From positions 1 through 44,132 of IMG/VR virus record IMGVR_UViG_3300029318_000016: DNA of 44,132 nucleotides, one strand, 5' to 3'. Positions 1 to 44,132 of this stretch are shown here, piece by piece (the first letter of the stretch is position 1; the number at the start of each line of letters is the position of its first letter). The notes beneath the pieces are model-generated. The model was not told where the DNA came from, searched no databases, and saw only the letters and a list, made by a program, of their open reading frames with translations. The translations under genes were made by a program, and so were the position numbers. This DNA is from a virus (lineage: Duplodnaviria; Caudoviricetes).

Positions 1-32
1 TCCATTTCTTGTAAATTGCTACCAACGGACAT
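1..32 (-). CDS. gp22: 5' end of prohead core scaffold protein gp22 (truncated by window)
   Basis: Hand translation from ATG at 32 gives MSVGSNLQEM...; lies directly after gp21 and is preceded by TATAAATA at 64-71; matches the T4 gene order 21-22. Confidence 0.7.
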   Translation of the reverse strand, partial: MSVGSNLQEM

Positions 33-63
33 TTGATTATTAGATTTTGTATTAATCTATATT

Positions 64-71
64 TATTTATA
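64..71 (-). promoter_or_regulatory. T4-type (gp55) late promoter TATAAATA
   Basis: Plus strand tatttata at 64-71, about 30 nt upstream of the gp22 ATG. Confidence 0.8.
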
Positions 72-73
72 AA

Positions 74-724
74 TTAAAGATTTGATAAGAAATCATTCCA
101 TAACTGGAGTTTGTGTTCTTCAAGTCTGTTTTGATCGACGAGAGTATTAATTCTCTTCTGTGTCTTTTCTGCGAGTTGTTCACGGAGAATTCCACCGTCC
201 CATACCCACTCTTTTCCTTCCATAATTCCTGATACAAAAGCATCGGGAGCAGAAGGATCGGCAACGATATCAGCAGCAGTTGCTAACATGAAATCTTCAC
301 CAACAACTTTATGACCTTCATTTGTAGTTCTTAATGAACCAACACCACGGGAAGAAACACCAAGCATGACACCTTCACCAATAAGAGATTTTGCAATCTT
401 ACCCATTGGAGTGTCAAGAATTTGTGCTTTGCCTCTAAAATTTGTTCCTTCTTTAGTAAGAGAAACAATCTTATGGGAAACACGATCTAGGTTTACAGTA
501 GGTCCATCAGGATGGCCAAGTTCACCTAAAGCACGTCCTTTTGAAACAAAAGATTCATTGTATCTACCAACCTCTTTCTCAAGAGTGCTCATAGGATACA
601 TTCTACCATTACGGTTTTTAATATCACCTTGAAGGAAAACTCCTTCAATATACATCTTCCTGGCAGAACCTTTGCCTTCGACGACAAATTCTACTTTTGA
701 AATTTCTTCTGTGATGAGTTTCAT
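74..724 (-). CDS. gp21: Prohead core protease gp21
   Basis: MKLITE start, NRNGRMYP, ALGELGHP (catalytic His region), GVSSRGVGS (catalytic Ser), DIVADPSAPDA; synteny. Confidence 0.97.
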   Translation of the reverse strand: MKLITEEISKVEFVVEGKGSARKMYIEGVFLQGDIKNRNGRMYPMSTLEKEVGRYNESFVSKGRALGELGHPDGPTVNLDRVSHKIVSLTKEGTNFRGKAQILDTPMGKIAKSLIGEGVMLGVSSRGVGSLRTTNEGHKVVGEDFMLATAADIVADPSAPDAFVSGIMEGKEWVWDGGILREQLAEKTQKRINTLVDQNRLEEHKLQLWNDFLSNL

Positions 725-728
725 ATTC

Positions 729-989
729 TTATGAGATGTTGTATGCTACTTTTACGACTTTTACTGAAGTACCTTGCGAGGCTGCTTCAAGAGTGTCGGT
801 TGGATCTTTTTCCAATACAACACTTTCTTTAGTATCAACTGTCAAACTACCAACGGTATCTCCACCGGAAGTTTTTCTGGTTATAACCAGAGCAGCGGTA
901 TGACTGTTATGAAGTCTAACCACGGTTGCATTGTCAACATTGGAGGCAGCATTTAAATTTCCTTCTGCTGCCAGAACTTTAATAATCAT
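729..989 (-). CDS. Small hypothetical protein in head-gene cluster
   Basis: 86-aa ORF between portal and protease; ATGA overlap with the upstream ORF. Confidence 0.8.
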   Translation of the reverse strand: MIIKVLAAEGNLNAASNVDNATVVRLHNSHTAALVITRKTSGGDTVGSLTVDTKESVVLEKDPTDTLEAASQGTSVKVVKVAYNIS

Positions 990-1162
990 TCCTCTGGTTC
1001 CTCTTCTGTGTCTAAATTGGAATCATCAAACATGGATGCACCAACTGTTGGACGAATAGTATTAATTCGTTCTGATGCTTTCGCATACAAAACATCCTTA
1101 ATTTTGTCACTAATATCGGATGCAGACGAATCTGACCCGATCAAATTTACAATTTCTTCCAT
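986..1162 (-). CDS. 58-aa acidic protein, positional equivalent of T4 gp67/gp68 core proteins (not in ORF track)
   Basis: Hand translation MEEIVNLIGSDSSASDISDKIKDVLYAKASERINTIRPTVGASMFDDSNLDTEEEPEE*; follows the late promoter at 1188-1195; its TGA overlaps the next ATG. Confidence 0.8.
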   Translation of the reverse strand: MEEIVNLIGSDSSASDISDKIKDVLYAKASERINTIRPTVGASMFDDSNLDTEEEPEE

Positions 1163-1187
1163 GAAAATTTATAATAACTATATTTTC

Positions 1188-1195
1188 TATTTATA
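1188..1195 (-). promoter_or_regulatory. Late promoter TATAAATA overlapping the gp20 stop codon
   Basis: Exact consensus, 26 nt upstream of the ATG at 1162. Confidence 0.8.
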
Positions 1196-2855
1196 TCTCA
1201 GCAGCTTTGCCGTCTGCCTCGGTATATCCATTTGCATTGATGTCGGGATCTTCATCAGTGGGAACGTTACCCATCAATCCTTGCTCACCTTCTTGTGGTA
1301 AAGGTTCTCCTGTAATCGGATCTACTGCACTTGGATCTGGAATAACTCCATCTTTAATTTCTTTCTCAATTTGTTCATCCATTTCAATCTGTTCAGAATC
1401 AGTTTGACGAAGAACTTTACTGCGAACCCATTGAGTTGAATAATACTTACCAATGTAAGGTTCGATTGTTGCGAGAACACCAAGTCTCTCATTCAACATT
1501 TCAGTTTCTTTGAGTTCTGCAAACTGATTGTCATACAGGAAGTCATATTGAATGTGATCGGAAATTTTATCCCAATCTTCTGGACTTACGATATTTTTGA
1601 GAATCAGTTGAGTCTTCAGCATATCACTGAATAACTGTGCGAATCTTTTCCTTAAACGTCCAACAAACTTGGCAAATTTAAGTTCATCTCTTAAAATTTC
1701 AGAAGAACGACCAAGATTGAAACCACCATCAGCAGCAATTCTTGATTCGGGAACTCCGAGTGATCTATACAATTTCTTTTGGAAATATTCAATATCAGAA
1801 AGTTCTCCAAGATTCTGTCCACCTGGAAGAGTTGTGATTTCAGTTCCACGACCACCTTCTCTTCTAGGAAGCCAGAAGTCTTCCATCATAGACATGAACT
1901 TGCGGTCATCTCTAACTTCACCAGTGTTTGCATCATACACAAGTTTGTTACGATAACGCATCATAACATCACGAAGATATTGCTCTGCCTTTACTTTGGG
2001 AAGATTACCAACATCAATGTAGAAAATTCTACGTTCTGGTGCTCTTGATAATCTGTAAATGACAAGAGAATCCTCAATCATTCTCAACTGATTGAGAGAC
2101 TTGATTGCTTTATGAAGATAAGAAAGAACATTTCCTTTATTTCTATCTACAAGACCAGAAGTACAATAAGTGATCGCATCTTTTGCAATTTTAGTACCCT
2201 TTGATCCACCACCACCTGCTAAGTTATTAGTTGGATATGCAGGTTTTGGAGTATAGAGGAAATATTCTTCAATTTCTGGAGCAATTCCATTCTTAGATTC
2301 ATCTCTACTTGGAATATTTGGTCCAATAAGATTTCTATCTTTTTTCTTTTCTTGGCGGATAAACCGCATTTTCATTGGATCAATATACCTCAGTTCTTTA
2401 ATTCCTTCTTGAGGATTTTTGAGATCGATTACTTTGTGATAATATAACCTACCATCAATATACCAATTTCTAAAAATTTCGTGAGATTTTTTATCAAAGT
2501 CTAAGAGTTCTTTGATATACTTAAATTCTTCTCTAATTGCCTTCTTTAACTTATCTGTTGCATTTAAGTTGGAAAGTTCGATTTCAATAGGAGAATCGTA
2601 AAGGTCACTAACAAGTGCCTCATTAACAACATCTTCTATCGCACCATCTGCTTCCGGATGGAGAGACATTTCTCTGTATCTCTTAATTAAATCAAATTCT
2701 GTTCTATATTGTCCTTCAATATCTACATACGAACCATAAAATCCACTGCTAATATAGTTATCAACCCCGTCCTCGTTATTTTCGGGGACGGGGGAAACTA
2801 TAGTCTTGGATTTTTTTTCTGTATCCTCAATAGAAAAACCAAAAAGTTTTGCCAT
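1191..2855 (-). CDS. gp20: Portal vertex protein gp20
   Basis: Motifs YRLSRAPERRIFYIDVGNLPK, MEDFWLPRREGGRGTEITTLPGGQNLG, EILRDELKF. Confidence 0.99.
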   Translation of the reverse strand: MAKLFGFSIEDTEKKSKTIVSPVPENNEDGVDNYISSGFYGSYVDIEGQYRTEFDLIKRYREMSLHPEADGAIEDVVNEALVSDLYDSPIEIELSNLNATDKLKKAIREEFKYIKELLDFDKKSHEIFRNWYIDGRLYYHKVIDLKNPQEGIKELRYIDPMKMRFIRQEKKKDRNLIGPNIPSRDESKNGIAPEIEEYFLYTPKPAYPTNNLAGGGGSKGTKIAKDAITYCTSGLVDRNKGNVLSYLHKAIKSLNQLRMIEDSLVIYRLSRAPERRIFYIDVGNLPKVKAEQYLRDVMMRYRNKLVYDANTGEVRDDRKFMSMMEDFWLPRREGGRGTEITTLPGGQNLGELSDIEYFQKKLYRSLGVPESRIAADGGFNLGRSSEILRDELKFAKFVGRLRKRFAQLFSDMLKTQLILKNIVSPEDWDKISDHIQYDFLYDNQFAELKETEMLNERLGVLATIEPYIGKYYSTQWVRSKVLRQTDSEQIEMDEQIEKEIKDGVIPDPSAVDPITGEPLPQEGEQGLMGNVPTDEDPDINANGYTEADGKAAEI

Positions 2856-2884
2856 AGTATAAACTGACTAGACTGTTATTTTAC

Positions 2885-2891
2885 TATTTAG
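2885..2891 (-). promoter_or_regulatory. Variant late promoter CTAAATA upstream of gp20
   Basis: Overlaps the gp19 stop, about 30 nt before the gp20 ATG, the same spacing as the other late boxes. Confidence 0.55.
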
Positions 2892-3481
2892 CTAATGTCT
2901 TCACCACCAGATTGAGCACTGGATCCTTTAAATGCTTCCCAATAATGGACTTGCATCTCTACAGTAAACTCCTGAATAGTATCAGTAGTTTCATAGTTCA
3001 GATCAATAGTGGAAATATTAGTTGGGAAAATATCCCAGAACTTATAAGATCTAAGAACTGAACCATCACGATCAAACTGTTTTACAACAGCATCTTTTTG
3101 ATAATCCACAGGATTTGTGAGTCCTGTTCCATCAGTCATTTTGTTGATTGAATTCATCCATTTTTCCATTGCGGAACGAATGGAGAAATCAACATCATTG
3201 ATAACAGTGATCGTCCATGTTTCAAAAGTTCTGTCTCCGGCAACTTTCAGAATACGACCTCTGAAAGGAATATCAATGTTAGCAATCGTAGAGGCAGGCA
3301 GTGCCGCTGCCTTTACGAGAAATCTAGATTTTTGGAGAACATCATTATCAATAGCAACAGCACTTGGGAATGCTAATTCAACTTCAAATAGATTGGGTCT
3401 TGCACCACCACCAGTTAATTTACTTTTAAAATCACTGATTGTTCTTACTGGTGAGGTATTACGTTGTTGGCGACTAGGCAT
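2888..3481 (-). CDS. gp19: Tail tube protein gp19
   Basis: GGGARPNLFEV, FRGRILKVAGDRTFETWTITVIND; synteny. Confidence 0.97.
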   Translation of the reverse strand: MPSRQQRNTSPVRTISDFKSKLTGGGARPNLFEVELAFPSAVAIDNDVLQKSRFLVKAAALPASTIANIDIPFRGRILKVAGDRTFETWTITVINDVDFSIRSAMEKWMNSINKMTDGTGLTNPVDYQKDAVVKQFDRDGSVLRSYKFWDIFPTNISTIDLNYETTDTIQEFTVEMQVHYWEAFKGSSAQSGGEDIS

Positions 3482-3500
3482 TTTTCTTTAAACCTCTAAA

Positions 3501-6164
3501 TTAAACGTTACCGATTACTTCTTCAAATGAAACACCAGTTCTGGTGGCAACAAATGTAAGACCAATGAAGTTGATTGATCTTGCAGGTTTGATGAAGATT
3601 TCTGCCACAAACTCATTATTATCTATAACTGCGGCAGTATTGTTTGTTTCGTCGCAGATGACGACATAATCTTGAATACCTCGTTTTGCCTGAACATCAC
3701 GGAGGAATGGTTCAACAATATTTACAAAATTGGTTCTTGTAATCTCATCATTGAACTCAAAAAGTTGATCTCTTGCGGCAGCAGAGATTGAATCTTCAAG
3801 GAAGATAAACAATCTACGAACGTTAATACGATCAAATGCCGATGCCTTAGCAAGTCCAGTCTTATCACCGAAGAGTGTAATACCACCACCAGGTGAAACA
3901 ATAACTGGATTGATTCTATTTGAATAAAGTCTATCTCTTTGCGTTTGAGAAGGATTGTAAGTCAGTTTTACTGCATTAAGAATTGCACCTCTCGTAGTTC
4001 CGGCAGGTGAGAACCATGGGAAGTTATCAATATCATTGCGAGCACAAAGACCAGCAATGTCTCCATTTAATGGAACATAACGGAATGTGTTTGCAAATCT
4101 ATCATACATGTACTTATATCCACTATCAAAGATTGCATAAGAAGATGAAGTTACTGGTGCAAAGAAATTTAATACATTTTGTGTAATAGTTTCATCATCA
4201 TTAACTGTTACATCTCCAACACCTGTTTCTGTGAGGAATGCTTTTCTGTATGGTGAAATGAATGCTAGTGCGTCCTTTCTCGTATCAGCAACTGCAATTA
4301 ATTGATTTGCAAGTGCTTGTGCTTGAGATTCTGCATAATTAGCAGATCCCATCATTAGGAAATCTACCTTAAAGTTTTCTGTATTTTCAAATAAAGTGTA
4401 TCCTGAGACCAGTTTGCTTAAATCTACAGAAAGTGCATTATTACTAGTAATTGTCGAACCACCGTCATAATTTTTACCTCCAGATAGAACTCCATCGAAT
4501 TTACCAATAGTATTGAAGATAATTCCTTCTGCATTTTGGTCCCAATTTGCTCCAGTCACTGGAGTATATCCACCAGCAGCAAATCCGGTTTTTTCAGTTC
4601 CAGATGGTTCATCACCACCAAAAACAAATGCTGAATTTGTTTTCAGATAAGATCTCCAATAAGAAGGTGATCCTGCAGAGAATTCTGCATCTTTTGCTTT
4701 GGAAAGACTGAGATGTTTTTCGAGAATTGTTCCAGCATTTCCGGTAACTTTACCTTCACCATCAATAATTACAACATGAACTTCATCAAATCTTGCTCCT
4801 CTATCAGTAGCATATTGTGAGGTTCCAGGACTATCTGAAATAGTGTTCCAAGGTTGAGTGGTGACCTCAGTTGATCCACCAACTACTGCTTTAGAAATTG
4901 CAATTGTTTGTTGTGAGAACCAGTCTTTGACTGCTGTTGGAGTTTGTTCTGTAGTGCTTCCATTATTAAATCCGGTGACTAAAATATTTTCAGTACCGAT
5001 ATCTAAAATACCACCAGTATTAACTTTTGCACTAAGATCTGCTGTAGTCGTTATTCCAATATTAGTTTCAGTAGCACTGAGTTCGGTGGTTACTGTTCCA
5101 ACACTAGCATTCTTTTTAAGATATTTGACTGTAGCACCATCAGTATGGATGCCTCCTGATGTATTGACCTGAGCTCTTGTCACTCCGGTAATTTGACCTA
5201 CTCCGATAGTCGCACCACTAAGAGAAATGATTTCATTTCCTATTGATAAGAAATCGTTTGCAGTAACAGTAATATTTGCAGTCGCAATACCAATAGTAGT
5301 TGCAGTAGCACTTAATGACGATCCACCTGGCATATCAAGAGTTACTGAACTCTCTAAGAAATATGAATCAATAGATGCTCCTGCAGCATGTGTGGTAGCA
5401 GTAGAAACAAGTGCACCTCTAGTGCCATTTGCAGAAGTTGTTCCCGCACCTGCACCAACAAATAGTGTTGCAACACCATTTGAGAACTTGTAATTTCCAC
5501 CGTTTTGATAATCTTTAGCAGTTTCAGTATTTCCTGAAGATACATGAGAGAGGAATTTTACTGATACATCAGTTCCATCAATCTCTGTAACAATTCCTTT
5601 AAAGTATCCATCAAGTTCAGTAGTGCTTCCAGGACCAGGAACTATAATTCCTGCAGCTGATTGAGACACACCCAAACCAACTGTTATTCCGGATGTACTC
5701 GCAACACTAATAATTTGATCTGCTCTTCCATCGATAATACCAATTCTGATTCCATCTGCCCAAGATCCTGGATTCTTGGCAACAAATGTTTTATTGGTAA
5801 TTACGTTTTCATCGTATTGAAGTTGTTCGTAATGTTCAATACTCTTAATTTTGATTGAACTTCCTGAACCCACATAAGCATTCTGAAGTTGATCATCGTC
5901 TGCTCTGACGACTCTCATTTGAGCACCATATGCCAGATAAGAAGAAGCAGTGAGCCAATGCTCATAGTGCTTATCATTACCGTATGGTTTTCCAAAATTA
6001 TCAAGTAAACCTTTTTCCGATCCTACTACTGTTGGAAGTTCAACAGGTCCTTGTGCAAAAGGAGCGACAAGGCCACCAACCTTTGCAGAAGATGGATCAA
6101 CTCTTCCTACAGTAAGGTCAACTTCCCTTACTTTAATTCCAGGAGATGCTAAATTTAATGGCAT
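3501..6164 (-). CDS. gp18: Tail sheath protein gp18, with an inserted Thr/Gly-rich domain
   Basis: SPGIKVREVDLT N-terminus; PWFSPAG, FGDKT, FDRINVRRLF, FEFNDEITR, IKPARSINFI C-terminal sheath motifs. Confidence 0.98.
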   Translation of the reverse strand: MPLNLASPGIKVREVDLTVGRVDPSSAKVGGLVAPFAQGPVELPTVVGSEKGLLDNFGKPYGNDKHYEHWLTASSYLAYGAQMRVVRADDDQLQNAYVGSGSSIKIKSIEHYEQLQYDENVITNKTFVAKNPGSWADGIRIGIIDGRADQIISVASTSGITVGLGVSQSAAGIIVPGPGSTTELDGYFKGIVTEIDGTDVSVKFLSHVSSGNTETAKDYQNGGNYKFSNGVATLFVGAGAGTTSANGTRGALVSTATTHAAGASIDSYFLESSVTLDMPGGSSLSATATTIGIATANITVTANDFLSIGNEIISLSGATIGVGQITGVTRAQVNTSGGIHTDGATVKYLKKNASVGTVTTELSATETNIGITTTADLSAKVNTGGILDIGTENILVTGFNNGSTTEQTPTAVKDWFSQQTIAISKAVVGGSTEVTTQPWNTISDSPGTSQYATDRGARFDEVHVVIIDGEGKVTGNAGTILEKHLSLSKAKDAEFSAGSPSYWRSYLKTNSAFVFGGDEPSGTEKTGFAAGGYTPVTGANWDQNAEGIIFNTIGKFDGVLSGGKNYDGGSTITSNNALSVDLSKLVSGYTLFENTENFKVDFLMMGSANYAESQAQALANQLIAVADTRKDALAFISPYRKAFLTETGVGDVTVNDDETITQNVLNFFAPVTSSSYAIFDSGYKYMYDRFANTFRYVPLNGDIAGLCARNDIDNFPWFSPAGTTRGAILNAVKLTYNPSQTQRDRLYSNRINPVIVSPGGGITLFGDKTGLAKASAFDRINVRRLFIFLEDSISAAARDQLFEFNDEITRTNFVNIVEPFLRDVQAKRGIQDYVVICDETNNTAAVIDNNEFVAEIFIKPARSINFIGLTFVATRTGVSFEEVIGNV

Positions 6165-6199
6165 CTTGTTTGTCCTCGCAATCCAAATTTATCTAAAAA

Positions 6200-6207
6200 T
6201 ATTTATG
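6200..6207 (-). promoter_or_regulatory. Late promoter CATAAATA for gp18
   Basis: NATAAATA 36 nt upstream of the gp18 ATG; GAGGA Shine-Dalgarno between them. Confidence 0.7.
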
Positions 6208-6245
6208 GAAAGGTGTATTTTCAGTGGGGAAACTGTGCGTGATAC

Positions 6246-6470
6246 TTACCAATCAGGATATTCCCATCCAACTATCCTTTTCTTTTTATTTTTATTAACT
6301 CTTTTCTTTGTGCATAGTTTACATTCATAAGAATATGCTGATGCTAATGTCCCTCTATCTTTTCTAGTAAGATAAAAGTCATCAAGTAAACTTTTAACTT
6401 CTCCACATACTCTACATTTACGATCAAAGAATAGCAGATGCTCTAGTTCAACTTGATCGTCAAAATCCAT
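6246..6470 (-). CDS. Small CxxC...CxxC zinc-finger protein
   Basis: CRVC...FY...CKLC followed by a basic tail; TAATG coupling to terL. Confidence 0.8.
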   Translation of the reverse strand: MDFDDQVELEHLLFFDRKCRVCGEVKSLLDDFYLTRKDRGTLASAYSYECKLCTKKRVNKNKKKRIVGWEYPDW

Positions 6471-8116
6471 TACCTATAATCCCACATATAAGAACGGTCA
6501 CCATATTCATCGGAATACCATCTATCACCATCATTATCTACAAAGGTAGTTTCATCATTAAATCCATCAGAGATAAATCCAAATGGTGCCATATCCTGTT
6601 CTATTTGATTTTTTTGCTCTTCATAAATTCTTTTACGAATATCAGTTTCAGTCATCTCCTTAAAATAGTCTTGTGCAACTAACCATGCAAAAAGAACAAG
6701 ACACATTGCAAGGTCATCATTACATCCTTCCTCTGCTTCAAAAGAATTATGTCTTTGAGCAAAAGTCGTTAGTTCTGAAATAATTTCATAGTCTAGAGTA
6801 AGTAATTTAAATTCTTCAATGAGAGTTTTTAAGTTGGAGCATCCAAGTTTTTTGACGGCAGATGTTGTCCTAACTCCAAGTTGAGTTTTACTTCCAGAAA
6901 ATCCCTGACCGACAACTTGTCCATTTCTCCCTCTCATCGATGACATAAGAATATTTTCATATTCCAAATCATAATGAAGAATACTTGCTACTTGATCTCC
7001 AATATCATTAACTTCTACTAATAACCAAGCATTATTATATCCTTTCGCAACATCTAAAATGATGTTAGGAAATAACATGGGTTTAATTTCATTATTTCTA
7101 TATTTTGCAACTACCTTGTAGGGGAATTCTGTAATATCAAATACGATAAATGCAGAATAATCGTTGCCCAACCCACGAGCAACATCAATGGTAAGTAAGT
7201 AGTTGTGGTCTTTTTGCGCTTCTTCGTAAACATCTAAACCCGCATTTCTCTGTATGGGATTTTCATATACTAGGCTTTTGAGAATTGTTGGATTTATAAG
7301 GGTATTGACAGAACCAAGAAACTCACACTCGAACTCAACTCTGAATTGCTGTTCTGATGTATTAGCAATCGTCTGTTCTTTCCATACTTCATCTCTTCCA
7401 GGAACCTCGGACCAATGAACATCAGTCGGAACGTATTCATTTTTACCTCTCTCTGCGTCATGCCACATACGGTAGAAATGATTCATACCGTGTGGAGTGG
7501 ATACGATAATTACTTTGGTGTTTTGACCAGAAGTAATAGTAGGATAAACAGAGGCAAAGAACGAGTCAGCAACGTGGTTTGGGACGAATGCGAACTCGTC
7601 GAGAAAGAGGATGTTAAACGACATACCTCGGACAGCACTAGCAGACGTAGATGCTGCCAATATTTTACTGCCATTTTCCAACTCCATTGAACCTTTATTC
7701 CAGGATATGATACCCTGTTGCATCCATTTAGGCAAGTTCTCATAAGCAGTTTGTAATCTGCTTAAAAGTTCTCTTGCAGTTGCTGCTTTGTTTGCCAAAA
7801 TACCAATATTTACACTGTCGTTAAAAACGGCATAATGTAAAAGATATGACACCACTGTAGTAGATTTACCAGTTTGTCGTGGCATCTTACAGATATTAAA
7901 TCTGTTATTATGAAAATTATGAATTAGTTTTTCTTGGAAGTCATATGGATGAAACTGTGTCAGACCTTCATCAAGAGAAACAATCTTAATGTAGTTATTA
8001 GCAAAATACACCGGATCTTCTTTACATCTGAGAAACTCAATGACTTGCTCCTCAGTGAATTGGATCGGTGTATTTGCTTTTTTTAGATTAGGATTACCAA
8101 GATATACTTCACTCAT
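6470..8116 (-). CDS. gp17: Terminase large subunit gp17
   Basis: YLGNPNLKK, PRQTGKST (Walker A), FLDEFAF (Walker B), VSTPHG, IDVARG and NDDLAM nuclease motifs. Confidence 0.99.
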   Translation of the reverse strand: MSEVYLGNPNLKKANTPIQFTEEQVIEFLRCKEDPVYFANNYIKIVSLDEGLTQFHPYDFQEKLIHNFHNNRFNICKMPRQTGKSTTVVSYLLHYAVFNDSVNIGILANKAATARELLSRLQTAYENLPKWMQQGIISWNKGSMELENGSKILAASTSASAVRGMSFNILFLDEFAFVPNHVADSFFASVYPTITSGQNTKVIIVSTPHGMNHFYRMWHDAERGKNEYVPTDVHWSEVPGRDEVWKEQTIANTSEQQFRVEFECEFLGSVNTLINPTILKSLVYENPIQRNAGLDVYEEAQKDHNYLLTIDVARGLGNDYSAFIVFDITEFPYKVVAKYRNNEIKPMLFPNIILDVAKGYNNAWLLVEVNDIGDQVASILHYDLEYENILMSSMRGRNGQVVGQGFSGSKTQLGVRTTSAVKKLGCSNLKTLIEEFKLLTLDYEIISELTTFAQRHNSFEAEEGCNDDLAMCLVLFAWLVAQDYFKEMTETDIRKRIYEEQKNQIEQDMAPFGFISDGFNDETTFVDNDGDRWYSDEYGDRSYMWDYR

Positions 8117-8122
8117 AAACTA

Positions 8123-9688
8123 TCAGCAGTTCCACGCCCTCAGAGATTTGTTGATTCTGCTATCAGGATCGTTAGCAGTTTTGCTACTAGTTAGTTTCTT
8201 TTTCATTCCCTTCATTCTCGCACAAAAGCTCTTTCTACGAGGGTTCCCAACTTTCTTTGAAGGTCTCTTAAGATCGCTTCCTGGGTTCTCACGTTCATAC
8301 GACTTCCTGCCTTTTTCATTTAATCCTCCAGATTGATTTTTACCAGACTTTTTTGTCCATGCTGCTCCTTCCTGAACTTCAGTTTCTTCGTTCTTGGGAA
8401 CGCAATTAGGAACCATTCTACCACCTTTTTTCTTCATACCAACTTGCTTATGGGTATCCCAGCAAGGATCTTTTTTCTCTTCTAGTTCTGATCTCCAATC
8501 AGATTGTTCAAATCTTACTTTTGGTTTTACTTTTTTCTTACCATCAGCAGATGGAACAAATGATCCAGTTTCAGGAGACTTCATATCTACACTATCAACA
8601 TCACCATCAACATCAGCATCAACTCTTTGAGTTGCTTTTATTGAAAGTTTTTTGAGATTACCACCACCAATCTTAGATTCTTTTTCTTCATTCATTTTCT
8701 CACGTTTTGCCTTTGCCTTGGCAAGCAATCTTTCTTTAGCAGCATCCTGTTCTTTTTTGGGGATAGCAGTAACGGCACCAACTTTCTGATCTATATCTCC
8801 AGGTGCATATCCTTCTTTCTTTACACAGTTATTATAGGTCTTACCAAACATCTTTTTGGTGCCTTTCTTCTCATATCCAGGCCAGCACTTCTGTGCTTTC
8901 TTCTCTTCAAGTGTTTCACCCTTCAGTGGTTCTGGTTTGATGAGATCAATAAATTCATATTCAGTTGCTTTGAAGTCATCTCTCCAGTTTGATAATTCAT
9001 ATGACTCTTTCTTAGTGCTGTTACCCCAGTTGGCAGCACCAACCTTACGGCACTTAACTAGAGCACCTGAGGCATATGCAGAAGGCCAGACAGAATAACG
9101 TGACTTGACCTTATGATAGCAGGCATCTTTGGTGCCACTACCTTTGCCTTTCTTATCCTTTCCTTCGATAATTTCTACTTCTTCTTTTTTCATTTTCTTT
9201 TTGTCAGTAGCAACGTAAGTTGGTTTTGCAGCACCAGATTTTTGTTGTTGACCCGGATCTGCTGCTTTCTTTCTTCTTTGAGCAGAAAGTCTTTCTTTTT
9301 CACTCATGCTTGCTCTTTTTGCTGAAGAGACACACTTTGGTGTTCCCTCTCCTGGTTCATCACTTGCACAGGTTCCACCTGTTACAACATTGACCCATCC
9401 ACCTTTACCATCTTTTGATTTGGATCCCTTAAACCATTTATGAAGGGTTCCCTCACTCATTCCTCCTCCACCGTTACCTCCGTTGGATCCACCATTGCCA
9501 CTCCCATTCCCATTGCCACCATTCCCAGAACCATTACCATTACCATTACCATTTTCGTTATCGTCTATAGAATGTCCATTTTCTTTTCGTAGATATCCAG
9601 CACGACCTACTACCTTAAACCCTTTTGGGATAGGTTTGCACTTTTCATCTGTATAACAATAATAATATCCGCTCTTACACTTTTTCAT
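8123..9688 (-). CDS. Modular Lys-rich, Cys-pair protein between gp16 and gp17; putative internal head polyprotein
   Basis: About 521 aa from ATG at 9688; repeated CW...NCV and S(N/D)WR modules separated by hydrophobic-x-Glu motifs; has its own CTAAATA late box. Confidence 0.85.
   Translation of the reverse strand: MKKCKSGYYYCYTDEKCKPIPKGFKVVGRAGYLRKENGHSIDDNENGNGNGNGSGNGGNGNGSGNGGSNGGNGGGGMSEGTLHKWFKGSKSKDGKGGWVNVVTGGTCASDEPGEGTPKCVSSAKRASMSEKERLSAQRRKKAADPGQQQKSGAAKPTYVATDKKKMKKEEVEIIEGKDKKGKGSGTKDACYHKVKSRYSVWPSAYASGALVKCRKVGAANWGNSTKKESYELSNWRDDFKATEYEFIDLIKPEPLKGETLEEKKAQKCWPGYEKKGTKKMFGKTYNNCVKKEGYAPGDIDQKVGAVTAIPKKEQDAAKERLLAKAKAKREKMNEEKESKIGGGNLKKLSIKATQRVDADVDGDVDSVDMKSPETGSFVPSADGKKKVKPKVRFEQSDWRSELEEKKDPCWDTHKQVGMKKKGGRMVPNCVPKNEETEVQEGAAWTKKSGKNQSGGLNEKGRKSYERENPGSDLKRPSKKVGNPRRKSFCARMKGMKKKLTSSKTANDPDSRINKSLRAWNC
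9461..9559 (-). repeat. Gly/Asn low-complexity coding repeat
   Basis: NENGNGNGNGSGNGGNGNGSGNGGSNGGNGGGG; tandem ccatta units in the DNA. Confidence 0.9.
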
Positions 9689-9703
9689 CAATAAAAAAGT
9701 AAA

Positions 9704-10132
9704 TTACTCTTTATTATTTAGAAAACCTTGTTTTAACATTTTTTGAAGTTCTGAAGTAGAACCTACAAATACTGCATTATTAGTAACGTTATTTGTAGTC
9801 TTTTTAGACTCATCTTCAACGTCTTTAAGTTTCTTTTGTAAATCAATAAGTTTATCAGTTGTATCCGCAACACTCTTAATCAACTGCCCAGCGACCTCAT
9901 ATGCCCTTGGACTGCCTCCTTCACCTGCTACCTCCATAATGCCATTAATTGCCTCCTGTCCCTTTTCTATGAGGGAGTAGAGATTCGCACGACTATAACT
10001 ATAATCCTTCTCTATATCATCTTCCTTAGATTTAACAATCTCAGGTTTTTTAATCGGTTTTGTTTCCACAATATCACTTTCAATATTTAAAGCTTCATCG
10101 ATAGAATCATAATTATTATTCATGATAATCAA
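9704..10132 (-). CDS. gp16: Terminase small subunit gp16 (true start possibly ATG at 10123)
   Basis: SPRAYEVAGQLIK and NNAVFVGSTSELQKML motifs; synteny. Confidence 0.93.
   Translation of the reverse strand: MIIMNNNYDSIDEALNIESDIVETKPIKKPEIVKSKEDDIEKDYSYSRANLYSLIEKGQEAINGIMEVAGEGGSPRAYEVAGQLIKSVADTTDKLIDLQKKLKDVEDESKKTTNNVTNNAVFVGSTSELQKMLKQGFLNNKE
9715..9721 (-). promoter_or_regulatory. Variant late promoter CTAAATA within the gp16 3' end
   Basis: 27 nt upstream of the ATG at 9688. Confidence 0.55.
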
Positions 10133-10932
10133 ATATCCTCTTGTCTGGTTGGACTAAAATCTTTAGAGTTTGGCAAGAATGTCCAATCTTCAGTAAATCC
10201 AAAATCGTCAGTTGGATCTGCAGTTATTGGATCTACAGAAGCAACATATCTCATTTCACGTTTTGCAACAGTTGTATCTGTACCCGAAGAAATATCTGCT
10301 TGAACTTTTCTGATAAGTCCATCAGAGGATTCTGCAATCGGACCAAACAGATAAGTTTTTGCACTAAATCTCAGTGTATAAATGAGTGCCCTTCTTGTTT
10401 GAAATGAACCCTCATAATCATCTTGGAAATCAATACTATCAAGAACGATTGGAATATCTCTTTTTTCACCAATAGAACTAACTAAATCTACAGTTAAGTT
10501 GAATGATGGTTGAAAGAAAGGGAGTATCTGTTCAATAATCTGAAGAGCATCATCATTTAACTTGCTAAAAATATTAAGTTCAAACTCAATATTATAAGGG
10601 ACTGGCATGAATACCTTTTTCATTTTACTGGTGCCAGTATCAACAGCTTTGAAAGTTTGAGTCACACCAGTTTTTCTAGTCGCATCATATGAAATTCTAG
10701 TCATCTCAAATGACATTCTTGGAAGAGTAATAGCAATTGATTTTGTCAGTTGCTCTTGTTCTTGAATTTTTGCTAAAAACTTCTGCATTGGTCCATAAGA
10801 TAGACCAACTTTTGTTTCATCTAAAATAGTTCCATCACTCTTTGTGTGTCTGATAGAAATATCATTAAATAAAGTTCCAAAACTAATAATAGTTTTTCTT
10901 ATAATTTCGTGATAAAAGTATGTTCCTAACAT
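10129..10932 (-). CDS. gp15: Tail sheath stabiliser/terminator gp15
   Basis: YFYHEIIRK...FGTLFN, LPRMSFE, PVPYN, QIIEQILPFFQP. Confidence 0.96.
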   Translation of the reverse strand: MLGTYFYHEIIRKTIISFGTLFNDISIRHTKSDGTILDETKVGLSYGPMQKFLAKIQEQEQLTKSIAITLPRMSFEMTRISYDATRKTGVTQTFKAVDTGTSKMKKVFMPVPYNIEFELNIFSKLNDDALQIIEQILPFFQPSFNLTVDLVSSIGEKRDIPIVLDSIDFQDDYEGSFQTRRALIYTLRFSAKTYLFGPIAESSDGLIRKVQADISSGTDTTVAKREMRYVASVDPITADPTDDFGFTEDWTFLPNSKDFSPTRQEDI

Positions 10933-13436
10933 TAGTAGCTACCAAATGGATTTGACTCTGTAAAATCTATAATATTATCTGCTTCTGTTTCTATCTCTTC
11001 ATTAACGTCATATGGGTTATCATAACTTTCCGAATCATAGTCTTCGACTACATATGTGGCTGATGATATTGAACCAACTATAACTTCACCTGTATTGAAC
11101 TTACCAGTATTTAGTGCAACTCTAAGATTGGTAGTGGGAAGAAGACCTGCTTCTGTTGGGGCAATTATTTTAAAGTCTTTGACTCTTGCGGTAGTTCCTG
11201 AAGTTTGACCAGTAACAATCTCATTGTAAATAAACGTTCCGATGCCAATTGTTGTAAATCCACTAAATTGAATTCCTGGTGTTTGAGTAAATTCTGTTCC
11301 ACCTTTAAGAATTCTTAATTCACCAATTTTTTTATCAGCAGTAATCAATGCAATAGCAGAAGCACCTACTCCTATACTACCAAATTCATCATCATTAGAT
11401 ATTTCAATTGTTGGTGCTACAGTATATCCAGATCCGGGATTTGTAATCGTTAATGCGGATATTGTACCTCCAGCACCAATTATTGCAGTAGCAACTGCTG
11501 TTGTACCAATACCTGTAGTTACAGTTTCAATGTCTATATTTCCTGAATCGTCTCCACCAACACTACTTGTCAAACGAGTTCCACTATTTGGTGTATCAAG
11601 ATTACCCATATCACGTAAAGATCTTCTACTATATGCACCACTGAATCCATCAGTTCTTGCCATAGTTCCAATTTGAATATCAATCTGACCTGGGATTGCT
11701 TCGTAGAAAGTGGCTTCATAAACCATATTTGGAGAACCTAATGTGCCACTAGTATCATTGGTTCCCTCTGAACGGACTATGAAGGTTCTATTTGGTGAAG
11801 TTCCTACTGCACCATGGAATATTCTTTGAACTGAATTATCACCAGCCTGCATCATAATTTTATTCAGTGTTGGACTTGTTTTACTGAAACTTTGACGTTG
11901 ATTGCTACCAGAACCAAAGGTCAAATAGTTGTTTGTTCCAACATAAACTTTATTATATGTTTGTCCGTGATAATTAATGTTAAATGGTATATCTACCTCA
12001 AAATATCCATCATCATTGCCCCCACTAGATACACTCGTTACTGTAGTAAGTCCTGTTGCTCCCACTAAATTATTAGCGATTGTTGTTGCTGTTATAATTC
12101 CAACTAAATGGTATCTGTGACCTCCCCCACCTGTATAATCAGCACCTCCATATTCAACTGACACTGCAGATATTCGATTCGACCCATCAACCGCAGTTAC
12201 ATTAATAAGTGCAGAATTTCCGGGATCGTTTTCAGCAACAGTCGAGAATGGTTCTAACTGATATTGACCAACGGAATAACCATCACCGGTACTGTCAATT
12301 GATATTGTGTCGATAACACCAGTTCTTGTTGGTGGACCATCTATTGTTACAGGTGGGTTAGCAGTATATCCAACACCAGGATTAGTTAATAATGCTGATA
12401 TAGTTCCACCAGCACCAACTGTTGCAGTTGCGGTTGCACCTAAATTATCAGGTCTAACGAATGTAATAGTAGGCACAGTTGCATATCCATTTCCAGAATT
12501 GGTTAATGTCAATGTATTGACACTAGTAGTACCTATTGAACATGTAGCAGCTGCTCCTGTTCCACCTCCACCACTTATTGAAATTGTTGGTGGAGTTGTA
12601 TATCCAGATCCACCATTTGTTATTTCAAGTCTTAAAATTGATTGAACATTTGCTCTACTAGTTGTAATGGCAACTGCTGTAGCAACAACATCTCCTCCAG
12701 CAATATTTGGTGGATCTGAGAACGTAATTGTAGGTGTTGAAGTATACCCACTACCATCGTTATTTAAAAATATTTCATTAATAGCACCAGTTCCGATAGA
12801 TGCTGTTGCGGTAGCAGTCACTGCAGAACCAACTAACGTTAAAGATGTAATATATCCCTCATCTTCTACAGTATTATCAACTTCGTCAATATTTGTATCG
12901 ACAAGTTCATTTTCATATTCATAGAGTTCACAACTTAATTCATATGTATAATTTGATCCCAATTGATAAAATGGTTTTTCAACTTCTACTCTTTTAATTT
13001 CAAATAATCTTTCTCCAAGAGGAAAATAAATTAAGTCTCCTTCTTTTGGTCTTGTGATTAAGTCTGCAAAATCATAATCAGTAATTCTACCTTCCCTTAT
13101 ACCTGACTGAATGCCTTCTAAAAATGGTGCAATAAATTCTTCATACCTCTCTTTAGATATTGTTAAACTTATTTCATTTTTCAATCTAAGACCAAATTTG
13201 GTCATAATATCGCTATCAGGAGCATATCCCTCATAGTTATTGATATAAGCTTCAAGCATAAAAACATCATCAAATTTTGATGATTGAATTTCACGAATAA
13301 TATTATCAGTTTTAAAAATTTTTCTAGGTAGATAATAAACATCTACACCATAAATTCTTAACTGTTCATTAATTAAATCTTGAACAAGAAACTGTTCATT
13401 CGGAGATCCTTGAAGAAAAAATGGGTTTAATGGCAT
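10932..13436 (-). CDS. gp14: Neck protein gp14 with a large multi-domain insertion
   Basis: N-terminal GVDVYYLPR, KFGL, RPKEGDLIYFP, PFYQLG; C-terminal DFTESNPFG; about 540 aa of GSGY-repeat and NIDO-like sequence in between. Confidence 0.93.
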   Translation of the reverse strand: MPLNPFFLQGSPNEQFLVQDLINEQLRIYGVDVYYLPRKIFKTDNIIREIQSSKFDDVFMLEAYINNYEGYAPDSDIMTKFGLRLKNEISLTISKERYEEFIAPFLEGIQSGIREGRITDYDFADLITRPKEGDLIYFPLGERLFEIKRVEVEKPFYQLGSNYTYELSCELYEYENELVDTNIDEVDNTVEDEGYITSLTLVGSAVTATATASIGTGAINEIFLNNDGSGYTSTPTITFSDPPNIAGGDVVATAVAITTSRANVQSILRLEITNGGSGYTTPPTISISGGGGTGAAATCSIGTTSVNTLTLTNSGNGYATVPTITFVRPDNLGATATATVGAGGTISALLTNPGVGYTANPPVTIDGPPTRTGVIDTISIDSTGDGYSVGQYQLEPFSTVAENDPGNSALINVTAVDGSNRISAVSVEYGGADYTGGGGHRYHLVGIITATTIANNLVGATGLTTVTSVSSGGNDDGYFEVDIPFNINYHGQTYNKVYVGTNNYLTFGSGSNQRQSFSKTSPTLNKIMMQAGDNSVQRIFHGAVGTSPNRTFIVRSEGTNDTSGTLGSPNMVYEATFYEAIPGQIDIQIGTMARTDGFSGAYSRRSLRDMGNLDTPNSGTRLTSSVGGDDSGNIDIETVTTGIGTTAVATAIIGAGGTISALTITNPGSGYTVAPTIEISNDDEFGSIGVGASAIALITADKKIGELRILKGGTEFTQTPGIQFSGFTTIGIGTFIYNEIVTGQTSGTTARVKDFKIIAPTEAGLLPTTNLRVALNTGKFNTGEVIVGSISSATYVVEDYDSESYDNPYDVNEEIETEADNIIDFTESNPFGSY

Positions 13437-13441
13437 AACTA

Positions 13442-14305
13442 TTAACCAATCATATCCATGGGTGGAAGTTCATAATCAGAAGACATTTTTTGTTTTATTT
13501 CATCCAGTTCTCTCTGACCATCTTCATAAATTGCTCTACCATTTAGTTCAACTCCACCTGGAAGTTTGACTCCTTGAAATTTAATTAAATTTTGTCCCCA
13601 CTGTTTTTTAATTGCTGCAGTAAGGTATCTTTTAACAAAACTATCATTATATACTTTTGAAAAATTTTCTGGATCCATTGCTCTATAACATTCAATCACC
13701 AAGAAATTATTTACTTCTTGTGCATTCCAGTCAATATCAAGATATAATCTATTTTGTCTTTGATTAAATCTAACTTGTTTATCGGTTGTCAAGAGAAAAT
13801 CTATATCTTCCAAATATGATTTGGTCATTCTATATGTCAATAAATCAACAGAATTGAAGAAATATAAATCATTTAAAAACAACTGATACTTGATACTGAA
13901 CATTCCGCCAGAAATAGAACTAGTATCAAACTTAAATATTTTTTCTATACCAATTACAGAATCTGGAACTTGAATAAAATTCGATGTCTCATAAAAGTTT
14001 GATGTAACTGTTCCAAAACCTGATATATTAGTTGATGTTCCTGTGGTAGTGACAATTCCAACACCAGTAGTAGTAATACCGGCAGATGAAGTTCCACCTC
14101 TTCCACGATCAATATCATCTTGACTAATTTGATATTTCAAATATGTTTTCTCTACACCATCAAAATGCCTTTCATTGAAAAATTGAATAGTATCGTCAAG
14201 TAAATCATCAACCTGTTCATCTGCAACATTAATTTCAAGAACAGGTGCTCCTAATTGTCTTAAACAATAATCTTTTAATTCTTGCTTAGTAGTTGGTTTT
14301 GCCAT
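13442..14305 (-). CDS. gp13: Neck protein gp13
   Basis: LKDYCLRQLGAPVLEINV, KKQWGQNLIKF, LPGGVELNG. Confidence 0.96.
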   Translation of the reverse strand: MAKPTTKQELKDYCLRQLGAPVLEINVADEQVDDLLDDTIQFFNERHFDGVEKTYLKYQISQDDIDRGRGGTSSAGITTTGVGIVTTTGTSTNISGFGTVTSNFYETSNFIQVPDSVIGIEKIFKFDTSSISGGMFSIKYQLFLNDLYFFNSVDLLTYRMTKSYLEDIDFLLTTDKQVRFNQRQNRLYLDIDWNAQEVNNFLVIECYRAMDPENFSKVYNDSFVKRYLTAAIKKQWGQNLIKFQGVKLPGGVELNGRAIYEDGQRELDEIKQKMSSDYELPPMDMIG

Positions 14306-15549
14306 CAGAATGAACCTCCGTCAATAAGTCCTGCAGTGAGTGTTCCTGCAACAAATACATCATTAGAAAACGTTGCAATACCAACAAATGTTGATAGTCC
14401 AGCAACGTGTAAGTCTCTAGAAAGTGTCAAGTCTCCACCAGCAGTTAGTGTAGATGCGGCACCAGGAAAACCTGCCTCAAGACCACTTCTAGCAGTAATT
14501 AGTCCAATGGCATCAACATTGGTTACATCTTCATACGTAAGTGTTCCCGCAATGGAAACATTGTTTGCAAATGATGCATTACCTACAAATGTGGAAACAC
14601 CAGATACATTTAGATGATTGAGTTGAGTCTGATCTTCTACATCTAAATTGGAATTAGCATCAATAGTAAGAAATGTGGCAATACCAGAAACATTTACGTC
14701 ATCTAATTCAGTTTGACCATCTACATCTAAGTCACCTTTAGCATCAATAATTCCAATAAAAGTTGATACTCCAGCAATTCTGAGATTATTTTCAACATTA
14801 AGTTGACTTCCGTCAAAAGTTAAGTTAGCATCATCTTCAAGTTCACCACCTGTTCCGGCAATAACAATTCTATCGTTTGTTAAATCCTCTACTTTAAGTG
14901 TGTTTGCTTGTGCTCCGGAATTAATATCGAGAAGACCTGATGTGGTGGTGACACCTGATACATTCAAATCATCCAACTCAGTATGACCATCAACATCTAA
15001 ATTTCCACTTAGAGTTGCATTTCTTGCTGTTATTTCATCTAATACTATATCATCTTCAATATAAAGATCTCCTCCGATATAGAGATCTCCTCCAGTGGTT
15101 GTAATTCCACCAGATGATGCTAAAGTTGTAATACCAACAGATTTAAATGAACCGTTTACATCCAAACCATTTAGGATGTCAACCGCAGCATTAATATCAA
15201 GGTTTGATGCAAAAGTAGAAACTCCAGCAACTGTAATACCTTCACCAATATTTACTTTCTTTGCTACTCCAATTCCACCATTAACAATTAAAGCACCATT
15301 TGCTGATGTTGTGGAATTTTGAGTGTTTGAAAATGTAACAATACCACTAATATTCAAGGATGACGAATCAATCGTATCCGTCATGTAGAATGATTCTGTT
15401 GTAAGATCCCATACAAGGATCATTCCATCTCTAGTTTTTAGAGTGGAGTCAACATCACTTAAATTGACCAATCTTGTTGGCGGTGCTGAAGCATTAGATA
15501 GTACACGGATTACGTTCTGAGAACCAATCCTGTCGTTGATATTAGGCAT
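14305..15549 (-). CDS. Fibre-like virion structural protein
   Basis: Repeats of GVSTF/GIATF and three LDV(D/E)x(H/Q)TxLxxxNVSG units; C-terminal IDGGSF; coupled to gp13. Confidence 0.75.
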   Translation of the reverse strand: MPNINDRIGSQNVIRVLSNASAPPTRLVNLSDVDSTLKTRDGMILVWDLTTESFYMTDTIDSSSLNISGIVTFSNTQNSTTSANGALIVNGGIGVAKKVNIGEGITVAGVSTFASNLDINAAVDILNGLDVNGSFKSVGITTLASSGGITTTGGDLYIGGDLYIEDDIVLDEITARNATLSGNLDVDGHTELDDLNVSGVTTTSGLLDINSGAQANTLKVEDLTNDRIVIAGTGGELEDDANLTFDGSQLNVENNLRIAGVSTFIGIIDAKGDLDVDGQTELDDVNVSGIATFLTIDANSNLDVEDQTQLNHLNVSGVSTFVGNASFANNVSIAGTLTYEDVTNVDAIGLITARSGLEAGFPGAASTLTAGGDLTLSRDLHVAGLSTFVGIATFSNDVFVAGTLTAGLIDGGSF

Positions 15550-15884
15550 TACTTGGTTACCCCTGCTCTTACTAATGCTGCTCCCTCAACAGCTTTATAC
15601 GATTTCCCTTGAACTATAAGTTTTACATCAAAAACATGCCTTCCGGGAGTTAAATTTGAAGTTTGTGAGGAGGTTAAAGAAATAGAAATAATACCTTGTT
15701 CTGGACTTGTAATAGACGATCCAAAAGCAATAGAAGAGTTTGCACCATAATGTTTTCTTATTTCTCCAGTAGCTCCATATCCAGTCAAATTCATGAGGGA
15801 ATTTGTTCTAGTATCTTCTAATTGAAATGACGTGTCGAAGTCATATCCCTGCTCAATCACAATATTAGATACATAAACGGCCAT
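15549..15884 (-). CDS. Small virion adaptor-type protein (resembles BppU N-terminal-like beta domains)
   Basis: IVIEQGYDF...NLTGY...IRK...GIISISLT..QT..L.PGRHVFDV pattern; late promoter upstream. Confidence 0.65.
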   Translation of the reverse strand: MAVYVSNIVIEQGYDFDTSFQLEDTRTNSLMNLTGYGATGEIRKHYGANSSIAFGSSITSPEQGIISISLTSSQTSNLTPGRHVFDVKLIVQGKSYKAVEGAALVRAGVTK

Positions 15885-15912
15885 TATTTTGTGATTCTAA
15901 TATATCTCTAGC

Positions 15913-15920
15913 TATTTATA
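15913..15920 (-). promoter_or_regulatory. Late promoter TATAAATA
   Basis: Exact consensus 29 nt upstream of the ATG at 15884. Confidence 0.8.
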
Positions 15921-15925
15921 ATCAG

Positions 15926-16120
15926 TTACTTATTCAAAATTTCATGAAGTAAAGATTTTATCTCATTAATATCTTTTTTCATTTCATCCAATTCTTTTTT
16001 ACGTAAATCTTTTTGTGTAATAGAATTGACATATTGATTATATCCGGTGATATCACAGTTTACGATAGCACCGGTATTTTCATCTCTGTATAGATTGGAG
16101 TGTCCTTCTACTTTTATCAT
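15926..16120 (-). CDS. Small conserved hypothetical protein with a C-terminal coiled coil
   Basis: KVEGHSNLYRDENTGAIVN...DINEIKSLL; ATGA overlap with the 2489-aa gene. Confidence 0.8.
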   Translation of the reverse strand: MIKVEGHSNLYRDENTGAIVNCDITGYNQYVNSITQKDLRKKELDEMKKDINEIKSLLHEILNK

Positions 16121-19100
16121 CTGAGAGCAATAATTCTAAGATCTGCAAATCTAGGTGCTTGTGATTGATTAGAACTAGACATTACGATTTTAATTCCATA
16201 TCCAGTAAATAAATCCAAATTGTCAACCGTAAATTCATATTCTAAAAATTCACCATCCAAACTTTCTCTAACCTTTCTATCTGGTAATCCACTGTTTTTG
16301 GATGGATCAACAACTAAGAAACCTTCAGTTGTTTGTTTGAGATTATCATATCCTGGGAATAAGTCATATGATTGTTCAATTTCACTAGAATCTGCTTTTA
16401 CTGTTGTATAGAGAAGTCTAAAGTCGGCATCTCCAGGTCTTTCTGCAGAAATAATAACTTTAAGTCCAGATGCTGGATTTTGAAGAGTTGTAATGTTTGA
16501 ATAATATACTGACGAATGTGGATCATCAACAATAGAGTTGACACGATTATCATTAGGATAATCAGTGATTGGTTTATTTAATCTGTTGATATTAAGTATA
16601 GAACCTGCTTGATCTAAATTCAATATTGGAGAAAGTGCATTGTTTGGATCATTTGAAGTAAATGTAATGGCAGTTGTAAATGATTTATTTCTTGGTAAAG
16701 ATGTCAAATATTCATTTTGATTTACTTCTGAAGCAACCATTCTTAAAGAAGATAATGAATTCATTGAATTTAATTGAACATCTTCATATCCATTATCATT
16801 AAATGAAACTTCTTGTCCATCTACACTGGTTGCGGTTGTCGTTCTAACCTTTGCTGTTGCAAAAGTAGTTGATCCTGGAGTAGTTATATCATATGATGGA
16901 TTGATTGAATTAAATACCAAGTTTTCAGAAGCAGTAACAGAGTCTCCTCCAATTAATTTTTCATCATTAAAGGATAATTGTGGGTAATTTTTTGTTGGAG
17001 ATATAGATCCATCGGAGGATCTATCTATTCCTTTAGTATTTGATCTATCAATTTTAACATAGTAACTATCAATGTCAATTGGAACATCATTAGAACTGGA
17101 TGCATCTGGAGAAATTGCAGTGTTAATTCCACTAATTCTTCTTAAAGAAACTCCACCAAATTCATATTTTTCAACAACACTATTTACTGAGTGATTAATT
17201 GCAATTGTTCCATCAATACCTCTTCCATTTGAATTTATAGTCAATGTGTTTCCACTTGCATTATTATATGCAATAATTTCACCTCCAATTTTTACATATC
17301 CAAGATTAGTTCCATCGACAGTTTGTCCCTCAAAAGTTGTAAAATCTGCTGTAGAACCTACATTTATAGATGAAGTTTCTCCGACAGTAAGTTCCGAATT
17401 TAATACTGTTGCTGGAACATCTGATTTGATGTTATCAATAACTAATTTATTGGTTCTTGAATACATTCCATGATTGAAATGATCTACTTTAAAGTAATTC
17501 CCAGAATAAATTCCACCATCAGCAGTAGAAGATATAATTGTAGTTCCTGCAACAGAAACAATTGTGGTGGGATCACTATAATAACTAACTGCTGCCCCCA
17601 CAGAAAATTCACGATTAGTACCACTACCACCAAATTCACCCTGAACATTAGTGAGATATAAAGTATCAACACCATGAACGGCAGCAATTGTTATCCTCGC
17701 ATCTCTACCTGTTTCTGTTGATGTCGATGAAGTTACAATTCCAACTACATCTCCAACTTGATATCCTGAACCATAATCTGGATGGAATGCTGAATGTGCA
17801 ACTCCAGTAATCACTCCATTTGAATTTGTAGTAATACGAAGTTTAAGTCCCTCACCTTTACCTGAATAATTAAATGTACTTACCACTACGTTAGATGCAC
17901 TTGCTGGATAATTCTGTCCAGCTTCAGTCAATGTTGTAGCATCACTGACAGAACTTCCTTGTCCAACAATAATAGCTGAACCATCATTATTGAAACCTCC
18001 AGCAAGTTTTCTGCCAACACCTAAAGTTGTAATCATATGAGCTGCAGTATTTGGATCCACTGTATCAATACCAATTCTTCCTGTTTTTGGAAGAACTGTA
18101 ATAGGATTATTAATTAATTTTGAAACATAATCATTACTCTGATCTAGAGGTGGATTATAGAAATAAGCAGTTCCAGAACTTTGTGTGAATTCTGCTTTAT
18201 AAAGTTTAAATTTCAGATCTTGGTTCTGATCAGTTGACCAAATAGATCCATTTTGAGACTTGAATAGAGATCCAAGAGCAAACTGTTTAGTATAAATGAC
18301 TTGATCAACATCAGGAAGTTGCTGTGTGTTAACAGTTTTATCTCCCATAACAGCCGTCCACACTTCATATTCATCACTTTGATCTGATATTAAAACTATT
18401 GCATACTCTCTACCAGGTGCCAAGAAAATTGGTTCTGGGAATCTAACATTTGTAGCAATTTCTCCAGTATTTGATGTTTGAATCAGTTGTGTTTCAACAC
18501 CATTAACACTGCCTCTTGGTCTAAGAGTCACTGGTTTTCCAATAGTTGTAAGTGTTGGTGTTCCCAACTGAGTTTCTCTCACTTCTACTCTTATTGGTGC
18601 ATTACCACTATCAATTCTGGCAAAAAATACATCTACAGATGTTAAAAATACTCCATTCACGTCGTCATCAGTATCAATATCAGATTTGACTTGAATATTT
18701 CCACCAACAGTAAATGTTTGTGCTAGAGGATCGGTATATTCAACATTAACAGATCTTGTCAGATTAAAGTTTGTAGTACTTGAAATATCTGTTCTTGTGG
18801 TTTCTCTTGTAACTGTTGCTTGGAATCTCAAAACAGTCCCATTTGCAGTATAGGATGTTTCTGCAAAAGAAATTTCATTGCTTCCAGGTAATCCTTTATC
18901 ATTTGTGGAACTAGACGTTAATTTATAAGTTTTTGTTCCTGCACGCAATCTAACACTTGGTGTTGGATTTGCATGTGGAGGTCTGATAAAGAATGATCCA
19001 TTAAGATCTCCAAAATTATCCGAAATTAATCTAATATTCTTTACAGAAGCAATAGCATTACTAGTTTGTCCAACTAATTGCATACCAGATTGAATATATC

Positions 19101-22100
19101 CAAAATATTCACCCTGTGCTCTCTTGCTAAGTGCATTAACATCAACATTGAGAACATTTGATGTGGAACTATAAACTGAACCTAAAATTTGAGATTTATT
19201 ATATGGATTTTGATTATATGTTGAATCTGGACTTGAAATACTTCCTGATTTATGATCAGGTCTACATACTCTAAATCTAATCCTTTCAACACCTCCTATA
19301 GATCCAATTACAGTTTCTCCAACTGTAAATGCTGCAGATACATTTTCAATTTCTATAAGTTTTGGAATTACATCAACTTCACTTCTTCCATCTAAGAATT
19401 GATAATATCTTGTATTTGGTTTTAAGTTGGATGCATTAAATTCTACATTTCTAGATCTAATAAAGAACTGATCATTAGTGCCGACTACTTCATTACGAAC
19501 ACTGGTATCTACAGTATCAAAAGATCCTCTAGAAGTGCTTGAGGTACTGAAAGAGAAATTTCCTGCCTGCCTTGCAGCATTTCTTCTTAGTTCTCTTCCC
19601 TCTCCTCCACGAACGAAGACATTGGACCTAGTATTAGAACTTAGATTATTAGTCAAACTGACATTATTTCTTCTAGTTATTCCACGATCAACATTTCTAT
19701 CTGCAAGTTGAACTGTTCTAGTCCAATTATCAACTGCAGGATTTAGTGTAACTGTGCCATTATAAACAACGATATTGAATGGATTTACATTTTCAATCTT
19801 AGTGGCAAATGGTTGTTCTAACCAATCAATCTGGTCATATGCAAGTGTTAATGAATTGCCAGTTTTTTCAACATTAGAATCTAAAAGAACTAGAGGAGTA
19901 GTTGAATACTTGTCCGAACTTAAATCTATATTTTCTGGGGTAAAATTATTTAAAGTAGCTACTAATGATTCTAACGAATTACTACTAATATCAGAATTAA
20001 GTGTTCTCGAATCTTGATCAACTAATGTTGTTGATTCAAAAGTATCAAACCTAGAATCATCAGAGAAGTCATCAACAAAGAATCCACTCTTAAATCTATC
20101 AGAACCTTCGGAGTCTTTTATCTGTAATGTTTGAGTATTGACTTCTAGTAAAGAGAGGGTCGTTACTCTTTCTAAATTTTCTACTCTATCTTCAATGATA
20201 CCAATATCTCTCATCGTATATCTTCTATTATCGGTTAAGATAATATTTGCATCAGATGCATTATAAAGATATGCAGGATATTCTATAGTTCCAAGTTCTA
20301 AAAATTCACCTTTTTTAGTTGGTGGTTTTGGATTTTTAGAGGATACTCCTTTGTCTACAACAAAATTTCCAAGAATATCAAGATAAATTTTATCTATTCT
20401 AGGAAGATAGAAACTTTGACTAATTATAGAACCCTCTTCAGGTGCCATAAGTCTCGATGGAGATCCAGTTAATGCCGTTGTTCTCGTATTGAAATCAAAT
20501 GGAGATCTATCAGTTGTTGTTGATGGATCAAAAACTGCTACTCTGGGTCTGAAATCTAAAGTATCTGTTGCTCTAATAGAACCACCGATATTTGGAATAT
20601 CTTTTGAGAATCTTTCACTATCATAACTGTCTACTGTAAATACATCTCCAACATCATTTGCAGGAACAGTATAATGATCAAAAATCACTAATAAACGTCT
20701 TGAAGGTTCTTGAGTATTCTTATTTCTTACGATTCTAGAATAATCATAATACTGATTTTTTTGTCCTCTGTTTAATTTGAAAGACTGTGTTATATTGCTA
20801 TAATCACCATATTCTATAGAGTCAATTTGAGCATTGAGTTGAGATTCTTCAAATTTTAGCACTTCCCCTACATCAAAAGTTTTGTCATTCAAATAAACAA
20901 TTCCTAATTTATTTACATTATTCGTAGCTAAGGGTGATGTGGTGCTATTCGATACAATTCTTGCCACAGCTCCACTATTTGGTCCAATAATATTTTCGCC
21001 GATTATTGCATTTGATCCAACATTTGCTATGCCTGCAAATGTAAGAACATCGAGAGTTGGATCAGAACTATTCAATGACTCATAAACAGCAACTACTTTG
21101 GAGACATCTGGATAATTCAAAGATATTTCTTCATCTTGAACTCTTAATCCATAATATTCGTTATAAGTTAATCCATCATTTTTAGAAGTTGCCGTAGCAG
21201 TACCAGACTCTTTTAATTTAGATCTATTTACAAAAATAACCCTACTTCTATCATAATTTTTAGTTTTACTCTGAATTCCAGTCTTAAGAGCGGTTACATT
21301 AACAACATTATTAGATGAGTTTGTCAATCCCTTTATAGTTACTACACTTGAAGTCTGACTAAAAGCATCTGATGATAGAGGTGCGATTACACCACTACTG
21401 TCAGTCAAGGAAAATCTCTCTTGATCGAAATTGACCCAAGTAGAATTTGGCAGACTAGTAATACCACTAATATTAAGTGTTAATGTGTTATTTGAAATAT
21501 TTTGACCCGCTAACTGTTCGATCACAAATAATTGTGAAGTGGAAAGATCAACTGCAGAAGCATTTTGCTCTGGTAATGGTGCAAATAATGTTCCAGATCC
21601 TTTTATAACGGGTGCACCTAAGAATCCATTAACTTGAATTTCTGATGTTGGCAAACCACCTTCAAAAACTCCAAGAACATTGCTGATGCCACTTGACCCG
21701 TCCGATATTCCGGAAATCTCAAATGACAATGCATCTGCTGCGACACTAGTTACTCTATTATAAGTTTCTGTAGATAAACCAGCTTGCTGATATCTAATTA
21801 CAGTATCGGTATTAATTCCAACAAAAGTACGTCCAGGAGAAGTTACTGTGGAAATACCAGTTCCAGTATCTACTGCAGTTATTGTCAATTGAGATATAGA
21901 ACCGGGAAAACTGAATAAATCTAAAATTGAATCTGCCTTAAATTCTGGTAAATTACCATCTATAGCTTGTTTTACAGATTTGATATTTTGTGTATTATAC
22001 GCACGAACTTCCTTCACAGATCTTGAAGACTCTATGCCATTAATCAATAAAATTTCACCTTTAGCAAACGTTCCAGAAGTCTGCCTCAAGAAAATTTCAT

Positions 22101-23586
22101 CGGATGCTCCATCTGCTATTGCAAAACCACTGGCTCCTGTGCTCTTTCCTTTAATAAGGAAAGACTCTTTTAAATCTGATGCTGTAACAGCACTATTTAA
22201 AGTTAGTAATGTATATGTTTGAATATCATATAATCTTAAGTCCCAACTAGTAGTTGCATCAATATATGGAGAATCTGTTAAATTAAATGAATATACTCTA
22301 GCTTCTCCAATTTGACCTCCCACGCCTCCTAATTGGGAATATAGTTGAATTGTTTTTCTTAAATGTGCTAATCCAGTTACATTATTAACTTTTAATATAT
22401 TTCCCATTTCAAATGGGACTGTAACATTTTTAATATCCTCAGTATCTCTTGGTTTATCAATATCAATAGTAGTGGATGATATTTTTTCAATATCATACCC
22501 CTTAACATATGCCTTTCCTGGTGATATTTTTAATGCAGATAAATTATCTGAAGGAGTATTTCCTTCATCAGTTTTTTCATTGGAGAAATATACACCATCA
22601 TTACCCAATCTATTATTTAAAGACTCTTCTAGATCTAGATCAAATGAATTTACCGTATAATTTCCAGACTCATCAAATGTTCTTCTTGCTAACTCATCAC
22701 GAATCAAATTATAAGTAGTTTTTGTTATTATCTTTTTAACTTTTCCATTTTTCAACCTTAGTAACTCTACAAAATTAGTATCATTAGTATCTGTTAATGA
22801 TCTTTTTGCAAGAGTTAATGTAATTTGTAATCTATCCGCACCAGGTGATGCATAATTTGAAAATCCCTTCGCATTATCGAATAAAGACTCATCGTCTTTT
22901 GCATTGATTAAGGATTCATTAATTTCTAATCCAACTCTATATGATGGAGTATTTGTATAAAAGTCTAAAAGAATTGTTTGATCTAAGACATTTACAAAAT
23001 ATCCTCTTATAAAGTAAACACCATTAGCAATTGATGCAGATGATCCTATTGCAGTTGCATCAGAATTAATTGCCGAAGCAAATGGAGTTCCAGAATTTAT
23101 TGTAGTATTTCCATAAACAACATTTTTATTAGAAGTCAATAATTCTCCATCTTGGAATTGTGTAAATTGCGAATTATTATCAGACTCTAGATATTTTACA
23201 TATAAAGTTATATACTCTACATCATCACTTTCTGTTGGCAAAACTACCTTTTGAACTCTAGCAGTAACTCCAGAAACCTGACCTGTTATCGTTTCTCCAA
23301 CAAATCTGTCAATATATAACGATATATCAATTCCAAATTGTGTGGTATTTAATTTTACGGCGTAAAACTGCCCATCATATGAAGGATTTCCTGGAATAAC
23401 AACAGATCCTTCTTTAAATATATGAGTTCCAAATTTTTCTACTTGATTTTGAAGAATCGACTGTAGAGTCGTCAGTTCTCTAGACTGAACTGGATATCCT
23501 GGTTTAAATAAAACTTTTAGAAAGTTTTTTGTAGAGTCAAAATCATCATAATATGGATTGACATTTAAATTTGTTTTTTGCGACAT
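16117..23586 (-). CDS. Large virion structural protein, VrlC/DUF4815-like
   Basis: NLNVNPYYDDF, LFKPGYPVQSRELTTLQSILQNQ, PGADRL, RRTFDESGNY, GFFVDDF, DPLAQTF, GSLFKSQNGSIW motifs. Confidence 0.88.
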   Translation of the reverse strand: MSQKTNLNVNPYYDDFDSTKNFLKVLFKPGYPVQSRELTTLQSILQNQVEKFGTHIFKEGSVVIPGNPSYDGQFYAVKLNTTQFGIDISLYIDRFVGETITGQVSGVTARVQKVVLPTESDDVEYITLYVKYLESDNNSQFTQFQDGELLTSNKNVVYGNTTINSGTPFASAINSDATAIGSSASIANGVYFIRGYFVNVLDQTILLDFYTNTPSYRVGLEINESLINAKDDESLFDNAKGFSNYASPGADRLQITLTLAKRSLTDTNDTNFVELLRLKNGKVKKIITKTTYNLIRDELARRTFDESGNYTVNSFDLDLEESLNNRLGNDGVYFSNEKTDEGNTPSDNLSALKISPGKAYVKGYDIEKISSTTIDIDKPRDTEDIKNVTVPFEMGNILKVNNVTGLAHLRKTIQLYSQLGGVGGQIGEARVYSFNLTDSPYIDATTSWDLRLYDIQTYTLLTLNSAVTASDLKESFLIKGKSTGASGFAIADGASDEIFLRQTSGTFAKGEILLINGIESSRSVKEVRAYNTQNIKSVKQAIDGNLPEFKADSILDLFSFPGSISQLTITAVDTGTGISTVTSPGRTFVGINTDTVIRYQQAGLSTETYNRVTSVAADALSFEISGISDGSSGISNVLGVFEGGLPTSEIQVNGFLGAPVIKGSGTLFAPLPEQNASAVDLSTSQLFVIEQLAGQNISNNTLTLNISGITSLPNSTWVNFDQERFSLTDSSGVIAPLSSDAFSQTSSVVTIKGLTNSSNNVVNVTALKTGIQSKTKNYDRSRVIFVNRSKLKESGTATATSKNDGLTYNEYYGLRVQDEEISLNYPDVSKVVAVYESLNSSDPTLDVLTFAGIANVGSNAIIGENIIGPNSGAVARIVSNSTTSPLATNNVNKLGIVYLNDKTFDVGEVLKFEESQLNAQIDSIEYGDYSNITQSFKLNRGQKNQYYDYSRIVRNKNTQEPSRRLLVIFDHYTVPANDVGDVFTVDSYDSERFSKDIPNIGGSIRATDTLDFRPRVAVFDPSTTTDRSPFDFNTRTTALTGSPSRLMAPEEGSIISQSFYLPRIDKIYLDILGNFVVDKGVSSKNPKPPTKKGEFLELGTIEYPAYLYNASDANIILTDNRRYTMRDIGIIEDRVENLERVTTLSLLEVNTQTLQIKDSEGSDRFKSGFFVDDFSDDSRFDTFESTTLVDQDSRTLNSDISSNSLESLVATLNNFTPENIDLSSDKYSTTPLVLLDSNVEKTGNSLTLAYDQIDWLEQPFATKIENVNPFNIVVYNGTVTLNPAVDNWTRTVQLADRNVDRGITRRNNVSLTNNLSSNTRSNVFVRGGEGRELRRNAARQAGNFSFSTSSTSRGSFDTVDTSVRNEVVGTNDQFFIRSRNVEFNASNLKPNTRYYQFLDGRSEVDVIPKLIEIENVSAAFTVGETVIGSIGGVERIRFRVCRPDHKSGSISSPDSTYNQNPYNKSQILGSVYSSTSNVLNVDVNALSKRAQGEYFGYIQSGMQLVGQTSNAIASVKNIRLISDNFGDLNGSFFIRPPHANPTPSVRLRAGTKTYKLTSSSTNDKGLPGSNEISFAETSYTANGTVLRFQATVTRETTRTDISSTTNFNLTRSVNVEYTDPLAQTFTVGGNIQVKSDIDTDDDVNGVFLTSVDVFFARIDSGNAPIRVEVRETQLGTPTLTTIGKPVTLRPRGSVNGVETQLIQTSNTGEIATNVRFPEPIFLAPGREYAIVLISDQSDEYEVWTAVMGDKTVNTQQLPDVDQVIYTKQFALGSLFKSQNGSIWSTDQNQDLKFKLYKAEFTQSSGTAYFYNPPLDQSNDYVSKLINNPITVLPKTGRIGIDTVDPNTAAHMITTLGVGRKLAGGFNNDGSAIIVGQGSSVSDATTLTEAGQNYPASASNVVVSTFNYSGKGEGLKLRITTNSNGVITGVAHSAFHPDYGSGYQVGDVVGIVTSSTSTETGRDARITIAAVHGVDTLYLTNVQGEFGGSGTNREFSVGAAVSYYSDPTTIVSVAGTTIISSTADGGIYSGNYFKVDHFNHGMYSRTNKLVIDNIKSDVPATVLNSELTVGETSSINVGSTADFTTFEGQTVDGTNLGYVKIGGEIIAYNNASGNTLTINSNGRGIDGTIAINHSVNSVVEKYEFGGVSLRRISGINTAISPDASSSNDVPIDIDSYYVKIDRSNTKGIDRSSDGSISPTKNYPQLSFNDEKLIGGDSVTASENLVFNSINPSYDITTPGSTTFATAKVRTTTATSVDGQEVSFNDNGYEDVQLNSMNSLSSLRMVASEVNQNEYLTSLPRNKSFTTAITFTSNDPNNALSPILNLDQAGSILNINRLNKPITDYPNDNRVNSIVDDPHSSVYYSNITTLQNPASGLKVIISAERPGDADFRLLYTTVKADSSEIEQSYDLFPGYDNLKQTTEGFLVVDPSKNSGLPDRKVRESLDGEFLEYEFTVDNLDLFTGYGIKIVMSSSNQSQAPRFADLRIIALR

Positions 23587-23592
23587 TTTTCT

Positions 23593-25167
23593 TTAGAATT
23601 CCAGAATAATTTTGATGTCTTCTTTTTGCCTAGAGTCTCTCGTTACAAGAGAACGATTATCAATGTAAATAATATCTCCCGTGTTTTTATTTATCTCAGG
23701 TTCAGCAACACCTCCAGAGAAAGTTACTCCCAAACTTACTTGTTTGGATCCAACTATTGTTGTAATTCCACTAAAAGCTATATCAACTGATCCAGTAATT
23801 GGAGATATATCATTTGTTGTTGAAGCAAAACTAACAACATTTGCTTTTGCTGTAACATCATTTCTATCAGTTTGATCAAGAGTATTTCCAAAATTCAAAG
23901 ATCGGTCTTGATAATATTTTAAAACTCTTGTTTCTGCATCATAAGATGCAATATAACCTCTAGCAGTTCCGTTATCAGTAGATTGAGTTATTGCTGTACC
24001 AACAGTAGGTGATCCACTAAATGCGCTAGTTAACTTAATAGATCCTAATGAGGAGTATTGACTTCCGGTAAAAATTGTTCCTGCTAAACTGTATTTTTCT
24101 GGATTTTTGACAATTCCAACTTGAGCAAATTTTGTGTCAGTTGGAAAATCTTTAGTAGAATCATCAAATCTAGAATAAACTAAAACCTTATCAGCACCCA
24201 ATTCTGAATATAAATCATAACCATGTCCTCTAGATGGAGGAATAATTGGAATTAATTTTGCTGGATTTGGAATATTTTGATTACTCTCATGTCCAAAATC
24301 AACAATACCAAAAGTATATCCACTACCACCAGAAACAACAGTTGCTTTTGTAATAGAACCAGACGTATCAACCTCTATGTTTACCTGTGCTCCTGTTCCA
24401 TCACCCTTAATATCATAAGTTCCTGCTTTATAAATCCCACTCCCACCGTTTTCGATATATACAGTTTTTATCTGATTATTATTTACTATAGAATCTCCAG
24501 AATCTCTTACACTTTGAATTTGAAAATCAGTAGATGTTCCCCAATCATTTGGAAGAACAATATATTCTGTCGAATCAAACTTGACAATATCACTAGGAGA
24601 TATTGTAAACAAATATTTCCAAATATATCCATCTCCACTAGTTCCTGCCGCGGATGGTTCTAAATCTGTAAAAGTTGGTTCATCTTGAGATGTATTTCCA
24701 TTTACATTGGATGCTCCTCCAATATCACCATGAGATCCATTATAAAGACAAATATAAACTTTAAATTCACTATTTACAACATAGTAGTTAGTATCATAAA
24801 GTCTTGCACTTTGAGCATTTGGGGATAAATTAAAAATACTATAGTCATGACGATACATGTCATACTTGGTATTTGAAGTCCAGGAAACTTTTCTTACAAT
24901 TCTTCTAACATTAGAACTGGTCAATTTTTTACCAAACAATGAAGTATTTCTATAATGACTCAAATATTGTTGATTATCAACAGGACTTGGGGGATTTGAT
25001 GGAGTATCTCCCCATGAAGTGCTTCTACCAAATCCCACAGGACTAGATGTTGTTCCCGGATTTGATAATCCTAGAAAAACATAATATGAATTATTAGTGT
25101 CTAATATAGAATCTACAAAATTATTAGCATTCGCAATTCTAAATTGGTCTGTTACTATAGCAGCCAT
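23593..25167 (-). CDS. gp8: Baseplate wedge subunit gp8
   Basis: MAAIVTDQFRI, YDMYRHDY, VYICL, DGYIWKYLFTI, GDIIYIDNR...QKEDIKIILEF. Confidence 0.92.
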   Translation of the reverse strand: MAAIVTDQFRIANANNFVDSILDTNNSYYVFLGLSNPGTTSSPVGFGRSTSWGDTPSNPPSPVDNQQYLSHYRNTSLFGKKLTSSNVRRIVRKVSWTSNTKYDMYRHDYSIFNLSPNAQSARLYDTNYYVVNSEFKVYICLYNGSHGDIGGASNVNGNTSQDEPTFTDLEPSAAGTSGDGYIWKYLFTISPSDIVKFDSTEYIVLPNDWGTSTDFQIQSVRDSGDSIVNNNQIKTVYIENGGSGIYKAGTYDIKGDGTGAQVNIEVDTSGSITKATVVSGGSGYTFGIVDFGHESNQNIPNPAKLIPIIPPSRGHGYDLYSELGADKVLVYSRFDDSTKDFPTDTKFAQVGIVKNPEKYSLAGTIFTGSQYSSLGSIKLTSAFSGSPTVGTAITQSTDNGTARGYIASYDAETRVLKYYQDRSLNFGNTLDQTDRNDVTAKANVVSFASTTNDISPITGSVDIAFSGITTIVGSKQVSLGVTFSGGVAEPEINKNTGDIIYIDNRSLVTRDSRQKEDIKIILEF

Positions 25168-25184
25168 ATTACATAGTTTTTAGA

Positions 25185-25192
25185 TATTTATA
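25185..25192 (-). promoter_or_regulatory. Late promoter TATAAATA for gp8
   Basis: Exact consensus in the gp7-gp8 intergenic gap. Confidence 0.8.
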
Positions 25193-25196
25193 TCGT

Positions 25197-28100
25197 TTAG
25201 TTTAGTGTTTCTGGAAGTGCACCTGTATCTCTAAGTCCTTCGTTCCTTCTTTGAATTGTTGGGAAGGTAGATAATCCAACATCAACTGTTTTTCCAGAAA
25301 CTCCAATGGCAATTGGAGAAGATGATCTAATAGAATTACCAGATAATCTACCCCAAGAGAATGTGCCAGTATTTCCATTAGCAGTTAGTCCAGTAACATC
25401 AGTTCCAGAATCAATATTGCAGGTAATAATTCCAACACTTCCGTTAGCAGATATTTGTCTAACATAATAAACATTATCTACAAATGTTGTTCCAATACCA
25501 ACTACGGCAGCATTTGAATCATCTACTGATGTTACTCCACTTCCAATTGTGGTATTTTTAATAAGTATTGGGAATCCAACATCTAAAGTATTAGAACCAC
25601 TATTGAATATATTTGGAGATACATCAAGTGTAAATTTAAGTGCTTTTGAATGGCCACTAGTAGGAGTGACTGCTTCAATTTCAGTCACATTTCCAGAGAA
25701 ACCTCTTATAGTTTCAATCTTATTCAAATTCTCAAAATTGGTATTGGGAAGTGGTACAATAGTTTTTGGTTCTACTGTATAACCAAATCCAGGATTTGTT
25801 ATTGTAGTTGCTGTAATTGCTCCGTTAGTAACAGTCGCTGTTGCAGTAGCAGTTGTTCCTACACCTACATTTTGTGGATCGTCGATTTGTAAAGGATTTT
25901 GGAATTTAATATTGACAGTAGATCCAACATATCCACTTCCAGAATTTCCTGGATCAATAGTAAGAGAAGAGACAGTTCCACCAGCACCGATTGTTGCAGT
26001 TATATTTGCCGGAGATGGATCTTCTTTACCATCAATAATTATACCTTCAAAGGTATAAGTTTTAGAAACATCATTTGATTCTTCATAACCAAAATTGCTT
26101 ATATCATCAACAAAAATTTCTGTATCAGAAGTCCCAACATCTTTAATAATTTTTGCGGTTGGATAAATTTGAGCAATTATAGATTGTCTCTTTTTAGAAA
26201 CAAATTCACCGTTAATTTGTCTATCAATTTTTTGTTTCGTCCAAGACATTGGTTTTAAATTTATCTCGTCAATTCCTTCATCAACATATAAACTAGTTTC
26301 AAATTTATCGGACGATGTTAAATCAAAGATTGTTCTCGAATCTTGCGTTTTTGTTTCAAGAATAGTATCATTTTTATAAATTCTAATAATGTCACCTTTT
26401 TCTAAAGTTGGAGGAACATTATTTACTTGAAGATCATCTTGTCCTCTTGTTCCTCTATAATAGAAAATATCAATTTTATCCTCTGGTTTGGGTGCAACAC
26501 TAAACGAGAATGATGTTCCACCATCAAATACATAAGATTCTCCAGGTTCTTGAAGAATTCCATTTAAAAATATTATTAATAAATTTTGTAGATCAAAAGA
26601 AGAGTCTTCAGGTTGCTGGAAACTTAATAATGATCCATTATAAAATAGTGGAAATACTACTCTAAATCCATCTTGGAAGTTCTTAACAGAATCAATATAA
26701 TCAAGTTCTCCAAATTGCCAAGAAGCAAAATTGTCATTAAATACTTCCAATACTGTCAGTTCAAATTCTGATAATGGAGATGTTAAACCTGCAGCAGTTA
26801 CAAGTCCAACAGGTTTAAATACATCACCTTTTCTGAATGAATATCCACTTCTCGCAATATTAAAATTATTCACAGAATGATATGTTGATCCAATACCTGT
26901 AGTCGAACTTGCTCCAACATTAATATTGAGCAATAATCCAATTCCAGTATCTGTTGTTGGACCCAATCCAACTCTAGACACACCAGTAACTTCAAGATTT
27001 TCATATGAAGGTTCAGAAACAAATATTTGTGTTTGATTAGAATAATTGGATCCACCATTAGTTATATTGAATGTCAATGTTCCTCCTGTTCCTACAGGTG
27101 AAGCAGTTATTACTGCACCGGAACCATTTCCAGTTGGATCAACAATAGAAACACCGATTGATACTATAGAATTATATCCTGATCCAAAGGTTCCACCTGT
27201 TATTCCTGTAGTAAGACCTGTTATAGTTCCACTACCATTAATGATAGCAGTAACAGCAGCACCGACAAGTGGTGCATATCCTTGACCACCAGTAGATCCA
27301 AGAGAGATAATGACTCCACCTCTGGGAAGTTGATTTTGATTTACATCAGATTCTGATATCAAAAGACTAGTAGGATCTGAATTGTCTGTTCTAATTCCAC
27401 TAAAAATAATAGAAGATGGTCCATCTACACGGGTAACGGTAAACACCACATCTGTGCTCGACCATGATGGACTAGTGACCGTAATTGTATCACCGACTTC
27501 ATATCCAGTACCTCCATCATTAATAGTTGGAGTAGCACCAATTGGATAAGAAGGTCCTAAACCAATAGTAACATCAAATTCAATATCAGTAGTGGATCCT
27601 CCAGCATTAGCGGTTACAGTATGGGTGCCACTGGAGCTGTTAGATGTATATCCACTGGTATATTCTAAAGTTAACACTGGTGAAGGTGGATATCCAACTG
27701 AGGTTGGATCAATGATTGAAAAATTATTTAATGGATTATTTTCAGTTGTTGGTGTTTGGAAGATGCCATTAATAAATACAACTCCATTTCCACCAGTTGT
27801 TCCAATTCCAGTGGTATTTGATCCACCAACAGTTATTGCAAAAGTTCTGCCAATTCCAGTAAACTCATCAGAAAAGTCATCAAAAATTTCATTCGTAGTA
27901 TAATCCTTTCTAAGGAATACTCTTCCAGTAAAATCTGAGGTTTCAAATTTTAAATTATTTTCAGTTCTAGTAATATTTGAATTTCCTCTGGGTGGATTTG
28001 TAAAGAAAATACTATCTCCAACAATATTGTAAGATCCTCTGTATATTCTTGTTGAAGTTGCATCAGTATGTGATGCTGCAGTTGATCCTACATGACCTCT

Positions 28101-31100
28101 TTCAACTTCAACTATTGTAGATGATCCTATACCGGTTATTGGTCCACTAGCAGTTGTTCCAAGACCAACATTAATAATCTTCATATATTCATCATCAATT
28201 TCTAGTATATCACCAGGTGATATTGTTGAAATTCCACTCAAGGCAAAAGTAGTATCCGTTGCAGAAATACCTCCATCATTTCCGGTCAATGTTTGAGAAA
28301 TTTTAGTAAAAGCAATTGGATATTGAGCAATATTATCAATAGTAATTAACGTTTTTTCGTTTCTCTTTGCCATTGCAAATTCATGAGCATTTCCACTACC
28401 CAAACCGGTAAAAGTTACAGCAGTTCCGGCTTTAGTTGTTGATATTGAGAAATTGTTGTTATTGTCAACAACCGCAAACACTTGCGTAGGGAGAGTTGTA
28501 AATACAGCAAGTGCAGAACTCTTATAAGTCATTGGAGAAGCAGAAACTCCATCAAATGTCGATTTTGGAGTGTACACTAATTCTTCTCCATCACTGAAAA
28601 AGTGATTATTAATTGAGAACTTTCCAGTAGAGGCATTAAGAACTGCAGTATCTGCAGGATTGAATTTTTTAGCAAAAATTGGAGTTTTGTCTGAAGTTAA
28701 CACAAAATTATCTTGATTAATGCGGTCTCCATTTATTGCCAGATAACGACCAGTATTGACAGTTTCAATCGATGTACCATATGAAAGATCTGGAGCCTGA
28801 TTTAAAATATCCACATCAGAGTATAAGCATTCACTAAATGATTTTATTTCTAAATCACCACTAAAATTAGAATCTGGATAAAATTTTAGTAATACATTAT
28901 TTCCATCATATTCTCCACCAAATGTTCCAATACCAATTGCAGTATCAAATGTTCCAATACCAGATGCTGAAAGGAATGCTGATTGCTGTATGTAAATGTC
29001 AGTTCCATCTTGAACCATCATTATCTGTTGAACTGATTTAGTAGTTCCAATTCCAACTTCAACTAAAGATTTGGAAGCATCAAATAAATTTTTATCCAAA
29101 CTTAAGAATGAAGTAGATACTCCAGAAGTTGTTGTAGAAAAACCTGCTTCATAAATTGCAGATCTTTCATTACCTTCAGGTTGGTCTGGTAAAATATATC
29201 TAAAAGTTCCAACACCAACAGCAGTTGTTCCAAATCCAACAATTCTTGTTTTTGCAATTACATTTTCATTAGACTCATTCTTATAAGTCAAATTAACTAC
29301 ACCAGAGTCCATATAGGCATCAAAAGATCCTAATGAATTTAATGATCTAGAAAAATCTTCAGTATCGAAGTAGAATTCTGCAGTGAATATATCGTTTCCA
29401 TTGTGTGTTAAATATACCTCAACAAAATTAGACTCTCTGGATAATTTTTTATATACTTGTGCATTTATATGCAATGATTCAAATTTATCAGTAGCAAAAC
29501 CAATAACAATACTTGAAGTTCCTGCAGAAACTTCTTGACTACGAGATGTTAAATCAATAAATCCGATAGATGTTGTTCCAACACCAACTAATTGATTATC
29601 AAACTTTTTATCAATATATTTAATATCATACTCTGTATCATATGGATCTTTAGGAGTAAATCTAACATAAGTGTCTCCAAATTCATCATCTTCTAGTGAA
29701 AAATCTCCATACTGTTCTCCGTCAATTGTAGTTAATCCAGATCCTACATTAACTAATGATTGTTTTTCTAAAATACCAATATTTCCACTTATGAGATCCT
29801 TTGCATAAATTAAACTTGTTAATTGAACTTGATTTTTTCCACTAACATCAGATACTTTGAAAAGATAATTATTATAAGATGATGAGTTATCAATTTTAAT
29901 TAAATCTTTAAATTCTGAAGGATCATCTGCAGAACTAGAGAATTGATCTTGAATATTATCAATTTTCAGAACGATATTTGATTTTGATTCATTATAATTT
30001 GTTAAATTTTTATTTTTTAATTTTACAAATTTAGACTTGTTATTGATAGGATCTAGATCAACATCTTTTACCAAATCAAAGATGTTAATAGTATCAACTC
30101 TGTTTTCCGAAATACAATCTTTAATTATTGTAGTTGTATCGGAAGTAGTTTTAATTCCAATTTTTTCATTTTCATCAGACATTACTACAGTGTCTGAGAA
30201 GTTTTTGATTCCTGTTGAGTGGACTAAACTGTTAACAGGTGTTCTAATATCTTTCCACTGTTGCTTGCTATTGATAGAATATGATAAATTTTGATAATAA
30301 TCATTATCAGCAAGAACTTGATAATCTTCACTTAATTTTCCAGTTTCTTTTTCCCAACCTTCATCTTTTCTATTTGAAAACTTAGTTTCATAGAATCCAT
30401 CATATTTTTCTATAGATCTTATAGTGGCAACATTTCCGGAAATTTTCCCTTCAATTCTTTCATTGGCAGAAAGATCATAAGAACCAAACACTTTTAAATT
30501 TCCAGATTTGTCACTTGCAATAACTTCCAAATCTATTTCTTGATCATTACTTAGTAATTTTTCCCCCAATTCAAAAATTGATGGTGCTAATGATATTGAA
30601 AATGTAGGGTAATTATTTTTAGATATAATGTTTCCAAAAGAATCTTGAACTGTTTTGGCAATTCCTGTATTTGTTCCCAATCCAGAAATACTAATAGTTA
30701 CTTCATCGTCATTAATTGGTGGATTGAGAGTTTGATCTGTTTTATTTTTATAATTAGTTACCTCAAAGAATTTGTATCCATAATCACTAGAATTAAATCC
30801 ATCACCATCTGTTCCGAATTTTTGAATACCCTCAATAAAAACTTGTTCCCCTACCTCAAAAGTATCTGTAGAAAATCCTATCGATGGTGTAGTTAAAATA
30901 CATGTAAAAATACCAGTATTAGATGATTGAACTTGTTTGATACTAATCCCATTTGTATTATTAATGGTAAAAAGTTCTGCAGATTGATCAGATATACCTT
31001 TTGGAGAAGCATCAATTTTCAATTCCACAATTGAATTTCCTGCTAATGTTGGAATTATTGATCCATTATCTAACAACTCTCTAGTGTCATTATTGACAAC

Positions 31101-34100
31101 TATTATTTGAGGTGCGGAGACATATCCAGATCCACCAGAAACTATTGTTGCAATTCCAATTGTATTGGAGTCCTTTAATACAATTTTTGGTGATATGAAA
31201 GCTTCTGGTTGTAAGGTTTTATCTGAAGAATATTCAAATCCTTCATTAATAATCCTAGTACTTTTAATTATTCCAATATCATTGGAATTTAAAGAAACTA
31301 ATAAATTTTCTCCATTTGCTGAAGTTATACTTGAAATTGAAGGTAATTTCTTATATCCAGAACCTCCAGATAATAAATGTATTTTATTTGCAGGTCCAGA
31401 TGCAGTTAACGAAGTAGTAGTATATTCCAAATTGTCGCATTCTGTAGATGCATATGACAATCTCTCAGGAGACTTCTGTAAAGAAATTTGAAATGTTGAC
31501 ACTCCTAAGTTAGAAATGGTATAATTTTGATTATATAAACTATCTACGAATAAAATTTCGGAATAATTATTTACATCCGTATCAGAAGAACTAATAAATC
31601 CTGATTTTTCTAAAGAGTAATAAAGTTTTCTTGGTAGTTCGGGACTATTTTTTATTGTAAACGTTGCATTAGAAGATCCTATTGTTCCAGAACTTTCTAG
31701 ATTAAAGACATCTGTAGATCCGGTAGACACAAATTCATTATTAAAATCTTGATCATAATAAACTTTAAACTCGTATCCAGATAAAGAAGAGTCTGACAAA
31801 TCAAATAGTAAATTATTATTTTTTACAGATTCTATTCTAGGATTAATTTTAGAAATATTTTGAGATGATCCTCCGGTGGATGCAAAACTTACAACTATTG
31901 GCGGATTACTTGTAGAATTAATTAATGTCTCACTTAACTTAATAATATCTGAATTAACTTTATAAACATAATATGAACCTGTTTGTAGACCAGAAATAGT
32001 TTCAGAAGTTCCAGGTTCTGCATAATAATGTACTTTATCTCCAGTATTTAAATTATGAGAAGTAATTGAAATTTGATCTGTGGACGAATTTACTGCTGAA
32101 GAACTAAATCCTATAGGATCAATTTCAAGATTTCCTGTTAGAGAATTTCTACTTACTTTTACACTAGTAGAAGTTCCAATACCAACAGAGAGATTTGGTT
32201 TTACGTTTAATGAAATTTGATCTCCGGCAGTTAATCCATGTGCCGTTGATATAGAGATAGTAGATATAATTTTTTCAACTTTTGCAGTCTGCTGGTCAAA
32301 ATTACTTTCAAGATAATATTCATCGTTATCATCACCATTAGTTACGAAGTAAATTTCATCAGATGTTATAATAGTTTTTATTCCTATGGTATTTGGTGAC
32401 TTATTTACAGCAAAAACAGTTGCTGGTAAATCATATGTTTGCCCAGATGGTGTGTCTGAGATAAGAATATTTCCATTTCCATTTGTCTCAAATGTAAGTT
32501 GTTGATTAGTCTGGAAAGGATGATTCAAAAGACTAATCCTTTGCATAGGTATAGATTCCTCAATTAATTCATTTCCAAAACTAAATGACGTTGAATACCC
32601 AACTCCTGCTGTTGTACCAAGTCCAACGGACTCTTTTGGATTGAAATAAATTCTATCGTTAGATTTTGAATCAAAATAATCAAGTTTTTTATCTATTGTA
32701 AATGTTCTTGATTTGAAAGATACTGATGTCCCGGCATTATGTGCAATTCCAGAATCACCTCTCTTAACTCTCAAAACATTCTTATTTTGATATACATTTA
32801 ATATTTCTAAAGTTTCTGTTCCAATACCAATACTGCTGCCAACTGAAACTCCGGGTGGTATTTGTGTTACATAAATTTCAGTTGTTCCTGCACCAGAGGA
32901 TGATACAATTTCTGTTGTCAATCCAGAATTTGGAATAGTTGGAACATTAATTTTAAAATAATTATTTAATTCAACCAGTTGAGAACTGCTAATTCCGGTA
33001 AATCCAGATATTGTAATATAATCATTATCGGATAATGTATGGAAAGGTGATATGGTTGCTGTTATTTTTCCATCATTTCTCCAAGTAAATAAAACATTAT
33101 CATAAACTTCATTGGAAGTATTAATATTATTAATAGTTTTACCTTTTATTGAAGATACTCTGGCAGAAATTCCTCCACCATTTGTATTGGTATTATCAAA
33201 AAGTAGTGCATCATTTACTTTATAATTATCTCCAGAATTGACAATTTCTACAGAAGAAATAGATCCTTCCTGAACAGATTCAACGGAAATTTTCTGCCTT
33301 TTAATTTCATTACTTTCAATAATAAAATCATTATCAGCATTTAACTCAGAGACTTTATATGGTAAAGTGTTTCTGGAAAGAGATGAATTATTGAAATCAA
33401 ATTCTTGATTTAAAGTTTTATTTTGTTTAATTGTATTTGATCTAAAAGAATTTCCAATGAAATATGGAAACTCTGGATTTCCATTGATATCAATTGTAGC
33501 GTGGTATGCATATACTCCATTTGGAAAATCTATTGTTTTTGCAAATCTTCCGTTATTTCTATCAAGATCTCCATTTTGATTATCATATTTGTAATCTTCA
33601 ACAAAAAATCCGAGAGGAAACTCTGTTACTGATGGTCTATCTGAAATGTTAGACGCACTCTTTGTGTATCCTGTTGTCATAGTTTTGATTCCAGGATTAG
33701 TGCCTGTAGGATCTACAGTTGCATAGGGACCATAAATTGGATTTCCATCATATGCCCATCCAATAATTCCAGACAAATCACTTCCATCATCATTGAAAGA
33801 TGATCTCAATACATCAAAATATCCTGATACTGAATATGAAAGTTCACCATCTTCATCACTTAATATTTCATTTTGCTGTGTAGGTAATTTTTCAACTTGA
33901 TTTACTGTAAGTGATCTTATAGATGCGTTTAAAATTGCACCAGTTCCAGATGGGATAATTTCAATACTACTTGAAGTAGAATATCCAATTCCAGCATTGA
34001 GAATCTTTACATCACTAATTTTTTCATTAGTAATTACAGCTCTTAGTTTGGCACCAGTGCCAGATCCTGTTGGATCAGAAACGATTAATTCTGGAACTGA

Positions 34101-37100
34101 AAAATATTCAAATCCTCCGAATTGAAGATTGACTTCATTTATAGATCCATTTACTATAACTGGTTCTAAACTAGCACTTCTTCCATTTTTAAAAGTAAAT
34201 GATGGTTTTTTCTCAACATTTAAAATATCTGATCCATACTTTGTTCCTTCTTCATAAAGATAAATTTGCTCAAGAGATCCCTTAATGATTGGTGTAGCAA
34301 CTATAGATTGAGATTGTGTTGTTGTTCCAAGTCCAACAGATGTAAATTCAACGGATACTTGTATATCAGGATACTTAAATTGATGCAAATCTGTTCCTAC
34401 AGATGTCAATTTTACAAATTTATCTTGCTCATAATTTGAAGAAATTGTTCCTCCAATACCAGCATCAGATAACCTAAAAGAATTATCATCATTTTTTAAG
34501 ATATAATATTGATTAGTTGTTGTTAGACCAGATATAGGTGTTCCTGTTGAAGAATATTCAATTATTTCACCATCAGAAAATCCATGATTAATAAAATTAA
34601 TTGTTCCATTAGATGTAGAAATTCCAGAAGGTTTTACTAAAAGTTTTCTGTTTGTGAATTTTCCACCATCTAAAACTTTTATTTCGGAGATTGTATTCTT
34701 TACATTTAAAGTTGCAAATTTCTGTATTCCGTTTAAAGATGAAGACTCAAAAGAAATTGTATTAATTCCAGATTGAAGATCTTCAAACGTATTGAATAAT
34801 TTAATAGTAGTATTATTATCTACTTTTGCAAAATAGTTAGAATTGTCGATTAATGTGGATACTCCCAATCCAATAGTAATACTACTATTTCCATTATTTT
34901 TATAAGTAATTTCTTCTCCATTAACAAAATTATGATCTGTTAAAAAGGTAATCTGTGGATCGGTACTAGTTGTGTTTATACCTCCACCATCAGTCGTTCT
35001 TCTTGCATCAAATGATACTTCCCTCCTTCTGGTATTAATTACAGGTTCAAATAATCCTCCAGATACATTTCCTCCAGTAACATTAATTGATAAAACTTCC
35101 TCAATATCAAAATTCTGATTATCAATAAAAATATCTTCAATAGTTCCAGTTACAACTGGTTGAACTAGTGCAGTTGTTCCAAGTCCCGCAGAAACTTCGA
35201 TAGATGGAGGACTTATAACATCAAATCCCGACCCAGCATTTAAAATATCAACTTTTTCAAGAGGTCCGAAGTAAATTTTATCAAATGTTTTATAATTTGA
35301 TATTTCGACACCATTAATCAACATTCCAATTTTTCCAGGATCTGTTATTTCATCAGTTCCATTTTTGATATTTGGATTTAATGCAAATTTCTTTAAAACT
35401 TTTTGTGGATTTATTGTTTCAGATTTTTGAGAAGATGAAATAAAAGTATGAGTTTCTAAAGTGGAAGTTGAAGATGCAAATTGAACACTGTTAGAATCTG
35501 AATCTAAAAATGATGCAGATGTAAAAAGTTTTATTTTTTTGGGGTTAGTGGATGAAACTTTTACATAGTATGATCCATTTAATAATCCCGTGAGAGGTGT
35601 GTTAGATGCCCTATATTCAATCTTTTCCCCATTTATGAAGGGAACATCAGTATCAAATAAGATAGAGGTATATAAACCTGTTGTGGTGTCTTGATCCTCA
35701 AGGCTTCCACCATTTGATGAAATTGATATTGAATTCAGTTTTTTGGTAATTTGATATGTATAAGAATTGTTAGATAATCCATTTCCCCAAGAAGGAATTG
35801 AATTTGATGCAACATACGCAAAATTGTCAGTATCAAAATAAACATTTTGAACATCGGAAATAATAGAATCATTTCCATATTTTAAATTGACAGTAGAACT
35901 ATTTGTCTTATGAATTTTTCTTCTTAACTTATAATTTCCATTAACATTTGGAATAAAAGAATTCAAATTCCCTATTGATATTGATTTTGATCCATAGTCA
36001 ATATCAGAATTAATAAAAGGTAGATCTGAAGTAGAAGTTGGGTAGATAACAGTATTATTGGAAATGTCAACAAATTCTACAAGATCTCCCTTTTTAAATT
36101 GAGATCTATCAAGAGTCGTATCAAAAGTGACTCCCGTGGAGTTAGTCAATTGACCATTAATGTTTGTCGCCCCAATAAATGATGAAATATTGACTGAAGA
36201 ACTAGTATTGTAAATCCAAGAATTTGCGAAAATTTCTTTATATGTTTTATTTTGTTCCGGATTTTTAACTAAGCTACCAACATTTTTAACTGTTATAATC
36301 TGACCTTCATCAACAGAAACAGATTTTGATCTTTGCACAAAGTTTGATAAAACTCCTGTCAATCTTAAAACAACCTTATTTTCTACGTTACCATTTTCAT
36401 ATGAAAAATAAGTATCATTAGAAAAAATATTATCAGTAACGGAAATAGTTGAATCAATTCCAGAGCACCCTAAAAATTGATTTACACTTTTTTCGGTATA
36501 AGTAATAATATTATTTCCAGAATATATTGTTCCAGTTTGCCCAAATCCAATAGTAGAGTCTACCGATATTACAGATGAACCTACACTTACATTTTCGAGA
36601 ACTTTTGAACTTGGAGTAATGGTAAAATTGCCCTTAACATTACTATTTTCAGCATATCCAACAAATAATCCCAATTTAAAATATTGTTTTTGATTTCTTG
36701 TAAATGCCTCAACAGAAGATATTGAAGCATTTGTTGCTTCATCAGTAGTCTTAATCAATGTTTGTCCAACTATTTTTGTTGGATCTCCACTTATTACTTC
36801 AGCTACACATACTTCTCTTCTAATAAATTCGGCATCTGAAGGTTTGATTAAGTAATCTTCAAGATTAATTAATCTAGGAGTTTCTCCATACAGTACATTG
36901 AACAAGATTCTAAATGAGTCATCTGTTCCTTTTGATTCATAAAAAGATCTAGATTCTTTTATAAAGTTTCCGACATTTATTTTTGAATCAAAAACTCGAT
37001 CTTCAAATCCTGGAGTATATGTAAATTTAATTTTTTTATAAAATTCACTTAAGAATAAAGAACTCAAATTTTGAACATTTGATTCCGATTTATGAGAAGA

Positions 37101-37541
37101 TGCTGTTGTTGTAGAAAATACTAGTTCTTCTTCATTTAAATCTTGATGATAACTAGTAATACCACTAAATCCGCGAACGCATCCAATAAAAGTATTTGCA
37201 GTAAGTCCAGTATATGTAATGACTTCATTATCAATTTTTAATAGTCCATATTGATTTGGAAATCCCTTTGTGCTAGAAACTGAGATAGTATCACTAGTTG
37301 CAGTAATATCTCCGGATAAAGTTGTTGATCCCACAATAACTTCTGGTGTGAGATTGTCCAACTTCAGATATTGATCTAGATTTTCTGCAACGTCAACTGG
37401 ACCTCCCTGATATTCTTGAGAGATATAATATTGCTTCAGAAAATCTAATGTCTTAGGACTTTCGTCCAAGACATACTCTGGCAATTGATTTGAAATTATA
37501 TCCTGAATCTTGACTCTAGATTCAATTCCAGTTTGTATCAT
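25197..37541 (-). CDS. gp7: Giant baseplate wedge initiator gp7-like protein (4114 aa)
   Basis: Lies between gp6 and gp8; QLPEY...FLKQYY, FYESKGT..SFRILF, DNDYYQNLSYSI, VHSTG motifs; IIGWAYDGNPIYGPY (YHYH-like) segment; many GSGY/NHGF repeats. Confidence 0.85.
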   Translation of the reverse strand: MIQTGIESRVKIQDIISNQLPEYVLDESPKTLDFLKQYYISQEYQGGPVDVAENLDQYLKLDNLTPEVIVGSTTLSGDITATSDTISVSSTKGFPNQYGLLKIDNEVITYTGLTANTFIGCVRGFSGITSYHQDLNEEELVFSTTTASSHKSESNVQNLSSLFLSEFYKKIKFTYTPGFEDRVFDSKINVGNFIKESRSFYESKGTDDSFRILFNVLYGETPRLINLEDYLIKPSDAEFIRREVCVAEVISGDPTKIVGQTLIKTTDEATNASISSVEAFTRNQKQYFKLGLFVGYAENSNVKGNFTITPSSKVLENVSVGSSVISVDSTIGFGQTGTIYSGNNIITYTEKSVNQFLGCSGIDSTISVTDNIFSNDTYFSYENGNVENKVVLRLTGVLSNFVQRSKSVSVDEGQIITVKNVGSLVKNPEQNKTYKEIFANSWIYNTSSSVNISSFIGATNINGQLTNSTGVTFDTTLDRSQFKKGDLVEFVDISNNTVIYPTSTSDLPFINSDIDYGSKSISIGNLNSFIPNVNGNYKLRRKIHKTNSSTVNLKYGNDSIISDVQNVYFDTDNFAYVASNSIPSWGNGLSNNSYTYQITKKLNSISISSNGGSLEDQDTTTGLYTSILFDTDVPFINGEKIEYRASNTPLTGLLNGSYYVKVSSTNPKKIKLFTSASFLDSDSNSVQFASSTSTLETHTFISSSQKSETINPQKVLKKFALNPNIKNGTDEITDPGKIGMLINGVEISNYKTFDKIYFGPLEKVDILNAGSGFDVISPPSIEVSAGLGTTALVQPVVTGTIEDIFIDNQNFDIEEVLSINVTGGNVSGGLFEPVINTRRREVSFDARRTTDGGGINTTSTDPQITFLTDHNFVNGEEITYKNNGNSSITIGLGVSTLIDNSNYFAKVDNNTTIKLFNTFEDLQSGINTISFESSSLNGIQKFATLNVKNTISEIKVLDGGKFTNRKLLVKPSGISTSNGTINFINHGFSDGEIIEYSSTGTPISGLTTTNQYYILKNDDNSFRLSDAGIGGTISSNYEQDKFVKLTSVGTDLHQFKYPDIQVSVEFTSVGLGTTTQSQSIVATPIIKGSLEQIYLYEEGTKYGSDILNVEKKPSFTFKNGRSASLEPVIVNGSINEVNLQFGGFEYFSVPELIVSDPTGSGTGAKLRAVITNEKISDVKILNAGIGYSTSSSIEIIPSGTGAILNASIRSLTVNQVEKLPTQQNEILSDEDGELSYSVSGYFDVLRSSFNDDGSDLSGIIGWAYDGNPIYGPYATVDPTGTNPGIKTMTTGYTKSASNISDRPSVTEFPLGFFVEDYKYDNQNGDLDRNNGRFAKTIDFPNGVYAYHATIDINGNPEFPYFIGNSFRSNTIKQNKTLNQEFDFNNSSLSRNTLPYKVSELNADNDFIIESNEIKRQKISVESVQEGSISSVEIVNSGDNYKVNDALLFDNTNTNGGGISARVSSIKGKTINNINTSNEVYDNVLFTWRNDGKITATISPFHTLSDNDYITISGFTGISSSQLVELNNYFKINVPTIPNSGLTTEIVSSSGAGTTEIYVTQIPPGVSVGSSIGIGTETLEILNVYQNKNVLRVKRGDSGIAHNAGTSVSFKSRTFTIDKKLDYFDSKSNDRIYFNPKESVGLGTTAGVGYSTSFSFGNELIEESIPMQRISLLNHPFQTNQQLTFETNGNGNILISDTPSGQTYDLPATVFAVNKSPNTIGIKTIITSDEIYFVTNGDDNDEYYLESNFDQQTAKVEKIISTISISTAHGLTAGDQISLNVKPNLSVGIGTSTSVKVSRNSLTGNLEIDPIGFSSSAVNSSTDQISITSHNLNTGDKVHYYAEPGTSETISGLQTGSYYVYKVNSDIIKLSETLINSTSNPPIVVSFASTGGSSQNISKINPRIESVKNNNLLFDLSDSSLSGYEFKVYYDQDFNNEFVSTGSTDVFNLESSGTIGSSNATFTIKNSPELPRKLYYSLEKSGFISSSDTDVNNYSEILFVDSLYNQNYTISNLGVSTFQISLQKSPERLSYASTECDNLEYTTTSLTASGPANKIHLLSGGSGYKKLPSISSITSANGENLLVSLNSNDIGIIKSTRIINEGFEYSSDKTLQPEAFISPKIVLKDSNTIGIATIVSGGSGYVSAPQIIVVNNDTRELLDNGSIIPTLAGNSIVELKIDASPKGISDQSAELFTINNTNGISIKQVQSSNTGIFTCILTTPSIGFSTDTFEVGEQVFIEGIQKFGTDGDGFNSSDYGYKFFEVTNYKNKTDQTLNPPINDDEVTISISGLGTNTGIAKTVQDSFGNIISKNNYPTFSISLAPSIFELGEKLLSNDQEIDLEVIASDKSGNLKVFGSYDLSANERIEGKISGNVATIRSIEKYDGFYETKFSNRKDEGWEKETGKLSEDYQVLADNDYYQNLSYSINSKQQWKDIRTPVNSLVHSTGIKNFSDTVVMSDENEKIGIKTTSDTTTIIKDCISENRVDTINIFDLVKDVDLDPINNKSKFVKLKNKNLTNYNESKSNIVLKIDNIQDQFSSSADDPSEFKDLIKIDNSSSYNNYLFKVSDVSGKNQVQLTSLIYAKDLISGNIGILEKQSLVNVGSGLTTIDGEQYGDFSLEDDEFGDTYVRFTPKDPYDTEYDIKYIDKKFDNQLVGVGTTSIGFIDLTSRSQEVSAGTSSIVIGFATDKFESLHINAQVYKKLSRESNFVEVYLTHNGNDIFTAEFYFDTEDFSRSLNSLGSFDAYMDSGVVNLTYKNESNENVIAKTRIVGFGTTAVGVGTFRYILPDQPEGNERSAIYEAGFSTTTSGVSTSFLSLDKNLFDASKSLVEVGIGTTKSVQQIMMVQDGTDIYIQQSAFLSASGIGTFDTAIGIGTFGGEYDGNNVLLKFYPDSNFSGDLEIKSFSECLYSDVDILNQAPDLSYGTSIETVNTGRYLAINGDRINQDNFVLTSDKTPIFAKKFNPADTAVLNASTGKFSINNHFFSDGEELVYTPKSTFDGVSASPMTYKSSALAVFTTLPTQVFAVVDNNNNFSISTTKAGTAVTFTGLGSGNAHEFAMAKRNEKTLITIDNIAQYPIAFTKISQTLTGNDGGISATDTTFALSGISTISPGDILEIDDEYMKIINVGLGTTASGPITGIGSSTIVEVERGHVGSTAASHTDATSTRIYRGSYNIVGDSIFFTNPPRGNSNITRTENNLKFETSDFTGRVFLRKDYTTNEIFDDFSDEFTGIGRTFAITVGGSNTTGIGTTGGNGVVFINGIFQTPTTENNPLNNFSIIDPTSVGYPPSPVLTLEYTSGYTSNSSSGTHTVTANAGGSTTDIEFDVTIGLGPSYPIGATPTINDGGTGYEVGDTITVTSPSWSSTDVVFTVTRVDGPSSIIFSGIRTDNSDPTSLLISESDVNQNQLPRGGVIISLGSTGGQGYAPLVGAAVTAIINGSGTITGLTTGITGGTFGSGYNSIVSIGVSIVDPTGNGSGAVITASPVGTGGTLTFNITNGGSNYSNQTQIFVSEPSYENLEVTGVSRVGLGPTTDTGIGLLLNINVGASSTTGIGSTYHSVNNFNIARSGYSFRKGDVFKPVGLVTAAGLTSPLSEFELTVLEVFNDNFASWQFGELDYIDSVKNFQDGFRVVFPLFYNGSLLSFQQPEDSSFDLQNLLIIFLNGILQEPGESYVFDGGTSFSFSVAPKPEDKIDIFYYRGTRGQDDLQVNNVPPTLEKGDIIRIYKNDTILETKTQDSRTIFDLTSSDKFETSLYVDEGIDEINLKPMSWTKQKIDRQINGEFVSKKRQSIIAQIYPTAKIIKDVGTSDTEIFVDDISNFGYEESNDVSKTYTFEGIIIDGKEDPSPANITATIGAGGTVSSLTIDPGNSGSGYVGSTVNIKFQNPLQIDDPQNVGVGTTATATATVTNGAITATTITNPGFGYTVEPKTIVPLPNTNFENLNKIETIRGFSGNVTEIEAVTPTSGHSKALKFTLDVSPNIFNSGSNTLDVGFPILIKNTTIGSGVTSVDDSNAAVVGIGTTFVDNVYYVRQISANGSVGIITCNIDSGTDVTGLTANGNTGTFSWGRLSGNSIRSSSPIAIGVSGKTVDVGLSTFPTIQRRNEGLRDTGALPETLN

Positions 37542-37542
37542 A

Positions 37543-39471
37543 TTACTCTCTGATTAAACTTCCGTTAGAATAACTTGATGTGTAGAAATCTCTACTAAAG
37601 ACAGTGCCAGATATTTCATCTCCGGATGAAATAACATCTTTAATCATATTTATTTCAGTTTTAGAAAGATCAAAATTCAAATAAAGATCCCTTAGTCCAA
37701 CCACGTCATTAGATTCTGGGAAAGTTTGTATTTCTATAACATTATTTGGTTTGACAGTTGATACTATATTTACAGTTCCAAGATTTATTTCACCTTTTAC
37801 ATAATCGACTGTTCCGGCAGATTTGGCAATAACCCTTACAGATCCATCTGGTAAGTTTTTGACAATAGATACAATTCCTGTTTTTTTGTCTGCATTTGGA
37901 ATATCAGTCAAATAAACAATATCACTCTCTCCATCAACTCTAAATCCTGTAGATTTTATATTCTTACCTTCTTCTGATACATGAAATTGATTTCCAAAAC
38001 ATAATTCATATTGTGCAAATTGATTTAGTAATGCAAACAGATTTCTTCTTATCTTCACTCTTGTAATATTTGATGTAATTGACGTATCAGTACTATCAAT
38101 TGTTCTGAGAACTTTACTATATCTAAATCTACCACCAAATTTATTCAGATCTGTAGATTTTGAATAAGTTGTAAGAGAATTTAATATCTTTGTTTTTAAA
38201 TTATCCGGTGTTGTTACCATAGAATCATTATAATAAACAAATGAATCTAATTCGATATATAATAGTTTTAAATCTACAATTTTTTGATTAATTCCAGAAA
38301 TTGAATATTGTTTTAACTGCGATAAAATTCTTGTTTTATTAAAATCAGACACCAAGAAATTATTTTTTGGTTTAATTGAAATTTGCACAGTTCCAAATTC
38401 TGGAGGATCCAATTCTTCTCCACCAACAACAGATACAGATTCTGTATCGGGATATATTGTTTTTATAATAGATTCATAATCTCTTCCAGTAACTGCTCTA
38501 TTCTGTGCCGAATATATTCTTGGAGCAAAATATTTAATAGAATCTACAGATTCTATATCTCCACCATTACTAGATTTTTGTGTTGTTGTAATTGAAAATG
38601 GTTCTGGAATAATAGTGTTTCCGTTACTGTCAACTACTTTTCCGGAGAATGAAAATCTTGTAGCATCATTCCCCTCTTTTCCATCTGTAACAAGATAGTC
38701 TACTGTAACAATTTCACCACTTTCTAATTTTCTTCCTATTAATCCATCACCAAATAACAATTCATATTTTTCATCTTGTATTTCTTGAAGTAAAAATACA
38801 TAGGATGATCCAGTAACATTTGTAATATTGTCAATTAACTTATATTCTAAACCTAATCCAGAATCACCTTCTTTCTTTACATACACTCTTATGGTAGATG
38901 TGTCTATGAAAGAATTATTGAGTATAAATTTTTGATCCAATGAAGAATCTACTACAAATTGTTTGGTAAGGAATGTTCCTTGTAATATCTCAACATTATC
39001 AAAAGTAGAGGTTCTCCTGTTTACAGGTGTTCCATCAATATTATAATCAGTTACACTTGTGGATCTTTGTATATCCTCTAATATTGAAAATGTGTAAGAA
39101 CTATCACTAGAACTTCCCACACATACCAATCCTTTTTTTAATACAAAAGTGGGAGATTCAGTTTGATTAACCTCTACTGTAAAACTCACAGATGCCTTTG
39201 CAGCAGTCCTAGAGCGGGGAACATACCCAATGTTCCTTGCAAGGGATACAACGTTCTCACGGAGGGTTGCAGAGTCCAAGAAGGACTCATTTACAACCAT
39301 GTTTGAATTAAATGCAGTTATATACGTGTTATATGCAAGAGTATCAATTAACACTGAAAAGTTGGAACCTTCAAAATCAAATCCAGAAAAATCAGAATTT
39401 GCGCGAAGATAACTTTTAATTGACTCTTTTATCTGATCGAAATCAAGATCTGTAAATTTTGTAAAAGGCAT
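37543..39471 (-). CDS. gp6: Baseplate wedge subunit gp6
   Basis: LDFDQIK, DFEGSNFSVLIDTLAYNT, ESFLDSATLRENVVSLAR, FGDG, AQNRAVT..DY. Confidence 0.97.
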   Translation of the reverse strand: MPFTKFTDLDFDQIKESIKSYLRANSDFSGFDFEGSNFSVLIDTLAYNTYITAFNSNMVVNESFLDSATLRENVVSLARNIGYVPRSRTAAKASVSFTVEVNQTESPTFVLKKGLVCVGSSSDSSYTFSILEDIQRSTSVTDYNIDGTPVNRRTSTFDNVEILQGTFLTKQFVVDSSLDQKFILNNSFIDTSTIRVYVKKEGDSGLGLEYKLIDNITNVTGSSYVFLLQEIQDEKYELLFGDGLIGRKLESGEIVTVDYLVTDGKEGNDATRFSFSGKVVDSNGNTIIPEPFSITTTQKSSNGGDIESVDSIKYFAPRIYSAQNRAVTGRDYESIIKTIYPDTESVSVVGGEELDPPEFGTVQISIKPKNNFLVSDFNKTRILSQLKQYSISGINQKIVDLKLLYIELDSFVYYNDSMVTTPDNLKTKILNSLTTYSKSTDLNKFGGRFRYSKVLRTIDSTDTSITSNITRVKIRRNLFALLNQFAQYELCFGNQFHVSEEGKNIKSTGFRVDGESDIVYLTDIPNADKKTGIVSIVKNLPDGSVRVIAKSAGTVDYVKGEINLGTVNIVSTVKPNNVIEIQTFPESNDVVGLRDLYLNFDLSKTEINMIKDVISSGDEISGTVFSRDFYTSSYSNGSLIRE

Positions 39472-39472
39472 A

Positions 39473-39874
39473 TTACCTGGTTGCCTCTAATAGGAATGAA
39501 TATTCTTGTGTTGGAAACTCTTGTCCAATTATGTCAAAAACAACAGAGACTTCAAATTGATTAATGTCTGGATATGGTCTGACTGACACTTCCAAATTAT
39601 CAACTCTTGGTTCGAAATTTTGTATGGAAATTATAATTTGATCTTGAATTACTGATGCAGTACCAAAATCAACAAATTCAAATAAACTTCCCCTTATATC
39701 AGTTCCGAACAATGAGTTAAAAAACTTTTCGGTAGGTATCGTTTGAACAATATTTCTCACAGCCCTACGAATTGCTGCCTCATTTTTGAGAACAGGTAGG
39801 TCTTTTGTAATGGGATGTGGATTAAAGGACAAACTAATGTCCTTAAATGCTCTAGATATCCTCCGAATTGCCAT
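39473..39874 (-). CDS. gp25: Baseplate wedge subunit gp25
   Basis: FKDISLSF..HPIT.D, AIRRAVRNIV.T...EK.F, NFEPRV. Confidence 0.95.
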   Translation of the reverse strand: MAIRRISRAFKDISLSFNPHPITKDLPVLKNEAAIRRAVRNIVQTIPTEKFFNSLFGTDIRGSLFEFVDFGTASVIQDQIIISIQNFEPRVDNLEVSVRPYPDINQFEVSVVFDIIGQEFPTQEYSFLLEATR

Positions 39875-39896
39875 TTTGACTAGAGTTTTCTGACTT

Positions 39897-39904
39897 TATT
39901 TATA
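39897..39904 (-). promoter_or_regulatory. Late promoter TATAAATA heading the baseplate genes
   Basis: Exact consensus 23 nt upstream of the gp25 ATG. Confidence 0.85.
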
Positions 39905-39906
39905 CC

Positions 39907-40095
39907 CTATTCCTTAAGATGTTTCTTTTCACCCTCTAAATCATCATGCATTATCTCTTGAAGTACTTTTTCTCCCTTCTTTTGGTTATCTTGATGCATT
40001 TTATCTAGTGTTGAACCATAATCTGTAGTCAAACTTGTTGTTCCCCATACTTCTCTCATATAATTTTTGTCTCTATCAACCGGTGAATTTCCCAT
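39907..40095 (-). CDS. Hypothetical protein (62 aa)
   Basis: GGAG Shine-Dalgarno; possible AATAAATA late box at 40120-40127. Confidence 0.7.
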   Translation of the reverse strand: MGNSPVDRDKNYMREVWGTTSLTTDYGSTLDKMHQDNQKKGEKVLQEIMHDDLEGEKKHLKE

Positions 40096-40105
40096 TTTGT
40101 CTCCA

Positions 40106-40582
40106 TTATTTACATTTATTATTTATTTCTTGTTTTATAATATTATAATCTTCTTCAAGAACTTCTTTTAGATAATTTTCATCATAATTATCATAATAAT
40201 TTGTTTTTGCAAGTTTTTTTCTTGCTTCTAAAAGGTCTTTTCTTGGTTGAGCAAGAACTAAATTATATTTTCCGTTATTTGACTGGACACTATTAATAAA
40301 AGTGCCTTCATTTTTGGCATCAGAAAGAAATTTATAGTCCAAATATTGTAAATTGTAGTTATCCACTGCATTATAGAGAAAATCACTATCATGATGATCT
40401 TCTACAATGTAAATTACAACATCATAATCGGGAATTGGAACAATTTTATCCAAATTCCTCTCTAAAATTAGAAAATTAGCAGTAGAGGCAAAGGGACATA
40501 GTGAAAAATTCCCTAATTCTGGTCTAATTTTAGATAAATTGCGGATCCATTTCCGAACATGCTTAATTTTCTTGTCTCTCAT
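40106..40582 (-). CDS. Hypothetical protein with W...LCPFA motif (DUF1415-like)
   Basis: Likely start ATG 40582 (MRDKKIKHVRKWI...); VRKWI...NFSLCPFA and L..Q....L..AR..L...YY resemble DUF1415-type proteins. Confidence 0.6.
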   Translation of the reverse strand: MRDKKIKHVRKWIRNLSKIRPELGNFSLCPFASTANFLILERNLDKIVPIPDYDVVIYIVEDHHDSDFLYNAVDNYNLQYLDYKFLSDAKNEGTFINSVQSNNGKYNLVLAQPRKDLLEARKKLAKTNYYDNYDENYLKEVLEEDYNIIKQEINNKCK

Positions 40583-41219
40583 CGGGTGTTGTCCAGAAAT
40601 AATCATCACAATCACCCAATCTACCCCAATTAACATCATTTTCAGTTTGAAAGATGCGAGTTGACACCTTAAAGTCAGGTGTTTTGACCGGATCAGGGGT
40701 CATAGAGGTATCATAGATGCGACATCTATTGTTTGGATATAAACAAAACTGTCCATTTCTTAATTCAATTAAATTAAATGACTTATGTTCATCGGGCAAT
40801 TCACTTGTCGATGCATCAATCTGGTCAAAATCCCCATGATAGTTGTCTAATGTACATATATAATTTCCTTTGATATTACCGAAGTGCCTTGTTCTTACTT
40901 CCCATTCCATTGGAGCAACAAATTGCTTTAAGATTACAGTGAAATCATAATCCATACAATTCCAAAACTGAAGATTGACTAGATCCATATCAGGATCCGG
41001 TTTCTTTGGTTTTGATACAAATGCGGATATAGGCAGTTTATCAAACATAGCACCATATTCGGGTAGATAAGTTTCAAAGTAGAAGGCACGACCCTGAATA
41101 GACTTAGCAGATACCCATATACCTTCAACAAATTCTCCGTGACCATCCTTAAAATCACGAAGATATTCTTTTCTAACCCATACCTTTTTAGTTGGTAGGT
41201 TTGCAATTAATTTTGCCAT
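40563..41219 (-). CDS. Conserved hypothetical phage protein (218 aa)
   Basis: ANLP...VWVRKEYL, LPISAF, QFWNC, TLD, EHKSFN, GQFCLYPNNR motifs, recalled from marine T4-like phages; function unknown. Confidence 0.8.
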   Translation of the reverse strand: MAKLIANLPTKKVWVRKEYLRDFKDGHGEFVEGIWVSAKSIQGRAFYFETYLPEYGAMFDKLPISAFVSKPKKPDPDMDLVNLQFWNCMDYDFTVILKQFVAPMEWEVRTRHFGNIKGNYICTLDNYHGDFDQIDASTSELPDEHKSFNLIELRNGQFCLYPNNRCRIYDTSMTPDPVKTPDFKVSTRIFQTENDVNWGRLGDCDDYFWTTPDERQEN

Positions 41220-41653
41220 TCTTTAAAAAATTCTGATACTTCATAACCATCTAATTCTGATTTGTAATCAGAATCTTCTCCCAGATAAAAATATTCATAT
41301 CCAAGTTTCTTATATATTGCACATTCATTCTTAATAGATTTCTTACCAATATACAGTTTGGGGTTCTCATAATCCCAGGCAAACTGATCGGCATAGACGG
41401 AGTTAAGACTATCAAAACGATAAACTAAAGAAAATGCTACAAGTTTATCAGCATCATAATATCCGACAATATCACAATTCTTTTGTTCGAATTCTTCTCT
41501 AAAGATTGGTATCACACTATCAAAGTCTTTGTATTCACAATACTTGCGGTAAATCTCAAAACACTCATCATAAAAAGAACTATCAAGAAGTTTGTAATTA
41601 GAAACCTCCTGATAGTTTGTGTCTTTTAGTCTAATGCGACAATACATATACAA
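41207..41653 (-). CDS. Minimal ATE/Bpt-like aminoacyl-tRNA transferase (GNAT-like, ATE_C-like)
   Basis: CRIRL; ECFEIYRKY; YYDADKLVAFS; SVY; IG..SI..E; GYEYFYLG; DYK. Motif order follows the ATE1/Bpt C-terminal domain. Confidence 0.65.
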   Translation of the reverse strand: MYMYCRIRLKDTNYQEVSNYKLLDSSFYDECFEIYRKYCEYKDFDSVIPIFREEFEQKNCDIVGYYDADKLVAFSLVYRFDSLNSVYADQFAWDYENPKLYIGKKSIKNECAIYKKLGYEYFYLGEDSDYKSELDGYEVSEFFKEWQN

Positions 41654-41673
41654 ATATTGACTACACGTATATA

Positions 41674-41823
41674 TTAACGTCCTTGTCCACGATATACTTT
41701 TTTCTTTCCATTACGAGAAGTTGCTGCGTACTTCGTGTGCTTACCCGAGCCCTGCCGAGTTTTCTTCGGATTTCCGGGCATAAATCCGTCTTTGTAAATA
41801 CCAGTCTTTGAACGTACTGCCAT
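41674..41823 (-). CDS. 49-aa highly basic protein ending YRGQGR (not in ORF track)
   Basis: Hand translation MAVRSKTGIYKDGFMPGNPKKTRQGSGKHTKYAATSRNGKKKVYRGQGR*; strong AAGGAG Shine-Dalgarno. Confidence 0.85.
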   Translation of the reverse strand: MAVRSKTGIYKDGFMPGNPKKTRQGSGKHTKYAATSRNGKKKVYRGQGR

Positions 41824-41831
41824 GATGCTCC

Positions 41832-41993
41832 TTAAATTTCAATGATTTTTGTTTCTAGATCTTGTGATCTTGGAAAACCTTTCTGATAGAAGTCCATCGA
41901 AAGGTCCTCCATGGTATCAAAGTATTCGTCCTGCGTCAAGTTTTCATACAGAACTTCTCCTTTGTGGAGAATTGTATACCTTGTCTGACTCAT
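41832..41993 (-). CDS. 53-aa acidic hypothetical protein (not in ORF track)
   Basis: MSQTRYTILHKGEVLYENLTQDEYFDTMEDLSMDFYQKGFPRSQDLETKIIEI*; TGATG coupling to the glycosyltransferase. Confidence 0.8.
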   Translation of the reverse strand: MSQTRYTILHKGEVLYENLTQDEYFDTMEDLSMDFYQKGFPRSQDLETKIIEI

Positions 41994-42751
41994 CAGATAA
42001 CTCTTGTCTTCTCGTGACCGACTCTAATACGAGGATCGCACCAGATTTCAAAACCTGCTTCGATAGCATCGAGACAGAATGATACATCTTCTCCACACAT
42101 ATCCTGAACCTCTCCAGATTCAAAGACCTGCATCTTTGGTGCAAACCATGGATACTTCATATCAGAGTGCTCAAAGACTCCATACTTAATCAGTAACCAT
42201 CCGAAACCTGCATAATCTACGGTAAATGGTTTGCGACGCTTTGAGATACTCTCTCCGGTCTCATGATTCATCACACCACCATTATTACGGAAGTCATCTT
42301 CTTCCATCCAGTGTGCAACACTTGTTGTTTTGCCGTCTTCCGTCATGTACCATCCACTGGCAATGTCTTGATCCATCAGAACTAATTGCCAGAACTTTTC
42401 GGTATTAAAAACAATATCACTATCAATCCATAATTGATAATCATAATGCAACTTGCCGTCCCATGGAATCTGATCCGGTCCTCGCAGCACATTCGCACCA
42501 AGGCACTTGCATCTTGCAAAGTTCACCATTGATGAATAATCTTGCGAGATTTGAATGCTTGCTCCTGCCTGCACCAAATCAAAACAAAGTTGCACAAAAT
42601 TTTTGAGGTATGTATAAGAAACTCCTCTACCAGGCAAACAAAAGACAATGGTCTTGCCTTTCACCAGTTCTTTTGCCTTTTCATAGTCCCATTCTTGAGT
42701 GTTCTCGGTCGGTTTGGGTGTCTTTGCTTTAACAGTAAATCCTTTAGCCAT
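41993..42751 (-). CDS. GT-A fold (GT2-like) glycosyltransferase
   Basis: VNFARC, LWIDSDIVF (DxD), GFGWLLIK, GEDVSFC, IWCDPRIRVGHEK. Confidence 0.8.
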   Translation of the reverse strand: MAKGFTVKAKTPKPTENTQEWDYEKAKELVKGKTIVFCLPGRGVSYTYLKNFVQLCFDLVQAGASIQISQDYSSMVNFARCKCLGANVLRGPDQIPWDGKLHYDYQLWIDSDIVFNTEKFWQLVLMDQDIASGWYMTEDGKTTSVAHWMEEDDFRNNGGVMNHETGESISKRRKPFTVDYAGFGWLLIKYGVFEHSDMKYPWFAPKMQVFESGEVQDMCGEDVSFCLDAIEAGFEIWCDPRIRVGHEKTRVI

Positions 42752-42773
42752 AACTGTAAGTAACTACATCAAT

Positions 42774-42802
42774 ATCATAACACTCTATCTATGCTCCGTC
42801 AA
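42774..42802 (-). promoter_or_regulatory. Host sigma70-type promoter with extended -10
   Basis: Minus strand TTGACG-17 nt-TATGAT with TGn before the -10; 23 nt upstream of the glycosyltransferase ATG. Confidence 0.75.
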
Positions 42803-42965
42803 GGTCTCTGATTATAATACAATCATTCTCTACCTCGATGTTTACCTCTGTTCCCTCATACCACCCTTTCTCATCACAGATCCACTCAGGAATCGTCAAC
42901 AAGTGCTCACCGGTTACTGGGTCGATCTCTATGGTCGTAAAATTTTCTGCGGGATTTTTTTGCAT
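42789..42965 (-). CDS. 58-aa AbrB/MazE/SpoVT-like swapped-hairpin protein (not in ORF track)
   Basis: MQKNPAENFTTIEIDPVTGEHLLTIPEWICDEKGWYEGTEVNIEVENDCIIIRDLDGA*; the LTIP...GW.EG.EV.I.V....III pattern fits the AbrB fold. Confidence 0.7.
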   Translation of the reverse strand: MQKNPAENFTTIEIDPVTGEHLLTIPEWICDEKGWYEGTEVNIEVENDCIIIRDLDGA

Positions 42966-43105
42966 ATCTTTGAATCCTGTGCCTTGTTTTTATATATGAA
43001 AAATTTTTTTTATTAGAGAGAAATAGCGAAGTCGATCTGGGTCGTTTATAGCTTAAAGGGACCCGTCGATTTTATATACGGGGGGGCACGGCGGCACGGA
43101 CGCAA

Positions 43106-43124
43106 GGGGGGCACCGACCCCCCC
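43106..43124 (-). terminator. GC hairpin downstream of the 146-aa ORF, possible terminator
   Basis: GGGGGG-caccga-CCCCCCC on the plus strand; only TT follows on the minus strand, so the U-tract is weak. Confidence 0.4.
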
Positions 43125-43149
43125 ACTGCTGATTCACGAACGAATGCTG

Positions 43150-43590
43150 TCAGACGGCAGGAGGATCAAATCGACCGGGGCACTTGCTATCCAGAATTTG
43201 CCAGTATCCAACGTGTGCCCCTAGCATCCCTTCGGAAGGGTAGGCAGTATCCAGACGGATGATGCGGCGAACGGTCAATTCAACGGCATCATCGCTATGG
43301 GTGCTGAAGACCCGTCGAAATTCTTTCAGGATGGTGGCACGGTCGTCGCAGGCATCAGCAGGACGGACGTGCTGAAGATACAGATCAGTGATCAGGTCCA
43401 ACTCTGCAGAGGTCCAGGTCAGACCACCGGCATTGGTGCGGGACTTCACGAAAATGCTGTTGTCGCGACGATTGAAAATTTTATAAATTTTTGAGGTGGT
43501 CTTGTATGTCTCCCCCTTCCTGATGCTATAGGTGCGACGGGTCACGGGGTCCAACAGTGAACGGGTCTGAGTTGCGGTGACGGATGCCAT
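43150..43590 (-). CDS. Hypothetical protein, probably early (likely start ATG 43590, 146 aa)
   Basis: Open frame in visibly GC-richer sequence; a TATGAT -10 box at 43615-43620 abuts the upstream ATG at 43614, which favours the downstream start. Confidence 0.65.
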   Translation of the reverse strand: MASVTATQTRSLLDPVTRRTYSIRKGETYKTTSKIYKIFNRRDNSIFVKSRTNAGGLTWTSAELDLITDLYLQHVRPADACDDRATILKEFRRVFSTHSDDAVELTVRRIIRLDTAYPSEGMLGAHVGYWQILDSKCPGRFDPPAV

Positions 43591-43614
43591 GGGTGAGGTC
43601 GTTTGTTCTTTCAT

Positions 43615-43680
43615 ATCATACAGGATCAGGGGGACTTATGGACCCCCTTAACGATAAGGGTCCCTGATCAGTCCCATAAG
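43615..43680 (-). promoter_or_regulatory. Putative early promoter (-10 TATGAT) next to interlocking inverted repeats
   Basis: TATGAT at 43615-43620; non-consensus GTCCAT 17 nt upstream; several 6-8 bp inverted repeats in 43624-43680. Confidence 0.45.
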
Positions 43681-43687
43681 ATTATTT

Positions 43688-44132
43688 TTATACATTTTGG
43701 AACTTAGAGTTATTGAAGTTAGCATAACTGAATCTCTCACGATTGACCAGTTTGATTGTACCCAACTCATTAGAGTAGACATATCCTTCTGCACTGATTT
43801 CATCCTGTCCAATGAACGCACGGGGTCCATTATTCCGGCAAAGGAATAGTGCATCATCTTTGATAGACTTAACTAATGCCCAGAATCCTAGGAGCATAGG
43901 ATCACAATCGAACTCAGAGTTAACAACAGGACGACCCTCACGAATGCAGGCATTAAGTTGCTTTTTAATTTCCTTTGCTTTCTTATCACTTAGGAACGTC
44001 ACAGTTTGTGCCATCTGCTTTGCAAACTGAATGGGTTCAGATACATCAGCAAATGACCCGGCACAGGTGTCATAATTACCGGTGAAGATTCTTGCCGTTG
44101 GTTTCACGAACTTACAGTAAACTGTGTCGGTG
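43688..44132 (-). CDS. C-terminal part of a DUF6267-like protein with ligase/nucleotidyltransferase-like motifs (5' truncated)
   Basis: Frame stays open to the window edge (TDTVYCKFVKP...); EGYV and KLVNRERFSYANF near the C-terminus. Confidence 0.6.
   Translation of the reverse strand, partial: TDTVYCKFVKPTARIFTGNYDTCAGSFADVSEPIQFAKQMAQTVTFLSDKKAKEIKKQLNACIREGRPVVNSEFDCDPMLLGFWALVKSIKDDALFLCRNNGPRAFIGQDEISAEGYVYSNELGTIKLVNRERFSYANFNNSKFQNV

Follow-up and report, generated by a model that had tools for sequence, protein, structure and literature searches.

A putative trimmed relative of Ate1/Bpt aminoacyl-tRNA transferases and its DUF1415-like neighbour in a T4-like phage fragment

Results

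A short gene block upstream of gp25/gp6

The window (the whole stretch of DNA analysed, 44,132 nucleotides) is a 44-kb fragment, 20% complete, of an uncultured, marine T4-like myophage, and most of it is occupied by portal, tail tube, sheath, terminase and baseplate genes. Among isolates, the genes around it match chiefly phages of Synechococcus and Prochlorococcus, which makes a cyanobacterial host likely. The gene studied here, which we call mini-Ate1, belongs to a short block upstream of gp25/gp6:

42774..42802, minus strand: sigma-70-like promoter match (10/12, extended -10; a consensus match only)
41993..42751, minus strand: glycosyltransferase-like gene, 252 aa, phrog_1574, the first gene of the block
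41207..41647, minus strand: mini-Ate1, 146 aa, a single ATE_C-type GNAT domain with one extra strand in front
40563..41219, minus strand: conserved cyanophage gene, 218 aa, phrog_3704, between mini-Ate1 and the partner
40106..40582, minus strand: partner gene, DUF1415-like, 158 aa from its likely start (longest open reading frame 40106-40639)
39897..39904, minus strand: match to the T4 late-promoter motif, before the gp25 baseplate gene and downstream of the block

The sigma-70-like match lies directly upstream of the block and comes from a search that found 18 sites against 14.6 expected by chance; the late-promoter motif gave 5 matches, all on the coding strand, against 6.2 expected. Metatranscriptome contigs from three runs of one study covered parts of the neighbours and neither mini-Ate1 nor the partner, which is evidence neither way. 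No tRNA genes were found in the window. After gp6 a 4114-aa open reading frame occupies 25197-37541, where isolates have a large virion/baseplate protein.

The 218-aa gene (phrog_3704) shares 13 bases with the stop end of mini-Ate1 and occurs in 114 isolate records, all of them without a mini-Ate1 match. It was rejected as the partner, being confined to cyanophage-type loci and present in isolates lacking the transferase, and probably stands outside the mini-Ate1 module. Isolate records call it ferredoxin, PurM or transcriptional regulator, labels that look unreliable; it had no match in Pfam or NCBIfam.

Mini-Ate1 is a real gene with an Ate1-like domain

The open reading frame at 41207-41653 (minus strand) from which a preliminary description started does exist, and its likely start is the ATG at 41647, giving 146 aa and the same start as in the closest relatives. 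With dN/dS of about 0.05-0.09 (<0.1) against the 8 closest of 12 relatives tested, mini-Ate1 is a real gene. The similarity to ATE_C proposed earlier is above chance: the Pfam match had E=6.3e-5 and 24 bits (cut-off 25), an HMM from 12 bacterial ATE-like proteins gave 8.9 bits against 6.8 for the best shuffle (1000 shuffles, best score among the 946 listed), and profile-profile comparison with the bacterial ATE-like proteins gave a probability of 92.5% over 114 columns. Ate1 proteins were the sole matches at E<0.1 in a PDB sequence search. The predicted structure has a pLDDT of 90.9, and Ate1 ranked first in the Pfam, PDB sequence and Foldseek searches. The structural comparison that had been suggested thus came out for Ate1 with Foldseek; the VIA fold search ranked FemX, MprF and L-PGS highest, level with two acyl-CoA enzymes, VipF and NMT, and therefore the donor is not fixed by fold alone. 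These searches support the homology claimed earlier, and with it the reading of mini-Ate1 as a trimmed, virus-specific relative of Ate1/Bpt with an aminoacyl-tRNA-transferase-type GNAT fold.

Donor-side residues are kept and the N-terminal half is lost

Residues were mapped through the KlAte1 mutagenesis (PMC9351520) and tRNA complex (PMC10115844) papers, both consulted in part, and counted over 105 aligned sequences (alignment A1 kept 104 of 120 listed homologues; fragments and a few near-duplicates were left out). Two sites have coordinates in the window:

41261..41266, minus strand: Tyr128-Lys129, the inferred equivalents of catalytic klAte1 Y303/K304
41324..41326, minus strand: Glu108, the klAte1 E277 equivalent by direct KlAte1 alignment

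Y303 and K304 are catalytic in klAte1 (PMC9351520). Y128 is kept in 105/105 sequences and K129 in 103/105, in a register set through the YK of bacterial ATE-like proteins, the direct KlAte1 alignment stopping just before it; the pair had been described as terminal, and it is indeed conserved but lies 17 residues before the C-terminus. The side chain of Arg is bound in klAte1 by E277, where Leu-donating Bpt has Gln (PMC9351520, PMC10115844). E108, invariant (105/105), therefore points to Arg as the amino acid. W91 (W260 in KlAte1) and Y36 (Y173) are likewise kept in all 105. Position 40 is Lys in 99 sequences and His in 6. The ungapped register sets KlAte1 His178, which sits at the tRNA 3' end in Ate1 (same two sources, in part), one residue past K40, so that the suggested replacement of His by Lys was roughly right, K40 being conserved, but one residue off. 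The position of KlAte1 Y289 is mostly Leu or Phe in the mini-Ate1 family. All motifs listed in the preliminary description are present in its order; SVY, however, was read off register, since SVYFIW of Ate1 aligns to ADQFAW, and its S (26/105) and Y (6/105) are unconserved. Nor is Cys3 of CRIRL, which had been taken for the last of a Cys-rich domain, a remnant metal ligand, because it is Cys in 59/105 and Ala in 41/105.

The Cys4 metal site is absent, and ATE_N (PF04376) had no match in mini-Ate1 or in the whole 44-kb record (20% complete); a split gene was rejected, no ATE_N being found elsewhere in that record. In K. lactis Ate1, R80, Y25 and Y87 recognise the acidic N-terminus (PMC9351520). 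The region of this pocket is wholly missing, mini-Ate1 beginning with the next strand after it. The basic alpha3 helix, which in Ate1 binds the tRNA acceptor stem (PMC9351520 and PMC10115844, in part), is also missing: its place is coil in the mini-Ate1 model and holds at most 2 K/R in 86/105 sequences. Net charge is acidic. Judged from sequence, donor-side chemistry would thus be conserved and the acceptor side lost.

The donor might instead be an acyl-CoA, an acyl-carrier or another activated acid, in keeping with the absent basic helix and acidic charge, with fold scores equal to those of VipF and NMT, and with the automatic Atlas name of mini-Ate1, N-acetyltransferase. GNAT acetyltransferases carry an acetyl-CoA pyrophosphate-loop motif, Q/R-x-x-G-x-G/A. 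This motif occurs in 0/105 sequences; the CoA-binding loop that had been named beforehand as speaking against an Ate1-type enzyme is thus not seen. As residues that contact the tRNA end in Ate1 and FemX are kept and sequence matches are solely to Ate1, a donor other than tRNA seems improbable.

A viral family in two sizes

Relatives of mini-Ate1 numbered 278 at E<=0.001, nearly all of the 120 listed being 140-150 aa long; a profile search across 1.84 billion representatives returned 193 matches at E<=0.001, and about 900 stored viral metagenome stretches match mini-Ate1 patterns. A long form of 225-260 aa has additional N-terminal sequence as well as a WWTG tail. It matched Pfam ATE_C at E<=0.01 in 38/42 cases and aligned along its length with Cys-less Bacteroidota ATE-like proteins (99%, 175 columns). 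No long form has an Arg after its GW motif, an Arg that we presume to correspond to R80. Short (33) and long (32) forms came out as sister groups, with support of 92 and 81, in a quick tree built from 77 rows, on a branch separate from the 12 bacterial rows (SH-aLRT 100). Three sequences (L166-L168) were called long by an HMM rule and short by length and tree. The Bacteroidota proteins (L179-L189, L192) are without the Cys metal cluster, keep the donor Glu and YK, and in some cases have long C-terminal extensions.

None of 50,697 isolate phage records matched either form. Among 185,579 prokaryote genomes only 3 held a confirmed short form, every one on a MAG contig (L174, L175, L176), and a cellular origin was rejected, L175 being phage-like. 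That contig (NZ_JBBAKG010000003.1, Haliscomenobacter MAG) carries the module with portal-like and gp46-like phage genes and is probably viral DNA inside the bin. No fused forms turned up in 7,995 candidates 283-2000 aa long, a weak negative; a few matches of 232-276 aa with unrelated tails (P0137, P0140, P0265) looked like one-off chimeras. A divergent 161-aa cyanophage subtype (L078:352-837, L080:588-1079, L081:1630-2115) has ATYFAW, with Tyr replacing an otherwise invariant Gln, and no partner gene nearby.

The preliminary description suggested, as one of several uses, that mini-Ate1 could mark N-terminal Asp/Glu for ClpS/ClpP. Transfer of Arg or Leu to such N-termini of host proteins for ClpS/Clp degradation is the activity of the closest characterised relatives, the catalytic residues are kept, and the long sister form aligns with bacterial ATE-like proteins over 175 columns at 99%. 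The pocket of R80, Y25 and Y87 and the Cys4 site nevertheless belong to the missing N-terminal part, no Arg follows the GW motif even in the long form, and E108 points to Arg; before ClpS could act, an Arg tag would in bacteria require another transferase. Loss of the acceptor side with the donor side kept argues against N-degron tagging, which we find unsupported by the missing pocket region and basic helix and regard as improbable too.

The partner is DUF1415-like

Partner proteins are 150-190 aa long with W..PCP(Y/F)A and D-H motifs. Cys29 (40496-40498) is invariant (C 70/70); the copy in the window has Ala where the D-H motif usually has His. The best copy scored 22.5 bits against DUF1415 (CP(F/Y)A, HP and N-x-x-Y motifs; cut-off 26), hhalign gave 87.6% or 44.8% depending on which row came first, and Atlas clusters place the partner with DUF1415 on 17-18% of members. 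Its top fold match was AglA (YqcI/YcgG), and the partner is predicted from these models to be a remote YqcI/YcgG relative. PF08892 had no match in the window copy or in 11 others, Cys29 falls in register with the YqcI Cys only by way of DUF1415, PDB sequence and NCBIfam searches gave nothing useful, and viral fold matches were unnamed proteins. Because cellular DUF1415 (L193-L222; L208 and L218 left out as wrong ORF picks) aligns in register, if weakly, with YqcI/YcgG (L364-L389), cellular DUF1415 may be a heme-thiolate family. A DUF1415-like gene occurs alone in the cultured phages S-PM2, Syn1, B3, S-SCSM2R, HMO-2011 and CRP-810 (L170-L173, L309-L363), which opens it to study in existing phages.

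Linkage of transferase and partner is recurrent and one-sided

The survey of homologue neighbourhoods that had been proposed was informative: the partner is near the ATE-like gene in 148/168 loci (69/79 cyanophage-type, 79/89 others), upstream, downstream, convergent or one gene away, and is linked in 10/17 flanking-gene groups. In the 20 remaining loci it is missing, 7 of them being truncated and 13 having no copy nearby; nor was it found elsewhere on their contigs, all partial. Searches started from the partner found an ATE-like gene in 86/86 loci (69 distinct partner sequences). Eighty loci from one partner query had the short form (59) or the long form (21) and never both, the two replacing each other beside the partner. 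Independence is overstated by these counts, since the queries were themselves copies lying next to ATE-like genes, in phages related to each other. With the S-PM2 copy as a third query, 0/53 loci had an ATE-like gene (upstream sequence reached 1.2 kb or more in 41 of them). Dependence therefore runs one way: the transferase gene mostly has the partner nearby, and the partner often stands alone. This DUF1415/YqcI-like neighbour is the strongest context clue for mini-Ate1.

Other genes recur near the module. In non-cyanophage lineages it is joined by DUF6614 and an amidinotransferase. DUF6614 (~110 aa; L082-L145, L175:6426-6761) is present in 55/168 loci and in 75/86 partner-started loci; it had no match in isolate phages, and neither it nor the partner matched plasmids. 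The amidinotransferase occurs in 14/168 and, partner-started, 8/86 loci, mostly abutting the ATE-like gene. SpeD (SAM decarboxylase) is often within a few genes of the module (L081:2796-3137; many of L017-L077, L144-L161), and small SET-domain-like genes, judged by eye and unmatched in NCBIfam, turn up repeatedly close to the ATE-like gene of phages unrelated to one another (L003:484-861, L079:8448-8855, L161:6747-7169); both were rejected as members, being sporadic. An arginase/agmatinase-like gene, also judged by eye, is near a long-form gene (L156:7656-8549).

These data bear on two further readings. The transferase could decorate a phage or host protein or a virion part by itself, the DUF1415-like gene hitch-hiking in a variable island by baseplate genes. 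Each gene is also found without the other, the block adjoins gp25/gp6 or hub/tape-measure genes, and SET-like, SpeD, 2OG-Fe and radical SAM genes around it come and go. Linkage persists, however, through changes of order and strand and through a short-for-long swap at one locus, and in the 89 non-cyanophage loci the partner is found in 79 against 48 for the best structural neighbour, so we think decoration without the partner unlikely. Alternatively, mini-Ate1 could bind or hydrolyse charged tRNA to reshape host translation, needing no acceptor domain; this suits the kept donor side, the lost acceptor side and the host-type promoter match at the head of the block. It leaves the partner and amidinotransferase links unexplained, and a long form with an N-terminal part is interchangeable with the short one; we judge such a deacylase or sink the least likely of the alternatives.

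Discussion

Our preferred reading, to which we give a probability of roughly 40%, is that mini-Ate1 is a trimmed Ate1/Bpt relative that transfers Arg from host Arg-tRNA to an amine other than an acidic N-terminus, working with its partner. It would bind the Arg-tRNA 3' end through Y36, K40, W91 and Y128, E108 would hold the Arg side chain, and K129 would stabilise the intermediate. Since the pocket for the acidic residue is lost and a predicted arginine-hydroxylase-like gene is usually close by, Arg likely goes to another amine, one that is no acidic protein N-terminus; the partner, a predicted cysteine-heme enzyme, may then hydroxylate the new guanidino group. The recurring amidinotransferase is in keeping with this, because it too makes a guanidine out of an amine. 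The parts differ in strength. We are most confident that the acceptor is something other than N-terminal Asp/Glu; tRNA as donor is nearly as likely, and functional coupling to the partner is probable, if a little less so. Arg or another basic amino acid as the residue transferred is slightly favoured, and a guanidine N-hydroxylase as partner is a tentative proposal, short of even odds. As acceptor we would guess an amine on a small molecule or a sugar (a polyamine or a glycan of the virion), given the amidinotransferase, SpeD and glycosyltransferase-like genes in the neighbourhood.

A broader and more doubtful idea is that large aquatic phages share a widespread two- to four-gene guanidine-chemistry module for metabolite or virion decoration, akin to argolaphos. 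Mini-Ate1 would move Arg from host tRNA onto an amine, the amidinotransferase could make guanidine by a second route, and the viral YqcI/YcgG-like heme enzyme would N-hydroxylate it. Such a module would give DUF1415 a function, and the partner is in any event a concrete lead on that family.

The literature searched, most subscription papers lying outside its scope, held no report of a phage Ate1-like gene, including the parts seen of PMC7824862 and PMC7779560; the portions consulted of PMC2922099, PMC13302981 and PMC13622209 had nothing specific on one. Because the gene is common in viral metagenomes and was not found in the 50,697 isolate records, culture-based work could have missed it. Within the aminoacyl-tRNA transferase group, mini-Ate1 would then be the smallest enzyme and would reveal what an Ate1 can do without; it would also be a case of a phage drawing on charged tRNA of its host away from the ribosome.

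Comparison with known systems

With Ate1 (KlAte1 7wfx, ScAte1 7tif) and Bpt, mini-Ate1 has in common the ATE_C GNAT domain, the equivalents of E277, W260, Y173, Y303 and K304, and the R-I strand before the domain. Unlike them it is viral and without the Cys4 site, the R80/Y25/Y87 pocket and the basic alpha3 helix, and it has 146 aa against 503 in KlAte1 and about 240 in bacterial models. It is not counted as an Ate1/Bpt member, because three defining features fail, and would rather work like an Ate1/Fem-type transferase. FemX, MprF/L-PGS and Sbb17 have a second, acceptor-binding domain and 10-16% identity to mini-Ate1. The Cys-less Bacteroidota proteins, in which no Cys cluster was seen, are homologous to the phage long form over its full length; unlike the phage forms they keep the basic helix and often have G-W-R. 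The proposed logic is that of argolaphos, where tRNA-dependent GNAT ligases and AglA act so that Arg is ligated to an amine and then N-hydroxylated. Argolaphos, however, is an actinobacterial antibiotic cluster whose GNATs, of 342 and 356 aa, belong to other Pfam/COG families, and the phage loci showed no phosphonate genes. The phage partner, at about 160 aa and without a PF08892 match, differs from the argolaphos AglA (YqcI/YcgG); the heme ligand of AglA is an N-terminal Cys, and the partner has its invariant Cys29.
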